Virus record (IMG/VR): IMGVR_UViG_3300025418_000839 | Coordinates: 1-64,000 of that record | Length of the DNA: 64,000 nt | Strand: one strand, 5' to 3' | DNA from: a virus | Taxonomy: Duplodnaviria > Caudoviricetes | In this document: in pieces, positions 1 through 64,000 of the stretch | How the letters are laid out: each line of letters begins with the position of its first letter | Numbering within the stretch: the first letter of the stretch is position 1 | Made by a program: the position numbers and the translations under genes | Notes under the pieces: generated by a model | What the model was told of the DNA's origin: nothing | Databases searched by the model: none | Seen by the model: only the letters and a program-made list of their open reading frames with translations

Positions 1-117
1 ACCTTCTGCTTCCTCAACTGCTAGAGTACTACGCTTAATAACAGCGTCCAAGTTCAACTTAGTGTCCTTGGCGTACTCAGGCAGACCTTCTTTAAGTTGA
101 TCTACCCAGGCAGTCAT
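1..117 (-). CDS. ahpD: AhpD alkyl hydroperoxide reductase / carboxymuconolactone decarboxylase family, 5' part only (runs off window)
   Basis: Manual translation MTAWVDQLKEGLPEYAKDTKLNLDAVIKRS matches the AhpD N-terminus (LPxYAKDxKLNL). Its ATG overlaps the ahpC stop (TAATG). Confidence 0.8.
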   Translation of the reverse strand, partial: MTAWVDQLKEGLPEYAKDTKLNLDAVIKRSTLAVEEAEG

Positions 118-656
118 TATAAAGTCTCTCCGCCAACTGTACGGTTGCAAGCACATAGTTCGCCAGTTTGAAGTGCGTCAAGAATACGCAAAGTTTCTTC
201 AGGGCTACGACCTACGTCCAAGTTGTTTACAGTAACGTGTTGGATTGTGTTGTCTGGATCAACAATGAATGTAGCGCGAAGTGCCGCACCAGCTGGAGCA
301 TAGAATACGCCCAACTGCTCTGCCAAGCTCAACTCACCACGCTGTGTATCAGCAAATTGGTTGTGCTTGATGTTGATCAAGTCTGGATGGCTCTTCTGCC
401 ATGCGATCTTACAGAACTCATTGTCTGTTGAACCTGTTAGCAATACTGCGTCACGGTCTTCAAAGTCTTGATTCAATTTGTCGTATGCTACGATTTCTGT
501 AGGACATACAAATGTAAAGTCCTTAGGGTAGAATACGATTACTTTCCATTTACCTTCAAAAGAAGTTTCATCAATGTTGAAGAAAGCATCTTCTGGTTGG
601 CCTGGCTTAACGCCTGTTACTACAAAGTGTTCTAATTTATCACCGATTGTTTTCAT
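117..656 (-). CDS. ahpC: Peroxiredoxin AhpC (2-Cys)
   Basis: FYPKDFTFVCPTE peroxidatic motif, ALRATFIVDP, GRSPEETLR and C-terminal GELCAC. Confidence 0.95.
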   Translation of the reverse strand: MKTIGDKLEHFVVTGVKPGQPEDAFFNIDETSFEGKWKVIVFYPKDFTFVCPTEIVAYDKLNQDFEDRDAVLLTGSTDNEFCKIAWQKSHPDLINIKHNQFADTQRGELSLAEQLGVFYAPAGAALRATFIVDPDNTIQHVTVNNLDVGRSPEETLRILDALQTGELCACNRTVGGETL

Positions 657-683
657 TTTGATTTCCTTTAAGTTAATATGAAA

Positions 684-1334
684 TTACTTTTGTGAATTGC
701 AGTTATAGCAAATCACTTCTAAATTGTCTTCTACGTTATTGTAGATGTCGTTGTCCCATTGTGTTACAGTTAACGGTGCTGGACGACCTTGCCATTCTGT
801 AATACCGCAGGTTTCACATTTATGACCACGCTTTTGGATAATATAATCTTGGATATAGTCCGGAACAGTTTTCCAGTTATATACACTACAATCGCTCATC
901 CATTCTTCAATTCTTTTTTCACTAAGTAATTTTTTTCTATGATTTTGCTGGCACTGATTGTTACAATATTTGCTTTGATACGATCCGCCTCTTACAGGAT
1001 TTTCTCTGTTACAGAATAAACAGTTGAATATAATTTGTCTAGAATTTAACATGTCAATTGCGTTATGAGATAATCCTTCTCCGCCTGGAGTTTTATTGTG
1101 TAATATTCCTGTATTGTTATTTTTTCTTCCATACTCGGCTATTAATTGTTTTTCTAAATTAAACGCTTCGTCTTCGCTTAAGTTATCTTTATAGAATACA
1201 ATTCTATTTTTGTCCTCCGGTGGATGAACACTTCTTCCATAACATCTTGTAGCTCGACCGTTGCGACCTTTGCCGATATAGTACGGAGTACCATCTTCTC
1301 TTAAATACCCGTAAACGTAAAAATCATTAATCAT
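684..1334 (-). CDS. Free-standing GIY-YIG homing-endonuclease-like protein fused to a Zn-binding, degenerate HNH-like domain
   Basis: N-terminal YVYGYLREDGTPYYIGKG...LEKQLI...GILHNKTPGGEG. C-terminal CxxC pairs and CETCG...NNVEDNLEVICYNC. Confidence 0.75.
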   Translation of the reverse strand: MINDFYVYGYLREDGTPYYIGKGRNGRATRCYGRSVHPPEDKNRIVFYKDNLSEDEAFNLEKQLIAEYGRKNNNTGILHNKTPGGEGLSHNAIDMLNSRQIIFNCLFCNRENPVRGGSYQSKYCNNQCQQNHRKKLLSEKRIEEWMSDCSVYNWKTVPDYIQDYIIQKRGHKCETCGITEWQGRPAPLTVTQWDNDIYNNVEDNLEVICYNCNSQK

Positions 1335-1427
1335 TTTGATTAGCCATTTAATATTTTAAAACCAACTCTTATTTTTTGTGATGCTTTTAAAGCACTCTTA
1401 TTTTTACTTATTGCTTTATAGCAACCA

Positions 1428-1456
1428 ATTATATACGTAGATAATGGTTTTGTCAA
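1428..1456 (-). promoter_or_regulatory. sigma70-type promoter
   Basis: TTGACA-N17-TATAAT on the minus strand, upstream of the GIY-YIG, ahpC and ahpD genes. Confidence 0.8.
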
Positions 1457-1474
1457 AGATTTTGGTAAAACTGA

Positions 1475-2308
1475 TTAAAGTTCTATGTTGAACTCATCGG
1501 CACGGAATTGATCAGCACGTTCTTCGTAGAGATAGTAGCCCCGTGGGTTACATATCACACGAGTGTTGCCAATCATATAGTCAAACATAGTATGAGTATG
1601 TCCGTGAGTCCATAATATGATCTGTGAGTGATCTAATATAAAATTGCTTAGGTCACTGGCATAAGCGCCATTGGTCAATCGGTCACTCTGATACTGAGGA
1701 GCGATACTAGCCATGCTCGGTGCATGATGAGTTACTACTACATATTTTTTAGTAGGATCGTTTTCTACTACAGATCTAATATAAGACAATGAACGATAGT
1801 GTGTTTCCACAGTTTTCTCTGGAGTAAGTCTGTGATAGACATTCTTAACTTCATTAAACATAGTGATCTGACGATAGTCGTTCATCATTGAACGCATCTG
1901 GTACATAGTAAGATCATCCATCTTGTTCATGTCAGTCCATAAGGTAGCACCAACAAACACTACGTCATCGATAGTGTGTGTTTGATCCTCGAGCAGGGTA
2001 ACATTCTCAGGCAAGTTAGCGGCAATATGTGCATAGGTTTTTTGAAATTGAAAACCATAGTGTTCGTGATTGCCCATGACCATAACAACTTCGCGATATT
2101 TTTTACACTCTTCATTAAAGAAACGTGCATAACGATCGGGACGTTTGAGTGGATCTTCTTTGGGTAGCAGGACCATGTCTGGGTTATACATGTCTTGTTT
2201 TAGATGACGTGCTTCGCAGATATCGCCAGACAGAATTAGTACGTCACCGCCGGGTAAGGTAAGGTCAGCAAAATCGAGGTGGAGGTCAGAAATGACATTA
2301 ATTTTCAT
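1475..2308 (-). CDS. Calcineurin-like metallophosphoesterase
   Basis: SDLH, GD, GNHE, THH and HGHTH motifs. Confidence 0.9.
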   Translation of the reverse strand: MKINVISDLHLDFADLTLPGGDVLILSGDICEARHLKQDMYNPDMVLLPKEDPLKRPDRYARFFNEECKKYREVVMVMGNHEHYGFQFQKTYAHIAANLPENVTLLEDQTHTIDDVVFVGATLWTDMNKMDDLTMYQMRSMMNDYRQITMFNEVKNVYHRLTPEKTVETHYRSLSYIRSVVENDPTKKYVVVTHHAPSMASIAPQYQSDRLTNGAYASDLSNFILDHSQIILWTHGHTHTMFDYMIGNTRVICNPRGYYLYEERADQFRADEFNIEL

Positions 2309-2332
2309 ATAGTAATTATACTACAGAATAAA

Positions 2333-2701
2333 TTACCAGTCAATGAATCTTTTTTGGCTGACTAGCCAACCGATGCTATTTATGTCCGATTCAATTTCTT
2401 CGGTCACATAGCTTTCTTCTACAAATCCAGTGAAATCAGTACCAGAGAATCCAGTACCCGAACAATACCAATCTATATAACTGTCATCTTCTCGAATTTC
2501 GGCAATCAAAGTAGCCGCATAACTCCAGGAACAGTCCCAATGAATATTTGATAAAATACCCCAAACATCCTTGGGTTGGTATTGATTGTTGCATAATGCC
2601 GCATAGAAATTTTGAGCATAGATTTCTTGCTTGCGGATTTTGGTTATGATCCAATCCGTACTTCTAACATCACGTTCTAAGTTATAAACCTTGCGTGGCA
2701 T
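2333..2701 (-). CDS. Hypothetical phage protein, paralog of 5006..5383
   Basis: Shares YAQNxYxALCN...CSW...YxxWYCSG with 5006..5383. ATG at 2701 chosen as the start. Confidence 0.7.
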   Translation of the reverse strand: MPRKVYNLERDVRSTDWIITKIRKQEIYAQNFYAALCNNQYQPKDVWGILSNIHWDCSWSYAATLIAEIREDDSYIDWYCSGTGFSGTDFTGFVEESYVTEEIESDINSIGWLVSQKRFIDW

Positions 2702-2724
2702 TAATATATTTAATGCCCCCAAAG

Positions 2725-2751
2725 AAAAAGCACCGCGAACGGTGCTTTTTT
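2725..2751. terminator. Rho-independent terminator (bidirectional)
   Basis: AAAAAGCACCG-CGAA-CGGTGCTTTTTT. Confidence 0.85.
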
Positions 2752-2772
2752 GACAGTTTTGTTACAGTAGTA

Positions 2773-3078
2773 TTACTCTACAGAAACTAAACCTTTAGCG
2801 ATTGCAGCATAAGCAATCTGAACCATACGACGGCTAGCTTCACCATATGTATACTCAGTTACTTTAACACCGTTGCCAGCAAGGCGTTGGTTGCCGTAGA
2901 TAGCAAAACCAGCATGACGAATTTCGCTGATAGTAGCAGTTGGGTTCTTGATACCAAAACGCTTGGCGATTTGAGCAGCGCTCAATGTTTCACGTTCACG
3001 TACTAATGCGTTGAACAATTTACCCTGTTTAGTTTTTGGATCAAACTTCTTGAATTTTACTGAAATAGTTTTAGACAT
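2773..3078 (-). CDS. Small basic HTH DNA-binding protein
   Basis: LSAAQIAKRFGIKNPTATISEIR is an HTH-like segment. Strong AAGGAG SD. Confidence 0.6.
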   Translation of the reverse strand: MSKTISVKFKKFDPKTKQGKLFNALVRERETLSAAQIAKRFGIKNPTATISEIRHAGFAIYGNQRLAGNGVKVTEYTYGEASRRMVQIAYAAIAKGLVSVE

Positions 3079-3176
3079 TATGTCTCCTTTTTAAATTTAA
3101 AAGCTGTTTACTAACAGCGTGATGTTATTATGCACTAACATTCGGACATGTGCAAGTATTATTTTAGCCAAAAACT

Positions 3177-3185
3177 TATAAATAA
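3177..3185 (+). promoter_or_regulatory. T4-like late promoter TATAAATA
   Basis: TTATAAATA lies about 30 nt upstream of the three small plus-strand ORFs. TAAATA recurs before many structural-type genes in the window. Confidence 0.6.
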
Positions 3186-3214
3186 GTATATCATTTATCC
3201 AAAAGGAAAATAGT

Positions 3215-3439
3215 ATGGCAAATAACATTTACAAACAAGGTGTACCAGCAGCTACTGGAGTACCTACAGCAGGTAGTTTAGGAACTCAAGGTGTAGCCGC
3301 TACTGCCGCTAGTTACCAAAATATCTATGGCCCAAACGGTGTACCAGCTACAACCGGTAAAGCAACATATTTAGGTGCAAACGGTGCTAATGGTACAACT
3401 GTAACTAAAGCCCCAGCTAAAAACACTCCACAGAGCTAA
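3215..3439 (+). CDS. Small Ala/Thr/Gly/Pro-rich protein with IYxxGVP motifs
   Basis: AAGGA SD and phage-like codon usage. Motif shared with the next two ORFs. Confidence 0.65.
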   Translation: MANNIYKQGVPAATGVPTAGSLGTQGVAATAASYQNIYGPNGVPATTGKATYLGANGANGTTVTKAPAKNTPQS

Positions 3440-3442
3440 TGT

Positions 3443-3676
3443 ATGGCTACTAATACAACAGTTACAAACACTATCTATAAAGCAGGTAGTGCAAAAGAAG
3501 TGGTTGTTCCCGCGGCAAAGGTTGTTGTTACAGCACCGGCAGTAGTTCCAGCTAGTACTGTTAGAGCCCTTCCCGGTTCTACAACTACTACACCAGCTCA
3601 GGTTGCAGTTACCGCAAACAAAGGTACTATCTATAAGATGGGTGTACCACCTGTTGCAGGTAAAGCAAAGTACTAG
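3443..3676 (+). CDS. Small Ala/Thr/Val/Pro-rich protein (TIYKAG, TIYKMGVPPVAGKAKY)
   Basis: 3-nt gap after the previous ORF and shared motifs. Confidence 0.65.
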   Translation: MATNTTVTNTIYKAGSAKEVVVPAAKVVVTAPAVVPASTVRALPGSTTTTPAQVAVTANKGTIYKMGVPPVAGKAKY

Positions 3677-3679
3677 TAT

Positions 3680-4009
3680 ATGACATACCCTGGGCAAGGC
3701 ACTCCCAGTCCTGCAATTGGTGTACCGAACCTAGTTCCTACACCAGTTGGCCCAGCGGTAGGTGTTGCTAATCGTACTCCACAGTATACACCACCACCCG
3801 TAGTTGCTCAAACTCATTCATCTGGACTACAGGCTTCTGTTCCAGCAGTGGGACAAGCAAAGCATAATCCAAATCCCTACAACAACGCAGATCCAGCGAT
3901 AGGTATTCCTAAGCATACACCAATACAAACTCCATTGGGTGTCAATCCGCATTTTGAAACACCTACACAGGATTGGTCTTGGGACTATGGCAACGGTGGT
4001 GGTTATTAA
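3680..4009 (+). CDS. Small Pro-rich protein with PAIG/PAVG repeats
   Basis: 3-nt gap after the previous ORF. Repeats PAIGVP, PAVGVA, PAVGQAKH, PAIGIPKH. Confidence 0.6.
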   Translation: MTYPGQGTPSPAIGVPNLVPTPVGPAVGVANRTPQYTPPPVVAQTHSSGLQASVPAVGQAKHNPNPYNNADPAIGIPKHTPIQTPLGVNPHFETPTQDWSWDYGNGGGY

Positions 4010-4596
4010 ACTCCACGACCCAGTATAGTTCCATACACCGGTTGTTCTTCAGTATACAGTACTTTAAATCCTCGATCCAACAGATATGGCACAACTGCTC
4101 CACTCTTACCCGAGTAGTGTCCCCACCATTTGTTGAACCAGGTATCATCACAAACTACCAAACAGCGTTCAGCCATGTGTGGTAGGGCTAGAATCATCTG
4201 CGACAAATGAGCACGTTGGCTATTAACATTATTCATTTCTAATCCTAATGTTGCATAACGACTCTGTTGCTCTAAGATGAAATCTGGAGTTTTATCTGGA
4301 TGCCAATCCCAATCGAAATTATCTAAATATAAAAAATCAATCGGTCGCATACTGTAGATACGTTGTCGTAGATAGTTTTCGCCAGTTGAGTTAATAATTT
4401 CAACATTGGGAAGGTCGAAACCTCGAACAAAATCGCAGTTAAGGGGATCTACATCAACGGTGATTAAATGATCACACCAACCGGAAAGGATTTTGGTACT
4501 GCCGTCATCACCATTTCGGCTAGTACCAATTTCAACAAATTCACCGCGATTGATTTGATCTAGATACTGCTCAGCTTCTAGAAATACACGACCCAT
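4006..4596 (-). CDS. Class I SAM-dependent methyltransferase-like protein
   Basis: FVEIGT, VDVD, IDFLYLD and VCDDT resemble Methyltransf_24-type enzymes. Confidence 0.55.
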   Translation of the reverse strand: MGRVFLEAEQYLDQINRGEFVEIGTSRNGDDGSTKILSGWCDHLITVDVDPLNCDFVRGFDLPNVEIINSTGENYLRQRIYSMRPIDFLYLDNFDWDWHPDKTPDFILEQQSRYATLGLEMNNVNSQRAHLSQMILALPHMAERCLVVCDDTWFNKWWGHYSGKSGAVVPYLLDRGFKVLYTEEQPVYGTILGRGV

Positions 4597-4763
4597 TACT
4601 CTTTGTCACCACCGCGATTACGGCTGGTCTTCATACGACTATTGACCGCTTCAGCCAAGGCAAAACCACGAATATATTCGCGACGTTGTTTTTTATCGGT
4701 CATTGTTGCAGCTACTCGTTTGACTGATTTTGATACTTTTACTGCACGTGGATCGTATGCCAT
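4596..4763 (-). CDS. Small basic hypothetical protein
   Basis: AAGGAA SD before MAYDPRAVKVSK. The stop overlaps the next ATG. Confidence 0.6.
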   Translation of the reverse strand: MAYDPRAVKVSKSVKRVAATMTDKKQRREYIRGFALAEAVNSRMKTSRNRGGDKE

Positions 4764-4764
4764 T

Positions 4765-5001
4765 TTATTTTCCTTTAAGTTGGTCCAACACCAATTGTTT
4801 ACTGCGTTCAATATCTTCTTCGGCTTCGGCTTTGACTAACCTAGGCCCTAGAATGTTAATTATATCAAGTATAGCACGATTTCCTTCTTCGGTCAAATGA
4901 CAATATTCATGTCCAATCGTTGAGTGATAAAAGTACTGTCTATCCTTAATAATTTCTTTAATACTACCAACAATCATTTTTTCAACATCGCGTCTTAACA
5001 T
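4765..5001 (-). CDS. Hypothetical protein
   Basis: Fills the operon gap. Likely start is MLRRD. Confidence 0.55.
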   Translation of the reverse strand: MLRRDVEKMIVGSIKEIIKDRQYFYHSTIGHEYCHLTEEGNRAILDIINILGPRLVKAEAEEDIERSKQLVLDQLKGK

Positions 5002-5005
5002 TCGA

Positions 5006-5383
5006 TTAATCCTTTTCTTTAGGCCATGGACTTGGATGCCAACCCAGAGTCGCAAAATCTTCACGTATTTCATCTGTAACGGTCCCTTCCGGAACATATC
5101 CTTTATTTCTATCAGCGTCACCATTTCCTAATCCATCTCCTATACCACTACAATACCACGACATATAATCGCCACCTTCCGCTTCAAAGTTGGCTACAAT
5201 ACCCCCGGCACTACGCCAACTACACGACCACCACTCATCTTTGAGTATGGGCATAACATCAAGTGGTTGCCAACGCATATTGCATAATGCTGAATAGACA
5301 TTCTGTGCGTAGGTTTTACTTGCCCTTACCTTTTCCAAAAACCAAGGACAGTTAGAAAGCTCGTCTGCAAGATCACGATCCAT
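5006..5383 (-). CDS. Hypothetical phage protein, paralog of 2333..2701
   Basis: Shared motifs with 2333..2701; abuts the ligase gene. Confidence 0.7.
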   Translation of the reverse strand: MDRDLADELSNCPWFLEKVRASKTYAQNVYSALCNMRWQPLDVMPILKDEWWSCSWRSAGGIVANFEAEGGDYMSWYCSGIGDGLGNGDADRNKGYVPEGTVTDEIREDFATLGWHPSPWPKEKD

Positions 5384-6694
5384 TTAAATCTTTTCGCCTG
5401 GCTCAAATCCACGGAATCCTTTGAAACGTGGGAATCTTAAACTGTACGATCCGTCTTGGTTTTGCGTAACTGCGTCTGCACGTACTTCCACAATATTACC
5501 GATAAGGTTATCCCTACTGGCCCAATAAGTAATGCGATTATCATCTGTAAGTCCTGATCCGACATTAGTACGAATGAGTTTACCATCATCTGTTCCTTCT
5601 ACAATTAATGCACCGAGACGTCCTAGATTTTTACCAGTACCTTCTTCGGTGCCTACTACGGTTAGTGATACTTCAATATATGGCTTTTGCTTTAACCAAG
5701 CAGTGGTACGCTTACACTCGTATGGTGCTTCAGGATCTTTGATCATGATACCTTCGTAGCCGCCTGTGATAGCGTCTGCATTGATACGACCAAAACGACG
5801 GCGTCCGCCCTGCGAATCTAAATCAACAAGCTCTTGTCCCAATACTGTGACATTGGGCATATGATCAGCTATGGGATCAAACCAAATTTTAAGTGCATTA
5901 CTGCGTTCACGTTGTGGAATTGGACTGTACCCTGCTTGAAAATCTTTTAGTGTAAGAATATCGAATAAATTAAGAACTGCATCTTTGGCCGCTACATCAC
6001 TCTTACGATGTACTTGTTTCATTAAGTCTTGAAAACTACTTGACATTACTTCGCCATCAAATACCATTGGCTCACGTAGGAGTTTGGCATGTTTGACAAA
6101 CTGCTGTTTGATGTGCTCGAAGTTTACTAGTTCCTTGCCATTACGACTATACTGATCAACATGCCCACTTGGATAGACGATAGTAATAACACGTACTCCA
6201 TCCAGTTTAACTTCAATAAGTTTCCGTCCGGAGACTTTGCTTTCATGATTAGCACCATCGTGAGCAAGTTGGCAACTAAAAACAGGTATAACATAAGTTC
6301 CATTAATTTTCTCCACTTGTTTATTGATAGTTTTTTCGCTGACACCACAGCGTAGATCTTTAATAAGAATACGACGATACCATTGATTCCATTCTTGTTC
6401 TCGGGCATTCATACGCATATGGTTCACTGCGGTAAGTGCGGCATTACCAGTTAATTGACGACCGGATAATTGTTCGGCAGTCCTCCAAAACGTATCAGGA
6501 TTTAAACCTTTCCCATCGCCCGACTTTTCTTCAACCTGTCGAATGCCATAGGTAATCATTGGATCCAGTGCAGCACGACATCCACGAAAGAATTCAGCAT
6601 TGCCAGCATCAGCTTCGCGTTTAACTACTGATTCTTTAAACAAGCGACTGTTATCGCTTTCAAGTTCAGCTATGACTTCCCAAGGTTTCAACAT
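5384..6694 (-). CDS. lig: ATP-dependent DNA ligase
   Basis: Motif I EVKLDGVR, FDGEV, YEGIMIK, WLKQK and SLRFPRF. Confidence 0.95.
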   Translation of the reverse strand: MLKPWEVIAELESDNSRLFKESVVKREADAGNAEFFRGCRAALDPMITYGIRQVEEKSGDGKGLNPDTFWRTAEQLSGRQLTGNAALTAVNHMRMNAREQEWNQWYRRILIKDLRCGVSEKTINKQVEKINGTYVIPVFSCQLAHDGANHESKVSGRKLIEVKLDGVRVITIVYPSGHVDQYSRNGKELVNFEHIKQQFVKHAKLLREPMVFDGEVMSSSFQDLMKQVHRKSDVAAKDAVLNLFDILTLKDFQAGYSPIPQRERSNALKIWFDPIADHMPNVTVLGQELVDLDSQGGRRRFGRINADAITGGYEGIMIKDPEAPYECKRTTAWLKQKPYIEVSLTVVGTEEGTGKNLGRLGALIVEGTDDGKLIRTNVGSGLTDDNRITYWASRDNLIGNIVEVRADAVTQNQDGSYSLRFPRFKGFRGFEPGEKI

Positions 6695-6717
6695 TCTGCT
6701 CCTATCTAATATTATAC

Positions 6718-6746
6718 ATTATAGCATTAACACAGTTTTGGGTCAA
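6718..6746 (-). promoter_or_regulatory. sigma70-type promoter for the ligase
   Basis: TTGACC-N17-TATAAT. Confidence 0.75.
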
Positions 6747-7371
6747 CCTTATGGGGTTCTAGTCCTTGGTCTTCGACCCCTTCTTTATACCAGCTTGTTA
6801 ATTCTTCTTCGTTTTCACGTTCATATTCAGCCATAGTTTCTGAAATACCATATGCGTCATCTAATTCCTGTGGCAACTGCTGTTGAACATCTCCAGAATC
6901 CAAGCCCGACAAATCATAGTAATCGTCATAGCCATCTTCAAAGATACCAGCAAAAGCACAGCCAGGTTCATAGTAGGTAGCATAGACAGTAAAGCCTAGA
7001 TCAATGAGCTTTTCATAGGCCGCAATGGGTGGCGACCAAGCAGAGTCAAAGTAAACAACTAAATCATGATCGGACCACGTGTTGATACCTTGACCGTTGC
7101 CTATGTCCCACTTTGTACCCCATTCATTAATGCACCAGTCATACCAAGATTCATATCCGTGCTTTTCTTTGTTAGCCTGTTTGAGTGCATCAACTGCTTG
7201 CTGTTTATCAGGATCACTGTAATGAGTAGTGGCTTCTTCGTTGAGCAAGTCTGGGGGCACCGGAATAAACTCTTGTAGGAAATTACCGTCGGCAAAGGCG
7301 TCTTTAGCACGAGCAATCATAGTAGGATCTTCGTGTGTTATAGTTAATGTATTACCACACCAGTTAGGCAT
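6727..7371 (-). CDS. DUF1281/YubB-like phage protein
   Basis: MPNWCxN start, WYDWCINEWGTKWD, FDSAWSPP and YYEPG. Confidence 0.75.
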   Translation of the reverse strand: MPNWCGNTLTITHEDPTMIARAKDAFADGNFLQEFIPVPPDLLNEEATTHYSDPDKQQAVDALKQANKEKHGYESWYDWCINEWGTKWDIGNGQGINTWSDHDLVVYFDSAWSPPIAAYEKLIDLGFTVYATYYEPGCAFAGIFEDGYDDYYDLSGLDSGDVQQQLPQELDDAYGISETMAEYERENEEELTSWYKEGVEDQGLEPHKVDPKLC

Positions 7372-7732
7372 AAGAGTTTCCTTTCAATTGATTCCACATA
7401 TACTTCTGTTCGCATTCTTTGTAATAAGCACCGCGAGCCTCTTTGTTTACACACCAGTCAGCCACAGCTTTATAACTACCTTGACATTCACGTGGCGCAC
7501 ACTCACGAATCCACATGGCCAAACCCCAGAAACTTTGTTTATTAGCAGAGTCCGCATTGTATAAAGCACGTTCAAAGTCATAGGCAAACATAGCCTCCAA
7601 GTGCCCGCCAGGCGGCAAGCCATCAAACAAGAAACGATTTAGTGCGTCGGTGGTTTGCTCAGAGAAACGCATACCCATGTATCGGAGATTGTCGTATACT
7701 TCTCTTTCAATGTTAAGTCTAATACGTTCCAT
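7364..7732 (-). CDS. Hypothetical phage protein
   Basis: Overlaps both neighbours in the operon. GLPPGGHLEA motif. Confidence 0.65.
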   Translation of the reverse strand: MERIRLNIEREVYDNLRYMGMRFSEQTTDALNRFLFDGLPPGGHLEAMFAYDFERALYNADSANKQSFWGLAMWIRECAPRECQGSYKAVADWCVNKEARGAYYKECEQKYMWNQLKGNSYA

Positions 7733-8163
7733 TATGCCGGTACCTTTGCTAGTTCTTCGTGTAAAGGTTTAAACTCACCTTTTCGATCTGCAACATACCA
7801 AACACCGTAATCATACAAATAAAAGTATTCGCTGGCGCAACCTGCATAATGATCTACAAACTCCTCTTCGCTACCAAACGATTTAAACGGAGCATCTTCG
7901 CCTCGGTCACGTTGATAAAAAGTACATTGAGTAGCTGCACCATCGGGCAAGTATTCTGCACGAGCACCAAAGTCGTGTTGCTCGCCAATTGTTGCACCAA
8001 TGCTACTAAGGTCGCCCATTGAGATTAGTTTATTAACCGCAATACTGTCTTGATAGTAGACGTTTAATACCGCACCAACGTGCTCAACATAGCCATCCCA
8101 ATGGCAATAGATTGCCTTGATACGATCACCGTGTTTGATACCAATTGCTGAACGTGTTGCCAT
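7732..8163 (-). CDS. Conserved phage early protein
   Basis: MATRSAIG...IYCHWDGY signature. Confidence 0.7.
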   Translation of the reverse strand: MATRSAIGIKHGDRIKAIYCHWDGYVEHVGAVLNVYYQDSIAVNKLISMGDLSSIGATIGEQHDFGARAEYLPDGAATQCTFYQRDRGEDAPFKSFGSEEEFVDHYAGCASEYFYLYDYGVWYVADRKGEFKPLHEELAKVPA

Positions 8164-8164
8164 A

Positions 8165-8506
8165 TTATTGCTCCTCTACTTGTTTAACATGCTTACAATC
8201 ACCGCGAAATGTAAAACCAGGACATGTACATTGTAACGTACCTTCTATTTTCTGGACAACATATTCATTGCCTTTAGATCCAGTAAATTTCCAAGTTTCT
8301 GACGTTACTTCGTCTAGATCAATTTCACCTAGCTCTTTTACTTCTACAAAGGTACGACCGCGAGCATCAAACCGATAAGGCTTCTTAAATGTTTCTGCAA
8401 CATCTGTACCACGACGGATGTAGCCATACATCTTACTTTTATCTGTTGACAACAAGTAGACGTGATTTGGCACAGCCCATTGAGTAGTTTCTTTAAAGAA
8501 CTTCAT
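8165..8506 (-). CDS. SWIM zinc-finger protein
   Basis: GSKGNEYVV...CTCPGFTFRGDCKH. Confidence 0.75.
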   Translation of the reverse strand: MKFFKETTQWAVPNHVYLLSTDKSKMYGYIRRGTDVAETFKKPYRFDARGRTFVEVKELGEIDLDEVTSETWKFTGSKGNEYVVQKIEGTLQCTCPGFTFRGDCKHVKQVEEQ

Positions 8507-8507
8507 C

Positions 8508-8738
8508 TTAGAAATGTGGGTCCATGTATTCATGTTTACCTGGCATCAAGTAGCAATACTTACAACCAGTTTGGGTGTAATATACAGTACCATCTTTAGC
8601 TACTTTACGGGTATATTGACGACCAGTTTCAGTAAAAATAAAACGCTTGGTCATACGCACAATTTTACCATCATAGTAACGATCACCGCCAATACCGTGG
8701 CTAACATCATCACCAATTTTGTATTCTACTTGTGTCAT
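8508..8738 (-). CDS. Hypothetical early protein
   Basis: AAGGAG SD, first gene after the repeated promoter, C-terminal EYMDPHF. Confidence 0.65.
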   Translation of the reverse strand: MTQVEYKIGDDVSHGIGGDRYYDGKIVRMTKRFIFTETGRQYTRKVAKDGTVYYTQTGCKYCYLMPGKHEYMDPHF

Positions 8739-8767
8739 ATCTGCTCCTTATTAGTTACTATACAAGT

Positions 8768-8796
8768 ATTATACTATTTTGGCAATTTGGACACAA
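8768..8796 (-). promoter_or_regulatory. Repeated early promoter, copy 1
   Basis: TTGTGT-CCAAATTGCCAAAATAG-TATAAT. The spacer is nearly identical at 17317, 17537 and 32550. Confidence 0.7.
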
Positions 8797-8842
8797 CCAA
8801 AATTTACCCCGTAAAAAACCCCCATTTAAGGGGGTTAAAATG

Positions 8843-8860
8843 TGTGGCTTTTTTACAACA
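8843..8860. promoter_or_regulatory. Imperfect palindrome TGTKG-N8-CAACA, copy 1 (candidate operator)
   Basis: TGTGGCTTTTTTACAACA; also at 17575 and 32625. Confidence 0.55.
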
Positions 8861-8864
8861 GAGA

Positions 8865-9179
8865 TTATTGTCCGTAACTTGAGTCCCATGTTAGGGTAGA
8901 GTCTGCCATATATCTTTCTTGGAATGTTAGATATTCTGCATCTTGTTCAACATCACTGTTGAACGTTATGGTTCTACTGTGCGGGTTATTTCTAGTAATT
9001 GTCACATTACCAGCACTTGCTGCATTTGCCCAGATTGCTCGCTGACGTGTGTGAGCTTGCGTAAAAGTTATAAACTCTTCAGCAGAAAGAGTCTCCTGTG
9101 CCCACGTATCTATACTTATCGGGGTCGAAACTCCGTCGATAATTTTTGTTGGGTCAGTAAATGTAGCGGTTATTGCCAT
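8865..9179 (-). CDS. Hypothetical protein (late-type promoter)
   Basis: AAGGA SD with ATAAATA just upstream. Confidence 0.6.
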   Translation of the reverse strand: MAITATFTDPTKIIDGVSTPISIDTWAQETLSAEEFITFTQAHTRQRAIWANAASAGNVTITRNNPHSRTITFNSDVEQDAEYLTFQERYMADSTLTWDSSYGQ

Positions 9180-9215
9180 AACGTAATCCTTTATGATATA
9201 GTATTATTTATCATA

Positions 9216-9239
9216 CTAAACCCGCCGAAGCGGGTTTAG
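9216..9239. terminator. Hairpin terminator downstream of the tmRNA
   Basis: CTAAACCCGC-CGAA-GCGGGTTTAG. Confidence 0.7.
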
Positions 9240-9484
9240 GTTATTTTCTGTTACGAGGTATAACTACCCTAGGCGCTGTTAGGCTGCCAATGCGAACTGT
9301 TCGTCGTTTGCGTTTACGTTATTTGCTTTTTACGTCTACTCCTGACGTGTTGCCTTTGTCGCTATCTCACCATGTCGAAACCAAATACGGGCCCACCGAA
9401 ATATACTACACAATACACTTCGGTGGACCCGCCGGGGGTCGAACCCGGGTCCACAATGCCTTTGCTAGAAAGGAATTACAACAA
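9240..9484 (-). ncRNA. ssrA: tmRNA, circularly permuted two-piece gene; tag peptide ANDEQFALAA (9279-9311)
   Basis: On the minus strand the T-arm CCGGG-TTCGACC-CCCGG and 3' acceptor strand CGGGTCC-A (ending 9424) precede the 5' acceptor strand GGGCCCG (9394-9388). They pair with G3:U70. The tag ORF is GCAAACGACGAACAGTTCGCATTGGCAGCCTAA. Outer ends are approximate. Confidence 0.92.
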
Positions 9485-9616
9485 TTACTTGACTGCTTCT
9501 GTGTGCTTGTGCTTCAAGCTCTTCTTTAGCAGTTTAAACCAAAATTTCTTAACTTTATCAAGGTTATGCTCGATTTCGGCCTTGTAAAGTTTACGAACTA
9601 ATTTTTCAACTTTCAT
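9485..9616 (-). CDS. 43-aa Lys-rich protein upstream of the tmRNA
   Basis: AAGGAGG SD; manual translation MKVEKLVRKLYKAEIEHNLDKVKKFWFKLLKKSLKHKHTEAVK. Confidence 0.6.
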   Translation of the reverse strand: MKVEKLVRKLYKAEIEHNLDKVKKFWFKLLKKSLKHKHTEAVK

Positions 9617-9647
9617 ACAGCCTCCTTAAAAGTTAATTATACATTAT

Positions 9648-10451
9648 TTATTGAATTTGGTCAACGGTATTTGCGTGTTTTGGACGAGTAACAAACTTTT
9701 GTCGAACTGATTCAAATAATTCATATTCTTCTGGAGTGATAACCGCCGAATCAATTTCTTTGCGAACAGCCTGATGAAATTCAAATAGTTGCTGGATGTC
9801 TGCTTCGTACTTAAAGTATTTGGTAATGTGTTTAGTATCATAAGCATCCATAATTAAATGAAATCTATCTTCATTTGAATCATTGCGTATTTGATGCCAA
9901 TCATTGACCCATACCATATACGCATTTCCCGGTTCCATATATAGGTCGGTTCCGTGCATAATAAATTTGCACTTTTCGTTAGTTATCAAAGGTATATGAA
10001 GTCTGGCCATATATTCGTGATCGCCAGAGTCTTTGTGTACTAAACTCTTTGCGCCAGCTTTTAAACAGGTTACACGAGCACGTCTCGGTGTTAGGCCAAA
10101 TGCTTCTATTTGATCAATGACTTTTGCGAACTCGCCAACACAGGCCTGAGTTGGTTTATCATGTTCGGTACTCATAGCAATACCAAAAAACTTTAGTGTT
10201 TTATAGTTATTAGCGTTCTTAGGAAAAAATATTTCTAATTCTTTGCCTTCATCGTTTTGAAAATAATCCCAACCGTCACGCCAATCGCCAGTACGAGAAG
10301 TAACGGACCAACCACCAAAGCCATGGTATGCAGGTGTTTCGTATTCTTCGCCTTGAATAACCTGTTGTCCCAATGGAAATATATGTTCCTTAAGATCCTG
10401 TACTAACTTACTATGATCGAATGTGACCATATCTAATTTTTCATAAAACAT
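9648..10451 (-). CDS. Aspartyl/asparaginyl beta-hydroxylase-like Fe(II)/2OG oxygenase
   Basis: RARVTCLKAG, HKD, RLHIPLITN, WHQIRN and RFHLIMD. Confidence 0.8.
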   Translation of the reverse strand: MFYEKLDMVTFDHSKLVQDLKEHIFPLGQQVIQGEEYETPAYHGFGGWSVTSRTGDWRDGWDYFQNDEGKELEIFFPKNANNYKTLKFFGIAMSTEHDKPTQACVGEFAKVIDQIEAFGLTPRRARVTCLKAGAKSLVHKDSGDHEYMARLHIPLITNEKCKFIMHGTDLYMEPGNAYMVWVNDWHQIRNDSNEDRFHLIMDAYDTKHITKYFKYEADIQQLFEFHQAVRKEIDSAVITPEEYELFESVRQKFVTRPKHANTVDQIQ

Positions 10452-10983
10452 TTTGAATATCCTTGATCATTTCTTTTACTTCATCAAAACTGTATTTGTT
10501 AGTTGCCAATTGTAACACTTCTCGTACCGGTTTGTCAAAGTCATCGATTGACACTTCGTGTATTACCTTGTTGTCTATTAGATAAATGTCATACGGATCA
10601 GCATTAAATGTTCCCAACAGAGTCAACGATTCTTTAGAGTATATATGCCCTTCTCCGTGATCAGCATACTCAATCCCTCCAATACCCAAGTTGTTGGCAT
10701 ACATGTTGGTAGAATATCCGGCTGGTTGTACGTAGCAATTAAGTCCAGCAGTTTCTACTATGTCAGTGTGCGGCGGTATGTTATCATTTATAACTAATAA
10801 ACTAGAATAAAAATCACCGTGTACTTCCTTGGGTAATAAATTATACAATGTTTCCAATATTGTACTTGCTACATCATAGTATCTAATACCATAGAATTTG
10901 TCTGCTGGTCTGGTAGCAAACTCTATTTGCTTTTTTAAAACAGTTATAAGACCACTAGGTGCTTGACCAACGTACTTAAACAT
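10441..10983 (-). CDS. Putative Fe(II)/2OG-type (cupin/DSBH) oxygenase
   Basis: IPPHTD...YLIDNKVIHEV...R. Paralogous to 10976..11524. Confidence 0.55.
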   Translation of the reverse strand: MFKYVGQAPSGLITVLKKQIEFATRPADKFYGIRYYDVASTILETLYNLLPKEVHGDFYSSLLVINDNIPPHTDIVETAGLNCYVQPAGYSTNMYANNLGIGGIEYADHGEGHIYSKESLTLLGTFNADPYDIYLIDNKVIHEVSIDDFDKPVREVLQLATNKYSFDEVKEMIKDIQNVL

Positions 10984-11524
10984 CTAACAGTCCGTAATCA
11001 TTGAGCATAGCGTAAACTTCTGCATAGGTCATGTCAGTACTGAGATTAAGAACAAATCTAGGATTGTCTGCTGATAATTCATCTACACTATGTATTGCTG
11101 TGGTGTCTAGTAGGTAAACATCGCCTGGATGCGCTATAAACTGCTCTTCGAAGTTTAAGTTAGTTGGCTTCATACTACATGCACACTCGCCGGCAGTAAA
11201 CTTTTCAAAGTTACAACCGTTGCAGTCTTTGGCTAACTCTTTGTAGTCACCAGAATAAAATCTAGTAGTGGCGTTATTTTCTGAAAGATAAATGTTGATC
11301 TTACACTGGATGCCTTGGTCTCTGTGCGGCACAATGCGACCACGCATGGCCAAATGTGTTAGAAAGAATCTCTGCTGATACTCTGGCGGTATAATGATAC
11401 TGCTGTCGAGATCTACATATGAATAGGTGGATAAAGTACCGGCGCAGATATATTGAGTACCAAGTAGTTTAAAGTTTTCATATTTGGCAGGGTCAATTGA
11501 TTTTAAACGAGCATGGTACTTCAT
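10976..11524 (-). CDS. Putative Fe(II)/2OG-type oxygenase
   Basis: IVPHRD...YLLDTTAIHSV...R. Confidence 0.6.
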   Translation of the reverse strand: MKYHARLKSIDPAKYENFKLLGTQYICAGTLSTYSYVDLDSSIIIPPEYQQRFFLTHLAMRGRIVPHRDQGIQCKINIYLSENNATTRFYSGDYKELAKDCNGCNFEKFTAGECACSMKPTNLNFEEQFIAHPGDVYLLDTTAIHSVDELSADNPRFVLNLSTDMTYAEVYAMLNDYGLLDV

Positions 11525-12174
11525 AGTAATCCTTTAATTTTGAGCATAGAATCTACCCAACTTGTTATAACTAATTTATCAGTACTGTCGTCGGTTAGTT
11601 TGTAATTAAAATCAGTAGACAAACTAACACGTAGAGAATTGCTTTTATTTGCCTTAACTCCGTGTAATACATAGGATGGAAAGAAAATTAGGTCTCCAGA
11701 CACGGGCTGTATATGTTTAATTTGAGTCTTGTGTTCTCCCACTAACCCAGTATCTAAATAATAAAGTTCTCCGCCTTCTGCGGGAGTAGTTATATAGTAA
11801 GTAGAGGCTATAGTCGAATCTGGATGTCCGTGAAATTCGATAACTTCGTCAGGTTCTTTTATATTTGGCCAACTCGATAAGGGTGTGAATATGGCCGTAT
11901 GTGTGTCGGGTAGATAGTCGTTTACTGTAAAAGTTATTACATCTACCTTAGTATCTAGTAATTCTTTTAATCGTGGGCTGCTATCAGTATAATCTAATAG
12001 ACTACTACCAACATTTTTATCTATGCCCAGTTTAATGTTGCTGGCTATATTGTACAATTCTACCAACAACTCTTGATTAAAGTTATCGTTAAATTTGGTT
12101 TTGTAAGTCCAAACAGGACTTTCCCATAGTGTTTGTTTTACACTACTTTCGTATATGCCTTTTTCATACGACAT
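11521..12174 (-). CDS. Putative 2OG-Fe(II) oxygenase (TIGR02466-like)
   Basis: HGHP, GDLIFFPSYVLHGV and RVSLS. Confidence 0.8.
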   Translation of the reverse strand: MSYEKGIYESSVKQTLWESPVWTYKTKFNDNFNQELLVELYNIASNIKLGIDKNVGSSLLDYTDSSPRLKELLDTKVDVITFTVNDYLPDTHTAIFTPLSSWPNIKEPDEVIEFHGHPDSTIASTYYITTPAEGGELYYLDTGLVGEHKTQIKHIQPVSGDLIFFPSYVLHGVKANKSNSLRVSLSTDFNYKLTDDSTDKLVITSWVDSMLKIKGLL

Positions 12175-12177
12175 GAT

Positions 12178-12591
12178 TTAGTTGGTGGTTGGGATTATCC
12201 CGTTTTCTTGTTGAAATTTAATCAATGGTGCAAAGTCTAGACCTTGTTTTACAGCCAGGTCTTCTGGGAATGGGCGATTGTTTGCGGTCAACCACTCTTT
12301 GTATTCTGCTACGATCCAGCTAGGTGTATAGTCTATGCCCTCATGATGATCGGCTAAGGCTTCATAAAATTCATTACCGTAGCGTACAAAATTTGTAAAA
12401 GGTGCGCCCTTTAAAAAGAATAGTGTATCCAAAATTGGAGAATGATCAGTAATCATTTTAAAAAATTGATCTTTTTCTTCCGCTGATAGGTTATGTATGA
12501 TTCCGTTTACTTCTGTATCTAAAAAATATTTTATACAGTCGTTATATTGGTCTGGTGTTACTTCTTCAAAAATTTTATTCACGTTAGGCAT
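12178..12591 (-). CDS. Hypothetical protein in the rSAM/oxygenase operon
   Basis: Abuts its neighbours (0-3 nt gaps). No recognisable motif. Confidence 0.6.
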   Translation of the reverse strand: MPNVNKIFEEVTPDQYNDCIKYFLDTEVNGIIHNLSAEEKDQFFKMITDHSPILDTLFFLKGAPFTNFVRYGNEFYEALADHHEGIDYTPSWIVAEYKEWLTANNRPFPEDLAVKQGLDFAPLIKFQQENGIIPTTN

Positions 12592-13581
12592 TTATGCTTC
12601 CTTTAACAATTTTGATTTAACACGGCCGAATAAATTTTTAACATTGAGTATTGCCTTGCCAGTGTAGTAACTGAAATACAATAAAGATAAAATAGTCCAA
12701 GAAGTAAAGAAACCGTGTTTTCTATATTTGCGCGGCACTCTTGGAATACTACCAAAGAATTTACACAAAGGACGACCGATGGACATTAAGATACGACCAT
12801 AGTCGTTGTCTTTGTTTAGAGTACCCATAATATAGGCCATATGCTCTGACCATGGTTGGCCAACACGATATAGTATATCTGTGGCAAATTCTTTTTGTTT
12901 GAGCTTACGTTCTTCTTTGTCTAAAATCCAAGGCATAAAGTCTGGACCATGACCATCCATCCATTGAGTACAAATCTTAGCCCACTTGATGTAGCCACGA
13001 TAAATTGTTTTATCTTTTTTACGTAGAACTCGACCGTATGCTTGGTCTGCTGACCAAACTTCTTGGCTCATCATTCCCATGTCGTAGAATTTAGCACAAA
13101 CAATCTTAGAGCAGTTGCAAGCACAGTTACAGTTGTAGCTTACCAGGCCAGTATTGCAATTATAACTTACTGCACCACCGCAGTTACAATTATATGTACA
13201 GGCACAATTACAGTTGGACTGTAACCACGCTTGACCGTCGCAGTTAGCACAGTTTACATTAGTTGAACAGTTAGCACAGTTCGAACAATCACTAGGACCA
13301 GCAATAACACAATTAGTACACTGAATATTACCACAGTTACAGTTGTTGGTACAGTTGCCATTAGGGCCGCCCGATGGCGAACAGTTGCCGTTGTTACAGT
13401 TGCCTTGGTTGTTATTTTGAAAATAAGTTAAACCATAGAATCCCTGTAGGTGTGGGGTGCCGGGACGTTGCCCTGGCGTGATTAAATTGTTAAGAAAACT
13501 TAGACTAGCGGAATACCCGGGACGTCCAGTTTCTGAAAGAATTTGGCTAACTGATATAGGGCCGGATGATGGTAGTGTCAT
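12592..13581 (-). CDS. Asn/Cys-rich protein, candidate substrate of the rSAM/oxygenase cluster
   Basis: 23 Cys in residues 62-162, 18 of them as NC. The MTLPSSGPISVSQI start resembles phage virion/fibre proteins. C-terminal KIVC...ADxxYG...GYxxWA domain. Confidence 0.75.
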   Translation of the reverse strand: MTLPSSGPISVSQILSETGRPGYSASLSFLNNLITPGQRPGTPHLQGFYGLTYFQNNNQGNCNNGNCSPSGGPNGNCTNNCNCGNIQCTNCVIAGPSDCSNCANCSTNVNCANCDGQAWLQSNCNCACTYNCNCGGAVSYNCNTGLVSYNCNCACNCSKIVCAKFYDMGMMSQEVWSADQAYGRVLRKKDKTIYRGYIKWAKICTQWMDGHGPDFMPWILDKEERKLKQKEFATDILYRVGQPWSEHMAYIMGTLNKDNDYGRILMSIGRPLCKFFGSIPRVPRKYRKHGFFTSWTILSLLYFSYYTGKAILNVKNLFGRVKSKLLKEA

Positions 13582-14300
13582 AGTATAGTATTTATCTTGA
13601 TCAAATTAAGAAACTCTAGTATTTTTATATAGCACCATCCTAGGTCAATTTCAAACCAACGTTTAGCAAAATTTGCACAGGCCGGAAACTCGTGATGATT
13701 ATTGTGCAGTTCTTCACCACAGCCTAGTAGTCCCAAAGGTAAAACATTTGTACTGGTATCGGGCCTATCATAGTTCCTGTAACCAATTTTGTGCCCAAAT
13801 CCAGTGATAGTGGCATTTACAAACAGACTCACGGAAAACATGTGCACCAGCCAGGCCACAATACCTAGCCAGCCAAATAAACCAATGTTTATTGTTAGTA
13901 GTATTAACAGGCCTAATTTTGTATGGCAGTAGACATTCTTTTCTAACCAATTCTCTTTAAAATCACGACTGAAGTGTGCGGTTTCCCAATCGGTATTCCA
14001 ATATTGGTATTCTCTAAAAAAGTTAGGTATTAAACAATGTCCAGTGACCCGCCAAAAACCAGATAATAACGGACTATGCGGATCACCGTGTACATCGGTA
14101 AACATATGATGTATTCGATGTTGGGCAATAAATGGCTTGGGATAGATTCCCTCGGTTATCCAGAACAAAAAACGGAATACATGCTCGACTATAGGATACT
14201 TGATTGTATACTGCCGATGTATCAAGTATCTATGCAGATATATCGATGTTAATACTATACCAAGATGTGCTGTACATATAGTATATACAACAACGTCCAT
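13578..14300 (-). CDS. Membrane fatty-acid desaturase (delta-9 type)
   Basis: His boxes HRYLIH, HRIHH and GEELHNNHH, plus hydrophobic segments. Confidence 0.9.
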   Translation of the reverse strand: MDVVVYTICTAHLGIVLTSIYLHRYLIHRQYTIKYPIVEHVFRFLFWITEGIYPKPFIAQHRIHHMFTDVHGDPHSPLLSGFWRVTGHCLIPNFFREYQYWNTDWETAHFSRDFKENWLEKNVYCHTKLGLLILLTINIGLFGWLGIVAWLVHMFSVSLFVNATITGFGHKIGYRNYDRPDTSTNVLPLGLLGCGEELHNNHHEFPACANFAKRWFEIDLGWCYIKILEFLNLIKINTIL

Positions 14301-15748
14301 TATGCGCTTTCTACGCGGCTTTTCCCATAAACTTCAACATCATCGATGGTACCAATTTTTTCTGCTACCACTTTAATAGGAATAATCTTCTTAACGGCCT
14401 TTTCCTTGTGTTCGTAGATAGTGCCAAAAATATCCTGGCGTTCTAATGGTAGTGCATCATTTTTAATCAGTGTAGGAATATAACCCGTTATTTTTTCTAT
14501 AGCTAGGGCAAAAAGAGCCACATTGTCTGAATAAGCATTGGCACAAGATATTTCCCAAAACTTATTGTCTAAGAACATACAAGCACCCTTACAGACATGC
14601 AACACTGGGCAACTGGGGCATTCTGCACGATTTGACCAATGTGTTGAAGTTTTGATTGCTACATTATCATAGTCATCTAATGTACCGCCTAGGTGACTTT
14701 CACCGTTTTTGCTGGTTTCTACTGCTGAGACGTTTTGACAGGTTATCACATTGCCACGCAGGTCCACAGCGATTGCACGTTGATCATCCATGCCACATTT
14801 TTGTCCTAGGGTATCTGCTTCTTGGTGTGTTAGTACACTTTTAATAAATCCGTCAATCTTACCTAATTGTCCGGTAAATCCAATACGACCTTGGGTTGAA
14901 AAAATATCCGCAAATGCAGTACGTCTAAAATCAAAATGTTCTTCTAGGGTTTGTAGACTGTTGCTCATACCCTCTTCGTCATAAGCATCAACAATAGAAC
15001 CTTCACCTAACTGTATGTCGGGATTTCCTGTTAGTTCTACAAACCAATCATAAATTGCCTTACGGCTTTTATTTTTAGCATGCAACATGGGGTTGAAACT
15101 GATGCCTTTTTTCAATCGACTCATCATGCGATAAAAACCTAATAGTCTTTTCTTTTGGTCTGGATCATCAAACGGATCTGGTCCGCGAACTGACTGCCCA
15201 GGACCGTCATGTGAGATACTAACTGAAAAATTTAGTGCCATTAACCAATCAATCATTTCGTCGGTTAGAATACTACCGTTGGTAATAACAGAAAATAATG
15301 GTTTACGTTTCCAGTCTTTAAATCTTTCTAATAGTGCTTCAGCTAGGGGTTTGAAAGTTTTCCAATAGACAAATGGCTCACCTCCCCAAAACTCTACCTT
15401 AAGTCCATCTTCTTCACTGAACTCTAATACATCCAATTTGGCAAGAAAAGCATCAATATCTTTCTTACTAGTTTCTGGAGCACGCTCTACAAATTTTTGT
15501 GAACAGTAATCACAGGTGTAGTTACAACTCAGTCCAAGTTGAATTTTTAATAGTTGAATGCCGCGGGATTTTTTAAGAGGACGGTCGCGGTCGAAAGGTA
15601 TATAAGGTTCTAGTCCCTCTATCTTGTATGAACCCTTTGGATATTCGTACAAGTTACCTTGTTCGTCTTTGAGTGTATTGGCTTGATTGTCGTAATAAAA
15701 AATACGTTTATCGTCGGTGCTGCGTTCAGCATGAATTTCAAATAGCAT
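14300..15748 (-). CDS. Radical SAM enzyme with SPASM domain (anSME/peptide-maturase type)
   Basis: CNYTCDYC, FWGGEP, ITNG and SISHDG. SPASM cysteines KCG...ITC...CPSCPVLHVCKGAC...SC. Confidence 0.9.
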   Translation of the reverse strand: MLFEIHAERSTDDKRIFYYDNQANTLKDEQGNLYEYPKGSYKIEGLEPYIPFDRDRPLKKSRGIQLLKIQLGLSCNYTCDYCSQKFVERAPETSKKDIDAFLAKLDVLEFSEEDGLKVEFWGGEPFVYWKTFKPLAEALLERFKDWKRKPLFSVITNGSILTDEMIDWLMALNFSVSISHDGPGQSVRGPDPFDDPDQKKRLLGFYRMMSRLKKGISFNPMLHAKNKSRKAIYDWFVELTGNPDIQLGEGSIVDAYDEEGMSNSLQTLEEHFDFRRTAFADIFSTQGRIGFTGQLGKIDGFIKSVLTHQEADTLGQKCGMDDQRAIAVDLRGNVITCQNVSAVETSKNGESHLGGTLDDYDNVAIKTSTHWSNRAECPSCPVLHVCKGACMFLDNKFWEISCANAYSDNVALFALAIEKITGYIPTLIKNDALPLERQDIFGTIYEHKEKAVKKIIPIKVVAEKIGTIDDVEVYGKSRVESA

Positions 15749-15768
15749 CGGGATCCTTGGGATTATTG

Positions 15769-15855
15769 TTATTGATCAGTATCAAGCCAATCTTTGACTG
15801 TGATTATTGCATAGATCAAAAGTGCAGAAAAGATTATAAAGGCTAGATATGTCAT
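15769..15855 (-). CDS. Possible 28-aa membrane peptide
   Basis: Manual translation MTYLAFIIFSALLIYAIITVKDWLDTDQ, between TAAATA and the rSAM gene. No clear SD. Confidence 0.3.
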   Translation of the reverse strand: MTYLAFIIFSALLIYAIITVKDWLDTDQ

Positions 15856-15861
15856 AACAAT

Positions 15862-15902
15862 ATTTATTAATAAGTGCTAACCAGTAACACTTATTAATAA
15901 AT
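15862..15902. repeat. Perfect 15-bp inverted repeat overlapping a TAAATA promoter
   Basis: ATTTATTAATAAGTG-N11-CACTTATTAATAAAT. Confidence 0.8.
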
Positions 15903-15938
15903 GGGGTCTAATACGCTTCCCAGCGAAGCCCCATGTTA

Positions 15939-16265
15939 TTACTCAGCTACAGCTTCTTTAGATTCAGCACGTGCTTTAATAGCTTCGAGGCTTGGCTTAA
16001 CTTTACCAGCTTTAGCTTTAACTACGCCATTGTACTTAGCATCAGCCGCATCAATAGCAGCTTTGTAGTCAGCATTAGCATACAATTCTGTAGACTTCAA
16101 GAAAGTTACTAACTCTGGCTTAGTCATTGCTTTTGGCAACTCAAGCAAATTAATGTCTGAGTTATTTTTAGCCAAAATCTTAATACGAGTCATGTCGTTT
16201 GCGAAACGTACTTTGTATTGACCATTATTTTTAGAAACACCGCCAACTTTAAACAACTTATCCAT
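15939..16265 (-). CDS. Conserved Lys/Ala-rich phage protein
   Basis: GVSKxxGxYKVRFAND motif, strongly biased codons and its own promoter. Confidence 0.7.
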   Translation of the reverse strand: MDKLFKVGGVSKNNGQYKVRFANDMTRIKILAKNNSDINLLELPKAMTKPELVTFLKSTELYANADYKAAIDAADAKYNGVVKAKAGKVKPSLEAIKARAESKEAVAE

Positions 16266-16332
16266 TTTTAATACTCCGTTTTTAAGTTAAAAAATACTAC
16301 AATTTAATACAGACACACTCTGTATATTCCAT

Positions 16333-16361
16333 ATTATAGTTTATTTCGAATTTGCTGTCAA
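16333..16361 (-). promoter_or_regulatory. sigma70-type promoter
   Basis: TTGACA-N17-TATAAT. Confidence 0.8.
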
Positions 16362-16388
16362 CCATAATATGAAATTCCGTTTACCAAA

Positions 16389-16517
16389 TTATTTGGCTAA
16401 TTCTTGGCTTTGGGTTTTGACTGTTTCGACACCCTTGTCCAACATTTTGGCAATACCACTAAAGCCAACGGTTGCAAGGATTAAACCAAAAACAGTACCC
16501 AGAATAAATGATCGCAT
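16389..16517 (-). CDS. Small membrane protein
   Basis: MRSFILGTVFGLILATVGFSGIAKMLDKGVETVK; TAATG coupling. Confidence 0.55.
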   Translation of the reverse strand: MRSFILGTVFGLILATVGFSGIAKMLDKGVETVKTQSQELAK

Positions 16518-16657
16518 TATGCACTCTCCTCTTCAAAAATTCTAACTACATCTTCCATACTAACATAATCTTTCCAATAAATGTAAATATCATTGATAGT
16601 ATGCCCACGGTGAATCATACTTCTAATGTCTGCATCAATTTGACTAAAAGAACCCAT
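16517..16657 (-). CDS. Small hypothetical protein
   Basis: MGSFSQIDADIRSMIHRGH...; TAATG coupling on both sides. Confidence 0.5.
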   Translation of the reverse strand: MGSFSQIDADIRSMIHRGHTINDIYIYWKDYVSMEDVVRIFEEESA

Positions 16658-16935
16658 TATGCACTCTCCAACATATTTGCAGGTACACGATATAAACCAA
16701 CAGGGGTACGGACTACTACATTCTTCCTACCTACCCGTTCAACCACACCGTTATATCGCTGACCGTTGCGGTTGCTTGTAAACTTAACTACACTACCTTT
16801 AACAAATTGTCCAGTATTACGAAGTGCCAATTGATTGCGTGCAAATGTCAAGGCCTGCTGGATAGAATCCAAATCTGCATTGGTCATATGACCCGATACA
16901 ATCGCACCTCGAATATCAACTAAATCCGGAATCAT
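16657..16935 (-). CDS. Hypothetical protein (SH3-like C-terminal half)
   Basis: AAGGAG SD; C-terminal YRVPANML. Confidence 0.65.
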   Translation of the reverse strand: MIPDLVDIRGAIVSGHMTNADLDSIQQALTFARNQLALRNTGQFVKGSVVKFTSNRNGQRYNGVVERVGRKNVVVRTPVGLYRVPANMLESA

Positions 16936-16945
16936 TGTTATCTCC

Positions 16946-17287
16946 TTAGTCTAAACGTGAACCAGCATAAGCGGTAAAACCATACTTTTCAAAAACCTTG
17001 GCAGCTGCTCTGGCACCTTCTTCTAGAGTGTCAATGTTTTGGCAACCATACCCACTTGGGTTCCAAATCTGAAAACCACCAGTGTAACTCTTACGAACAC
17101 CTGCGGCCTTAAGAGCACGTCCTAAACGAGTGTTACCTTTGATGCCAAAAATATCTACCCAAGCAAAACCACATGAGTATTTGTCCTCACCACCCAATTT
17201 TTCTTTAAAAAACTTATCAGCGGCCAAGTAAGCTTCATGTTTAGCTTCGGCAATAATTGTTTGAATTTGTTCTTTAGAGTAGTCCAC
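16946..17287 (-). CDS. Conserved phage early protein
   Basis: GTG start after AGGAG; CGFAWV...AYAGSRLD. Confidence 0.7.
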   Translation of the reverse strand: MDYSKEQIQTIIAEAKHEAYLAADKFFKEKLGGEDKYSCGFAWVDIFGIKGNTRLGRALKAAGVRKSYTGGFQIWNPSGYGCQNIDTLEEGARAAAKVFEKYGFTAYAGSRLD

Positions 17288-17316
17288 GTCAGCTCCTAAT
17301 TAATTACTATACAAGT

Positions 17317-17345
17317 ATTATACTATTTTGGCAATTTTGGGTCAA
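17317..17345 (-). promoter_or_regulatory. Repeated early promoter, copy 2
   Basis: TTGACC-CAAAATTGCCAAAATAG-TATAAT. Confidence 0.85.
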
Positions 17346-17351
17346 CCAAAA

Positions 17352-17507
17352 TCAAACACCGCAGGCCGCATAAAAACGGGTACGATCAAAGTTATTATTG
17401 TGCTGTCCAGCGGCATTTGCCACAGCAAGAGCGGCTAATTTACGGGCAGTTAGGTCACTGATATAGCTGATTTCTTGGGCTAAAGTAATAAAGTGTTTAC
17501 GGCTCAT
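17352..17507 (-). CDS. Small early protein
   Basis: AAGGAG SD; MSRKHFITLAQEI...NFDRTRFYAACGV. Confidence 0.65.
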   Translation of the reverse strand: MSRKHFITLAQEISYISDLTARKLAALAVANAAGQHNNNFDRTRFYAACGV

Positions 17508-17536
17508 TTCAACTCCTTGTTAATTACTATACCCAT

Positions 17537-17565
17537 AGTATACTATTTTGGCAATTTTGGGTCAA
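17537..17565 (-). promoter_or_regulatory. Repeated early promoter, copy 3
   Basis: TTGACC-CAAAATTGCCAAAATAG-TATACT. Confidence 0.8.
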
Positions 17566-17574
17566 CATTTTGGT

Positions 17575-17592
17575 TGTGGCATTTTTACAACA
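17575..17592. promoter_or_regulatory. TGTKG-N8-CAACA palindrome, copy 2
   Basis: TGTGGCATTTTTACAACA, 9 nt upstream of the -35 box. Confidence 0.55.
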
Positions 17593-17640
17593 TTTTTTCG
17601 ATACGAATAAATATATGATAACAACAAGGAATTTTATCCC

Positions 17641-18228
17641 ATGAACGCTACAATTAGCACAGTTAGAACTCGTCCAAATACTGATACTCCATTTTTTGCC
17701 AATACAGCGGTTAGATCGTTGTTAGATTCATTGGTTACTGCTGGAAGTGTTACCATTAACAGCGGAGATACTTCAGGCCTATCATATACAGAAGATAAAA
17801 TCTTTAACAATGTATCAGATTTAGAAACCTATTTAAATCTACAAGAAGGACTACAGATAAAGTCCGATTATCGAGATTTTATTTCTGCTAATCCTGGATA
17901 CAACACCTCTAAAACCATTACTTTTAACCAAGACGGTGCATCATCAATTACAGCCAATGTTGCTGTAACCTATTCTTTTGCTAGCGGCACAAATGTAAAT
18001 TTTTTAATATTAAATTTAGTTTATGATAACACAGAAGTTGCGTCAGACCCAATAGTCACCGATACATCATTGGTTCGATACTTTGAATGGTCATCCAATT
18101 CTAGTTCACTGGCTGTTGGATTCGATTCTTCCGTCCTTAATTATTTTATTACTGATTCCTCAATAGCAAAACAATTAATCTCAAACGGGATAGATAGACA
18201 AATTACATTAAATGTAACATCCAGTTAA
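17641..18228 (+). CDS. Ser/Thr/Asn-rich hypothetical protein
   Basis: Long ORF with ATAAATA and AAGGA upstream, ending at a bidirectional terminator. Confidence 0.65.
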   Translation: MNATISTVRTRPNTDTPFFANTAVRSLLDSLVTAGSVTINSGDTSGLSYTEDKIFNNVSDLETYLNLQEGLQIKSDYRDFISANPGYNTSKTITFNQDGASSITANVAVTYSFASGTNVNFLILNLVYDNTEVASDPIVTDTSLVRYFEWSSNSSSLAVGFDSSVLNYFITDSSIAKQLISNGIDRQITLNVTSS

Positions 18229-18259
18229 TAGTGTAGATAAAAACAATAATACATCAATT

Positions 18260-18283
18260 AAAAACCCGCCTAGTGCGGGTTTT
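18260..18283. terminator. Bidirectional terminator
   Basis: AAAAACCCGC-CTAGT-GCGGGTTTT between convergent genes. Confidence 0.85.
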
Positions 18284-18288
18284 GTGTT

Positions 18289-18888
18289 TTATACAGATTC
18301 GTTAGTGCGCTGATATTCCGAAGCTCGACCGTCAAGGCTAACATGCCAAGCATAGAATTTGGTATTGGGGTACTCCTTCTTTAGGGCCACAAAAGACTCT
18401 AAATTAGGAACAGCATCATCATACATGATGGCTTTGCTATAAGGATGTTTCTTTAACAGTTCGCTGATGATGAGTTGTTTCTTGGTTTCTGTGGGTATAC
18501 GATCTTTGATGTTACCCGCACGATACACGTGTACACGACTCATATCTATACCATACTTACGGAAGGTATCCAAGAACAGCTCACGGTCATTGAAATCTTC
18601 GCGTGCCGTGACCATGACCACTTTGTTGCCGGTATTGATGTCCTGTTTGAGTTGATTGATCATTGGTATGATTGGACGTGCTTTTTCAAAGAATTCGCGT
18701 GCATCACGGAAGTCGCCAAAGTCAAATGATTCTCCAGGCTGTAGTTTATAGTGTGTGAATTCGTGGCTGTTGAGACTTTTAACAACTCGACCGCCTTTGA
18801 TCACGTGTACCTTGGTCTGAGTATGAACCAGAGTATCATCAATATCAAAGATCACCAGTTTTGTTGGCTGTATTTCTTGAGCTCTCAT
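18289..18888 (-). CDS. HAD-superfamily phosphatase-like protein
   Basis: FDIDDTL, VTAR and MYDD motifs; MRAQEI N-terminus. Confidence 0.8.
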   Translation of the reverse strand: MRAQEIQPTKLVIFDIDDTLVHTQTKVHVIKGGRVVKSLNSHEFTHYKLQPGESFDFGDFRDAREFFEKARPIIPMINQLKQDINTGNKVVMVTAREDFNDRELFLDTFRKYGIDMSRVHVYRAGNIKDRIPTETKKQLIISELLKKHPYSKAIMYDDAVPNLESFVALKKEYPNTKFYAWHVSLDGRASEYQRTNESV

Positions 18889-20333
18889 CTGGCGCTCGCT
18901 ACAAAACGCAGGTCTCTACTGATAGAGCCTAGTTCCCGTTTCATCTTAGGACCAGCCCGTTTTACCGTGGCACGATCCACATGTGTATCGGGTTCGTCTT
19001 CGGGATCAGCTGATACATTTACTGGTTCATCGGTACGTGTATCAAAGCCGTGTATGTTTATCTCTTTACCGTAGCGACGTTGTAATTCTTGCCACACACG
19101 ATAGCCACCTTCGCTTTGTTTGTAGTCGCTTACCAGTGTTAAGCCGCGATTTAAAATCAAAAAAGCGTACAGGTCTGCGGCTCGGTAACGATTCTTAGGT
19201 CCGGAATAAACACCGTGTATGACAAAGCTGTCACGGTTTGTAGAGTAAGGACGGCCTGTAGTGCCAAGTTGGCAACGACGTGTTTCGGTATCAAAAACAT
19301 AGTAAGTAACGGTACCGTGGCTGGTCCATGACCATAGTTGAAAACCATCGCCCATTTCTGCTACTAGATCGCCAAGGTAGTCCGACTCTTCGCCTCGCGG
19401 TATAGGCCGACCTTCGTTGGGCATGACATCCAGGTGTTCACGTTTGCGTTTAACAATGGTAGGAACTTTGGTTATTTCCATGATACCTGTGCTACGGCGT
19501 AAGCGTAGATCAAAGTCTCGATCACTTTCGTACTTCTGGATATACTGTTCATAATAACGACGTGCTTGCTCAGGCGTATCAGCTTCAAAGCGATCCACTA
19601 TCTGGTTACTACCAGCAGGGCGATCAGCATGGTAAATTTCATAGCCTCGGTTGAGACGATCACGCACACGAGCCATGTGATCCATGCGACGACTAACGTG
19701 TTGATCAGCACGGTCAAGATAACTGCGTCTTAATTCGTCGCTGATTTCATCAACTCGATCTTCCCATACTTGTTTTTGTCCACGATTCTTTTGCCAAAAA
19801 TACTGACCAGCCGGAGTTTGTTCTGAGCTACGACGGATTTGATAACCCAACTCTTTGGCCCAGTCATACATGACGGCCGCAATGCCCTGGCCGCGAACAT
19901 CGGGGTTGACTGATGTATCAAAACTTTCAATATTTTGGCCTGTGCGATCAAAGTGTGCGGCAGCTATTTCTTTGCCACCACGATCATAAGCATATATGCT
20001 GATGCCTTTGTCATCTGATCGGGCTTCTAAATCTAACCCACCTCTGTGTGCTCGAACACTTTGGATTGTTTCGTATATGTCATCATACAAATCACCATCA
20101 AACTCATCGTCACTGATCACATACTCTTGACCTGCGCGATTTTTGAGTTGGACATAATCATAATCCACCTGTTGAATAGTCCAGCCCAACGCGGCCAATT
20201 CTTGGGCATACTCCGCTTGTTTGTCGCCACCATTCCACCATAGGTTGGCCAACCGATGCAGATGTGGAGGAACCGCGTCTCCGTCGGAGTCGTCTCTAGG
20301 ATTTGCGGTAGGAGCAAATTCTAAGAATCTCAT
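18885..20333 (-). CDS. Multi-module protein with a GNAT acetyltransferase domain (probable internal head protein)
   Basis: VNPDVRGQGIAAVMYD acetyl-CoA motif and QTPAGQYFW. A second GNAT-like module has SDYKQSEGGYRVW. The MRFLEF start is coupled to the upstream stop. Confidence 0.65.
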   Translation of the reverse strand: MRFLEFAPTANPRDDSDGDAVPPHLHRLANLWWNGGDKQAEYAQELAALGWTIQQVDYDYVQLKNRAGQEYVISDDEFDGDLYDDIYETIQSVRAHRGGLDLEARSDDKGISIYAYDRGGKEIAAAHFDRTGQNIESFDTSVNPDVRGQGIAAVMYDWAKELGYQIRRSSEQTPAGQYFWQKNRGQKQVWEDRVDEISDELRRSYLDRADQHVSRRMDHMARVRDRLNRGYEIYHADRPAGSNQIVDRFEADTPEQARRYYEQYIQKYESDRDFDLRLRRSTGIMEITKVPTIVKRKREHLDVMPNEGRPIPRGEESDYLGDLVAEMGDGFQLWSWTSHGTVTYYVFDTETRRCQLGTTGRPYSTNRDSFVIHGVYSGPKNRYRAADLYAFLILNRGLTLVSDYKQSEGGYRVWQELQRRYGKEINIHGFDTRTDEPVNVSADPEDEPDTHVDRATVKRAGPKMKRELGSISRDLRFVASAR

Positions 20334-23317
20334 TATGTACTCATCAGTGGACGGCAACTGAACGCACTAGGATCCTCTGCACCAATATCGCGTACATAGC
20401 GTTGTGCGGTCGCCCACGCACTAGTCTGATCGTGATCAGCAAAGGTATGGATAACATGCCCCGAATCACGTTCATATACTTGCCACATAGGAACACCATT
20501 TGGTGCTGTGGCCTGAACAGGATCGCCTGAACGGTATTGTACAAATGCGTCATCGCGACCAGTTAGATCATTAACGTATTGTTTAGCAACAGTAGCAATA
20601 TTTTGTATCTGTGCTGTGTGTCCTGGCATGGTTGGCAAGAACCCATAGATTCTATTGTCACTGCCGCCGCGTACTTCATAGTAGTCTCCGGTAGCAGGAC
20701 GTTGTGTTATAAATCCTTGGGGTGGTTGATTGACCACTGGATTGTGTTCTTGACGATCACGATAGCGTTGTTCACTATCAGCTGTAGGTACAGTACGCAT
20801 ACGAACGCTGTCATCTGGGTGACCGTATCTGCGTACAAGATCTCTACGCACCTCTTCAGCTTGACTGCGTGATGCATTATCTACAGTATCAATTACTGCA
20901 CCAGTTTCGGCACGATAAAATTCCCACTTATGTGGCTCATCCATTATATCCGTGTCTTTGGGTTCAGACTTTGCTCTAACTTCTAAATCGTCGGCGTTTT
21001 CAAAGTCGTGTAATTTAGCAACGTGTTTTAATAGTTCCTGTGCTCGAGTTTTGTCAACTTTAAGGATATTATCAATTACGCGACCAGTTGGAACATAAAC
21101 GACATCCCAGTCTTGTTTTTGTTTATCTGGATCCAAAGGAATTTCTTTGATAGCAAGACGACCTTGTGGTAATTTTTGCTCACGTTCAAACTTACGCATG
21201 GCTTGAACTAAGTTACTCTTACGACCTTCTTGTTCGTAGTGTACTTCACCGGTCTTAGTGTCGTATACCCGCCAGTTTTTAATCTCTTCTTCTGGAGCCG
21301 CTTTAATATTTTTAGCAAGTCGCTCGCGTTTACTCAATGGCTTTTCTGGTTCTTCAGGATCAGCCGGACGTAGATTAAATGCAATGCCTTGGTCAGTCAC
21401 ATACTTGTCGTATACTGCATCAGCGGCTTCGCCTTTGGTTGCATAGCCATGTAGTATTTCTAAAGTTTCGCCGGTATCATTGTTGTATACTTCCCAATCA
21501 CCAGTGGTACTCTTCATTGGTAATACTCGATATTCCTTTTGGAAACCTTCCATACTGCCGCCGGGACTCAGTTTCTTTTTAGCACGTTCCCATACTTCAG
21601 ATTTTGTATAACCGTGATAGTCCTGTCCGATAATATACTTGCCATTGGCATCGTACACTTTCCAGTCGCCCTTGGGCTCCGATTCCAACTGCTTCTCCGC
21701 CCAGGCCTTTTTAAGATCTGTACTTGAAATTTCACCTGTAGCAAAGCGACTAAACAAATCGATTGCAGGATCACCTTCTGGTGGGCTAATGAGCTTGTAT
21801 AACTTCTTGTAGTATTCGTTACGTTCGGCTGCTGGGTTAGCTGCCACAGTCATTGCTTTAGCATAACGCAGGAGTGTGTTCTTTAATTTGTCAATGTCTT
21901 CAAAGTAATTTGAGCCACCAGCTGAGCGGAACTCAATATATTTGGCACCTTTTTCTTTAGCTGGATTAGTTGAGTCTACTCCACCTTTAGGATTGATACT
22001 AGTATATTTGCCAAAGCCATGATTATTAATCTCAAGTGCTTTTTGTGCTAGTTCTAACAAGTTACTACGCATTAGTGTAAGCGCACCGCCGACAGCATCT
22101 GGATTACCTTTGACTCTACCACGAATCTTTTTCATTGCGGCTTCGCAGAAGTGATTACCAGCACGACCAAACTCTTGTAGCACATGCTCATCACCCAAGA
22201 ACAAGGCTAGTTTCACATAGTCAACATCACCGCCACGGTGTGGCAAGCTAACACCCATATGGAAACCGGTTGAACTGTTACTGTAAGCACCATTCTCTTC
22301 AGCCCACTCAAAGAAGTCTTCCATCATGCTCAAACAAGTTTCTAATGGCATCGGAGGACTAACAATCTCCATGGCCATGTTGTCTTCGTCATCTGAGTCA
22401 AGACTTGAGTCAGGTTCAAAAATCCAAGTTTTGTCGTCACGAGTGGCTGAATGGTAACCGCCCGATACTTTGGTCTTAACACCCAAACGTTCGTGTAGAT
22501 CGTCGGCGAGACGTTCAGCTTCATCTTCATTCCAACCGCCGCCACTGCTAGAGCCAGTATAGGTCATAACTGGCCAACTTAAATCAAATTCGTTAGCTAC
22601 ATCACTCATCCAACGTAGACCTACCTCATCAAAGAAACCACTATCATCATCTACATAAAAACTGTCACGGAAATCATCTAGAGCTGAATCGTAGTAGCTG
22701 TCCTGTTTGTTAATACTGGTTTCAACGTCTTCTTCAAGAATTTCTTCTGCGTCACTAACTGCATCAATATAAATTTGGTAGTCGGGGTTTTTTTCAATAT
22801 AGGCTTCTTGTTCTTTAGAGCTGGTAAATTTAGGTGCTGCTTCACCCACAGCCTGAATGCGATCGGCCACTTCATCAGTGAGATCCATACCATCAACAAG
22901 TACAGCATGTACACGTTCATCCATTGGACGTTCATCTAACCATACTTTGCGTATCAAATCTTCCTGTTCATCACGGAAGGCTTCCCACATCTGTTCATCT
23001 TGCCACTCGTAATATTTTTCATCTAAAGATTCACGCAGTCGATCTGCTTGACGTGGAGTTAATCCCCAACCATACTCATCGTTTTCAAAGAATTCTATAA
23101 CTTGATCAAGTGTACGGCAACGTTCATCCGCATCGTAGTCGGGTTCTGGATCTTCGTCATATTCGGGTTCACCGCCTAGGCCTGTAAATACTAGTTCAGC
23201 TTCAAAGCCAGCCATGATGCCTTCAGCTTCCGGGCTCTTAGCAAATTGATTTAGACTCTTAGGATTCATTCTAAGTTCGTCTAATTGTTCCTCGGACAGT
23301 AAGTGTTTATATCGCAT
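20333..23317 (-). CDS. Putative amidoligase (COOH-NH2 ligase family) with C-terminal tandem repeats
   Basis: GFEAEL, DSSL, EIVSP, STGFHMGVS, KYTSIN and IEFRS motifs, followed by about 7 W-x-V-Y-x-x-x-TG repeats. Confidence 0.8.
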   Translation of the reverse strand: MRYKHLLSEEQLDELRMNPKSLNQFAKSPEAEGIMAGFEAELVFTGLGGEPEYDEDPEPDYDADERCRTLDQVIEFFENDEYGWGLTPRQADRLRESLDEKYYEWQDEQMWEAFRDEQEDLIRKVWLDERPMDERVHAVLVDGMDLTDEVADRIQAVGEAAPKFTSSKEQEAYIEKNPDYQIYIDAVSDAEEILEEDVETSINKQDSYYDSALDDFRDSFYVDDDSGFFDEVGLRWMSDVANEFDLSWPVMTYTGSSSGGGWNEDEAERLADDLHERLGVKTKVSGGYHSATRDDKTWIFEPDSSLDSDDEDNMAMEIVSPPMPLETCLSMMEDFFEWAEENGAYSNSSTGFHMGVSLPHRGGDVDYVKLALFLGDEHVLQEFGRAGNHFCEAAMKKIRGRVKGNPDAVGGALTLMRSNLLELAQKALEINNHGFGKYTSINPKGGVDSTNPAKEKGAKYIEFRSAGGSNYFEDIDKLKNTLLRYAKAMTVAANPAAERNEYYKKLYKLISPPEGDPAIDLFSRFATGEISSTDLKKAWAEKQLESEPKGDWKVYDANGKYIIGQDYHGYTKSEVWERAKKKLSPGGSMEGFQKEYRVLPMKSTTGDWEVYNNDTGETLEILHGYATKGEAADAVYDKYVTDQGIAFNLRPADPEEPEKPLSKRERLAKNIKAAPEEEIKNWRVYDTKTGEVHYEQEGRKSNLVQAMRKFEREQKLPQGRLAIKEIPLDPDKQKQDWDVVYVPTGRVIDNILKVDKTRAQELLKHVAKLHDFENADDLEVRAKSEPKDTDIMDEPHKWEFYRAETGAVIDTVDNASRSQAEEVRRDLVRRYGHPDDSVRMRTVPTADSEQRYRDRQEHNPVVNQPPQGFITQRPATGDYYEVRGGSDNRIYGFLPTMPGHTAQIQNIATVAKQYVNDLTGRDDAFVQYRSGDPVQATAPNGVPMWQVYERDSGHVIHTFADHDQTSAWATAQRYVRDIGAEDPSAFSCRPLMST

Positions 23318-23320
23318 ATT

Positions 23321-23755
23321 TTAAAATTCTTTTAGAGCACGTTTAATTTGATCCAATGGTAAGTCGTGTTCTTTATATCCTTTGACCATTGCTTGTATGT
23401 ATTTTTCTGTTGGTGCACCCGATAAGCCATTTGTAGGATCCATTACGTAGACCATGCATGTAATCCATCTATCATCAACTTTTACTTCTAACGGAATCCT
23501 GTCATAATTCTTGTGTAGTGCTTCGTGACTATCTAGTACACTAAAATCTCGTTGCCGTACTTTCCAAACTACTCCATAAACATCATTGCCATGACTGCTT
23601 TCGATATTAGCAAATCGATGAAATGTTAATTTAAAGTTTTCTAATTTTCCTACCCCAACTAACTCTGCATCTGGAGCTAAATCATGCAAATGCTCGGATC
23701 TGCTTAAATGTCCATATGAAAAATAATATGCAGATCTTAGTTCGTGTAATCTCAT
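23321..23755 (-). CDS. Gamma-glutamylcyclotransferase (AIG2-like)
   Basis: YYFSYG, FANIE, VYGVVW, LDSHE and P..KYI...GY. Adjacent to the amidoligase. Confidence 0.8.
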   Translation of the reverse strand: MRLHELRSAYYFSYGHLSRSEHLHDLAPDAELVGVGKLENFKLTFHRFANIESSHGNDVYGVVWKVRQRDFSVLDSHEALHKNYDRIPLEVKVDDRWITCMVYVMDPTNGLSGAPTEKYIQAMVKGYKEHDLPLDQIKRALKEF

Positions 23756-23823
23756 TAAAAGCTCATAAAAATAGGGTAAGTTTTACCTTACCCTAGTATT
23801 TATCAGTATGTTACTTTAACGGA

Positions 23824-24660
23824 TTAATCGTCTGAAGCGTTAGCACCACACTTAGCACGTTTAGCGTTAGTTAGTGCACCAAAGTCTACTTTCCATTCTT
23901 GTCCTGGCTGTAGCTCTTTAGCACCTGCTGGAATAGCAAATTTCACACCAGCTTGTTGTTCAATCTGTGCAATTGGCATACGGAACTTAGTCAAATCATT
24001 ACCCAAGTTAGGATATGGAGCAACGTGTGGGAACATCCAACCAGCGGCTTCGCCAGTTTGATTGTTAACTACAATCTTGTAGAAAGCGTGTGGAACAACT
24101 ACACCCTTACCAATTGTTTTGTCTTGTTGATTGTAGATACCACCAGCAACTACCCAGTATGATTGGTTACGCTGTACTGCCCAACCACGTACTGAAGTTT
24201 CTAATAGTTTCCAAATACCACGATTTAAACTACCTGCTTGTGGACTCATGTTAGTCATTAAGAATGACTCATACTCTACTTGTGGGTCCCAAGATAAGTC
24301 ACCGTCTGGTGCCATGTGGCCCTTGTCGTAGCCTGTGCCAGCATAGTCAGCTGGAACAGCACCGTTAGGTACAAATTGGTTTGGAGCAAATGCGTTGGTA
24401 CGTGCTACACAACCTAGGGCGTTTTGTGGTAGTAGTTCATACATAACAAAACGTGGTAATTTTGCTGGAGCATCATAACCTACTAGATATGCTTGCTGGC
24501 AAATTGGTTGTACTGCGCCCTGCACTTGTGGGAAGCCATACGGGGCATGTGCCTTACATTGGTCTACTGGAAATGGTGCTCGTTGTGTCCAAGCATTGGC
24601 TGAGGTTGTTACTGTTAAGCCCGCAAATGCTAAGGCTAGAATTGCTAATAATCTTTTCAT
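23824..24660 (-). CDS. Secreted DNA/RNA non-specific endonuclease (NucA/EndoG family)
   Basis: YDKGHMAP, FLMTNMSPQ and LNRGIWKLLE. Signal peptide MKRLLAILALAFAGLTVTTSANA after an AGGAG SD. Confidence 0.9.
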   Translation of the reverse strand: MKRLLAILALAFAGLTVTTSANAWTQRAPFPVDQCKAHAPYGFPQVQGAVQPICQQAYLVGYDAPAKLPRFVMYELLPQNALGCVARTNAFAPNQFVPNGAVPADYAGTGYDKGHMAPDGDLSWDPQVEYESFLMTNMSPQAGSLNRGIWKLLETSVRGWAVQRNQSYWVVAGGIYNQQDKTIGKGVVVPHAFYKIVVNNQTGEAAGWMFPHVAPYPNLGNDLTKFRMPIAQIEQQAGVKFAIPAGAKELQPGQEWKVDFGALTNAKRAKCGANASDD

Positions 24661-24704
24661 GGTTGAAAATCTCCTTGTATAATATTTAGTACAAGGAGTT
24701 GGTA

Positions 24705-25259
24705 TTAGCCGTAAATTTCTCGATACAACCAAGTACTGTTTTGTAGGAATGTGTGGAACACGTTGCGCTGACGTATACCCACTTCTTTGGTAACAGTCAT
24801 CCACGTTGGCGGATCCAATTTGATCTGTACTTCTGCGTCGTCGTAGGCATTACGGGGTTTTAACCCATGTTTACGACATAGATGCTGTATAGGCTTGTTC
24901 CAGCCTAGGCAATGCATAAACAACTCTCGATAACCTCGATTCTGTGCCCAGACCAGGGCTTCTTCAAGCATTATACTAGCAATACCTTCACCACGACGTT
25001 CGGGGTGAACAATAAGTCCAAATTCTACAGTAGTGCCATCTACAGCAATATGTAGTGTGCCTGCCCAAGAATCTCCATCTCGAGCTACTAGGATCCAGTG
25101 ATCATCGGGAAATGAGTTTATACGATCCATTAAATGATCGATTACGTGGTCATTGCCGGCTACACCAAAATACAGCTCACGTGTTTCTGCATCTTGGCTT
25201 TTTAACCAATCGCTGTATTCATTGAATCGGCGGAAGGATAAAAATTCTGTGACTATCAT
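24705..25259 (-). CDS. GNAT family acetyltransferase
   Basis: EFGLIVHPERRGEGIA...N.PIQHLCRKHG. Confidence 0.85.
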   Translation of the reverse strand: MIVTEFLSFRRFNEYSDWLKSQDAETRELYFGVAGNDHVIDHLMDRINSFPDDHWILVARDGDSWAGTLHIAVDGTTVEFGLIVHPERRGEGIASIMLEEALVWAQNRGYRELFMHCLGWNKPIQHLCRKHGLKPRNAYDDAEVQIKLDPPTWMTVTKEVGIRQRNVFHTFLQNSTWLYREIYG

Positions 25260-25260
25260 T

Positions 25261-25353
25261 TTAATACCAGTGGCCGTCTACCATACGTGCTTTTACTGTG
25301 GCTTGACGTGCTTCAACCCAAGCAGCATAAAGTTCTTGAAAAAAACGACGCAT
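25261..25353 (-). CDS. 30-aa hypothetical peptide
   Basis: GGGAGG SD; MRRFFQELYAAWVEARQATVKARMVDGHWY. Confidence 0.45.
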   Translation of the reverse strand: MRRFFQELYAAWVEARQATVKARMVDGHWY

Positions 25354-25441
25354 TATAGACCTCCCATGTATGAGTCATGGCGGCAAGTTTTACCGGCGTA
25401 TTTGTTTAAAAAATTAAAGATTTTTGAAATTAGTAATAGCA

Positions 25442-25606
25442 TTATAATGTTCTCCCGCAGATTCCGCGATTAATGTACTGTTGTGTGAGACGTTCTACAT
25501 CAGCTACTGACTGTGGCCCTTTGCTTGCAATATAAGCATCTAGGCCGCGGCTAACGCTGTCTGTAAGACTAAAAAACTGGGTAAGTTTTTCTAATAGTTT
25601 TGTCAT
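25442..25606 (-). CDS. Small protein, DUF3563-like
   Basis: AAGGAG SD. LDAYIASKGPQSVADVERL resembles DUF3563 from recall only. Confidence 0.5.
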   Translation of the reverse strand: MTKLLEKLTQFFSLTDSVSRGLDAYIASKGPQSVADVERLTQQYINRGICGRTL

Positions 25607-25702
25607 TGTGTGACTCCTTTTTGATATAATCATTAGTAGTAGTACTATCAGTGATTATACTGATATTTATCACGCAATGCAACAAATTATATTAAAGTTT
25701 TA

Positions 25703-25957
25703 TTACGATTTTGCCGGAATCAGTAACCAGCCTTGTCCGGAATGAGTGTGGTACCAAGAATAAAATGGTGCAGGTATAGTTAAGATGCCATCTTGAGCAA
25801 GATAGTGATATTTTGGTAATATTTCGTAGCCGTTGATGGTTACTGTTTGGTTGACGTCTAAGACAATAGTATCATATAAATTATAGAGTGTTTCTACACC
25901 ATTTACTGATACTGCTAATTGTGCCTTAGTAGCCAGCAGATCTGAGAAGTTCTTCAT
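25703..25957 (-). CDS. Hypothetical protein
   Basis: Overlaps the 3' end of the rSAM gene. FYSWYHTHSGQGWLL. Confidence 0.55.
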   Translation of the reverse strand: MKNFSDLLATKAQLAVSVNGVETLYNLYDTIVLDVNQTVTINGYEILPKYHYLAQDGILTIPAPFYSWYHTHSGQGWLLIPAKS

Positions 25958-27200
25958 ATTCGGGCAAGTACCTTAGTATACTGTTATTCCTACTGGATTC
26001 TAACAATTTGATATAGTTAACCAAATCAGGTAATCGTTCCGATTCATCTGGTTGATTTTGTAAGTAATCTACGTAACTGCGAGCATCTTGTATAATTTGT
26101 TGTTGAGCAAATGCAGGGTGTCTGGTGTTTATGATCTGTTCTGTTGGTGTATGTTCATATCTATTAATCCAATCAGATAATCTAGCAATCACTTGAGATC
26201 TGACTGACATGGGCAACACGCTGGGTCGCATGAACGCAGGATCGTTTAAGAAATTACAACTTTCAACTGATATATTTCGTTGATAAGCATACTCATAAAC
26301 TGTGGCAAGGTGCCACATGGTAAAGATAGTGGGCGTTGTTCTTAATTGTACTAACCAATTGGAATTTTTAGCAACGTCTAACCACTGTTCCATAATCTCC
26401 AGAGTTTGATCAATGTTGCTACCATACCTAACATAGTCATTTAGGGGATGAATGCATTCAACACTTAACCCAAGATTTACCTGTTCAAACTGTGTGAGTA
26501 AGTCAACTACCGTTTGATCCCATACTGTGAGATTGGTTGTAAATCCCACAGTAATTTTTTTATGTAGATTTTCTTCTACCAAAGTTTCTAGTATGCGTTT
26601 AAATGCTGGAGTAATTAGTGTTTCACCGCCAATGAAATGCAAGTACTTAGTGGTCTTACTTTCTCTTAGAGAATCTAAAAAGAAATTAAATTTTATAGGA
26701 TTCTCGCACCAACTGGCCTGTGGCACTTCATTAATTATTCCTATGCGTTTAAATTCGTTGGCAAGTCTACTGCTACTGTTAGGTTCACAAAAAATACAAG
26801 CACTATTACAAAAATTACCTAGATCAATTTGCCAGTCTTGTGGAGTTAGTGTAGTTTCTGTTTTTTTAAATTCTTCTAGCCAAGGACTACTTAACATGGT
26901 ATTTGTAAAGTCATCTAAACGAATTCCTGTTTTAAGTAGTTGCCGTTGTCGTCCACTTACCTTGCCACGTGCTTCCATTTGATGACATTCTCTGCAAGTG
27001 TCCAATAATTCACCATTGAGTAAACTTTGTCGTATGGATGACATACCCTGCTGAAAAAAGTGTAGTGGTGTTTGCTCCTGTATATCGGGCAAGTTATTCC
27101 GGTCTTGCTTTGTGGCCCAACGACAATATTCGTAATGCCCAGAGTTATTGATCCGCATATGGAACCAAGGACTCGAACAAAATCGATCTTTAAATGTCAT
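25926..27200 (-). CDS. Radical SAM protein with N-terminal twitch-like domain
   Basis: FCSSPW...YCR...[22 protein letters not shown] and LSVE. Confidence 0.85.
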
Positions 27201-27787
27201 CGTTTGGTAATGATCTCATCAATGAGTCCATAGGCCAATGCTTCTTCAGCACTCATAAAGAAATCACGTTCCATGTCTGCCTCAAACTCGTCGTAGGTTT
27301 TGCCTGCAGAGTTGTGTTTGACGTAAATCTCTGTTAGGTAGCGTTTCATCTTCAAGATTTCTTGCGCTTGAATTTGAATGTCTGTAGCTTGTCCACGTGC
27401 TCCGCCCGATGGTTGATGAATCATATGACGTGCATGCGGTAACATTAGTCGCTTGCCTGCAGCTCCAGCTGTGCTAAGAAGACTTCCCATAGAGCAGGCC
27501 TGACCCATAACAATGGTACTAACATCGGGTTTGATAAACTGCATTGTATCGTAGATAGCCATGCCCGCTGTAACTGAACCGCCGGGACTATTAATGTAGA
27601 ATAGTATGTCTGCATCAGGATTTTCGCTTTCTAAGAATAATAACTGTGCTACCAACAAACTGGCAGAGTGTTCATTGACATCGGTATCTAACATGACAAT
27701 ACGGTCCTTGAGTAGTCGACTGTAAATGTCATAAGCACGTTCGCCATTGGCTGTTTTTTCTAATACTGTTGGTACAAAGTTTGGCAT
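27197..27787 (-). CDS. clpP: ATP-dependent Clp protease proteolytic subunit
   Basis: [32 protein letters not shown] and MERDFFMSA. Confidence 0.95.
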
Positions 27788-28896
27788 TTTTCACCTAATA
27801 GTTGATATAATTCTGTAAATGTTTTGGCAAAGTTTTGTGATCTTTGCTTGTCTAATATTGTAACATATTTTATTGTAGTGTCAAGTAAGTGACTGTCATC
27901 TCTTGCCCACATGGCCTGTACAATAGGTTCCAATTGTTTGTGTGTTTCAAATTTTTGTTCAATTGCCTTTTTAGTATCGGTTGGTAAAACTGTAATATTG
28001 TAGTAATCGGGGCGACTTACTAGACCCATATATGGTTCTGGTAAATTATTTTTGGCGCACCAATCTAAAAACTCGGGTAAGTAATAAACAGTGAACACGC
28101 TAACGCTATGACTAATACTTAATTGTATATTTGTGTTTTTTTCACGTAACTCTAAATACTTTTTAGTATTCATCAATACTGTCGACCATTCTGCTGGCCA
28201 ACGATTATATTCAAACTGTTCTCCAAAACCGTCCAAACTAAGTTGTATATCAATCTTTTTAAACTTCTCCCATGTACTTAAGATTGTGCTGCTGGGAAAT
28301 TTAGTACCATTTGTTATATAGTGTAAGCTGATATTTTCAGGGAAATAATTTGACAATTCCGTTAAGAATTTACTATGAAGTTCTTGATCGGCGTAGAATG
28401 GTTCGCCACCAGGAAACTCTACATGTTTGATTGTTTTTATTCTGTCAACCAGATCTTTTAAAAATTTAGGGTCTTGATAAAATTTACTGTGCTGATTAAT
28501 CACAATGTCGGGAAAATGATGTTTAAGTTTACGTTCTTCAACTGCCCAGCGACTACTTGAATAGCTATTACAAATTCTACAGGCAAGATTACAAGTGTTA
28601 CCAAAAGGTATACTTAATACCTTAATACCATCAAAATTTGGTATTTGATCTTCAAAAGTGTATTTGTTGTCTAGAGTGCGTTTACTAGGTAGACCAGCAT
28701 CTTCGTCGCGCCAGCACCTAATGCACCCAGCAGGTTTCTTGCCGGCTTTAAATTCGGCTTTTAGCTCAGCCAACTCTGTACTATTTTCGTAATCATGTAG
28801 ATTAGTAGCAATACTAGTTGAGTATTTACAACAGGGTTTAAATTCACCCTGGGGGCTAATATCCAATCCTACCCAAGGATGGTAACACATTTTCAT
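27760..28896 (-). CDS. Radical SAM protein with N-terminal twitch-like domain
   Basis: CYHPW...PCC...[23 protein letters not shown] and LSLDG. Confidence 0.85.
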
Positions 28897-28928
28897 TTAG
28901 TTATTATAACAGGAAAGTTAAGATTAGT

Positions 28929-29417
28929 CTAGCACTTGTACCAGTTTTGATGTTTGAGCCAACGCTTCATACCATACGCTGTTTTTAAACGAAGACCATA
29001 ATGGGCGAAACGGTCACGGAATTGGAAAAAATCTGGACCATGTGCACCACTTAACTTTACATAGTCGCCATTGTACTCTTCGAAACGTATGATATCCCAC
29101 TGATATTGATGTACCATTTCATGTGCCAGAGTTTGTACAAACCACTGCGGGCAAAACCATTTATCCATTAGTCTAATAGTACACCAACTGCCGGTATCTT
29201 GTAATTCATCTTCCCATTGGCAGTAGCCCCAAGTTTTACGACGTGTGCCCTGCTCAATCACAGGCTTGCGTAAGCGGTTATCAAATAGATAGCGATTGCA
29301 GATATTATATACGTAGTTAATGTCTTTGTACGTAGGACGGAACTGTAGCCTACGTTGATAAGTAAGACTTGGAAGTTCAGCTTCCATAATTGCCCGAATT
29401 GGATTTGGTCTTGCCAT
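28929..29417 (-). CDS. SprT-like zinc metalloprotease
   Basis: TLAHEMVH plus downstream HGPDF. Confidence 0.8.
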   Translation of the reverse strand: MARPNPIRAIMEAELPSLTYQRRLQFRPTYKDINYVYNICNRYLFDNRLRKPVIEQGTRRKTWGYCQWEDELQDTGSWCTIRLMDKWFCPQWFVQTLAHEMVHQYQWDIIRFEEYNGDYVKLSGAHGPDFFQFRDRFAHYGLRLKTAYGMKRWLKHQNWYKC

Positions 29418-29497
29418 GAAAAAGCCCTCGCTAAGGTATTTATATCATACCCCGCGAGAGCTATATTACTACTTTATTACGGAATTAACTGGGTAGT

Positions 29498-30229
29498 TTA
29501 TTCTACGCTAGTTTGACCTACCACAGCACCAGGTTTTTTGAGTGCAGCAGCACGACGAGCTTTGTACTCGTCGTTTTCAACCGGCATCAAATTCAACGTA
29601 CCACTGGTACCGTCGGGTTTGACCACACTAATTTCATCACCCTTTTTTGCGTTTGTGGGAGTTGGATCAGTATCGTTAGTCACAGGTTTGTTGCCAGTAA
29701 TTTCATCTAACTCTTTAAATGCTTCTTTGGCTGAACGTTTAGCGTCTTGTTGACTATGAGCAGTCTTGCTTAGAGCCACTAGCACATAGGTACGGATACG
29801 TGTTCCTTCAGCAATATGCTTCATCTCCACAGTTTCTACACCAGAGATATCAATGTCTGGGCAGATGTTACGGATTGCCATTTCACTTTGTTCTACAGTA
29901 CTGGTGCCATTATCTTGTGTAAAGACCTTGGTCTGACTGCGAACCTTACCGCCCGCGGCTGTACAAATCTTAGCATAAGCAATAGATTTAGCCTTCATAT
30001 CTGCTAAAGCAAAGTCTCCGGAAGTAGCGGTACCATTTTCAAATACCATACCATCAACCTTGGGCAACTTAAACATCCACTCAGGTGCCTGATTAATGGC
30101 CGTTTGCATACTAGCAGATTGCTGAGCAAATTGTTGTTGAGCTTGATTGGAATAACTCGATTGAATCGAATTAGTACCACAGGCACTCAATAAACCTGCT
30201 ACACCAACTACAGTCATTAAACGCTTCAT
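29498..30229 (-). CDS. Lipoprotein (LPP20-like)
   Basis: Lipobox LSAC and APEWM motif. Confidence 0.65.
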   Translation of the reverse strand: MKRLMTVVGVAGLLSACGTNSIQSSYSNQAQQQFAQQSASMQTAINQAPEWMFKLPKVDGMVFENGTATSGDFALADMKAKSIAYAKICTAAGGKVRSQTKVFTQDNGTSTVEQSEMAIRNICPDIDISGVETVEMKHIAEGTRIRTYVLVALSKTAHSQQDAKRSAKEAFKELDEITGNKPVTNDTDPTPTNAKKGDEISVVKPDGTSGTLNLMPVENDEYKARRAAALKKPGAVVGQTSVE

Positions 30230-30263
30230 TTTTACTACTCCTTGGTTAAATTACTACTATAAC

Positions 30264-30292
30264 AGTATAACATATTGGCTAATATTTGTCAA
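30264..30292 (-). promoter_or_regulatory. sigma70-type promoter
   Basis: TTGACA-N17-TATACT. Confidence 0.7.
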
Positions 30293-30848
30293 TCACTCGC
30301 CATTTGGATTTTGGTGTGGTATCAATCCTGCAAATCACACCCTGGTACAACCATAAATTAGTATTCTTTGCGTCCTTTTCCACAAACATACGACATTGAG
30401 TACGCTTATACCAAAAGTCTTTCCGTTCGCTAGGAATGGTGTGCATGTCCACTTCACTTTGATAAATGACGTCACCAATCTTCACAGGATGCACTTGAAT
30501 GTCTGGTAAATCACTACAAACCATTTGGCTATCGGCTTTGATAGTCTGAGGTTTCACTTCTAATAGTGCGTGACCTCGATCAACTTCTACAGCTAGGGCA
30601 CAGGCTCTAGCTTCGGTTCCAGCACGACCAATACCTTCTAAAGTTTGCCAACTGTTATCAACCTGAACACGATAACGAGCTGAACACACATATCCTTTAT
30701 CATCAGGAGTAACCAACTGTTCTATGTCGACTGGCTGAGTTTGAATTGTTTGCCTAGACATTGTAGTACTTGAACGCATATAACATTCAGCCTGAACATT
30801 GCTGTAAATACTCAGGCCTATTAGTGTTAATACTGTAGTCAATTTCAT
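30279..30848 (-). CDS. Secreted hypothetical protein
   Basis: Signal peptide ending VQA and an even number of Cys. Confidence 0.6.
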   Translation of the reverse strand: MKLTTVLTLIGLSIYSNVQAECYMRSSTTMSRQTIQTQPVDIEQLVTPDDKGYVCSARYRVQVDNSWQTLEGIGRAGTEARACALAVEVDRGHALLEVKPQTIKADSQMVCSDLPDIQVHPVKIGDVIYQSEVDMHTIPSERKDFWYKRTQCRMFVEKDAKNTNLWLYQGVICRIDTTPKSKWRVIDKY

Positions 30849-31144
30849 TTGTATCTATTGGGATTATTGCACCCAATCCTTAGACTCCAAATTACTACTT
30901 TGGCTCGACTGTTATACCGACGATCTTCGTCAGTGGCTAAATCTTCAGGATTTTTTCCAAGAAATCCTTTGAGTTGCAGTTGCCTATACATTTCGTTAAT
31001 CAGGGCGTCTGGATTTTGGCAGTCACGGCTGTCAACTACTTTAATGCGTTCTACTTCTTGATAACTCATTGGTTGAGCTTGGCGTGGTACTGTAGAAGCA
31101 CACCCCGCCAAGCTGGCCGCAACAAGAACAGCAAGTAGTTTCAT
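30845..31144 (-). CDS. Lipoprotein
   Basis: MKLLAVLVAASLAGC lipobox. Confidence 0.7.
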   Translation of the reverse strand: MKLLAVLVAASLAGCASTVPRQAQPMSYQEVERIKVVDSRDCQNPDALINEMYRQLQLKGFLGKNPEDLATDEDRRYNSRAKVVIWSLRIGCNNPNRYK

Positions 31145-31500
31145 TGTGCTCGGGCTAGACGTTGGGCACGATGGCGATCCCAACTTTCATTGAGTCTAGT
31201 AGACAATCCCATGTCATGTAGTTTGTCAGACAATATCTGTTCAATTCCGATAGTTGTTACTGGCTCTTCAGACCGCTCACAAAAATCGTAATTAATAGAC
31301 CAGCGCGGAATTAAGGTTACTTGTGCATCACCATCATGCAAGATCGGAAGCTGGCGCCATTGGAACATTAGTCTATCAATGTTTTGTTGCCAATAATTTT
31401 TGGACCAAGCATTTTTAGAACGTGCTAGTGCATCACGAGCCGCATCTAAACGCTGACCCAATACTTCCATTTCTTCACCAAAAAAACGATAGTTCTTCAT
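31141..31500 (-). CDS. Hypothetical protein
   Basis: AAGGAG SD, downstream of a promoter. Confidence 0.6.
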   Translation of the reverse strand: MKNYRFFGEEMEVLGQRLDAARDALARSKNAWSKNYWQQNIDRLMFQWRQLPILHDGDAQVTLIPRWSINYDFCERSEEPVTTIGIEQILSDKLHDMGLSTRLNESWDRHRAQRLARAQ

Positions 31501-31523
31501 AGTAACTCCTTAAACAAAAATAT

Positions 31524-31552
31524 ATTATACATTAAATCGAATTTAGGGTCAA
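31524..31552 (-). promoter_or_regulatory. sigma70-type promoter
   Basis: TTGACC-N17-TATAAT. Confidence 0.75.
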
Positions 31553-32068
31553 CGTGCTACCACGTGCTTGATCGTAAAATACATGGTTACCAATTTGACC
31601 TACTGCTCGGCGGGGATCTACCCATTTTGGATCTTTGATATAGACTGCGTGATAAAACAAACTCTTAGTCAACCCACGTACACGATGTCCTGCCAATACC
31701 TTACGAGCAACATCTTCTGATTCAGCCCACAACCGACTATCTGGGCGTGGTAATTTTTTGGCCAAGGTCCACGAAAATTGTTTCTTGGCATATACCACCT
31801 TGCAAATTGAATTCCCCCAATACCCTGTCTTGAGTCGGTTAATGGTTACATGAGCCACGGCAAACTTTCCCACTTTGGATTCTACGCCAGCCTCATAATA
31901 AATGTTTCGAGTTAGGCAATCCAAATCATTTTTGGTGTATTTAATATGTTCTTTGACCTGTATAACATCATCTAGCTTTTCCTCGATCATGTCCATACGA
32001 AGCTCTTGACGTATCAAAAGCATACCTAATAAACTACAAGCAATAATCGCTAGCGTACGATTTGACAT
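31532..32068 (-). CDS. Cell wall hydrolase (SleB/Hydrolase_2) with N-terminal anchor
   Basis: CLTRNIYYEA, AVAHVTINR, QFSW and IGNHVFY. Confidence 0.9.
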   Translation of the reverse strand: MSNRTLAIIACSLLGMLLIRQELRMDMIEEKLDDVIQVKEHIKYTKNDLDCLTRNIYYEAGVESKVGKFAVAHVTINRLKTGYWGNSICKVVYAKKQFSWTLAKKLPRPDSRLWAESEDVARKVLAGHRVRGLTKSLFYHAVYIKDPKWVDPRRAVGQIGNHVFYDQARGSTLTLNSI

Positions 32069-32304
32069 TATCTATCCTGATCATAATCATGGTCGGCTTC
32101 GTCATCGAACTTGTCAAAAGCCAATTGGTTGATCATTTCACCATTCTCATCACCAAGCTGTTCGAGCTCTTCGTCTGACAACGGTGTTCCATCTTCATAT
32201 TCAGCATAGCTAAAAAACGCATCACAGAAGTCTGGGTAGTCACTACCATCTACCCCATCAACTTCAGCATTCTTTACAGTACGGCCATTTAATTGCATAT
32301 TCAT
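32068..32304 (-). CDS. Acidic hypothetical phage protein
   Basis: DGVDGSDYPDFCDAF motif. Confidence 0.65.
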   Translation of the reverse strand: MNMQLNGRTVKNAEVDGVDGSDYPDFCDAFFSYAEYEDGTPLSDEELEQLGDENGEMINQLAFDKFDDEADHDYDQDR

Positions 32305-32307
32305 TCC

Positions 32308-32520
32308 TTAGATAAAATCGTAAGCATATTCGCCGGTGTCGCCGATTGGGCTAACAATAACCTTGCCTAACCCAAAAGTCTCAGCTAATCTATGGAATAC
32401 TGTACGAGCTTGCGTTTCGGTAATTGTGCGAACAAACAGAGTGCCATTGAAAAACTCTGTGGTCACAGGCTCGTTAGTAAGAGTTACTTTAACCAATTGA
32501 TCTACTAGTGTTTCAAACAT
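32308..32520 (-). CDS. Hypothetical early protein
   Basis: AAGGAG SD, first gene after the repeated promoter. Confidence 0.65.
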   Translation of the reverse strand: MFETLVDQLVKVTLTNEPVTTEFFNGTLFVRTITETQARTVFHRLAETFGLGKVIVSPIGDTGEYAYDFI

Positions 32521-32549
32521 ACCAGCTCCTTATTAATCACTATACAAGT

Positions 32550-32578
32550 ATTATACTATTTTGGCAATTTTGGCACAA
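32550..32578 (-). promoter_or_regulatory. Repeated early promoter, copy 4
   Basis: TTGTGC-CAAAATTGCCAAAATAG-TATAAT. Confidence 0.7.
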
Positions 32579-32593
32579 CCAAATTTTGGTCGT

Positions 32594-32621
32594 AAAAAAA
32601 GCCCTATTTCTAGGGCTTTTT
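32594..32621. terminator. Rho-independent terminator
   Basis: AAAAAAAGCCCTA-TTTC-TAGGGCTTTTT. Confidence 0.8.
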
Positions 32622-32624
32622 GAG

Positions 32625-32642
32625 TGTTGCTTTTTTACAACA
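32625..32642. promoter_or_regulatory. TGTTG-N8-CAACA palindrome, copy 3
   Basis: TGTTGCTTTTTTACAACA. Confidence 0.55.
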
Positions 32643-32644
32643 GA

Positions 32645-32863
32645 TTATTTAACTGCAAACATCTTAGTAAAATCTACAGATTTTGTAGCTTCAACTACTT
32701 GCTTAGATAGCTCTAAATTTGTTTCATATACAGTCTTAGTAAAGTCTGCATAAGAATCTACTAGAGTTTCTAGGTTTGCACGGATGGCTTTGTCTTCAAC
32801 GTATGTTAACGGTGTCTTTGTTGCTGTTGCTATTTGATCTACGATTGATTTAAAATTAAACAT
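32645..32863 (-). CDS. Small amphipathic helical protein, phasin-like
   Basis: 72 aa, all-helical and Cys/Trp-free, with a strong SD. The phasin resemblance is by recall only. Confidence 0.55.
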   Translation of the reverse strand: MFNFKSIVDQIATATKTPLTYVEDKAIRANLETLVDSYADFTKTVYETNLELSKQVVEATKSVDFTKMFAVK

Positions 32864-32920
32864 TTTATTTTCCTTTATTAAGCGAAATGTTATACAAGAC
32901 CCAAACCATTCGGCATCTTG
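32864..32920 (-). promoter_or_regulatory. ROSE-like structured 5' leader
   Basis: Hairpin CAAGA-TG-CCGAA/TTTGG-G-TCTTG, then TTTCGCT-TAATA-AAGGAAA. Same architecture as the hsp20 leader. Confidence 0.55.
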
Positions 32921-33036
32921 CGTTATACTGTGTTCTTAGTATACATTTATTTATGCTGTGGTGCAACATTTTTATTATTTTATTTTACCAAAAAACCCAA
33001 CTAAATAATACTATCCAAACCTATAGGAGATTCAAA

Positions 33037-33285
33037 ATGGAATTAATCGTATTTCTAGCAGTAGGTGTTGCTATTGTTTATGCACTATACAAAGCGTATG
33101 GTCCAAAAAAATCTGAGGCACCTAGTGTAACAGAAGTTGTAGAAAAAGCAGAAACTGTAGTTGCTGAAACTCAAGTTGAAACTGCTGTTGCTTTAGACAA
33201 ACCAGCTAAGAAGCCAGCGGCTAAAAAGAAACCAGCTGTTAAAAAAGCAACAACACGCAAACCAAAGGCACCTGCTAAGAAGTAA
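33037..33285 (+). CDS. Small membrane-anchored protein with Lys/Ala/Pro-rich tail
   Basis: TAAATA and AGGAG upstream, N-terminal TM segment, KPAKKPAAKKKPA tail. Confidence 0.7.
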   Translation: MELIVFLAVGVAIVYALYKAYGPKKSEAPSVTEVVEKAETVVAETQVETAVALDKPAKKPAAKKKPAVKKATTRKPKAPAKK

Positions 33286-33288
33286 TCA

Positions 33289-34359
33289 ATGGTAGATGGC
33301 CGTATAGGGGTATTCGTTACTGAAGAAACGGATGCCCTTTTCTTTTATCACTTTAATAAATGTAACCTAACTAACTCAATCAAAGTATTCAACGATATAG
33401 ATAAGTTTCGCAGTAGTCCCATTAAACATAAAATTAGTTGTTTACAAATGCCGTATCCTGTACGAGCAGAGTTTGATTCCTTAGTTGATGATTTAGTTAA
33501 ATGTTCCGATCATGTGTTAATACTCATGAGCGAACTGCACGACCGTACTGTGGAAATTGTACAACGTCATGACGACCCTAAGGTCAGTTATTTTATCTGT
33601 GGAGAATTTAACTTTGAATTAACTCACAGCCCCCTACACAAGTTTTATGATTGGTTTACAACCACTGTACACTTTTATAAACATGTTAGACCCCAAACAC
33701 TCGACGTTCTTACTCCCTACAATACCAAATCATTTAACTTTGATTGCTTACTAGGACGTAAGAAAGCTCACAGAGATTTTGCTTACGATCGTATCAAGGC
33801 ATGGCCCAATAATGTGTTAACTTACCTCGGAGATCATACTTGCAATTTTGATGATCCAGAAAAGTGGTTATGGGAAAGCAATGGGTTAGAAATAGATCGT
33901 CCGGTGGAGTGGACTGTGGATCGTGTACCGTACTACGGACATCGTATGAGTATCAGTCAAATAGTACCCTTACAAATCTATAATCAAACTGCTTATACAT
34001 TAGTAGCAGAAACAAACTATAGTAATCACTACACATTCTATACAGAAAAAACTGTTAAGCCCATACTAGGTTGTAGATTGTTTATAGCATTAGCTGGGCA
34101 AGGACATCTTGCCAATTTACACCGTATAGGGTTTAAAACATTTAATGGTATCATTGACGAATCATATGATACTATAGCCGATAATGAAATTAGATGGCAA
34201 ACAGCCCTAGAACAAATGCAGGGATTGTCTAAGACACCTCAAGAAGAAATTCTAGACAAAATAAAACCAATCTGCGAACACAACTATAAAGTCATGATCG
34301 AAACAGATTGGTATGGTGATTACTTCTTACCTGCGTTTGTCAGCTACTTTAATCAATAA
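33289..34359 (+). CDS. Glycosyltransferase-like phage protein, paralog of 38991..40202
   Basis: Both share AET...TEKTxKPI...GFKTF...IDESYD...HN. Confidence 0.55.
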   Translation: MVDGRIGVFVTEETDALFFYHFNKCNLTNSIKVFNDIDKFRSSPIKHKISCLQMPYPVRAEFDSLVDDLVKCSDHVLILMSELHDRTVEIVQRHDDPKVSYFICGEFNFELTHSPLHKFYDWFTTTVHFYKHVRPQTLDVLTPYNTKSFNFDCLLGRKKAHRDFAYDRIKAWPNNVLTYLGDHTCNFDDPEKWLWESNGLEIDRPVEWTVDRVPYYGHRMSISQIVPLQIYNQTAYTLVAETNYSNHYTFYTEKTVKPILGCRLFIALAGQGHLANLHRIGFKTFNGIIDESYDTIADNEIRWQTALEQMQGLSKTPQEEILDKIKPICEHNYKVMIETDWYGDYFLPAFVSYFNQ

Positions 34360-35614
34360 TACCAAAGTTAGCCCAAGTAGCATTACCTAAACTTACCCAA
34401 CCCAACGGACCACCAAGACTAGGATTTGAGTTAAACACTACAGTACCTTTGGGACTGTCTGTAGTAGGTGGAGCACTAGCACTAGACATAGTAATAAATC
34501 CTAAGGTAAGTTGATTTACTGCTACACCCCCATCAGGTGTTAGTGTTAGGTTGTTTTTGTTGTTAGTACTAATGATTAATGTTTGATTACGAGACGAACC
34601 GATTATACCGGTGTTGTTGGATAATTTACCAAATCCAATTTCAACTTCTTGATCCCATACACTTAAGGCCTGGGTAGGTTCGATAGTGTTAATACCAACA
34701 CGTTGTCCAGTTGTGTATAAGGTTTGACTTAAAAGTGTTTCTCCTGATACTTGTAGTTCACGTAACTGTCCAACCTTTTGTAAATTACTTTCTGTAATTA
34801 GATTGCTTAACGAACTACCAACAACAATATCTTGACCATTTAAACTGATCTGTGCTAGGTCAAGACCTTTGGCCTTGATTTGATCAAATACCATGTCAGC
34901 GTATGATTGGAATACCACTTGATCTAAACTTGTACGAACATTGTTTGTTGCGGCCGATACCATCTGTTGGTAAGCAGGACTTGATTCAGGAATAGTTCCG
35001 GTGATAATTAAATCACCTTCTACTGTTGCTGTTCCCTTGACTGTTAAATCTTTAGTGAGTAAATTATTTTCAACTACAGTTACATCATCCATAACTGTTA
35101 ATTGGCAAGCAGTGGCTTTATCATCTATACCTGTGCTACCAAAGTTTTGTATAATTCCGCCGTTGATTGAGTTTCCAGACAATACTAAATTAGTAGTGTC
35201 AATGGCTGTACCAGGAATACTGGCATCGGGATATTTAATTGATTGTGTTTGAATTGCACTGGTTAGAGTTGACTGCAACATCTGTGCAAAATCAATTCTA
35301 GCAATTTGTGTCTTTATAGCTTCAGTAGTTAATTTTATACTCTGAGCCTGCACTTCTCCTGCTACTGCACTACCCAAATTATCTAATCGAGCGTAGAGTT
35401 GTGATTCAATACTTTTTGTATCGATAGGTAGCTGGCTTATGCGACTGTCAAGTTTTTTACTCAACTGGTCAGCTAACATTGATGTGGTATCAAGGTTTGC
35501 GACAATTTCTGAAATCTTTTGATCGATTTGAACAGCTACCTGTTGTTGAACTTGTGCTGTTATCTGTGAAATTATTGTTTGTACTATACCACTTACGTGA
35601 TTGTCTATATCCAT
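34349..35614 (-). CDS. Probable virion fibre/structural protein
   Basis: N-terminal coiled coil, beta-repeat middle (SNLQKVGQLRELQV, RVGINT) and C-terminal GWVSLG..W..FG. Confidence 0.6.
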   Translation of the reverse strand: MDIDNHVSGIVQTIISQITAQVQQQVAVQIDQKISEIVANLDTTSMLADQLSKKLDSRISQLPIDTKSIESQLYARLDNLGSAVAGEVQAQSIKLTTEAIKTQIARIDFAQMLQSTLTSAIQTQSIKYPDASIPGTAIDTTNLVLSGNSINGGIIQNFGSTGIDDKATACQLTVMDDVTVVENNLLTKDLTVKGTATVEGDLIITGTIPESSPAYQQMVSAATNNVRTSLDQVVFQSYADMVFDQIKAKGLDLAQISLNGQDIVVGSSLSNLITESNLQKVGQLRELQVSGETLLSQTLYTTGQRVGINTIEPTQALSVWDQEVEIGFGKLSNNTGIIGSSRNQTLIISTNNKNNLTLTPDGGVAVNQLTLGFITMSSASAPPTTDSPKGTVVFNSNPSLGGPLGWVSLGNATWANFGIID

Positions 35615-35615
35615 T

Positions 35616-36353
35616 TTACTCGAATTGTATGCTAACTACGTGTTCGTAGTTCTTTTTGATTAAACTCTTATACATTAAGTTTTTGTGGACGAGGAAATTC
35701 ACGGCTCCTGCATCCATACTAAATTTTGCTAACTGCTTAAAAAACATTGTACGGCGCTCAAACTGCCCATATGTTACTAAACTACTTGTGGGCTCAGTTA
35801 TTTCGTAAACCATTGTATTCCAACGTGTACGATCTTTTAGATCCCAGTCGTGATTTTCTAAAAATATCTTAGACTCTGTGCCGTTTCTAACCATAGCAGG
35901 AGTACTAAATTCGCGTTCTTTAAAATCTTGATTTTTGTAATCACGTATTGTACTTATCACAAATGCCGTGGCTAAATTACAAATTTTAGCAATGGCATCT
36001 TGTTGTGCTTGATCGCTGCCAGCAAAGGTAAAATACTCGTCCATAGCAATCACACAATCAAATTGTTTACGGTATTGATCCAATTTGGCAGGATCAATAT
36101 ATGTGTACTTAACTTTACGGCTTTTTAAGAATGTCTGTGCTGTGTCACTAATTTCCGTGACTGCAATATTTTTAGCACGGCAGGCTAGTATTGCTGGATT
36201 GAATCCAACAAATAATATGTTTTGTGGTTCTAAATTTTCAACACGATACACCCCGTCGAGTATTTCTTGTTTACGGGTCACTTGATCATCTAATTTAGGA
36301 TTAAACATTAATGCGGACAGTACCGCATCAGTATACGAAGCAAAATTGTTCAT
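35616..36353 (-). CDS. Methyltransferase-fold hypothetical protein
   Basis: NILFVG...FDCVIAMDEYFTF; the SAM motif is degenerate. Confidence 0.4.
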   Translation of the reverse strand: MNNFASYTDAVLSALMFNPKLDDQVTRKQEILDGVYRVENLEPQNILFVGFNPAILACRAKNIAVTEISDTAQTFLKSRKVKYTYIDPAKLDQYRKQFDCVIAMDEYFTFAGSDQAQQDAIAKICNLATAFVISTIRDYKNQDFKEREFSTPAMVRNGTESKIFLENHDWDLKDRTRWNTMVYEITEPTSSLVTYGQFERRTMFFKQLAKFSMDAGAVNFLVHKNLMYKSLIKKNYEHVVSIQFE

Positions 36354-36357
36354 ACAC

Positions 36358-37278
36358 TTATTTATTGCTAGTTCGTAATAAATCTAACGTCACACAATGA
36401 AATCCGCCTCCTAAGGTGCGACTATGACGTAATTCCAAGGGTATAACTGTAAATCGATGATGTTCTAGTGTTGATATTAACTGTTGTTGATGCCGATCCA
36501 CTATGACTGTGTTGGGATCAATTACCAGCATATTCATAGCAATCCATTTGCTAGCATACGGGTATTGGTAAAAGTCCTGTGCTGCAACTTCGTTAACCCA
36601 AATCTTTTCCCAGGATTTTAAACATTCAGGTACTGTTGCTTCTGTTACACGACTAGCATTAAGCATTACCAATCCCTCACGTAAAGGAACAATGGTTGAG
36701 TCAATATGTACGCCAGCATAGAAGTTACATAATTCAATGGTAACCCCGGGAAACTGATCGCACAACCATTCGTATGCTTTACGATTGCCCGATGCCGATT
36801 CTAAAAATAACCAAGTGTCATTTAAACGACATACGTTAGCTGCATCAAGTATCATCCCTTGATCTCTGGGCATACGCCTAATGTCGTGTGACTTGTGCGT
36901 TACTTCATTTAAAGTAACTATTTCTTGATCGCGACAAGGATACATCATTGCAGGATCTACAATAGTATTGCCCCAGATTAAGAGTCTGTCACGGGGACAA
37001 TAATTGTACATACCGCCGGTTACTGGGTAGTTGCGTGGGCTAGGACGTATAACGTCTATACCAAGACTATGTAGTGTACGTGCTAACTCATTTAAATCTT
37101 CGTTAGCTTCGTCTACAATAAAGTCTGGTACTGGACCACTAGGAACAGGTGTTTCTTTCCACAAAGTTTTTTCTGACTCTTGTGCAAACACTGGATCATC
37201 AGATGGCCAGTTTGCATATTTGGCACTACCCACTACTACTGAACGTAATGGATCCCATTCATTATAACTTGATATCAT
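36358..37278 (-). CDS. Amidinotransferase (glycine/inosamine-phosphate amidinotransferase family)
   Basis: SYNEWDPL, CPRD, DAAN, HIDST and C-terminal GGGFHCVTLD. Confidence 0.9.
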   Translation of the reverse strand: MISSYNEWDPLRSVVVGSAKYANWPSDDPVFAQESEKTLWKETPVPSGPVPDFIVDEANEDLNELARTLHSLGIDVIRPSPRNYPVTGGMYNYCPRDRLLIWGNTIVDPAMMYPCRDQEIVTLNEVTHKSHDIRRMPRDQGMILDAANVCRLNDTWLFLESASGNRKAYEWLCDQFPGVTIELCNFYAGVHIDSTIVPLREGLVMLNASRVTEATVPECLKSWEKIWVNEVAAQDFYQYPYASKWIAMNMLVIDPNTVIVDRHQQQLISTLEHHRFTVIPLELRHSRTLGGGFHCVTLDLLRTSNK

Positions 37279-37793
37279 AGGTGCCCGGTTATTTGAAGAG
37301 TGTATCTAGGAGTAGAACCCATATTAGCTGCCATATGCGGAGTATCGTAAGTCCATTCCACAGTATCACCGGCGCACCAATCGGTATACGGTACATCTAG
37401 GTATTCGGCATAGTGTCCAGGTTGCCAATCTTCTAAGAAAATTACTGCACGTCTAATCAACTGTTCCTGGCCCCGTAAGTTGAAAAGTTCTATATATTTT
37501 AAATATAGATCAGAATGTGTAGGAAGTATAGTTCCGGGCATCATACGATAGTAACTGCTACAAACGTCCTTCCATCCTTCAGCTTCATAAGAAGCTATGA
37601 TAAGATTGTTCCACCGGGGTTGAGGACTGCGCATATCGCACATATCACCAGTAAACTTTCCTGGGAATCCTAACTCTAACCAACGAGCAACATTGGGATC
37701 ATCATTGAAAGGTTCGTTAGTATAGTTCAACGACTTATATTTGTCATCCCAAATTTTGGAAATATTATACTTAACTACCACGGGTGTTACCAT
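37275..37793 (-). CDS. Putative Fe(II)/2OG-type oxygenase
   Basis: PGTILPTHSD...PHMAAN...RYTLQITG. Confidence 0.65.
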   Translation of the reverse strand: MVTPVVVKYNISKIWDDKYKSLNYTNEPFNDDPNVARWLELGFPGKFTGDMCDMRSPQPRWNNLIIASYEAEGWKDVCSSYYRMMPGTILPTHSDLYLKYIELFNLRGQEQLIRRAVIFLEDWQPGHYAEYLDVPYTDWCAGDTVEWTYDTPHMAANMGSTPRYTLQITGHL

Positions 37794-38988
37794 AGTGTAT
37801 GACTTTGAGGTTTCCGTTTTGTGGATATCGACGCCATGGATCAATGATGATACTACCTTGATCAAAAATACAATACGCAGGTTGATTATCAGTAACGCCA
37901 GCATATCCGTAGGTTACAATTTGATTGTGTGCTAACAAGATACAACCTTTGACTACTGCTGGATTAGACTCTTCTGTCAAGGGATCGATGTAGACGGGAT
38001 CGATTCCCATTTCTTTTAAGTAACTGCCAACTAATAAACTGTAACTGCCTTCTAGATAGTCTACATTGGGTTTATAGGCTTTGCCGTGAATATAAACAGG
38101 GAGACCTTCGCGATTGTCGTAAATAAATCTGGCCATGTTCTTTGCTTGTTGCTCACGTGCTTTCATAATAGTATCAAAAATATCATAACCTAAGTCTAAA
38201 TTTTCTGCTAGGTAACGCAAGGCAATGTTGTCACGTGGATGACAAGGTCCTGCATCGCCCATGCCTGCTGTCATATACTTAGGTCCCATAATACGCATAG
38301 TTGATTTTGCTAGCGCATCAGTTACTACGTCTACATTAATGTTGCCTTGTTTAATTGCTACGTCTTGAATCATATTCACCAAGCCAATCTTGGCACTAAT
38401 GAATGTATTGTAAAACACTTTGATACATTCTACTTCATCCCATGTACCAACTACGTAACGTGGGTCATTCTCCATTATTGTTTTATAGAAGTCAATCAGC
38501 TCACGGGCATCGCCAGTTTCACTACCATCTTCCGTACCAATCATAACCATCTCGGGGTTAACCATGTCCCACTCTACTGAACCCATAGCAATCAAGTATG
38601 GGTTATAAATGAAACGTGCATTGGTAATGTTGTTCCTCAGTTCACGCCGTGTAGTGCCAGGAAGAACTGTTGAGATAAGGACTACTAATTGTTCAGGTTT
38701 TGCGTATTGGTTAACATCTGCTAATACTTGATTTACGATTGTGTAATCAAAGTCTTTATTCTTTAAATGGGTGATTGGTTGATCACCACCATAAATTGGA
38801 TCATGTGGTGTTTGTACAGCAATAAAGATTAACTCTTTACCTTCTACTGCTTCTTGTAAAGTGGTAGCAATCTTAATTTTGTCGCTAGTACGTGGATAAA
38901 TATCATATCCAACAACATTATGTTTGCTTGCCATAGTTTCAGCACAAGCCATTCCCAATTTGCCAACTCCAATAAATCCTACATTCAT
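37771..38988 (-). CDS. ugd: UDP-glucose/GDP-mannose 6-dehydrogenase family
   Basis: GFIGVGKLG, IAVQTP, STVLPGT, KVFYN, GPCHPRD and AYKPN. Confidence 0.85.
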   Translation of the reverse strand: MNVGFIGVGKLGMACAETMASKHNVVGYDIYPRTSDKIKIATTLQEAVEGKELIFIAVQTPHDPIYGGDQPITHLKNKDFDYTIVNQVLADVNQYAKPEQLVVLISTVLPGTTRRELRNNITNARFIYNPYLIAMGSVEWDMVNPEMVMIGTEDGSETGDARELIDFYKTIMENDPRYVVGTWDEVECIKVFYNTFISAKIGLVNMIQDVAIKQGNINVDVVTDALAKSTMRIMGPKYMTAGMGDAGPCHPRDNIALRYLAENLDLGYDIFDTIMKAREQQAKNMARFIYDNREGLPVYIHGKAYKPNVDYLEGSYSLLVGSYLKEMGIDPVYIDPLTEESNPAVVKGCILLAHNQIVTYGYAGVTDNQPAYCIFDQGSIIIDPWRRYPQNGNLKVIHYGNTRGS

Positions 38989-38990
38989 TT

Positions 38991-40202
38991 ATGTTTTCCT
39001 TAGATAAATTTTATAATATTCTTCACAACAACTTAATTTCTAAATTCAAAAATGGAAATAGTGCCTACTTTTATCCATTTGGTACATATCAAAATATCTT
39101 AACTTTAGGAAACGAAGATTCTGATATGGCTGTTGGGTACCCCCATTTGGGAAAAATATTTTTACATTGTTATTTCTTTGATCAAGAACCCTACGACGAA
39201 AATAGCTTACCAATTTTAAAAAACTCAATCGCAAGACACGACTATACCTATAGTCCCAATCGAATCAGCATACTTGCTAATAGTGAAAAATCTCTTGTTA
39301 AAACCAACTTTATAAATTCAGAAAAACTTTACGATTGGTATTATTTTTATCACGGTTTTGCAGCATTGGATTGGTATAGAGATTTTCAATATATTGAACC
39401 ACAATCATTTAATCGATTTGACAAAGTATTTATATGTTACAATCATCTTATCTCAAATTATCGTTCCTATCGTCTACACCTGGTCAGCAATCTAATAGAA
39501 CAAGACTTAGTTAAACATGGACATGTCAGTTTATTTTTAAAAGATCAATACGGGACCTGGGAAAATACTATACAGAATCCAACGACTCCCCTGGATTCTC
39601 GTGCTCGTGTAAAAATATATAAAACATTAAAAAATATTACTGAACCGTTGATCATTGACACAGAAACTCCTGATGGTACCTTAAGTGCTAATATAAATTT
39701 TAAAGATTTAACCAGTGCTTTATTCCACGTTATCACGGAAACGGTATACTTCTTACCTAAGCTACACCTTACTGAAAAAGTGTTTAAGCCTATTGTTAGT
39801 TGTCGCCCTTTCTTTTTAGTAGCGGCACCAGGTAATCTAGCATACTTAAAAAGCTACGGATTTAAGACTTTTGATCGCTGGATAGACGAAAGTTACGATG
39901 ATGAACCAGATCATTATATACGTATAGAAAAGATCACATTTGAGATTGCCAAACTATGTGCCATGCCGCCGGCACTACTCGAACAGATGTACAAAGAAAT
40001 GCAAGAAACATTAGAATACAATTTTAATCACTTTTACGGTGAATTTAAAGATATTATTGTAGATGAAATGATTGATAACTTTGAACATATATTATATCAG
40101 ATAAACAATGGTCGCCAACCAGGAAATCACAGTCGTTATCACCAGCGTTTTGATTTATCACATGACTACTTACAGGAAGTAAAAACCCGTCTCAAGCAAT
40201 AA
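38991..40202 (+). CDS. Glycosyltransferase-like phage protein, paralog of 33289..34359
   Basis: VITET...LTEKVFKPI...GFKTFDRWIDESYD. Confidence 0.55.
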   Translation: MFSLDKFYNILHNNLISKFKNGNSAYFYPFGTYQNILTLGNEDSDMAVGYPHLGKIFLHCYFFDQEPYDENSLPILKNSIARHDYTYSPNRISILANSEKSLVKTNFINSEKLYDWYYFYHGFAALDWYRDFQYIEPQSFNRFDKVFICYNHLISNYRSYRLHLVSNLIEQDLVKHGHVSLFLKDQYGTWENTIQNPTTPLDSRARVKIYKTLKNITEPLIIDTETPDGTLSANINFKDLTSALFHVITETVYFLPKLHLTEKVFKPIVSCRPFFLVAAPGNLAYLKSYGFKTFDRWIDESYDDEPDHYIRIEKITFEIAKLCAMPPALLEQMYKEMQETLEYNFNHFYGEFKDIIVDEMIDNFEHILYQINNGRQPGNHSRYHQRFDLSHDYLQEVKTRLKQ

Positions 40203-40251
40203 ATACTTGTACATTAAGAGCAGTTAAAACTGTCGTGTTCAAGGAGCTAGT

Positions 40252-40533
40252 ATGGGTGAAATTTTTAAAATTCTCGGAGATTTAGGTGTGCCAGTTGCGG
40301 CAGCACTTGCCGGCGGATACTTTGTATTTTTAACTATCAAATTATTATTACAGGGTGTGCTAAGTTCTGTTAAAGGCATGGCCGGTATTATCACTGCATT
40401 AGACAATCGTGTTAAAACTATGAATCACGACGTTATCCGTATTGATACCGTTGTTAGTAATGCTCTTGGCCTACGTCCAGACGTAGAACGTATTAGTCGT
40501 GCTGATGGCAAAACAGATGCGAGACGTGACTAA
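40252..40533 (+). CDS. Small membrane protein (holin/antiholin-like), paralog of 40830..41144
   Basis: One TM segment, then ALDNRVKTMNHDVIRI. Confidence 0.55.
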   Translation: MGEIFKILGDLGVPVAAALAGGYFVFLTIKLLLQGVLSSVKGMAGIITALDNRVKTMNHDVIRIDTVVSNALGLRPDVERISRADGKTDARRD

Positions 40534-40721
40534 TGAAATACTACGACTACGAGTGGGATATATATCCTAATATGATTTTATTAGATGCAGAACTTAACAC
40601 AGATGCATTAGGTTGGAAAGGCGGAGATTATTTTAAATTAGTCAATGTCAATGGTCAAGTAATGTTAAAAAAAGTAGATCCGCTAGAAAAGTTTTTAGAA
40701 GATGGAAAAGCCGGTGAATAA
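40533..40721 (+). CDS. Small hypothetical protein (AbrB-like)
   Basis: LGWKGGD...VNGQVMLKK; TAATG coupling. Confidence 0.5.
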   Translation: MKYYDYEWDIYPNMILLDAELNTDALGWKGGDYFKLVNVNGQVMLKKVDPLEKFLEDGKAGE

Positions 40722-40830
40722 ATTTGATCCAAATCGGTTACCAATTGCACAGATCTGGACTGACCGGGATCTAGCCAAGTTTGCCTTGATAGCATTTGTA
40801 GCAGGACTAATTATAGGATACATTCTTTAA
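40702..40830 (+). CDS. 42-aa membrane peptide
   Basis: Manual translation with C-terminal TM FALIAFVAGLIIGYIL; the stop overlaps the next ATG. Confidence 0.4.
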   Translation: MEKPVNKFDPNRLPIAQIWTDRDLAKFALIAFVAGLIIGYIL

Positions 40831-41144
40831 TGGGCGATATCAACGAAGTTATTACTAAATTTGGATTTCCAGTAGTCATGGCTGTGGGCATGGGCTATAT
40901 CATTCACTACGTATGGGAATGGGCTACCAAAGAAGTCAAACCAGTTATCAGTGACGCCAATACAGTTCTTATTGCTCTTATTGATCGTATTCGCATGTTG
41001 GACAATGATCTAATCAGACTAAATCAAAAGGTCAACACAGTTCTACACTTACGTGGTAAGTCAATTGAACACGAACGTGTAGCCGCTGAAGCACAAATCA
41101 ATAGAACCGACGAAGATAACGAAGCTGCTAGCGGTAACAGCTAA
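40830..41144 (+). CDS. Small membrane protein, paralog of 40252..40533
   Basis: FGFPVVMAVGMGY TM segment, then ALIDRIRMLDNDLIRL. Confidence 0.6.
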   Translation: MGDINEVITKFGFPVVMAVGMGYIIHYVWEWATKEVKPVISDANTVLIALIDRIRMLDNDLIRLNQKVNTVLHLRGKSIEHERVAAEAQINRTDEDNEAASGNS

Positions 41145-41152
41145 GTATATTA

Positions 41153-41869
41153 ATGAACATAATCATAACAACCTTGGTAATGGTTCAAATTACCATAGCC
41201 TGTGTTACCCTTTACTTGCATAGAGGGCAAGCACACAGAGCAGTCACTTATCATCCTGCGGTAGAACATGTTATGCGTTTTTGGCTTTGGCTAACTACTG
41301 GCATGGTCACTCGTGAATGGGTAGCTATACATCGTCGTCATCACCAGGGTAGCGACACCCCGGGTGATCCACATAGTCCACAGATATACGGTATCTGGAC
41401 CGTGATGTTCAAAGGTGCCTGGCTGTATCATCAAGCCAGTAAAGATCAGGACCTGGTCAAACGATTGAGCATTGGTTGTCCTGCGGATTGGGTTGAACAA
41501 AACATTTATTCTGCACACAGCAAACTAGGTGTTACACTAATGGCTGTAATTGACATCGCTGTATTTGGCTGGTGGGGCCTGGCAGTATGGGCCGTACAGA
41601 TGTTGTGGATTCCGCTCTGGGCCGCTGGTGTTATCAATGGCTTGGGTCACTGGTGGGGATATCGTAATACTGAGACTACGGATACCAGTACAAACCTAAT
41701 ACCGTGGGCCTTATGGATTGGTGGAGAAGAACTGCACAACAATCATCACGCCGATGGTGCCAATGCTTGCTTTCGTCAACGCTGGTGGGAAATAGATCTA
41801 GGTTGGGTTTATATTAGTTTACTTAGACGTGTTGGGCTTGCACGAGTTCGCGGACTTGACACCGTTTAA
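41153..41869 (+). CDS. Fatty-acid desaturase (DesA/delta-9 type)
   Basis: HRGQAH, HRRHH and GGEELHNNHH His boxes. Confidence 0.92.
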   Translation: MNIIITTLVMVQITIACVTLYLHRGQAHRAVTYHPAVEHVMRFWLWLTTGMVTREWVAIHRRHHQGSDTPGDPHSPQIYGIWTVMFKGAWLYHQASKDQDLVKRLSIGCPADWVEQNIYSAHSKLGVTLMAVIDIAVFGWWGLAVWAVQMLWIPLWAAGVINGLGHWWGYRNTETTDTSTNLIPWALWIGGEELHNNHHADGANACFRQRWWEIDLGWVYISLLRRVGLARVRGLDTV

Positions 41870-41984
41870 ACTAAACGACGCCATAAACTTTTCAAGATCC
41901 CCGGCTTGTTCGGGGATTCTGTATTTTGCAAAATACAAATTTAACCAGTACCATACACAGTAATCAATCCAAAGATCAACAAGG

Positions 41985-44036
41985 CTATTTTTCATGAGCT
42001 ATGAATTCCCCCGACCAGTTGTCTGGTAGGTCTTGTTGCTTCATAAAGTCACAACGTTCAATCCATATCTTGTAGTATTTGTCCATCTGTCCGCCAAAGT
42101 TGCCTATTAGCTTCTTGCACATGGCGGCGGCTTCATCGAATTTTTTCTGTTTATATAAGGCATGCATGGCATCATGCTGTTGTTTTTCTTTGGTGTAATC
42201 TTCACCCCGAGTACGCAGTACTGTATAGATCAAATCTGCTACAGTTTTGCCTTTTGGTTGTAGGTTATCTAACAGTAAGAAAAAGAAATCATCTTTTGTA
42301 CGGTTGTATGTTTCGGCGCCAACAATGTTTAAGACCCCGTATGCTTTACAACGTGCTTCTAAGCGAGCAGCAGTTGATACCATGTCACCCAGGATGTCAT
42401 AGCTGTGTCGTTCTGTCGAACCCATCTCACCAATAAAGCCAATACCTGTGTTACAGCCCCAGCCCATTGCGGCTGGAGGTAAACCCTGTGCTTCCATTAG
42501 CTTAGTGTACTCATCAACAGCGTCCAACATATCTAGGCCAACTTGAATGATAGTGTGTGCATGGTTGGCGTCATCAATCGGAGCACCGTGTATGTGCATA
42601 CTTGCATCACCTACATACTTGATAACCATACCTTTGTTATCTAGAATAGGACGACTAATACTATCCATATAGCCGTTCATGTATTTTGTAAGTCCAGCTA
42701 CGTCATCACCATAGTGTTCCCCAATTGGAGTAAAGCCGCGCAAGTCACTGAACATAACCGACACGTCTTTGCGTACACCACGTTTGATTAGTTCTGGATC
42801 TTTTTGTAATAGTTCTACAACTTCTTTAGAGCAATAACCAGCAAACTGTTTCTTGATTGCTTGCTTTTGCAGGAATTCGCTTACGAATTTAACCCCATAA
42901 GTATGTAGACAAACCAATACGAGACCACCAACAACCATAGAAACGTCAACGAGCCAAGCATGACTTCTATACAGATAACCAGAAACAGGAATGATCCCGC
43001 CAATAATAACAACGCTTGAAAAAATGCCAACATAAGTCCACCTTGATAAGAAAATTAATATAATACCTAGAGCTACTAACAGCAGAACTTCTCCGCCATC
43101 TGCCCAATCTGGTCTAGTAATAACAGGTCTATCTTTGTTAGCTATTACAGTTCCTAATACGCTTGCTTGTAAATCTTGTGGCAACATTTCGCCCAAACTT
43201 GTAGCAACAGGATTAGCTAGTCCCTGTGCCGAAACTCCAACAATAACTATGTCGCCTTCAAAATCCTTAGGTAAGTCAGTCATACTATAGTGTTCTGGAA
43301 CTAACGACCAGTCAATCCAGATGCGACTCAAGCTGTCTGTAGTAATAGGACCAAACTTTGGAATACGCATCTTTTCAACACCATTCTCGTTTACCTTGAC
43401 CTGAAAGGTTGTGTCTGCGCCGGCTACACGTAAGGTCTCCATAGCAAGACTTGGATACAGCTTGCCGTCATGTGCGGCAACCATTGGCATACGACGCACA
43501 ACGCCATCTACTTCGGGAAGTGTATTAACAAGTCCTACACCAGCAGCTGCAGATTCTACAGCAGGTATGTTAGCAACAATGCCAGGATATGTTACAAAAG
43601 AATCCAGGCCATAAGGTCCAATAACAACAGAGCCTGGGTTTCGTGCTTCATTCCTATTACCTGTTGACCCAACTGACGGAAGAATTGTTGGATATTGTCG
43701 GAGTGCTTGTACGTATTCCACGTCGTGACCCATGCGATCTCGATCAGGAGTAAGAACATTGAACACCACAAGACCAGCATTACGAGAGTATAAGTCTCGG
43801 ATGAACTTAGCATATACATCTCGAGAGAACGGAAATTGTCCATATTTTTCTAAAGCCTTTTCGTCGATATTTACTACACTTACACCTATTGTTTCGGGTG
43901 CCTTACTAGTTACCAGAGTATCAAAATAACGCAATCGAACTGATTCGACAAAAGTAGGATCGGCTATGCGTAGAGCAGTAACAAGAGCTAGTGTTAGTAG
44001 AGCAGTCCAAGGACTAGTAAGTATTTTTTTGAACAT
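41985..44036 (-). CDS. CHASE2-domain class III adenylate/guanylate cyclase
   Basis: CHASE2 motifs IDEKAL...FPFSR and DGVVRR, three TM segments, then FSDLRGFT, KYVGD and GDMVSTAARLE. Confidence 0.92.
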   Translation of the reverse strand: MFKKILTSPWTALLTLALVTALRIADPTFVESVRLRYFDTLVTSKAPETIGVSVVNIDEKALEKYGQFPFSRDVYAKFIRDLYSRNAGLVVFNVLTPDRDRMGHDVEYVQALRQYPTILPSVGSTGNRNEARNPGSVVIGPYGLDSFVTYPGIVANIPAVESAAAGVGLVNTLPEVDGVVRRMPMVAAHDGKLYPSLAMETLRVAGADTTFQVKVNENGVEKMRIPKFGPITTDSLSRIWIDWSLVPEHYSMTDLPKDFEGDIVIVGVSAQGLANPVATSLGEMLPQDLQASVLGTVIANKDRPVITRPDWADGGEVLLLVALGIILIFLSRWTYVGIFSSVVIIGGIIPVSGYLYRSHAWLVDVSMVVGGLVLVCLHTYGVKFVSEFLQKQAIKKQFAGYCSKEVVELLQKDPELIKRGVRKDVSVMFSDLRGFTPIGEHYGDDVAGLTKYMNGYMDSISRPILDNKGMVIKYVGDASMHIHGAPIDDANHAHTIIQVGLDMLDAVDEYTKLMEAQGLPPAAMGWGCNTGIGFIGEMGSTERHSYDILGDMVSTAARLEARCKAYGVLNIVGAETYNRTKDDFFFLLLDNLQPKGKTVADLIYTVLRTRGEDYTKEKQQHDAMHALYKQKKFDEAAAMCKKLIGNFGGQMDKYYKIWIERCDFMKQQDLPDNWSGEFIAHEK

Positions 44037-44045
44037 ATATTATTT

Positions 44046-44076
44046 AACAAAAAAGCACCCGAAGGTGCTTTTTGTT
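44046..44076. terminator. Rho-independent terminator
   Basis: AACAAAAAAGCACC-CGAA-GGTGCTTTTTGTT. Confidence 0.85.
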
Positions 44077-44091
44077 GTGAGTTAAACTCAA

Positions 44092-46116
44092 TTAAAAGTT
44101 GATGCGTGCCCATGCTTGTATGGCATTGTTTACACCAGAATTAGTTTGCTGAGTAATTGCTTTTAGCAGTATGCTTGAGTTATCAGTTGTCTTATAACTT
44201 AAACTAATCAATTCTGTTTTTTGTTGACGATTGTTAGCACTTAACTCGCTACCAATTGACCAGTCCTTGTCTAATTTTAAGTAATATGCCACACCTGCTT
44301 CACTGGTCCATGTGTGTGAGTTAGTTGGATCATAGGTCATAGCAGTTAATGGGCTGCCAGATTCGGTAACACCATTCATTTGATCATGCTCATAACCTTG
44401 CCCAACAAATGCACGTAGACCACTTAACCAGTCATCTACATTTTTAGCATCTGGTGTGTATAGTCGAGCTGATCCAAAATAGTCATGACCGTTAGTTGTA
44501 CTACTATTACCAAGGCCTAGCGCAGGTAATGTATGATAAGAACTATATTGATTCATAGCATAGCCTAGGTCAAACTTAACTAACCAATCATCTATACTTT
44601 GAATACCATAGATGCCAAACATATCTTTGTATTCGCTACCACCGGCCGAATCACCAGACATATTGCTGTTAGCACGGTTATATTGCCAACCTAATAATAA
44701 ATCACGATCTACAATAAAATCTGCACCAACACCAAACATACCTGTGGTTGCTTTATAGGTATTAATGTTATTAGTCTGCATACCTGTACCGATAATATAC
44801 ACATCAGTATCCTTACCATTACGTAGGCTAATAGCACCATCGTTGATACGAGCACGGCTTAATGGGTCACTAGTCATAGCAGAGTTGATTTGGCTATTAA
44901 CTGTGCTTAACTGATTATACATATCAATACGTGTTGAATACTGTTGGCTTGCTTGACTTGTTTGTTGATTAACAGAATCAACTACTACTGTTGCCACTTG
45001 ATTACCGCCCGTAGTTTGTGTAGTAACAATAGGAGAGCCAGCACTTGTAGTAGTTACAGGAGTACCGTTTGTAGTTGTAGTTGAATTATCACTATAAGTT
45101 GTTACTGTAGTTGGAGTGGTAATAGTAGTAACTGTTACAGGTACGGTAGTAGTTGTTACGGTAGTATATGGAGTTGTTGTAACTGTAGTTGTCTGGACTG
45201 GAGTATAGACATTTGTAGTTACAGTTTTTGTTATCGGCAATGTTGCAGAGGCCTGTCCACGAGCATACGCTGTGTCTTGTGCTGTAGTTGGTGTACCATT
45301 TACACTTGTGCTTGCCACAGCAGATGCACCATAACTAGTTTGGCTAGTAATAACAGGTGCACCATTAGTACTAGTTGTAGTCACGATAGGGGTACCGGCG
45401 GCTGTACTCACTACAGTTGGAGCACTTGGTGCACTTGGTGGTACCGGAGGAGCCGATGGATTACCAGCATTAACCGTTTGATTTGGCTGTGCTATTGGAG
45501 TAAATCCTGCTGAACTAACAGGTACACAAGCACTTGCGGCTAAAGTTACGTTATTACAAGCACCAGCATATACACCAATAATAGCTTGTTGTAAAGAACT
45601 AGCTTGGCTGGTTGATAGTGCATTAAATGAAACGGTATAGGTTATACCAGAACTAACAGTAATACCCTGATAGATACCGTCATAAGATCCAACAGCACCA
45701 TCGTACCATTGACCAGACTGCCAAGTGCCTGCCGCAGCTGGATAAGTACCATTTTGATACCATACACCCCAACCTGTTGGTGCTTGAATAGTTTGTGTTC
45801 CATTATTCGTTGTAACTTGTACCGCACCACCTGCTGACAGACTAGCATTAGTTAACAGGTTTGCGGAACTGCCCGCGGCTGTTACACTAGGATTAGTAAA
45901 AGACCAAAATGCTGGATCTTGTCTAAATGCAAATCCAACATAGTCACTGCCAGAGTTGGCAGCAGTAAATGAGAATGTGTAAGAGTTGTTTACACCTGTT
46001 GCTGGATTTCCTACGTATCCAATGTAACCTGTGGGTAGGTTGCCTAGGCTTTGTGAGTGTGCCGCGAAAGATAGACACACTGAAATGGCCAAGAAGGCCC
46101 GTTTGATTAATTTCAT
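44092..46116 (-). CDS. Autotransporter-like outer-membrane protein with a Thr-rich stalk
   Basis: Signal peptide, carbohydrate-binding-like N-domain, Thr/Val/Pro repeats and an amphipathic beta-strand C-terminus ending in Phe. Confidence 0.7.
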   Translation of the reverse strand: MKLIKRAFLAISVCLSFAAHSQSLGNLPTGYIGYVGNPATGVNNSYTFSFTAANSGSDYVGFAFRQDPAFWSFTNPSVTAAGSSANLLTNASLSAGGAVQVTTNNGTQTIQAPTGWGVWYQNGTYPAAAGTWQSGQWYDGAVGSYDGIYQGITVSSGITYTVSFNALSTSQASSLQQAIIGVYAGACNNVTLAASACVPVSSAGFTPIAQPNQTVNAGNPSAPPVPPSAPSAPTVVSTAAGTPIVTTTSTNGAPVITSQTSYGASAVASTSVNGTPTTAQDTAYARGQASATLPITKTVTTNVYTPVQTTTVTTTPYTTVTTTTVPVTVTTITTPTTVTTYSDNSTTTTNGTPVTTTSAGSPIVTTQTTGGNQVATVVVDSVNQQTSQASQQYSTRIDMYNQLSTVNSQINSAMTSDPLSRARINDGAISLRNGKDTDVYIIGTGMQTNNINTYKATTGMFGVGADFIVDRDLLLGWQYNRANSNMSGDSAGGSEYKDMFGIYGIQSIDDWLVKFDLGYAMNQYSSYHTLPALGLGNSSTTNGHDYFGSARLYTPDAKNVDDWLSGLRAFVGQGYEHDQMNGVTESGSPLTAMTYDPTNSHTWTSEAGVAYYLKLDKDWSIGSELSANNRQQKTELISLSYKTTDNSSILLKAITQQTNSGVNNAIQAWARINF

Positions 46117-46156
46117 TATAGCTCCTGTCGATTATAATCGATCTTATTATGTACTA

Positions 46157-46324
46157 CTATTTATTGCGACGCAAACGTTCTTTTTGTTTGCTTATTTCTT
46201 CTTGATATCGGTTGTGTTCAATTAACTCAAGTTGACGTTCGCGACGTTCAACAAAGTAGTACATGGTATAGGCCGTGGCAATACCAAACAAACCACCCGC
46301 TATCTGTGCTAGACTAGTATACAT
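46157..46324 (-). CDS. 55-aa membrane-anchored protein
   Basis: GAGGAGG SD; MYTSLAQIAGGLFGIATAYTMYYFVERRERQ... Confidence 0.5.
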   Translation of the reverse strand: MYTSLAQIAGGLFGIATAYTMYYFVERRERQLELIEHNRYQEEISKQKERLRRNK

Positions 46325-46505
46325 AAGCAACCTCCTCTAAGAATGGATATTTAATTAAGACAAAATCTCTATACTCTTGTGGTACATAAAATTCTACAAC
46401 GTAACGCTGTATTTCAAAATAGCCACCACAGTCCTGTACATATAAGCTGACTTCATCTAGATTTTCTTCATAGTATTTGTATTTGTTTATGGTAAAGGAT
46501 ATCAC
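46314..46505 (-). CDS. Small hypothetical protein
   Basis: Fills the operon gap; GTG start. Confidence 0.45.
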   Translation of the reverse strand: MISFTINKYKYYEENLDEVSLYVQDCGGYFEIQRYVVEFYVPQEYRDFVLIKYPFLEEVAYVY

Positions 46506-46506
46506 G

Positions 46507-47979
46507 TTAGTTTCCTTGACGAACTGTTACTGTACCGCAAGCAGTAGCACATGATTGTGTTACTGAATAATTCTGTCCGCCTGTTTGTGTTAAGTTTACT
46601 GATGCTGGCGCTCCGTTATTAATCAATGTAATACTAGCATTATTAGCACCTGTGGCTCCTGTATTGCTTTGATTTACTACCGCAGAGTTGCCATTGCCAC
46701 TAGAATTAATATTGATATAACCAGTACTAGTTCCTGTTTGGCTAGTAGTTATTGTATTACTATTACCCGATACTGTGGCAAACAATTGATTACGAGCCGT
46801 GCCTGACTGTGTTATACCTACTGTGTTTAAGTTACCAACTACAGCTACACTAGAGAACTGTCCTGCTCCAACTGTGGTATTTTCCTGTACCACCGTCAAG
46901 TTATTTCCTGTGCCATTTACGTAATCAAATTGATAGTGTCCGCCAGTATCTAAGCCAGTTGAGTTACCATTACTATCTGTACCTTGATTTAGATTAAGTG
47001 TATTATTACCACCCGTTGCCGCAAGATCAATCAAGTTGTTGTTTGACTGTTGACGCACCGTAATGTGATTACTGCCTCCTGTGATAGGCGCAACTGTAGT
47101 GTAACCCGGACCGTTACTAGTACTAGTAGCACCATCTATTCGGTTACCTGCTCCCGTTTGTTTAATATTGATAACATCACTATTACCTGTTTGATTTATA
47201 TAAATGCTGTTGTCGCCCAAACCAGGCATTCTTGCTGATACCGCATTAATCATTTGTTGTTGTGTGCCAGTGATGGTTGAAGAACCACCTGTGTCAGTTG
47301 TGCTGATTAGAGTAGCGGCACCATTGTTGGCAGTAGTCTGACTACCATCACTATAATAAGTAATGGTCACAGGCTGGCTGTAGGTAGATGTCACAGATCC
47401 CGATGTCGATGTAGTTGTAACGGTTCCGCTACCTGTTCCTGTGACCCTGGGCCCCCAATAACTAGCACTAGTAGCCATCATACTAGTTGGTACAATTTGC
47501 CAACTACCATTGGTATACCAATAAAATTGTACTGCGGCACCGCCACCGTTTTCATAATACCAAATATCCGCGGGTACTATTTGCCCTGCTGTGAGATATA
47601 TACTACCCGATCTAAATGTAGTTCCTTGCTCACACCAACAAGCAGTTACCACGGTATTATTGATAGTTAATTGGTTACCGTCGTCACTGGCCACTCCAAA
47701 TTGATAAGTTCCTGTGGTAGGAGCCTGTAGATATCCTTGAAAGTGTATGATAACTCCATCATACAAACCACTATCTAAAACTAATCCACTACCCCAGTTG
47801 TAGTTAATTGATGTAGTTACGCCTGTGGTGTCTACAGTCCTATTGCTTGTACTAGGACTTGGGCCTCCGGCATAATAGGTAGTATAGTTCCAGCCAGCTA
47901 CTCCAGCAGAGTGTGCTCGATCGCAATAACCAAGTCCAGCAATTAAAACAGCAGAGAGTAAGTAGGCAACAAATTTCAT
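46507..47979 (-). CDS. Secreted PA14-domain protein with curlin-like repeats
   Basis: PA14 motifs INYNWG, TGTYQFGVASDDG and WYYENGGGA. C-terminal NxxxxxQxGxxN repeats. Confidence 0.8.
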   Translation of the reverse strand: MKFVAYLLSAVLIAGLGYCDRAHSAGVAGWNYTTYYAGGPSPSTSNRTVDTTGVTTSINYNWGSGLVLDSGLYDGVIIHFQGYLQAPTTGTYQFGVASDDGNQLTINNTVVTACWCEQGTTFRSGSIYLTAGQIVPADIWYYENGGGAAVQFYWYTNGSWQIVPTSMMATSASYWGPRVTGTGSGTVTTTSTSGSVTSTYSQPVTITYYSDGSQTTANNGAATLISTTDTGGSSTITGTQQQMINAVSARMPGLGDNSIYINQTGNSDVINIKQTGAGNRIDGATSTSNGPGYTTVAPITGGSNHITVRQQSNNNLIDLAATGGNNTLNLNQGTDSNGNSTGLDTGGHYQFDYVNGTGNNLTVVQENTTVGAGQFSSVAVVGNLNTVGITQSGTARNQLFATVSGNSNTITTSQTGTSTGYININSSGNGNSAVVNQSNTGATGANNASITLINNGAPASVNLTQTGGQNYSVTQSCATACGTVTVRQGN

Positions 47980-47980
47980 G

Positions 47981-49138
47981 TTAATTCTGCTTTATTGTTA
48001 TGTAGGTATTGCTACCAGCATTGATGCGGTTCTTGATGGCAACGTTTTCACTTTGATTTTGTATGATGGTGCTATTTTGTTCTTTAGGTGTTGTGATACA
48101 GTTTGTATTTGACGCAGAATCTGTACGACATAGCTGTACACTAACAGCATCTACTGTGGCTACTACCCCAGTTTCTTTTTTATAGTCCGGTAGTAGACTA
48201 TTTGTTTTTGGTGCCAACAAGTTTCCAAACTCTGCGGCTAACTGTTCGTTTAATAGTGTTAACACGTTGGCCAGGAAGTCCTGGTCTAAGAAGTTACGTT
48301 CCAATGAATTACTTAAAAACGTGGCATTTTGCGCAGCTAGTACGCTACCTAAGTCAACACCTTGTAGGAAGTTCTGACTAAGTGCTGTAACAGCCATTTG
48401 TTTTTCTTCTTCACGTTGTTTGAGTGCATTTTTGATTTCTTGAGGGGGTGTTAAAATTAAGATGTTACTAATACCATCTTCATTTAAGTGTAGTATTGCA
48501 GGTCGAGTTGGGGGTATATTACGTGCTGTTACTTTAGTACCTTGAAATGGTTGATCCAATGTAACTGTACCAGCATCATTGATAACATCAATCTTACCAG
48601 TCTTACACAGTCTTTCTATTTCATCGGGCATCATATCCTTACGTGGACACGATGGTAAAAGGATTACTGTACTTTCACCCAGTTCGTCAACAGTAGCAGT
48701 AAAATCAGTACCGCGAACAGCAACGGTTGCAGTAGGAGTGTTAATAGCAACCTTGTTAGGATTGTTGTGAGCAATCGCCCCTGATGCGTAGCGGACTGTG
48801 CCGCTAGCCATGTTAAGAGCCAGTTTGCCAGCGTCTTTATTTTTTGGATCATAAACAAATTCGTCAATGACCAGTTTGGAGTTTTCATTTACTTGTACTT
48901 TGGTGTCATCAGCAAATACTATGCCAACTTTACCCCTTGTTGTGTTGATACTGTCGGCCATCTCCACCCCGGTCCCTTTGGTCCCAGTTAGAGTCGTCTT
49001 CGATCGTTGTATCGAAGGCGGGGTGTTCACTTGCTCTGTAATTGTTCCAACGGCCGCTACGCAATTCGTGGAGATACTCACAAAGCCTACGCATAGTATT
49101 GTTCTCCATTTTAATCTCCTTGCTTGAACCAATAACAT
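47981..49138 (-). CDS. FecR-domain secreted protein
   Basis: F.DDT.V.V.ENSKL.ID and I.TPTATVAVRGTDF. Start codon uncertain. Confidence 0.8.
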   Translation of the reverse strand: MLLVQARRLKWRTILCVGFVSISTNCVAAVGTITEQVNTPPSIQRSKTTLTGTKGTGVEMADSINTTRGKVGIVFADDTKVQVNENSKLVIDEFVYDPKNKDAGKLALNMASGTVRYASGAIAHNNPNKVAINTPTATVAVRGTDFTATVDELGESTVILLPSCPRKDMMPDEIERLCKTGKIDVINDAGTVTLDQPFQGTKVTARNIPPTRPAILHLNEDGISNILILTPPQEIKNALKQREEEKQMAVTALSQNFLQGVDLGSVLAAQNATFLSNSLERNFLDQDFLANVLTLLNEQLAAEFGNLLAPKTNSLLPDYKKETGVVATVDAVSVQLCRTDSASNTNCITTPKEQNSTIIQNQSENVAIKNRINAGSNTYITIKQN

Positions 49139-49284
49139 TTTTGCAAATCTCGCATTAGTTGATCTTTAGGCACACGAGTCAATTGATGTGCCAACTCTAT
49201 AAAGTCTACCGATCTACTACCAACATTAGACTGACCATCGCTCCACTGTTGGTATACATTTTGCAGGAAACAAAGATCGGTCAT
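49111..49284 (-). CDS. Small hypothetical protein
   Basis: MTDLCFLQNVYQQW...; starts just after the curlin stop. Confidence 0.45.
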   Translation of the reverse strand: MTDLCFLQNVYQQWSDGQSNVGSRSVDFIELAHQLTRVPKDQLMRDLQKCYWFKQGD

Positions 49285-49285
49285 A

Positions 49286-50212
49286 TTAATGATGTTGGTT
49301 AATAGTCCAAGTGTTGTTACTACCATTAGTTTGTATGTTGGCTGTATTATTGCCGCCAGCAGCATTTTGTGTAATACCAAATGTATTACTGCTACCAGTT
49401 ACACCAAGAACTAATGTATTATCATTGCTACCTGTTTGTGCGATTGTATAGGTATTACTGTTACCAACTGCTGCGCCACTTACATTAGTACCGGTAGCAT
49501 TGTAACCGCCAATAGTAACAGAGTTACCATTAGTACCGCCATCCTGTGTAATACCATAGGTGTTGTTAGCACCAACACTTGATACGTTTACATTAGTACC
49601 TGCAACTACAGGTGTAGTTCCACCCTGTGTCAATGTCATTGAGTTACTTGCACCACCAGTCATACTAATTGTATCATTAGTACCAGCACCTTTAACGGTA
49701 GCAACTACAGAGTTACTTGCACCACCACTGGTTGTTGCTGTAAAGTTGTTATTTGATCCCAACACATTAACATTCAAGTTAGCACTATCACCAGTTTGAT
49801 TAACAGTAACATTGTTACTAAGGCTTGCACCTGCTGTACCAGTATTGTTACTATTGATAATCGCTGTTGCATTACTACCTGTCACATTATAGGTAAAGTT
49901 GTTACCTGAATTGTTACCAGTATTTTGTCCTGAGTTAGCTGTGCCTGTTTGTAGGCCTAACTGTAGGGTATTACTGGAACCAACTTGGCTCACATTTACG
50001 GTATTGTTGTTACCGGTAATTACTGCGGGTGTAGTTGGACCCGATCCAGTTGTCTGTATTCCTTCAACAACGTTGCTGGCACCGTTCTGGGTCATGTTAA
50101 TTGTCGAATTACTACCTGTTTGATTAATGTAGATAGTGTTATCAGCACTATAAACATTTGTACATACAAGACCTAGCACTACTGTTATAATCTTAGCTAG
50201 TCTATATTTCAT
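49286..50212 (-). CDS. Curlin-like (CsgA/CsgB-type) repeat protein
   Basis: Signal peptide, then many Q-x-G-x-x-N-x-x-x-x-x repeats rich in N/G/S/T. Lies downstream of csgG. Confidence 0.8.
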   Translation of the reverse strand: MKYRLAKIITVVLGLVCTNVYSADNTIYINQTGSNSTINMTQNGASNVVEGIQTTGSGPTTPAVITGNNNTVNVSQVGSSNTLQLGLQTGTANSGQNTGNNSGNNFTYNVTGSNATAIINSNNTGTAGASLSNNVTVNQTGDSANLNVNVLGSNNNFTATTSGGASNSVVATVKGAGTNDTISMTGGASNSMTLTQGGTTPVVAGTNVNVSSVGANNTYGITQDGGTNGNSVTIGGYNATGTNVSGAAVGNSNTYTIAQTGSNDNTLVLGVTGSSNTFGITQNAAGGNNTANIQTNGSNNTWTINQHH

Positions 50213-50255
50213 TTTAATCTTCCTTTGGCCCTTGGCCATTGTCCTGCGACTCATA

Positions 50256-51314
50256 CTACTTCGCCGGTGCTACTCCTTCTTTTACTGCTTGATCTTCTGG
50301 AACATCATCCTTTTTAGAATTGCCCAAAGGAATTGTTGGTTCCTTGGCTGTTGGCGATGTTTTTGTGGGATCAATATTTTTTACTCCTACTACTGGTACT
50401 GCTTTTACTTCTTGAGTCTGCGGTTTGTCTTGACCAAAGTTGTACCAAGCCCGTTCAGGAGCCATTGGATATTTGTAATCCCATACTCCTTTACGCTGGC
50501 CTTCTTTAATCAATTCTACTACAGCACTTTCAACCGCGGCCTTAAGTGCTATAGTTGTTGCTTCGTTAATAGTGATTCCTGATTCAAATTGGAATATACC
50601 AGCAATGGAACTTTGACTGCCAGTGTTTGGTGCACCAATTTGTTTTACCATGCTACTTAGGCTACCTGGATCAATACTCTTAAAGATTGCAATAGCGTCT
50701 CCAGTTGAATAAACTGTTTTTGTTACAGATATTGCTGCCAGTATCTTACCAGTGTTTACACTCACAGCACGCAGGCTGATTGTAATCACGTCTTTACTAT
50801 ATTGTGTAGTAGGACCAATACCCAGGAAGTTATATCCCACTCCACCAGATTCTAATCCCGAATCGTAACCAATGATACCACCTTCAATGATCATTCCAGC
50901 AAACTGCAATGGCATTAGTTTCTGTGCGTTTTGTCCTTCGTAGGCCTGACGCATCTGTGTAATAATTAAGCGTTCTTTGGTTAAGTTATCTAGACCACCA
51001 CGCTCAACTACATCAAACCAAGTACCGTGTCCTACGTCTTGTAGTGCGCGAATTAATAACGCATCGCCGCCTTGTGTGACTGCTGTACTAAAACTTGCTA
51101 CACCCGGAGTTGCTTTACGTTGTCCAGTTTTATCGTTAAACTGATATACTGCTACGGTTAAACGACCAGCAGCTGGCGGAGGAACCGAATCTAATTCCTT
51201 GACCATTTCGTTTTTCATTAACTTTGGTTTTTCTTCCAGGATTCCAGCTTTTTGACTAATAGCACAACCAGACAGTAGAAGAATTACGGTAGATAATATT
51301 AATAACTTTTTCAC
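50256..51314 (-). CDS. csgG: Curli secretion channel CsgG family lipoprotein
   Basis: Lipobox LSGC, VAVYQFNDKTGQRK, FSTAVTQG, WFDVVER, LTKER and EGGIIGYD. Confidence 0.92.
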   Translation of the reverse strand: MKKLLILSTVILLLSGCAISQKAGILEEKPKLMKNEMVKELDSVPPPAAGRLTVAVYQFNDKTGQRKATPGVASFSTAVTQGGDALLIRALQDVGHGTWFDVVERGGLDNLTKERLIITQMRQAYEGQNAQKLMPLQFAGMIIEGGIIGYDSGLESGGVGYNFLGIGPTTQYSKDVITISLRAVSVNTGKILAAISVTKTVYSTGDAIAIFKSIDPGSLSSMVKQIGAPNTGSQSSIAGIFQFESGITINEATTIALKAAVESAVVELIKEGQRKGVWDYKYPMAPERAWYNFGQDKPQTQEVKAVPVVGVKNIDPTKTSPTAKEPTIPLGNSKKDDVPEDQAVKEGVAPAK

Positions 51315-51315
51315 G

Positions 51316-51789
51316 TTAATGTCCTGCCGTAAACTGGCCCATGGGCACGTTAACAGTTGTAGTATTCATTCCATCAAATACCTGTAGTTGTATACCCGAA
51401 GTACCATCTTTTAGAATAGTTTGGCTCCAAGTAATATTTCCAGCACCAAATGCTATTTGCCCAGGCTGTACTTGGCCAGGAGTGCTGAACATACTAGTAG
51501 CTACGTTTTGACTGATTTGTGCGTAGATTCTTGACTCTAAGTTAGTCAAAAACTGCTGTAAAGGAGTATTTGCGGCAGCACTTGCTGCCTGTTGTGCGGC
51601 CGCTTGTATGGCCTGTTGAACTGCTTGTTGACGTTGGTATTGTTCGTTTTCTAAGCCAAGTTGGAAAGCTCCGTAACCAGAACCGTTTAGGCTTGGGCTT
51701 TTGAAACTGTAGTCGTTCATCGGCGTCGCTAGTACAGTCGTAGCGTACAGCGATACCCCAGTTAAGATAACCTTGTTGAAAAACTTCAT
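51316..51789 (-). CDS. csgF: Curli assembly protein CsgF family
   Basis: Signal peptide, FKSPSLNG and FLTNLESRIYAQIS; adjacent to csgG. Confidence 0.8.
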   Translation of the reverse strand: MKFFNKVILTGVSLYATTVLATPMNDYSFKSPSLNGSGYGAFQLGLENEQYQRQQAVQQAIQAAAQQAASAAANTPLQQFLTNLESRIYAQISQNVATSMFSTPGQVQPGQIAFGAGNITWSQTILKDGTSGIQLQVFDGMNTTTVNVPMGQFTAGH

Positions 51790-51882
51790 AACTTCTACCT
51801 CTTTTATTATTATTATCGGTAGAGTCGTGGCGACTCTAGCTCCTATTAGTATTTAACGGGAACTAGAATAAAAGTTATCTGG

Positions 51883-52185
51883 CTATTTTTTAATGCGGGT
51901 TAGGATTTCTTGATAAAATGAGTCAAGTTCGCCGCCAAACTTGCCCATTAAGTGCTCTGCAATATCCTCGCAGAGTTTGTAGTCGTTGTTGTTAAGAGCT
52001 TGGATAAATCCTTGATGTAGCTCTTTGTAGCGGTCAATTGAAGATAATTCAAATACTATTTTTTCAGCTGGTACTACACAGTAGGTCTTGACTGGAGAGC
52101 CACTGACTTCAAAAGTTTCTAACTCAAGTAGGGTATGAGTTTCCTGTAAGCGTTTGACTGCTTGTTGGTCCCAAACTATTTGCAC
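51883..52185 (-). CDS. Stand-alone homolog of the cyclase C-terminal region
   Basis: LMGKFGGELDSFY aligns with LIGNFGGQMDKYY of 41985..44036, and the upstream strands also align. Confidence 0.6.
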   Translation of the reverse strand: MQIVWDQQAVKRLQETHTLLELETFEVSGSPVKTYCVVPAEKIVFELSSIDRYKELHQGFIQALNNNDYKLCEDIAEHLMGKFGGELDSFYQEILTRIKK

Positions 52186-52187
52186 TA

Positions 52188-52718
52188 TCAGTCCTTGGAT
52201 ATTTTTAAACGATGATAGATTTCTTGTACACCCTGTGCTTGGCTAATACAATCTTCTAAAGCATTGTGCAGGCCAGCTTTGTTCTTTTCACGTGGGTCAC
52301 CGTGTACACCAAATAGTGTGCGGCTATCACGTATTTGCCAAAACTGCCAGGGAGTCGGCCAACCCATCTGACGATAAATGTTTTCTAAGATAACAATGTC
52401 AAATGCAGGACCTTGACACCAAATGTTAGTTGCTCCTACCAGGAAGCGATTCAGCTGTCGATACATAGATTCTAAGCTGACACGATCCCGTTCATCAAAG
52501 GCTTCTTCGTAAACATCAGCACTTTGATTAGCCCACCATTTGAGAGTATCTTCCTGTGCTACACGTCCTAGTGCTAGTTGCTCGTCCACATCAATACGGA
52601 AGTAAAGACTATCACCAAACGAGTCTACTGTATAGGGATCAAATTTTACTGCGCCAAGGGTGAGTATGGCACAGTCTGGGCAAGTACCCAGGGATTCTAA
52701 ATCCAACATTACGTCCAT
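52188..52718 (-). CDS. DEDDh 3'-5' exonuclease
   Basis: MLDLESLG, FDIVIL, RDSRT and HNALED. Confidence 0.85.
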   Translation of the reverse strand: MDVMLDLESLGTCPDCAILTLGAVKFDPYTVDSFGDSLYFRIDVDEQLALGRVAQEDTLKWWANQSADVYEEAFDERDRVSLESMYRQLNRFLVGATNIWCQGPAFDIVILENIYRQMGWPTPWQFWQIRDSRTLFGVHGDPREKNKAGLHNALEDCISQAQGVQEIYHRLKISKD

Positions 52719-53194
52719 TATTTTGCCTTGAGTAATTTCATTGATTCAGCTTCCACTACTCGAGTACGCAAGCCCGAGCTAGAGAATGAATGATCACGAC
52801 GGTTAAAGATACACTCGATGCCACGCATAAATCCTTCACGCTTGCCTGTGTATTCTGATTGCTCATACTCAACTCCTAACATACGAACATCAATAGGAAG
52901 GATTAATAACAAGTCCACTAAGTCCTGTTCTGTTTGATAAACTACTACTTCATCTACATAACGGCAAGCAGCTAGTTGAATCTGCCGTTCAACAATGCTC
53001 TGCACAGGTTTGTTTTTAGTATCAGGACGATCGATAGTGGGATCTGTTTGCAAGCCAGCAATTAGGTAATCGCAATGATTCTTTGCTTCGGCCAGCATGG
53101 CAATGTGCCCTGCGTGCAACATGTCAAATGTTGAAAAGGTGATGCCAATACGTTTACCGTCGTCTTTGAGTTTACGAATGTGATTGAATATCAT
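52718..53194 (-). CDS. Cytidylyltransferase (TagD-like)
   Basis: FDMLHAGH, ER, YVDEV and HSFSSSGLR. Confidence 0.85.
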   Translation of the reverse strand: MIFNHIRKLKDDGKRIGITFSTFDMLHAGHIAMLAEAKNHCDYLIAGLQTDPTIDRPDTKNKPVQSIVERQIQLAACRYVDEVVVYQTEQDLVDLLLILPIDVRMLGVEYEQSEYTGKREGFMRGIECIFNRRDHSFSSSGLRTRVVEAESMKLLKAK

Positions 53195-53508
53195 GTGTCT
53201 TGTTCAATTTTAACTTGTAAAGGGAAACCATTGTTACGTGCTAACATAGTAACTTCGATGCCTTTTTGTTCAGCTAATTCGTATGGTAGTACTGCTACTA
53301 CTGCTGAACCTTCTTCGTGTACTTTCATGGTAATTGCTTCTGCAGCACCTTCGTCATAGTTAAATATGACCTTTAGTGTTTCAACCACAAACTCCTGTGT
53401 AGTAGTTTCGTCGTTGATATAAATCACGCGATACTGTGGAGGTTCAGGTATATTATTTTTTGGCTCGATGCGTGGACGAACTTCAATATGTGTTTTAGTT
53501 TTGGACAT
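53191..53508 (-). CDS. clpS: Clp protease adaptor ClpS
   Basis: PPQYRVIYINDETTTQEFVV...VHEEG...AEQK...FPL. Confidence 0.92.
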   Translation of the reverse strand: MSKTKTHIEVRPRIEPKNNIPEPPQYRVIYINDETTTQEFVVETLKVIFNYDEGAAEAITMKVHEEGSAVVAVLPYELAEQKGIEVTMLARNNGFPLQVKIEQDT

Positions 53509-53524
53509 TGTTTTCTACGATAAA

Positions 53525-53557
53525 AATAAAGGGGTAAAATTACTCTACCCCTTTATT
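53525..53557. terminator. Terminator hairpin after hsp20
   Basis: AATAAAGGGGTA...TACCCCTTTATT. Confidence 0.65.
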
Positions 53558-53572
53558 ATACACACAAATTAA

Positions 53573-54025
53573 TTATTTTGCAAATGTAATTTGAATTTTT
53601 TTAGCCTTTTGTTCTTCAGGAATTACCTGCTCTAGAGCAACGGCCAAAATACCATTTTTTACTGTAGCACCACGTACTTCAATATGCTCAGCTAATGGGA
53701 AAGTACGAGTAAAGTTGCGGGCTGAGATGCCTTTGTGCAAGTACTCAACTTCTTCATCTTTTTTGGATTGTTCACCTTTGACTGTTAGAACGTTTTCTTT
53801 TAGTTCAACGTCAATTTCGTCTTCGGCAAAACCGGCCACAGCTACTTCGATAACATAGTGAGTGTCATCTAATTTAACTACGTTGTGTGGAGGGTAGTTA
53901 TCGCTTTTGCTGTTGGCAAAGTTACGATTTAGCTGTTCGAATAAACTGTCAAAGCCAATGGCTTGGCGATGAATTTGGTTCACGAATGTAGGTAAATCAA
54001 GGGTGTGGATTTGTAATTGTGTCAT
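53573..54025 (-). CDS. Small heat-shock protein Hsp20 (IbpA-like)
   Basis: IGFD, NYPPHN, IEVAVAGF, YLHKGISARNF and NGIL. Confidence 0.95.
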   Translation of the reverse strand: MTQLQIHTLDLPTFVNQIHRQAIGFDSLFEQLNRNFANSKSDNYPPHNVVKLDDTHYVIEVAVAGFAEDEIDVELKENVLTVKGEQSKKDEEVEYLHKGISARNFTRTFPLAEHIEVRGATVKNGILAVALEQVIPEEQKAKKIQITFAK

Positions 54026-54086
54026 TTTATATCTCCTTTATTAAGCAAAATATGACTAAGTGTGTAGCCCGACTATCGGCACTACA
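54026..54086 (-). promoter_or_regulatory. ROSE-like RNA thermometer leader of hsp20
   Basis: Hairpin TGTAG-TG-CCGA/TCGG-G-CTACA, then TTTTGCT-TAATA-AAGGAGA (UUGCU opposite AGGA). Confidence 0.65.
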
Positions 54087-54090
54087 AATA

Positions 54091-54121
54091 TATTTATACT
54101 ACAAAATTATGAAATTGTCAA
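54091..54121 (-). promoter_or_regulatory. Overlapping sigma70-like and TATAAATA promoters for hsp20
   Basis: TTGACA-N17-TATAAA(TA). Confidence 0.65.
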
Positions 54122-54124
54122 TGA

Positions 54125-54376
54125 TTAGTACAATTTTTTGGGTAACGATTCAGAAGCTAATTTTTTACGCCAACGGTTCTTGGCCGCTGCTTTAGCTTTT
54201 TTACGTGCTGTAGTGGGTTTTTCGTAGGTCTCACGTTCTTTAAGTTCACGAAGCAAGCCTGATTCCAGGACTTTCTTTTTGAATTTACGTAGAGCTTTTT
54301 CTACAGGTTCACCGTCACGTAATGTAACTGTGTTACCTCTACAAACAACTGGACCGCCTTTTTGATGATATGCCAT
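54125..54376 (-). CDS. rpsU: Ribosomal protein bS21
   Basis: E.VEKALRKFKKKV...G.L.ELKERETYEKPT..RK.K.AA..R. Confidence 0.9.
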   Translation of the reverse strand: MAYHQKGGPVVCRGNTVTLRDGEPVEKALRKFKKKVLESGLLRELKERETYEKPTTARKKAKAAAKNRWRKKLASESLPKKLY

Positions 54377-54405
54377 AAGTTTATTTAGTTGATTAACTCG
54401 GGTTA

Positions 54406-55965
54406 TTAATTTTTATTCAAATACTGTTTAATTTGCTCTTGTTCTACATCAGTTAGAGTATCTGGATCATAACGACCAGCTTCTAATTCTTCTACTAAAT
54501 GTCGAATATACGCTTCTTCATAAGCATACACGTCTGTTTGACGTTTGTCAACCTCTATCCAACGATTTCCGTTGTATTTGAACAAACGATTTGGTAAGTA
54601 ATCTGTCCGAAGATACACATCGCCCTTACCAGGATTAGCCGGGAAAGTATTACCAAAATCCGAATGGCTGGCTTTACCCAAATTGGGTGTGTTATCTGCT
54701 TGTGCTACCAAATGTGTGTGCATGACTCCGCGGTTGCGTCCAGGTGCTGCTTCTAAGTTTACTCGGGGTGGAGGAGTTGGTTCTGGTACAGGCTCCGGTG
54801 TTGGCTCAGGTTCTGGTGTTACCTGTAGATCAACGTTTGATTCTGGTACCGCTATACGAGTAATAAGAACGGGTTCTTCATCGACTTCTTCTACTGTTTC
54901 TTCTTTGGGTTTGCCAAAAACGCTGGACATTGGGAAACTAAATCCTGACCAAAGAGGCTTTGTTTCTTCTACTGGTAATTCTTCTTCGGGTTCTGGGTCA
55001 TTATGTACTACTAGTGCACCTTCTGAATAATCAGTCCAATCTGGAATTTCTGTTTCACGATCAAATACAGGTTCAAGATCTTCGTAGGTAGTTACAAATG
55101 AAGAGTCTAGCTCAAGTTCAGCAACGGTTTTCTTTTTAAAACGATCACGGATGCGTGCTAAAAACTTGGGCAGTTTAATTTCTGTTTTTGGTTCTTGTTT
55201 AAGTTGTTCACCACGCGACCATGCAAAGGTCATCTGACTTGCTAACAACATAATAACTGCCAATGGATCAAATACAATAACAATAAGGATAATGATCCAG
55301 GTCACTGCACGTTCCAGCATTGATGCATCTGGAGTGGTACCATACACAAATGCAGCAATGTATTTGATGGGTCCTACCTCGGCATCTACCTTACGCACTT
55401 CAGCACGTATGGGAGCGGCTTCATCGTTTAACTTACTGATGATTGTTTGGTTAGCTTCAATGTCTCGAGCCAAGGCCGCACGATCACGCTTTTGGCTGTT
55501 GCGAATAGCATTAGCCTTGTCAGCACCCGTTTCACTTGTGCTTCGAGCCAAGACCTGATCCACTGCGGCATCCATTTGTGATAACTGCTTACGATCGGCT
55601 TCGATGTTGCCACGTGCTGTGGTGATCTTTTCATCGTATATGGCAATTTTTGATTGTACATCACCCGACACCAGGTTTTGGTCATTGTGTGCTTTGGATA
55701 AGAAACCAAAAATACCCATACTTGTGATCAGCATCAAGACCGTAACGGCTGTGACCATATAGGTTTTCATTAGGCGTGGTACACGGCTCCAGTACTGTTT
55801 GATCCAGGTGGCACAGACCAATTTGGCCACTTCCAGACTCACACCCATAATCATAATAGGTACTGCCGCGGCAGAGAAAATTGCGGTAAGACCCACTACA
55901 CTATAGTAGATTGCAACAGAACTTATGGTAAGACCGGTTAAGAGTAATAGGTACGCAAGTATCAT
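54406..55965 (-). CDS. Membrane protein with coiled-coil and acidic Pro/Glu linker
   Basis: Three N-terminal TM segments, EVGPIKYIA, IVFDPLA and C-terminal GDVYLRTDYLPNRLFKY. Confidence 0.65.
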   Translation of the reverse strand: MILAYLLLLTGLTISSVAIYYSVVGLTAIFSAAAVPIMIMGVSLEVAKLVCATWIKQYWSRVPRLMKTYMVTAVTVLMLITSMGIFGFLSKAHNDQNLVSGDVQSKIAIYDEKITTARGNIEADRKQLSQMDAAVDQVLARSTSETGADKANAIRNSQKRDRAALARDIEANQTIISKLNDEAAPIRAEVRKVDAEVGPIKYIAAFVYGTTPDASMLERAVTWIIILIVIVFDPLAVIMLLASQMTFAWSRGEQLKQEPKTEIKLPKFLARIRDRFKKKTVAELELDSSFVTTYEDLEPVFDRETEIPDWTDYSEGALVVHNDPEPEEELPVEETKPLWSGFSFPMSSVFGKPKEETVEEVDEEPVLITRIAVPESNVDLQVTPEPEPTPEPVPEPTPPPRVNLEAAPGRNRGVMHTHLVAQADNTPNLGKASHSDFGNTFPANPGKGDVYLRTDYLPNRLFKYNGNRWIEVDKRQTDVYAYEEAYIRHLVEELEAGRYDPDTLTDVEQEQIKQYLNKN

Positions 55966-55995
55966 AGTATGTATTTATTGAGTTTGAGCTCAGTA

Positions 55996-56024
55996 ATTGT
56001 ACTATAATGCAGGATCAATGTCAA
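55996..56024 (-). promoter_or_regulatory. sigma70-type promoter
   Basis: TTGACA-N17-TACAAT, with TAAATA also nearby. Confidence 0.6.
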
Positions 56025-56033
56025 GAGATTCGG

Positions 56034-59000
56034 TTAACTAATAGATTTAACCACGGCAAAGTTTATAACCAAAGCATCATTATGCCCGGCACCAGTGGCG
56101 TTATAAACATAAATGATAAAACTGCCTGCGGCTACTGCACCCACTGTTACCAAATATGTGGCGGCGGTTACCGGAGTCTGTAAATTTACAATGATTGAAT
56201 CATTTGAATTAACATAGCTATTATTAACTGTAAACGCATTAATAGTATAAGCACCAATGGTACCAGAGGCCATTGTAATTTGACCAGTGGCTCCATTGGC
56301 CGTTACCGCGGTTGTTTTGTTTGTTGATTGAGTTACACCACCGGCGGTATTGGACAATATCAAGTTACCGCCAACTTTGACATTACCAGTTACAGTAACC
56401 GTGCCGCCAACCGTTTCGTTAAGGGCAATGGCTACGTTACCAGCGGCGATGTTGCCTGAATACGTTGGCAAGTAAGAAGCCACGTTGGCGTTGGTATACA
56501 CTTGAGTTTGTAGTGTGGCAATGGCCGCATTGGCCGCTGTCACGTTGCTGTTGATTGAGTTGATCTGCGTTTGCTGTGTGCCTGCGTTGGCAGTCCATGC
56601 AGTAGAGACAGCATCCACATACCCCTTCATTGCAGTATTGGCTGTAACTATTGCGGCATTGGCACCAGCCACATTTGCCGCCATGGCCGAATTCAATGTG
56701 TTGACATAACTTACTACTGCTGAGTTGGCAGTGACTATTGCCGCATTGGCCCCAGTAATTTGATTTTGTAAACCAGCAACATTGGCATTGGCAAATAACT
56801 CGTAAGCACCTACGTTGGCCGATAGGGTTTGCATGGTGTTATTAACAGTAGTAATCTGACTATTAACATAACTGACCACATTGGTATTGGCTGTGGTAAT
56901 TGTGGTGTTAAGTGTTGATACTTGACCATCAACATAACTCTTTAAGCCAGTATTGGCAGTGACTATTGCCGCATTGGCACCCAAAATACTATTGTATAGG
57001 CCTGCGGTATTGGCATTGCTGAACGTCTCAAATGCACCTACATTGGCTGATAATGTTTGTACTGTAGATGCTGTAGCAAATGTAGCATTGGCATAAGTCT
57101 CAAATGCACCTACATTGGCCGTGATAGTTTGCAATGAGTTGTTGATGTTGGTAAACTGTCCGGTTGCGGCCGAGATAGTTCCGGTGCCAGCCGAAACGTT
57201 GCCAGCTGTGACATTGCCAGTGACACCCAAACTGGTCAAGGTACCAACCTGTGTGATGACAGATTGTATGGCATTGGTCACTGTGCCGGCTGTACCTGCC
57301 GAGGTTGCGGTTCCGTTCAAGGTGGCTGTTATGGTATTGGCATTGAAATTGCCCGACGCATCGCGACTCACAATGGTACTGGCTGTATTGGCACTGGTAG
57401 CATCTACACTTATAGTGATAGCACCGGTGGGTTGGTTTACTGATAGGTGTGTGCTGGCTGTCAGGCTGGTAAACAGGCCTGTGGGTGGAACATAGCTCCA
57501 GACCGAACCGTTGTAGATAACAAATCCGCCTTGTGCGTAGGCTTGATTACCAGCACCCAGATTCTGTGTGCCTGCTGTGCTGATTGAATATTCCCAACCT
57601 GCTGTGCCCGAACCATTGGCCAAATTTGGCGTGTTGGTGCTGGCGTCCCAGGCACCTTTGTAGACCACTCCGCCGGTTAAGCTGGGTGGAATCTGTGCGG
57701 CGGTCAAGTATCCGTTTGAGTCCAGGGTGGCCACACCCAAGCCAGAACCTTTTTGTGTGAGTGGAATACCGGCTGTGGTCTGTACCGAATTGTCTGTGGT
57801 GAATGTGAAAGCATTACCAGTAAAGCCTTGCCAGTCGATCGATCCTGAATTTACTGTACTAGTTGTGCCGGGCTGTGTGGTCCAGAAGTGTATGTCTGAA
57901 CCCTTGGCAGTATTGGTGTAGTTTTCTGTGGCACGGAAATCAATTCTGCTGCCACCCTGTGTGCCTAGTGCGGTATCAAAGGTGTTGGTACCGTAACCGG
58001 CACCGGCCACACGCAATAACACATCGCCGGATTGTGTAGCACTGGGGCTGGCGACATTGCCACGGGCCGAACGACCTTCGTATGTGGGGAACACACCAGT
58101 TCCAAATGCATCGTTAAGGTGTATGCCATTGTAGCCCGGAACTGCCACTGTGTGGAACAAGGTGTTGGTGTATTCGGTGGGCACGGTATTGGTCAGGGTG
58201 CCGTTGATGAGTAGTGCTGACTGAGTGTTCAAGTTTTGTGTACGGATTCGTACTGTACGACCAATGTCCAAAATGCCAGAGTCACCGGTGTTGCCAATTT
58301 GTATGTCTGTGCTGGGTGTTATGGATGTTAGAGTGGTGTTCAGGATAACCAAATTGCCCACGGCCAAGTTTTGTACACCGTTGATATATAAGGTTCCGTT
58401 GTTAACGCCCAACTGCACTTCGGCGTTGGTTACCGAATCGGCCAGCCACAGGCCACCTTGTCCGGCATAGACATTTTTCCAACGAAGAGTAGCAGTACCT
58501 AAATTGTAGGCCTGATCTGAAATGGGAACCACGTTGGCGGCATTGCTGATACCAGTGGATGCAATGGTCATACTGGGCACCGAGGCGTCACTACCCAAGG
58601 GTGTGGTATAAAATTGTACGCTGGTACCCAGCGTGGTAGCTGTTTGATCTTCCAGGGCCACAAAGTCCATGCGGGCTGTGGAGATTGAGGGCCAACCGGT
58701 GTTGCTGTAGGGTGTGGCACCGTACCGAGCAATAATATTGCCGCTTAGTACCTGTGTGGGTGCGTCAGCTGTGCCATTGTAACGACGACCAATGAATGCG
58801 GCATAGTTGTTGACCGAGTCATTGTAGATACGAGCCGGCAGGCTGTCCTGTCCGGTCAGGTGCAACAACACACCGGTATTTTGCGGAACAACTATCGCTC
58901 CATCGGCCGATCCAATAATGTCAATGGCACTATCAAAACTGATGTTGGGCACATAAAAGTTTAGTGTACCATTTTGTAGTGTTTCAATAATGGTACGACC

Positions 59001-59291
59001 TGAAGTGGTCAATGCGTTGAATGCACCAAGAATGTTTACGTTACCTGTGCCGTTGGTATCAAGATTTAGATCTTCATTGGTGTTGGCTGTGCTGATTGTG
59101 GCACCAGTAATCACAAGGTCACCAATGTTGGCATTGGTTACTGCTACCGCGGCAGCTTGTCCGCCTGGTGTAACTCCGTCGCTGATACGGAATCCTTTGA
59201 CGGGATCGTACCAGATACGACCTTTTTCGCCCACGTAGGCATTGGTGTTTCCGGCTTTGCTTAAACTTGTGAATAGTTTTTGAATTGCCAT
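56034..59291 (-). CDS. Tail fibre / receptor-binding-type structural protein
   Basis: N-terminal GEKGRIWYD...ISDGVTPGG, NLGTATLRWKNVY, GVATLDSNG, YKGAWDASTNTP and AN-rich coiled repeats. Confidence 0.75.
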   Translation of the reverse strand: MAIQKLFTSLSKAGNTNAYVGEKGRIWYDPVKGFRISDGVTPGGQAAAVAVTNANIGDLVITGATISTANTNEDLNLDTNGTGNVNILGAFNALTTSGRTIIETLQNGTLNFYVPNISFDSAIDIIGSADGAIVVPQNTGVLLHLTGQDSLPARIYNDSVNNYAAFIGRRYNGTADAPTQVLSGNIIARYGATPYSNTGWPSISTARMDFVALEDQTATTLGTSVQFYTTPLGSDASVPSMTIASTGISNAANVVPISDQAYNLGTATLRWKNVYAGQGGLWLADSVTNAEVQLGVNNGTLYINGVQNLAVGNLVILNTTLTSITPSTDIQIGNTGDSGILDIGRTVRIRTQNLNTQSALLINGTLTNTVPTEYTNTLFHTVAVPGYNGIHLNDAFGTGVFPTYEGRSARGNVASPSATQSGDVLLRVAGAGYGTNTFDTALGTQGGSRIDFRATENYTNTAKGSDIHFWTTQPGTTSTVNSGSIDWQGFTGNAFTFTTDNSVQTTAGIPLTQKGSGLGVATLDSNGYLTAAQIPPSLTGGVVYKGAWDASTNTPNLANGSGTAGWEYSISTAGTQNLGAGNQAYAQGGFVIYNGSVWSYVPPTGLFTSLTASTHLSVNQPTGAITISVDATSANTASTIVSRDASGNFNANTITATLNGTATSAGTAGTVTNAIQSVITQVGTLTSLGVTGNVTAGNVSAGTGTISAATGQFTNINNSLQTITANVGAFETYANATFATASTVQTLSANVGAFETFSNANTAGLYNSILGANAAIVTANTGLKSYVDGQVSTLNTTITTANTNVVSYVNSQITTVNNTMQTLSANVGAYELFANANVAGLQNQITGANAAIVTANSAVVSYVNTLNSAMAANVAGANAAIVTANTAMKGYVDAVSTAWTANAGTQQTQINSINSNVTAANAAIATLQTQVYTNANVASYLPTYSGNIAAGNVAIALNETVGGTVTVTGNVKVGGNLILSNTAGGVTQSTNKTTAVTANGATGQITMASGTIGAYTINAFTVNNSYVNSNDSIIVNLQTPVTAATYLVTVGAVAAGSFIIYVYNATGAGHNDALVINFAVVKSIS
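56510..57140 (-). repeat. Internal repeats in the fibre gene
   Basis: ANVGAFE/ANVGAYE x3 and GANAAIVTAN x3. DNA repeats such as GTCTCAAATGCACCTACATTGGC and GCAGTGACTATTGCCGCATTGGC. Confidence 0.8.
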
Positions 59292-59293
59292 AA

Positions 59294-59905
59294 TTAAATT
59301 TCTTCTCTTAACATTTTACATTTTTCAAAGTGATATTGTTTCATCTGCGGCAATCCACCAATTTTATTGCAATGAGGACATTCAACTTTGGGTTTTGGCT
59401 TTTTCAATTTATTACGCTCTAATTCAGTCCAGACTCTGCCAGGTTTCCCTGCATTAACACCTATCAATGATTTTGAAACTTTTTCCTTGTGCCACTCTGC
59501 TAAAGGTCTGCCTTTAAGTGGACTTGGTTTACCTAATTTTTTTAGTGTCTTTAATCTTTTAGCAATAGATTTTGAAAGTTGTTTTCTACCTTTAAGGGTA
59601 TTTGAAATCTTATTACGGAGTTCTTCTGTTAAAATTCTACCAGAACACCCTTCGCCACCATTAGTCATATTTCTTAATATACCAGTACCTAAATCTTTAC
59701 GACCATATTTTTCTATTAGATTTATTTCTAATTCAAAAGCATCAATTTCACTTAAATTTTCTGCTAATATTTTAATTTTAGATTTATCTTTCGGTACTAC
59801 AACCGAATGTTTATGATCCCAAGCTCGATTGCCCTTTCCTTTACCAATATAGTAAGGTGTGTCGTTGGATTTTCTTAAATAGGCATAAACGTAATACGTG
59901 TTCAT
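59294..59905 (-). mobile_element. Free-standing GIY-YIG homing endonuclease with NUMOD3-like repeats
   Basis: YVYAYLR...PYYIGKG...ILRNMTNGGEG, KISNTLKG/KVSKSLIG and C-terminal CPHC...HFEKC. Very AT-rich and lies between structural genes. Confidence 0.85.
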
Positions 59906-59915
59906 GTTATCTATT

Positions 59916-60308
59916 TTACGATTCAAAAGGTTCGTCTTCGTCAGCTATAGCGATAACTGCTGGTTTGATTCCTGCGTTCTGACGCATGATTGCAAGTTCG
60001 TCTGGCTCGCACTCGCATGGTTCGCAACCACAAGCAGAACAGTGACCTTCATCACCGTCAATGGCAACATCAGTGTGTGGAACTTCTACACCAGCTAGTT
60101 TTTTCATTAAATCTAATTTCTGTTGCAGGGGAGCAACCATCGAACGGGTATTAACCTGTGCTTGACCTTCAATACCATGAGTGTCAACGGGTTCACTAAC
60201 TTCAACGTCAACAACTTCTGGACGGTTAGTAACTTGTGTTTGGCTTTGGCCTGAGTCTTTAGCATCAATTACATCTGCTAGTTTACGTAGAATTTCACTT
60301 GCTCTCAT
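59916..60308 (-). CDS. Acidic protein with MRASEI N-terminus (probable head-associated)
   Basis: MRASEILR, PLQQKLDLMKK, CSACGCEPCEC and LAIMRQNAGI. Confidence 0.6.
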   Translation of the reverse strand: MRASEILRKLADVIDAKDSGQSQTQVTNRPEVVDVEVSEPVDTHGIEGQAQVNTRSMVAPLQQKLDLMKKLAGVEVPHTDVAIDGDEGHCSACGCEPCECEPDELAIMRQNAGIKPAVIAIADEDEPFES

Positions 60309-60320
60309 ATCGTTCTTTCA

Positions 60321-60650
60321 TTAACCTGCTGTATATACGTTACCAGTTTTGGCTGTTGTGTTACCCGCCGCAAAATCGTTTACATATCCGCTAGCGGCCA
60401 CGTTGCCAACTTGGGTAATTGTAATAGCTGCTGAGGCACCGCCTACTGGCAACAAGCTCAGAGTATTAAATAGGCCCTGCATATTGATATCGTTTTTTCT
60501 ATTAGGTAAAACGCTGACAGGGTTGGACTGTGTAGCTGAGCCATTGATATTAGCATAGCAGGCCACGTTAGAAAATACAGTAACTTTAGTACTGTTAATC
60601 TGCGGTGTGGTGATAGCAGTCGATGTATTGTATGTTAAGGTGTATGCCAT
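60321..60650 (-). CDS. Small structural-type protein
   Basis: Thr/Asn/Ala-rich, with ATAAATA and AGGA upstream. Confidence 0.55.
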   Translation of the reverse strand: MAYTLTYNTSTAITTPQINSTKVTVFSNVACYANINGSATQSNPVSVLPNRKNDINMQGLFNTLSLLPVGGASAAITITQVGNVAASGYVNDFAAGNTTAKTGNVYTAG

Positions 60651-60685
60651 TCTTTAAATTCCTAGGTATTAGTGTTATTTATCTG

Positions 60686-62548
60686 TTAGAACCCTGCTGC
60701 TTTAAGTCTTGCGGCCAGCTGATCCAGTGCTGAACTAACTGTGGTAACGTTGCTGGTCCAGTTTCTATAGTTGCCCATGGTGTATAGTATGGAAGCAATA
60801 TTTGCAGTACCAGAACTTTGAATATTTCCCAGAGATGCTGTAAAATAAACCACGGCCGTATTTGCTTGTAAACTACCTGCTTCAACTAGGGGACTTTGGA
60901 TACTAGTATTTGATATAAAGAATGCCGGAGTAAATGCGTTGCCTGTTAGATTAATATTACCAGCTGAAACGTTACCACTATTGTGTAGCAGATAGCTAGA
61001 TACGTTTGCGTTGCTGTATGTTGTAAATGTAGCATTAGCATAAGTTTTAAATTGACTTAGGTTAGCATTTATTCCAACGATAGTTGTATCTGTTCCTGCG
61101 GCCAAGTAACTTGCTACATTGGAGTTTGCATATACTGTACTAGTTGTAGCAAACGCGGTGTTGGCATAATTTTTAAATTGTGTTAGATTAGAATTAATAC
61201 CAATAATAGTAGCATCTGATCCTGCGGCCAAATAACCAGCAACTCTGATATTGGCGTATACAATATTATCATTGTTGCCTGACCAATGTGCTCCTCCGGT
61301 AATAATAATATTACCAGTATTGACATTACCAAATGTACCTACCCCAGTAATTGTAATTGGACCTGTGGTTAAATTAGCTGATAAACTGGTAATAGCTGAT
61401 GTGTTATTAGCAATCGCAAGATTAGCGGCCTTAAGGTTAGCGTTAATCAAATTAACATTAGCGACCACAGCTGAATTTAAAGTGTTTACATAACTGACTA
61501 CGGCAGCATTGGATGAAACTATTGCGGTATTAGCAGCAGTAACGTTGGCATTGAGTAAATTAATTGCTACAGTATTATATTGACCGTTTACTGTGGCTGT
61601 ATAAATTGCACCATTGGCCGCTGTAACATTGGCATTCACCAAATTGATTAGATTTGCAGTATATGTTTGATTGTATGTATTGGCTGCAGTAATTAGTGAG
61701 TTAGTTGTTGCTACGTTAGCATTGACAGAGGATATTTGTCCTGCTTGGCTAGCGGCGTTAGCAAATAAAGCTGTAATATTCGCAGTTGCCAGACCAAGGT
61801 TAGCATCCAATGTTTGGATGTGTAGGTTTGCCGCTGTGATATTATTACCTAGAGTTACTTCATTTGCATTATTGGTTTGTATATCACTGTATAGTACTGC
61901 GGTATTTGATACCAGTGCAGCAATGGCCACATTAGCAGCGGCCACATTGGCGTTTACTGCTGGCAAACTGGTATTAATGATTGTTGTAATGTTATTACCC
62001 AATCCAGTGACATTGTTATTTGTATTAGATAGACCTGAGGTTAATGTAGATACATTACCTTGCAGGATAGTGATGTTAGCAGAGTTATTGTTAGTGTTAC
62101 CAGTAACTGAGTTAAGATGTGATTGTAAATTACCAGTATTAGCAACTAAGTTAGCAACGCCTACACTGAGTACACCAACGTTGGCATTGAGTGAATTAAT
62201 TTCTGTTTGTATTACAGAAACGTTAGCATTAGCAAAAGTTGAAGCTACACTGACCACATAAGCATTAGCCGCATTGGTAGCAGCTACTACGCTGGCATAA
62301 CTTGCAGCGCCCGCTACGTCATTGATAGTTAGTTGAACGGCGCCAGTTCTACCTGCTACACTAGTGACACCAGGATTATAGTATGCAGTAACATTAGCAT
62401 TACCGCTGGCAAATACTATAACATTAGCATTGGCAAAAGTTGCTAGATTAGCAAAGTTTTGATCAATTATTTGAAATGCGTTGCGTAAGGGTGTGCCGGT
62501 TCCATCGTTTGGGTGAGCACCGGTATAGACGTTAGCAAAAATACTCAT
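60686..62548 (-). CDS. Baseplate/fibre-type structural protein, Ala/Asn-rich
   Basis: PNDGTGTPLRNAF (T4 gp9/gp10-like N-terminus), VTSVAGRTGAV, a long coiled coil and ALDQLAAR. Confidence 0.75.
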   Translation of the reverse strand: MSIFANVYTGAHPNDGTGTPLRNAFQIIDQNFANLATFANANVIVFASGNANVTAYYNPGVTSVAGRTGAVQLTINDVAGAASYASVVAATNAANAYVVSVASTFANANVSVIQTEINSLNANVGVLSVGVANLVANTGNLQSHLNSVTGNTNNNSANITILQGNVSTLTSGLSNTNNNVTGLGNNITTIINTSLPAVNANVAAANVAIAALVSNTAVLYSDIQTNNANEVTLGNNITAANLHIQTLDANLGLATANITALFANAASQAGQISSVNANVATTNSLITAANTYNQTYTANLINLVNANVTAANGAIYTATVNGQYNTVAINLLNANVTAANTAIVSSNAAVVSYVNTLNSAVVANVNLINANLKAANLAIANNTSAITSLSANLTTGPITITGVGTFGNVNTGNIIITGGAHWSGNNDNIVYANIRVAGYLAAGSDATIIGINSNLTQFKNYANTAFATTSTVYANSNVASYLAAGTDTTIVGINANLSQFKTYANATFTTYSNANVSSYLLHNSGNVSAGNINLTGNAFTPAFFISNTSIQSPLVEAGSLQANTAVVYFTASLGNIQSSGTANIASILYTMGNYRNWTSNVTTVSSALDQLAARLKAAGF

Positions 62549-62588
62549 TATTTTTTAACCTTGTTATTGAGTATTTATCTAAAAAGAA

Positions 62589-62612
62589 GAAAGCCCGCAT
62601 AAAGCGAGCTTT
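62589..62612 (-). terminator. Probable terminator after uvsE
   Basis: GAAAGCCCGC-ATAAA-GCGAGCTTTC with a U-rich tail on the minus strand. Confidence 0.5.
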
Positions 62613-62650
62613 CCGGGTACTCCAAAGTGCCGTTCGGCTTACAAGTATAT

Positions 62651-63727
62651 TTACAAGTTTAACTCTTTTGCTTGCTCATATAGGGCAAAACTAGCTAGAT
62701 TTTTACCTTTTGATTCGCATTGTATATCAAAGTATGGCCAAAAACTCAATGCCCACTCGTTAACCTGACGATTCCAGTAAAAGTCTGAATGTGCTCGTAA
62801 CTTTGCTTTTTTGTAACCTTCTACCAAAAGTGCCGAGTGGTTGGGGGCAGTGAGTGGATCATGTCCCACAAGTACATCTTCGCGGCTGACACTATAATGC
62901 ATAGCAGGACGAACACCACGCCAGCTATCAATAACTCTCGCAACACGTTCGTCCCGTGGGCTAATGTACTCGCCTTCGCGTATCCAGTGATGATGAATAT
63001 CGAGCACAATAGGTACAATATCAGAAATGGTAAGACAATCATTTAACCCCCATGCGTTTTCTTCGTTTTCGATAGTGATACAATTACGGGCTTCTGGCGA
63101 TAGTCGCTGGTATGCACGGCGGATGCCATCTGGACCTTCTCTACCGGCAATATGTACGTTGATCTTAAAATCTTGGAATTCTTTGCCATAACCCATCCAA
63201 CGGGCCATATTGGTGTGATATTCGAACTCCTCTATGGACCTATCCACGATCCCAGGATTACTCGATGCAAGCACAGTAAACTGGCCAGGATGAAAACTAA
63301 GCCTAACATTCCGAGCCTTAGCAATAGCCCCCACTCTCGCAAACGCTTGTTCGGCGTATGATACAACAGAAGAATTGCGCCAAAAGTTAGAAAAATCACT
63401 ATGGGTATAGCAAGGAAGAATATCACTGCTAAGACGCACCATACGTAGAGACTCTGGGAGCTCACTGACCCGCTCCACTAGTAATCTTGTTGATTCGATG
63501 TTTTGAACCATTAGGTCCCATAATCGTTGCTCCGCTACTTCCCTTGTTTGATTATTTAACCATCTGACGGTGGTTGTTCCAGTATTATACTTACGTGCAT
63601 CGTCTTTGGGTTTAAGACCCCCAGTTTGATCAGGACGATCAATCCATTTGCAACAGAAGCCTATTCGTTTAGTGAATGCTTGGATTTTCAATCTCCCAGT
63701 AAGTTGAACCACGTTGTTCTGTTGCAA
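62651..63727 (-). CDS. uvsE: UV damage endonuclease UvsE
   Basis: RIGFCCK, RLSSD, RLSFHPGQF, IENEE, LDIHHH, HSD and ESKGKNLA. The true start is probably near 63690. Confidence 0.92.
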   Translation of the reverse strand: MQQNNVVQLTGRLKIQAFTKRIGFCCKWIDRPDQTGGLKPKDDARKYNTGTTTVRWLNNQTREVAEQRLWDLMVQNIESTRLLVERVSELPESLRMVRLSSDILPCYTHSDFSNFWRNSSVVSYAEQAFARVGAIAKARNVRLSFHPGQFTVLASSNPGIVDRSIEEFEYHTNMARWMGYGKEFQDFKINVHIAGREGPDGIRRAYQRLSPEARNCITIENEENAWGLNDCLTISDIVPIVLDIHHHWIREGEYISPRDERVARVIDSWRGVRPAMHYSVSREDVLVGHDPLTAPNHSALLVEGYKKAKLRAHSDFYWNRQVNEWALSFWPYFDIQCESKGKNLASFALYEQAKELNL

Positions 63728-63953
63728 TTATAGCATCTTCAAATCCCTGTTGCAAGTCTTGGCTACGTAGATCTATGGCTTGATCTAATACTTCAAGCAT
63801 AGCAACACCCACTTCATGATTTTCGGTATCTAGTAGGCTTTCACCGATGGCAACCAATTCATCAATCACAGCATCCAATTCTTGTACTGTGAGATCTTTG
63901 ACTGCTATAGTATTGTCAAGTACTCCGCGAATTATAGTTTCAGTATCTCTCAT
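63669..63953 (-). CDS. Acidic hypothetical protein
   Basis: ORF immediately upstream of, and overlapping, uvsE. Confidence 0.55.
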   Translation of the reverse strand: MRDTETIIRGVLDNTIAVKDLTVQELDAVIDELVAIGESLLDTENHEVGVAMLEVLDQAIDLRSQDLQQGFEDAIIATEQRGSTYWEIENPSIH

Positions 63954-64000
63954 TTTAAACTCATAATATGTTTTATCACGTCATTGGCTTCTGGAAATCC

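Follow-up and report, generated by a model that had tools for sequence, protein, structure and literature searches.

What is made by a run of phage genes that sets a radical SAM (rSAM)/SPASM enzyme beside an Asn/Cys-rich protein, a desaturase and four oxygenases? The window analyzed here, a stretch of 64,000 nt, comes from a large freshwater phage whose full record spans 128.9 kb. Eight tightly coupled ORFs occupy positions 9648–15748 of its minus strand, preceded by two small features:

15861–15867, minus strand: ATAAATA motif, a candidate late-type promoter element, read in the sequence
15769–15855, minus strand: putative 28-codon hydrophobic mini-ORF between the ATAAATA motif and the rSAM gene (frame-0 translation)
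14300–15748, minus strand: radical SAM/SPASM enzyme, 482 aa, proposed maturase (Pfam, NCBIfam, phrog_1802)
13578–14300, minus strand: short membrane di-iron desaturase/hydroxylase, 240 aa (FA_desaturase, DesA-family model, three His boxes)
12592–13581, minus strand: Asn/Cys-rich fibre-tip-type protein, 329 aa (family alignment A1, AF2)
12178–12591, minus strand: helical protein, 137 aa (AF2; no family match)
11521–12174, minus strand: 2OG-Fe(II) oxygenase (PF13759, TIGR02466-like), 217 aa (Pfam, NCBIfam, PHROG)
10976–11524, minus strand: HxD...H...R oxygenase paralogue 1, 182 aa, bearing an insertion that contains Cys (alignment A5)
10441–10983, minus strand: HxD...H...R oxygenase paralogue 2, 180 aa (alignment A5)
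9648–10451, minus strand: Asp/Asn beta-hydroxylase-like cupin oxygenase, 267 aa (PF05118)

The ORF coordinates bear out an earlier note's description of a coupled run with overlaps or 0–3 nt gaps: junctions overlap by 1, 4, 4, 8 and 11 nt, or leave one 0-nt and one 3-nt gap. The domain identities given there (rSAM-SPASM, desaturase, 2OG oxygenase, Asp/Asn hydroxylase-like) also hold in Pfam and NCBIfam. We think it probable that the run is a late-expressed cassette that matures a phage fibre-tip protein, by Cys thioether crosslinking and oxygenase tailoring.

The 482-aa protein exceeds the cut-offs for Radical_SAM (34.6 bits; cut-off 29.5) and for the SPASM model TIGR04085 (32.2 bits; cut-off 27), and matches phrog_1802 at 3.1e-63. 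Its 10 cysteines are C75, C79 and C82 plus seven of the SPASM region, and these Fe–S motifs are conserved, with each Cys of CX3CX2C and of the SPASM set retained in 87–88 of 88 distinct homologues. All curated rSAM families among the matches listed score far under their own cut-offs. The best is PapB (NF047865, 1.6e-22, 80 bits against 340, residues 66–392) and the second QhpD (TIGR03906, 2.1e-19, 69.6 bits against 453, rSAM core only), both of them thioether-forming enzymes; TIGR03942 (1e-12, 47.8 bits against 349) and TIGR04463, used for the CrpC comparison (1.2e-11, 44 bits against 525), are weaker. No NxxcB model appears among the best 25 of 50 NCBIfam matches. Among solved chains, 8vpo is nearest by sequence and CteB (5wgg) second. 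Because 8vpo is cited, in the part of the paper available, in connection with cyclopropyl synthases, homology does not fix the reaction.

The 329-aa protein has a conserved N-terminal unit (residues 1–55, alignment A1), an NC-rich body (~56–160) terminating in SYNCNCACNC, and a helical module (~160–329) with a hydrophobic helix at the C-terminus. AF2 gives a pLDDT of ~30 in the NC body and >90 in residues 160–329. Cysteine makes up 7.6% of the protein. Apart from shadow frames, no other ORF of the window carries a C-x-C-x-C ladder, nor does any other in the entire 128.9-kb record. The x positions of the ladder are filled by N, followed by A and D and next by Q and V. An NCNC ladder amounts to overlapping NxxC units in series.

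Is the enzyme tied to this protein? Of the 72 viral loci fetched with the rSAM protein, 66 have a same-strand NC ladder within 6 kb; the remaining six present just 29–3612 nt 5' of the rSAM gene. In bacterial genomes, 61 of 80 rSAM loci have an (Asn-Cys)n ladder that shares the strand of the enzyme gene. Fifteen of the 19 without one have at most 2042 nt 5' of the rSAM gene, and four with at least 7.8 kb upstream lack a ladder, which counts against the pairing. For the reverse comparison, 80 loci were fetched by a DNA pattern for NCNCNCNC, and in 45 of these NCNCNCNC was in frame and no more than 20 residues from the ORF end. An rSAM relative is present in 34 of these 45 viral loci, compared with 0 of 29 control loci where the pattern corresponds to no such C-terminal in-frame ORF. 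Nine of the 11 lacking rSAM have <2.5 kb downstream; the other two have ample flank beside their C-terminal ladder and also count against the pairing. Many loci in the closest group are related phages and non-independent, yet the pairing holds from 77% to ~26% rSAM identity and spans unrelated fibre bodies: collagen-like, JWF gp028-like, and triplets of 86–119-aa tip proteins. Thus, the co-occurrence of rSAM homologs with Cys-rich ORFs proposed in the earlier note is seen in both directions, and these data support a tie between the radical SAM/SPASM enzyme and the Asn/Cys-rich protein. The enzyme is probably a dedicated modifier of the 329-aa protein. Next to tail-fibre genes, the pairing is also found in many other phages and prophages; our literature search found no paper describing it. 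The pairing suggests that a host-binding part is chemically cross-linked in these viruses.

Relatives place the ladder in a fibre. There, (Asn-Cys)n usually terminates tail-fibre proteins or directly precedes a self-cleaving S74/Hint domain. A Hint domain directly follows the ladder in gp028 of Achromobacter phage JWF, the C-terminus of RSP15 gp048 reads ...NCQCGN, and in other phages the ladder stands at the end of collagen-like and PHROG tail-fibre proteins. Two variants of the ladder-protein family (L021 and L037) carry Peptidase_S74 right behind the ladder (32 and 29 bits; cut-off 22) and, over residues 5–224, align with the C-terminal ends of tail-fibre families in PHROG. Because the ladder normally ends fibre proteins or precedes S74/Hint, a fibre tip is favoured over a free peptide as the substrate, in agreement with the virion appendage suggested earlier. 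The 329-aa protein would then be a stand-alone counterpart of the (Asn-Cys)n tips that end many phage tail-fibre proteins, and, by analogy with its relatives, is presumably present in the virion.

A non-virion product, namely a released or membrane-inserted RiPP-like peptide made during infection (a bacteriocin, superinfection-exclusion or lysis factor), seems to us improbable. The ladder protein is indeed small, has a hydrophobic helix at its end and sits in its own operon; a search of the 64,000-nt window for tail-fibre genes of the neighbour families found none beside it, and the nearest curated families of the rSAM enzyme are RiPP maturases. But the same ladder, accompanied in L129 even by the inner CGNIQCTNC motif, ends bona fide fibre proteins, and the two family variants match a fibre-type S74 chaperone and tail-fibre PHROG C-termini. 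Moreover, the translation shows no N-terminal signal peptide, and no RRE fold was found in the adjoining 137-aa protein.

That protein has no family match in Pfam, NCBIfam or PHROG. AF2 predicts helices only (pLDDT 86), and fold searches returned no match (Foldseek E >1; best VIA Z 2.7). Because of the all-helical prediction and the lack of a fold match, ORF 12178–12591 appears unlike RRE/PqqD. The interpretation in the earlier note is partly supported: the RRE/PqqD fold that it proposed to look for was not found, its link between rSAM enzyme and ladder stands and its virion appendage is favoured.

Judging from distant homology and substrate composition, the most likely rSAM reaction is Cys-to-Asn/Asp thioether crosslinking. 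Among the closest precedents is NxxcB/NxxcA, a streptococcal RaS-RiPP system with a Cys–Asn beta-thioether. As described in the available part of PMC9389541, NxxcB joins Cys to the Asn beta-carbon but will also accept Ala, Gln or Asp in place of Asn, in agreement with the ladder's x-position residues. The target there is N-x-x-C in a short quorum-regulated peptide, whereas here it would be an overlapping NxxC ladder of 3–9 consecutive x-C units at a protein or fibre terminus, in a phage-encoded, tail-fibre-linked setting. PapB/PapA (freyrasin) and CteB/CteA (SCIFF) ranthipeptides likewise have multi-Cys substrates with repeated motifs, and PapB is the best curated match of the phage enzyme, CteB its second-nearest solved chain. 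They differ in that the substrate here is a fibre-type protein and the stretch ahead of the phage rSAM core is merely ~65 residues.

Protein-sized substrates have precedents, since QhpD and CrpC install thioethers in proteins (available text of PMC13692751). QhpD, an rSAM-SPASM enzyme, forms several Cys-to-Asp/Glu thioethers in the small Cys-rich QhpC, part of a larger assembly (PMC13692751), and in this quinohemoprotein amine dehydrogenase system (QhpG, QhpE) a separate oxygenase modifies the crosslinked QhpC afterwards (PMC7876137, in the part available). The combination of rSAM-SPASM enzyme, small Cys-rich protein and separate oxygenase resembles the phage run, but the oxygenase there is a flavoprotein, compared with 2OG/cupin and di-iron enzymes here, and the product is an enzyme subunit rather than, as would be the case here, a virion part. 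CrpC of Methanococcus voltae, also a SPASM rSAM enzyme, makes ranthionine crosslinks in the large Cys-rich CrpA encoded beside it (Dieter et al. 2026, PMC13692751). It was found by a shared logic, a Cys-rich ORF adjoining an rSAM gene; CrpA, however, is archaeal and cellular, and 'phage' has 0 occurrences in the available part of that text (PMC13692751).

Could the ladder bind metal instead, as a metallothionein-like element or as a Cys counterpart to the His-x-His iron sites in T4 fibre tips, with an rSAM reaction other than thioether formation? We regard this as unlikely. C-x-C runs are typical metal ligands, a JWF homologue of the rSAM enzyme is annotated as an anaerobic sulfatase-maturating enzyme, and TIGR03942 is matched at 1e-12, but far below its cut-off, and a C/S-x-P-x-R motif was not seen in the translation of the 329-aa protein. 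The nearest solved chain, with its cyclopropyl-synthase citation, does not point to a thioether, and the CrpA authors raise the possibility that their modified Cys-rich protein binds metal (PMC13692751, available part). Yet plain metal binding would need no dedicated enzyme retained in nearly all loci, and the x-position residues fit the acceptor tolerance of an Asn–Cys thioether synthase (PMC9389541). Under this reading the rSAM enzyme would carry out a reaction such as oxidation of Cys to formylglycine, carbon–carbon coupling or epimerisation, or would aid metal loading.

If thioether crosslinking is correct, Cys-sulfur-to-carbon bridges would form onto adjacent Asn, Asp or Ala residues, and the bridged ladder may become a covalently stapled knot, within a chain or between fibre chains. 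The C-terminal module has no Pfam match and no significant solved-fold match. Its profile retrieves 1543 representative clusters, in which the module is C-terminal; because 22 of 23 fetched module-bearing proteins have no NC ladder, it is not specific to the ladder system and may be a generic fibre module. In relatives of the 329-aa protein it is swapped for Peptidase_S74 or absent. S74 domains (PF13884) are intramolecular chaperones of fibres and spikes, and in relatives S74 sits directly after the ladder, at the position of the module, which is therefore suggested to be a removable C-terminal assembly aid. Unlike S74, the module consists of helices throughout, the last of them hydrophobic, and cleavage is only predicted. 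We infer that this helical, membrane-anchored module would be removed or left behind, with S74, Hint or nothing substituting in relatives.

Clustering of 109 loci gave a group A of 50, comprising 40 whose ladder protein bears the helical, membrane-anchored C-terminal module (type-(i) loci) and 10 of other C-terminal types. The PF13759 oxygenase (2OG-FeII_Oxy_5, 58.4 bits, cut-off 27; TIGR02466, 54.6 bits, slightly below its cut-off of 62.5) is the most widespread accessory, found in 35 group-A and 19 group-B loci. The 180- and 182-aa paralogues have no Pfam or PHROG match; in the 29-member alignment A5, H67, D69, H145 and R156 are invariant, giving the HxD...H...R signature, and the family occurs in 33/40 type-(i) loci. 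The Asp/Asn-hydroxylase-like gene (Asp_Arg_Hydrox, 45.9 bits, cut-off 22.6) is present in 30/30 type-(i) loci whose sequence continues for at least 4.1 kb downstream of rSAM, and the 137-aa protein in 35/40. The desaturase (FA_desaturase, 39.3 bits, cut-off 29.7; His boxes HRYLIH, HRIHH and HNNHH in the translation) is optional, occurring in 16/40, always within the cassette and at two positions: between the rSAM and ladder genes here, whereas in L005 and L007 it has the oxygenases on one side and the hydroxylase on the other. Oxygenases, 137-aa protein and desaturase are found in 0/10 group-A loci of other C-terminal types, and in the 59 more distant loci the PF13759 oxygenase is the only one of these accessories to occur. 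This makes the four oxygenases, together with the 137-aa protein and desaturase, accessories belonging to a single lineage, outside the universal pairing; they could be lineage baggage or act on something other than the ladder protein.

One possibility, which we hold less likely than a single maturation cassette, is that two unrelated units are co-transcribed, rSAM plus ladder and a set of auxiliary metabolic genes for host lipids or small molecules. The absence of accessories from the S74 and bare-end loci of group A and from most distant loci fits this, as does the desaturase, which reaches 231 bits with the model for DesA lipid desaturases (cut-off 400; profile positions 9–241 of 385) and is missing from many type-(i) loci. 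PF05118 also covers lipid hydroxylases (lipid A and ornithine-lipid hydroxylases), and type-(i) synteny may be inherited rather than selected because these loci come from related phages. But the accessory genes are interleaved with rSAM and ladder, and between relatives the gene order is shuffled while the set is kept together. The Asp/Asn-hydroxylase-like protein has no visible hydrophobic anchor in its translation and no NCBIfam lipid-hydroxylase model among the matches listed, and the PF13759 oxygenase joins the pairing in the 19 distant loci too. Under the maturation reading, the 2OG-type oxygenases, the Asp/Asn-hydroxylase-like enzyme and the optional desaturase would carry out further oxidative tailoring of the 329-aa protein.

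Upstream, TAAATA, which the earlier note took for a promoter, is present at 15861–15866 (minus strand), 113 nt 5' of the rSAM ATG, and is a candidate promoter only. The longer ATAAATA is strand-biased in the window, with 16 copies on minus and 4 on plus, and among 50 group-A relatives examined, 9 have TAAATA 27–45 nt 5' of rSAM. In L007 and L019, small ORFs comparable to the mini-ORF and ending ...KDW... lie ahead of the rSAM gene.

As the earlier note had described, the cassette is one coupled run of eight minus-strand ORFs, read from 15748 to 9648, with junction overlaps of 1–11 nt or gaps of 0–3 nt.

Products of the cassette
14300–15748, minus strand: radical SAM (rSAM)/SPASM enzyme, 482 aa
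13578–14300, minus strand: desaturase, 240 aa
12592–13581, minus strand: Asn/Cys-rich protein carrying the (Asn-Cys)n ladder, 329 aa
12178–12591, minus strand: 137-aa protein
11521–12174, minus strand: PF13759 oxygenase
10976–11524, minus strand: 182-aa paralogue
10441–10983, minus strand: 180-aa paralogue
9648–10451, minus strand: hydroxylase-like enzyme

The first gene product scores above the cut-offs of both the Radical SAM superfamily (PF04055 in Pfam; 34.6 bits versus 29.5) and the SPASM model (TIGR04085; 32.2 bits versus 27). Its ten cysteines are exactly a CX3CX2C triad (C75, C79 and C82) plus seven SPASM cysteines (C318, C337, C377, C380, C386, C390 and C402). Comparison with 88 distinct homologues showed that the triad is kept in 87 of them and the SPASM cysteines in 87–88. 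A seven-cysteine SPASM motif corresponds to two auxiliary 4Fe–4S clusters. Judged by these motifs, the cassette enzyme is a complete rSAM/SPASM enzyme. Among the matches listed (best 25 of 50), it falls short of the membership score of every curated family. Assignment to the PapB-family ranthipeptide maturases (NF047865; 80.2 bits against an equivalog cut-off of 340), to QhpD (TIGR03906; 69.6 bits against 453, aligned over residues 64–184 only) or to the anaerobic sulfatase maturases (TIGR03942; 47.8 bits against 349) was rejected. Substrates of sulfatase maturases carry the motif C/S-x-P-x-R, and a reading of the translated 329-aa protein found no such motif. Among solved chains, the enzyme is closest to 8vpo (E 1.5e-12), which is cited in a paper on cyclopropyl synthases, and to CteB (5wgg; E 2.2e-9).

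Viral contigs scanned with the rSAM protein yielded 72 loci. In the 45 closest (64–77% rSAM identity), a homologue of the 329-aa protein directly adjoins the rSAM gene. For the 27 distant loci (42–50% identity), BLAST found no homologue of the 329-aa protein, and a regular-expression scan showed that a same-strand ORF 1–5 kb upstream ends in NCNCNC... Overall, a ladder lies within 6 kb of the rSAM gene in 66 of the 72 loci, and the remaining 6 have only 29–3612 nt of upstream sequence. Two isolated phages show the same arrangement. The fibre protein gp028 of Achromobacter phage JWF reads ...NCNCDCNCNCSC and passes directly into a Hint domain, and the side tail fibre gp048 of Ralstonia phage RSP15 ends ...NCQCGN; in both phages the rSAM gene lies two or three genes downstream of the ladder fibre gene.

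The converse search, in which the viral collection was scanned for DNA encoding NCNCNCNC, returned 80 loci. The pattern NCNCNCNC is in frame in an ORF in 51 of these, and in 45 of the 51 it lies no more than 20 residues from the ORF end. An rSAM relative is present in 34 of the 45 loci with a near-terminal ladder; nine of the 11 that lack one have less than 2.5 kb of downstream sequence. None of the 29 loci with an off-frame pattern has an rSAM relative. A first scan of bacterial genome contigs, with a single protein as query, found no relative. With alignment A6 as a profile query, 206 relatives were recovered, mostly from freshwater Burkholderiales (for example, Limnohabitans and Polynucleobacter) and also from Burkholderia paludis MSh1. 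The best 80 of the 206 have a same-strand upstream ladder in 61 cases; 15 of the 19 exceptions have at most 2042 nt of upstream sequence, and four have at least 7.8 kb.

The 45 closest viral loci, found in related phages, are not independent; the case for pairing rests on the distant viral loci and those in prophages. Co-occurrence of rSAM homologues with Cys-rich ORFs, which the earlier note had named in advance as a test of its proposal, was borne out by each count (66/72 viral, 61/80 bacterial and 34/45 ladder-first). These data establish well that the rSAM family is paired with the (Asn-Cys)n ladder, over unrelated fibre bodies and down to ∼26% enzyme identity.

A comparison of 90 distinct ladders gave the consensus [Y/T]-N-C-N-C-[N/A]-C-[N/D/A]-C and lengths of 3–9 x-C units; because two or more NC units were required for inclusion, the Asn counts at positions 1 and 2 are partly circular. 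The ladder ends the protein within four residues in 49 of the 90. Its carriers include collagen-like fibres (Pfam Collagen, tail-fibre PHROGs), JWF-type fibres, and small proteins of 86–119 aa that have fibre-type N-termini and are encoded in tandem triplets. The 329-aa protein itself gave no family match and no PHROG match. Its family (alignment A1) comes in three forms that differ in what follows the ladder.

Forms of the 329-aa protein family
Form (i): C-terminal module of ∼170 residues; 40 loci, including the window's own
Form (ii): Peptidase_S74 intramolecular chaperone, beginning immediately after the ladder (29 and 32 bits for PF13884, against a cut-off of 22)
Form (iii): protein ends at the ladder

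Besides PF13884, the two S74 variants (L021 and L037) match many tail-fibre PHROGs, and their residues 5–224 align with C-terminal regions of PHROG families of tail fibres and baseplates. The part after the ladder is interchangeable among the forms, which leaves the N-terminal 55 residues and the NC-rich body as the conserved unit. In two cases the post-ladder part is a known self-cleaving domain, and we infer that the ladder is probably the mature C-terminal tip.

An AlphaFold2 model of the 329-aa protein, built on A1, has pLDDT of ∼30 in the NC body and above 90 in residues 160–329, a stretch predicted to fold as a helical domain whose last element is a long hydrophobic helix.

12592–13104, minus strand: C-terminal module, with ...SKI(I/V)C.KL... 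at its start and a hydrophobic helix at its end

A profile of this module had 0 matches among PDB sequences, and no PDB row reached E 0.001 in a Foldseek search with the model. VIA-align ranked the NEL domains of SlrP and SspH1 highest (Z 6.4 and 5.9; ∼105 residues aligned); this likeness was set aside because such Z values lie below the level that the tool calls meaningful for helical models. Atlas matches were to unnamed viral clusters only. The viral model library has further phage proteins with the module at the C-terminus, including a DUF4815 protein. A profile search with an E cut-off of 0.001 retrieved 1543 representative clusters, of which 685 also reached 1e-10, with module-bearing proteins of 110 to 1859 aa among the matches listed. 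In the 23 proteins fetched, the match lies at the C-terminal end, and in 22 it is preceded by a Gly- or Pro-rich linker and no NC ladder. One of the 23, P0025, has a Hint domain immediately before the module. Its presence in these ladder-less proteins marks the module as generic rather than specific to the rSAM–ladder system. On the strength of these profile matches, it is a large, generic and unnamed C-terminal module of phage fibre-like proteins, and the window exposes a module of fibre proteins that spans 1543 representative clusters.

The desaturase scores above the PF00487/FA_desaturase cut-off (39.3 bits versus 29.7) and has three His boxes in its translation; against the DesA family (NF049918) it reaches 231 bits, with a cut-off of 400, over profile positions 9–241 of 385. 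The hydroxylase-like enzyme matches the Asp/Asn beta-hydroxylase family PF05118 (45.9 bits versus 22.6), and a phmmer search of the PDB returned no match to it. Its homology to RSP15 gp046 was considered and dropped (best BLASTP E 1.2). The 2OG oxygenase passes PF13759 (58.4 bits versus 27) and lies just below the TIGR02466 cut-off (54.6 bits versus 62.5); by phmmer against the PDB it finds two uncharacterised proteins only, at E 0.01 or worse. In the 180- and 182-aa paralogues, H67, D69, H145 and R156 are invariant across 29 aligned sequences. The 2OG-Fe(II) oxygenase signature consists of an HxD/E...H iron triad and a basic residue that binds 2OG. Neither paralogue has a Pfam or PHROG match, and the profile of the pair retrieved cupin rows only from the PDB, at E above 0.1. 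The 10976–11524 paralogue (minus strand) has a four-Cys insertion (CxxC...CxC) at residues ∼96–118, which may be a small metal site; it is missing from the other lineage and is shared by relatives at loci L005, L007, L008 and L022.

The earlier note had also proposed a search for an RRE fold in the 137-aa protein. PqqD-like RREs are winged helices with three strands and three helices, and they may be part of the maturase or a small protein of their own. The AF2 model of the 137-aa protein has predicted helices only (pLDDT 86), and Foldseek against the PDB gave no row at E 0.001 or better (best VIA-align Z 2.7). The protein has no family match, its Atlas matches are to unnamed viral clusters only (scores under 0.8), and its family aligns with gene 029 of SynMITS9220M01 at an hhalign probability of 0.2%. 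The predicted all-helical structure and the lack of a fold match in these searches argue against its being an RRE. A complex prediction of this protein with the C-terminal module scored 0.00, which speaks neither for nor against binding.

Same-strand neighbours were clustered across 109 loci, 50 close and 59 distant. The 137-aa, 180/182-aa and hydroxylase-like families are confined to form (i), where 35, 33 and 30 of the 40 loci carry them, respectively; none of the 10 close loci of forms (ii) and (iii) has any of them. Where form-(i) loci have at least 4.1 kb of downstream sequence, the hydroxylase-like enzyme is always present (30/30). The desaturase is found in 16 of the 40 form-(i) loci, always within the cassette, at two alternative positions and sometimes duplicated. 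Only the PF13759 oxygenase is found in distant loci as well (19/59). The accessory set travels with the helical C-terminal module, not with the ladder as such. Gene order is shuffled among relatives while the set is kept together, which argues for, but falls short of proving, one function. As the target of the oxygenases, the ladder protein and something else, such as lipids, are comparably likely.

Loci whose fibre ends bare at the ladder have a different, unrelated neighbour.

L048–L144, for example L144:2592–3398, and L001:6314–7129 (RSP15 gp047): cluster 2 family, ∼270 aa, between the bare-end ladder fibre and the rSAM gene

Cluster 2 is present in 44 of the 59 distant loci and in four of the five close form-(iii) loci. 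It has no Pfam, PHROG or PDB-sequence match (profile against PDB, 0), and an hhalign comparison with the profile of the C-terminal module gave a probability of 0.4%. Cluster 2 may be a trans-acting partner that takes the place of cis C-terminal domains. By tblastn, the window has no match to eight neighbour families of other loci (tail-fibre-like, cluster 2, DUF4815-like and others).

What might the enzyme do to the ladder? SPASM enzymes of the families nearest to the phage rSAM form Cys thioethers, a chemistry whose known rSAM/SPASM substrates are small antimicrobial peptides and, among cellular proteins, the pair QhpC and CrpA. In the mechanism we propose, the phage enzyme would take a hydrogen from Asn, Asp or Ala residues of the ladder and join them to the alternating cysteines by thioethers. 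The outcome would be overlapping small rings, or links between the chains of a fibre trimer. Precedents are described for three systems: NxxcB bonds Cys to an Asn that lies three residues upstream, at its beta-carbon, and also accepts Ala, Gln or Asp at that position (PMC9389541); QhpD and CrpC form thioethers on proteins (PMC13692751); and in the Qhp system, a separate oxygenase modifies the crosslinked protein (PMC7876137). The residues at the ladder's x-positions (N first, A and D next, Q and V last) fit the tolerance of NxxcB, a parallel that is suggestive only. The enzyme may instead catalyse another rSAM reaction, or the ladder may have a metal-binding role. If thioether formation is correct, the phage system can be likened to QhpD/QhpC, CrpC/CrpA and NxxcB/NxxcA, with an enzyme that scores below every curated membership level listed. 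Unlike those pairs, it would operate at the ends of phage fibres. A search of the main texts of openly accessible papers turned up no report of a radical SAM enzyme that acts on phage fibres.

The earlier note had held that the cassette crosslinks and hydroxylates its Cys/Asn-rich protein. That interpretation gains from the rSAM–ladder pairing and from the fibre context in relatives, and loses the RRE in the 137-aa protein; the idea that a virion fibre protein undergoes RiPP-like maturation by an rSAM enzyme is partly supported. More broadly, we tentatively suggest, giving it slightly less than an even chance, that fibre tips are enzymatically stapled in many tailed phages and in prophages, most of all in those of freshwater Burkholderiales: a dedicated rSAM/SPASM enzyme would bridge the terminal (Asn-Cys)n ladder with thioethers to form a knot. 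In the window's lineage, the tip would be a separate small protein, which the generic C-terminal module holds at the membrane and which as many as five oxygenases oxidise further before its entry into the virion. If so, RiPP-type chemistry would be part of phage host recognition, a virion post-translational modification absent from the literature found and a new layer in how phages build and stabilise their host-recognition parts. Stapling would also account for the NCNC tail that is conserved, puzzlingly, across hundreds of fibre genes, and a short tag with one enzyme would amount to a naturally modular protein-stapling system.

The IMG/VR record is 128.9 kb, the window being its first 64 kb, and CheckV puts its completeness at 35%, so the phage is probably very large. 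Megablast of the 6.2-kb cassette region against the phage collection gave no match. Several features lie around the cassette.

Features flanking the cassette
9214–9531, minus strand: full-length tmRNA gene, directly downstream of the cassette (Rfam beta_tmRNA, RF01850)
15769–15855, minus strand: hydrophobic mini-ORF of 28 codons (...IITVKDWLDTDQ), between ATAAATA and the rSAM gene
15861–15867, minus strand: ATAAATA motif, 113 nt before the first ATG
20333–23317, minus strand: 994-aa protein upstream of the cassette, weak Amidoligase_2 match (28.6 bits versus cut-off 22)
25926–27200, minus strand: further radical SAM gene (40.5 bits)
27197–27787, minus strand: Clp protease gene (272 bits), flanked by the two radical SAM genes
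27760–28896, minus strand: further radical SAM gene (29.3 bits, just below the cut-off of 29.5)

The tmRNA match reaches 186.9 bits (gathering score, 84), and ARAGORN gives its tag peptide as ANDEQFALAA. This beta_tmRNA and the many relatives of the rSAM enzyme in Burkholderiales prophages point to a betaproteobacterial host. No Cys-rich ORF lies near the radical SAM genes at 25926–28896. The product of 25926–27200 weakly matches phrog_1802, a PHROG that the cassette rSAM also matches.

The ATAAATA copy before the cassette comes after a hairpin at the end of the upstream gene; in the window as a whole, the minus strand has 16 copies of the motif and the plus strand four. In nine of the 50 close relatives examined, TAAATA stands 27–45 nt upstream of the rSAM gene. 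The motif is a plausible candidate promoter. Small ORFs ending ...KDW..., like the mini-ORF at 15769–15855, precede the rSAM gene at two relatives' loci, L007 and L019.
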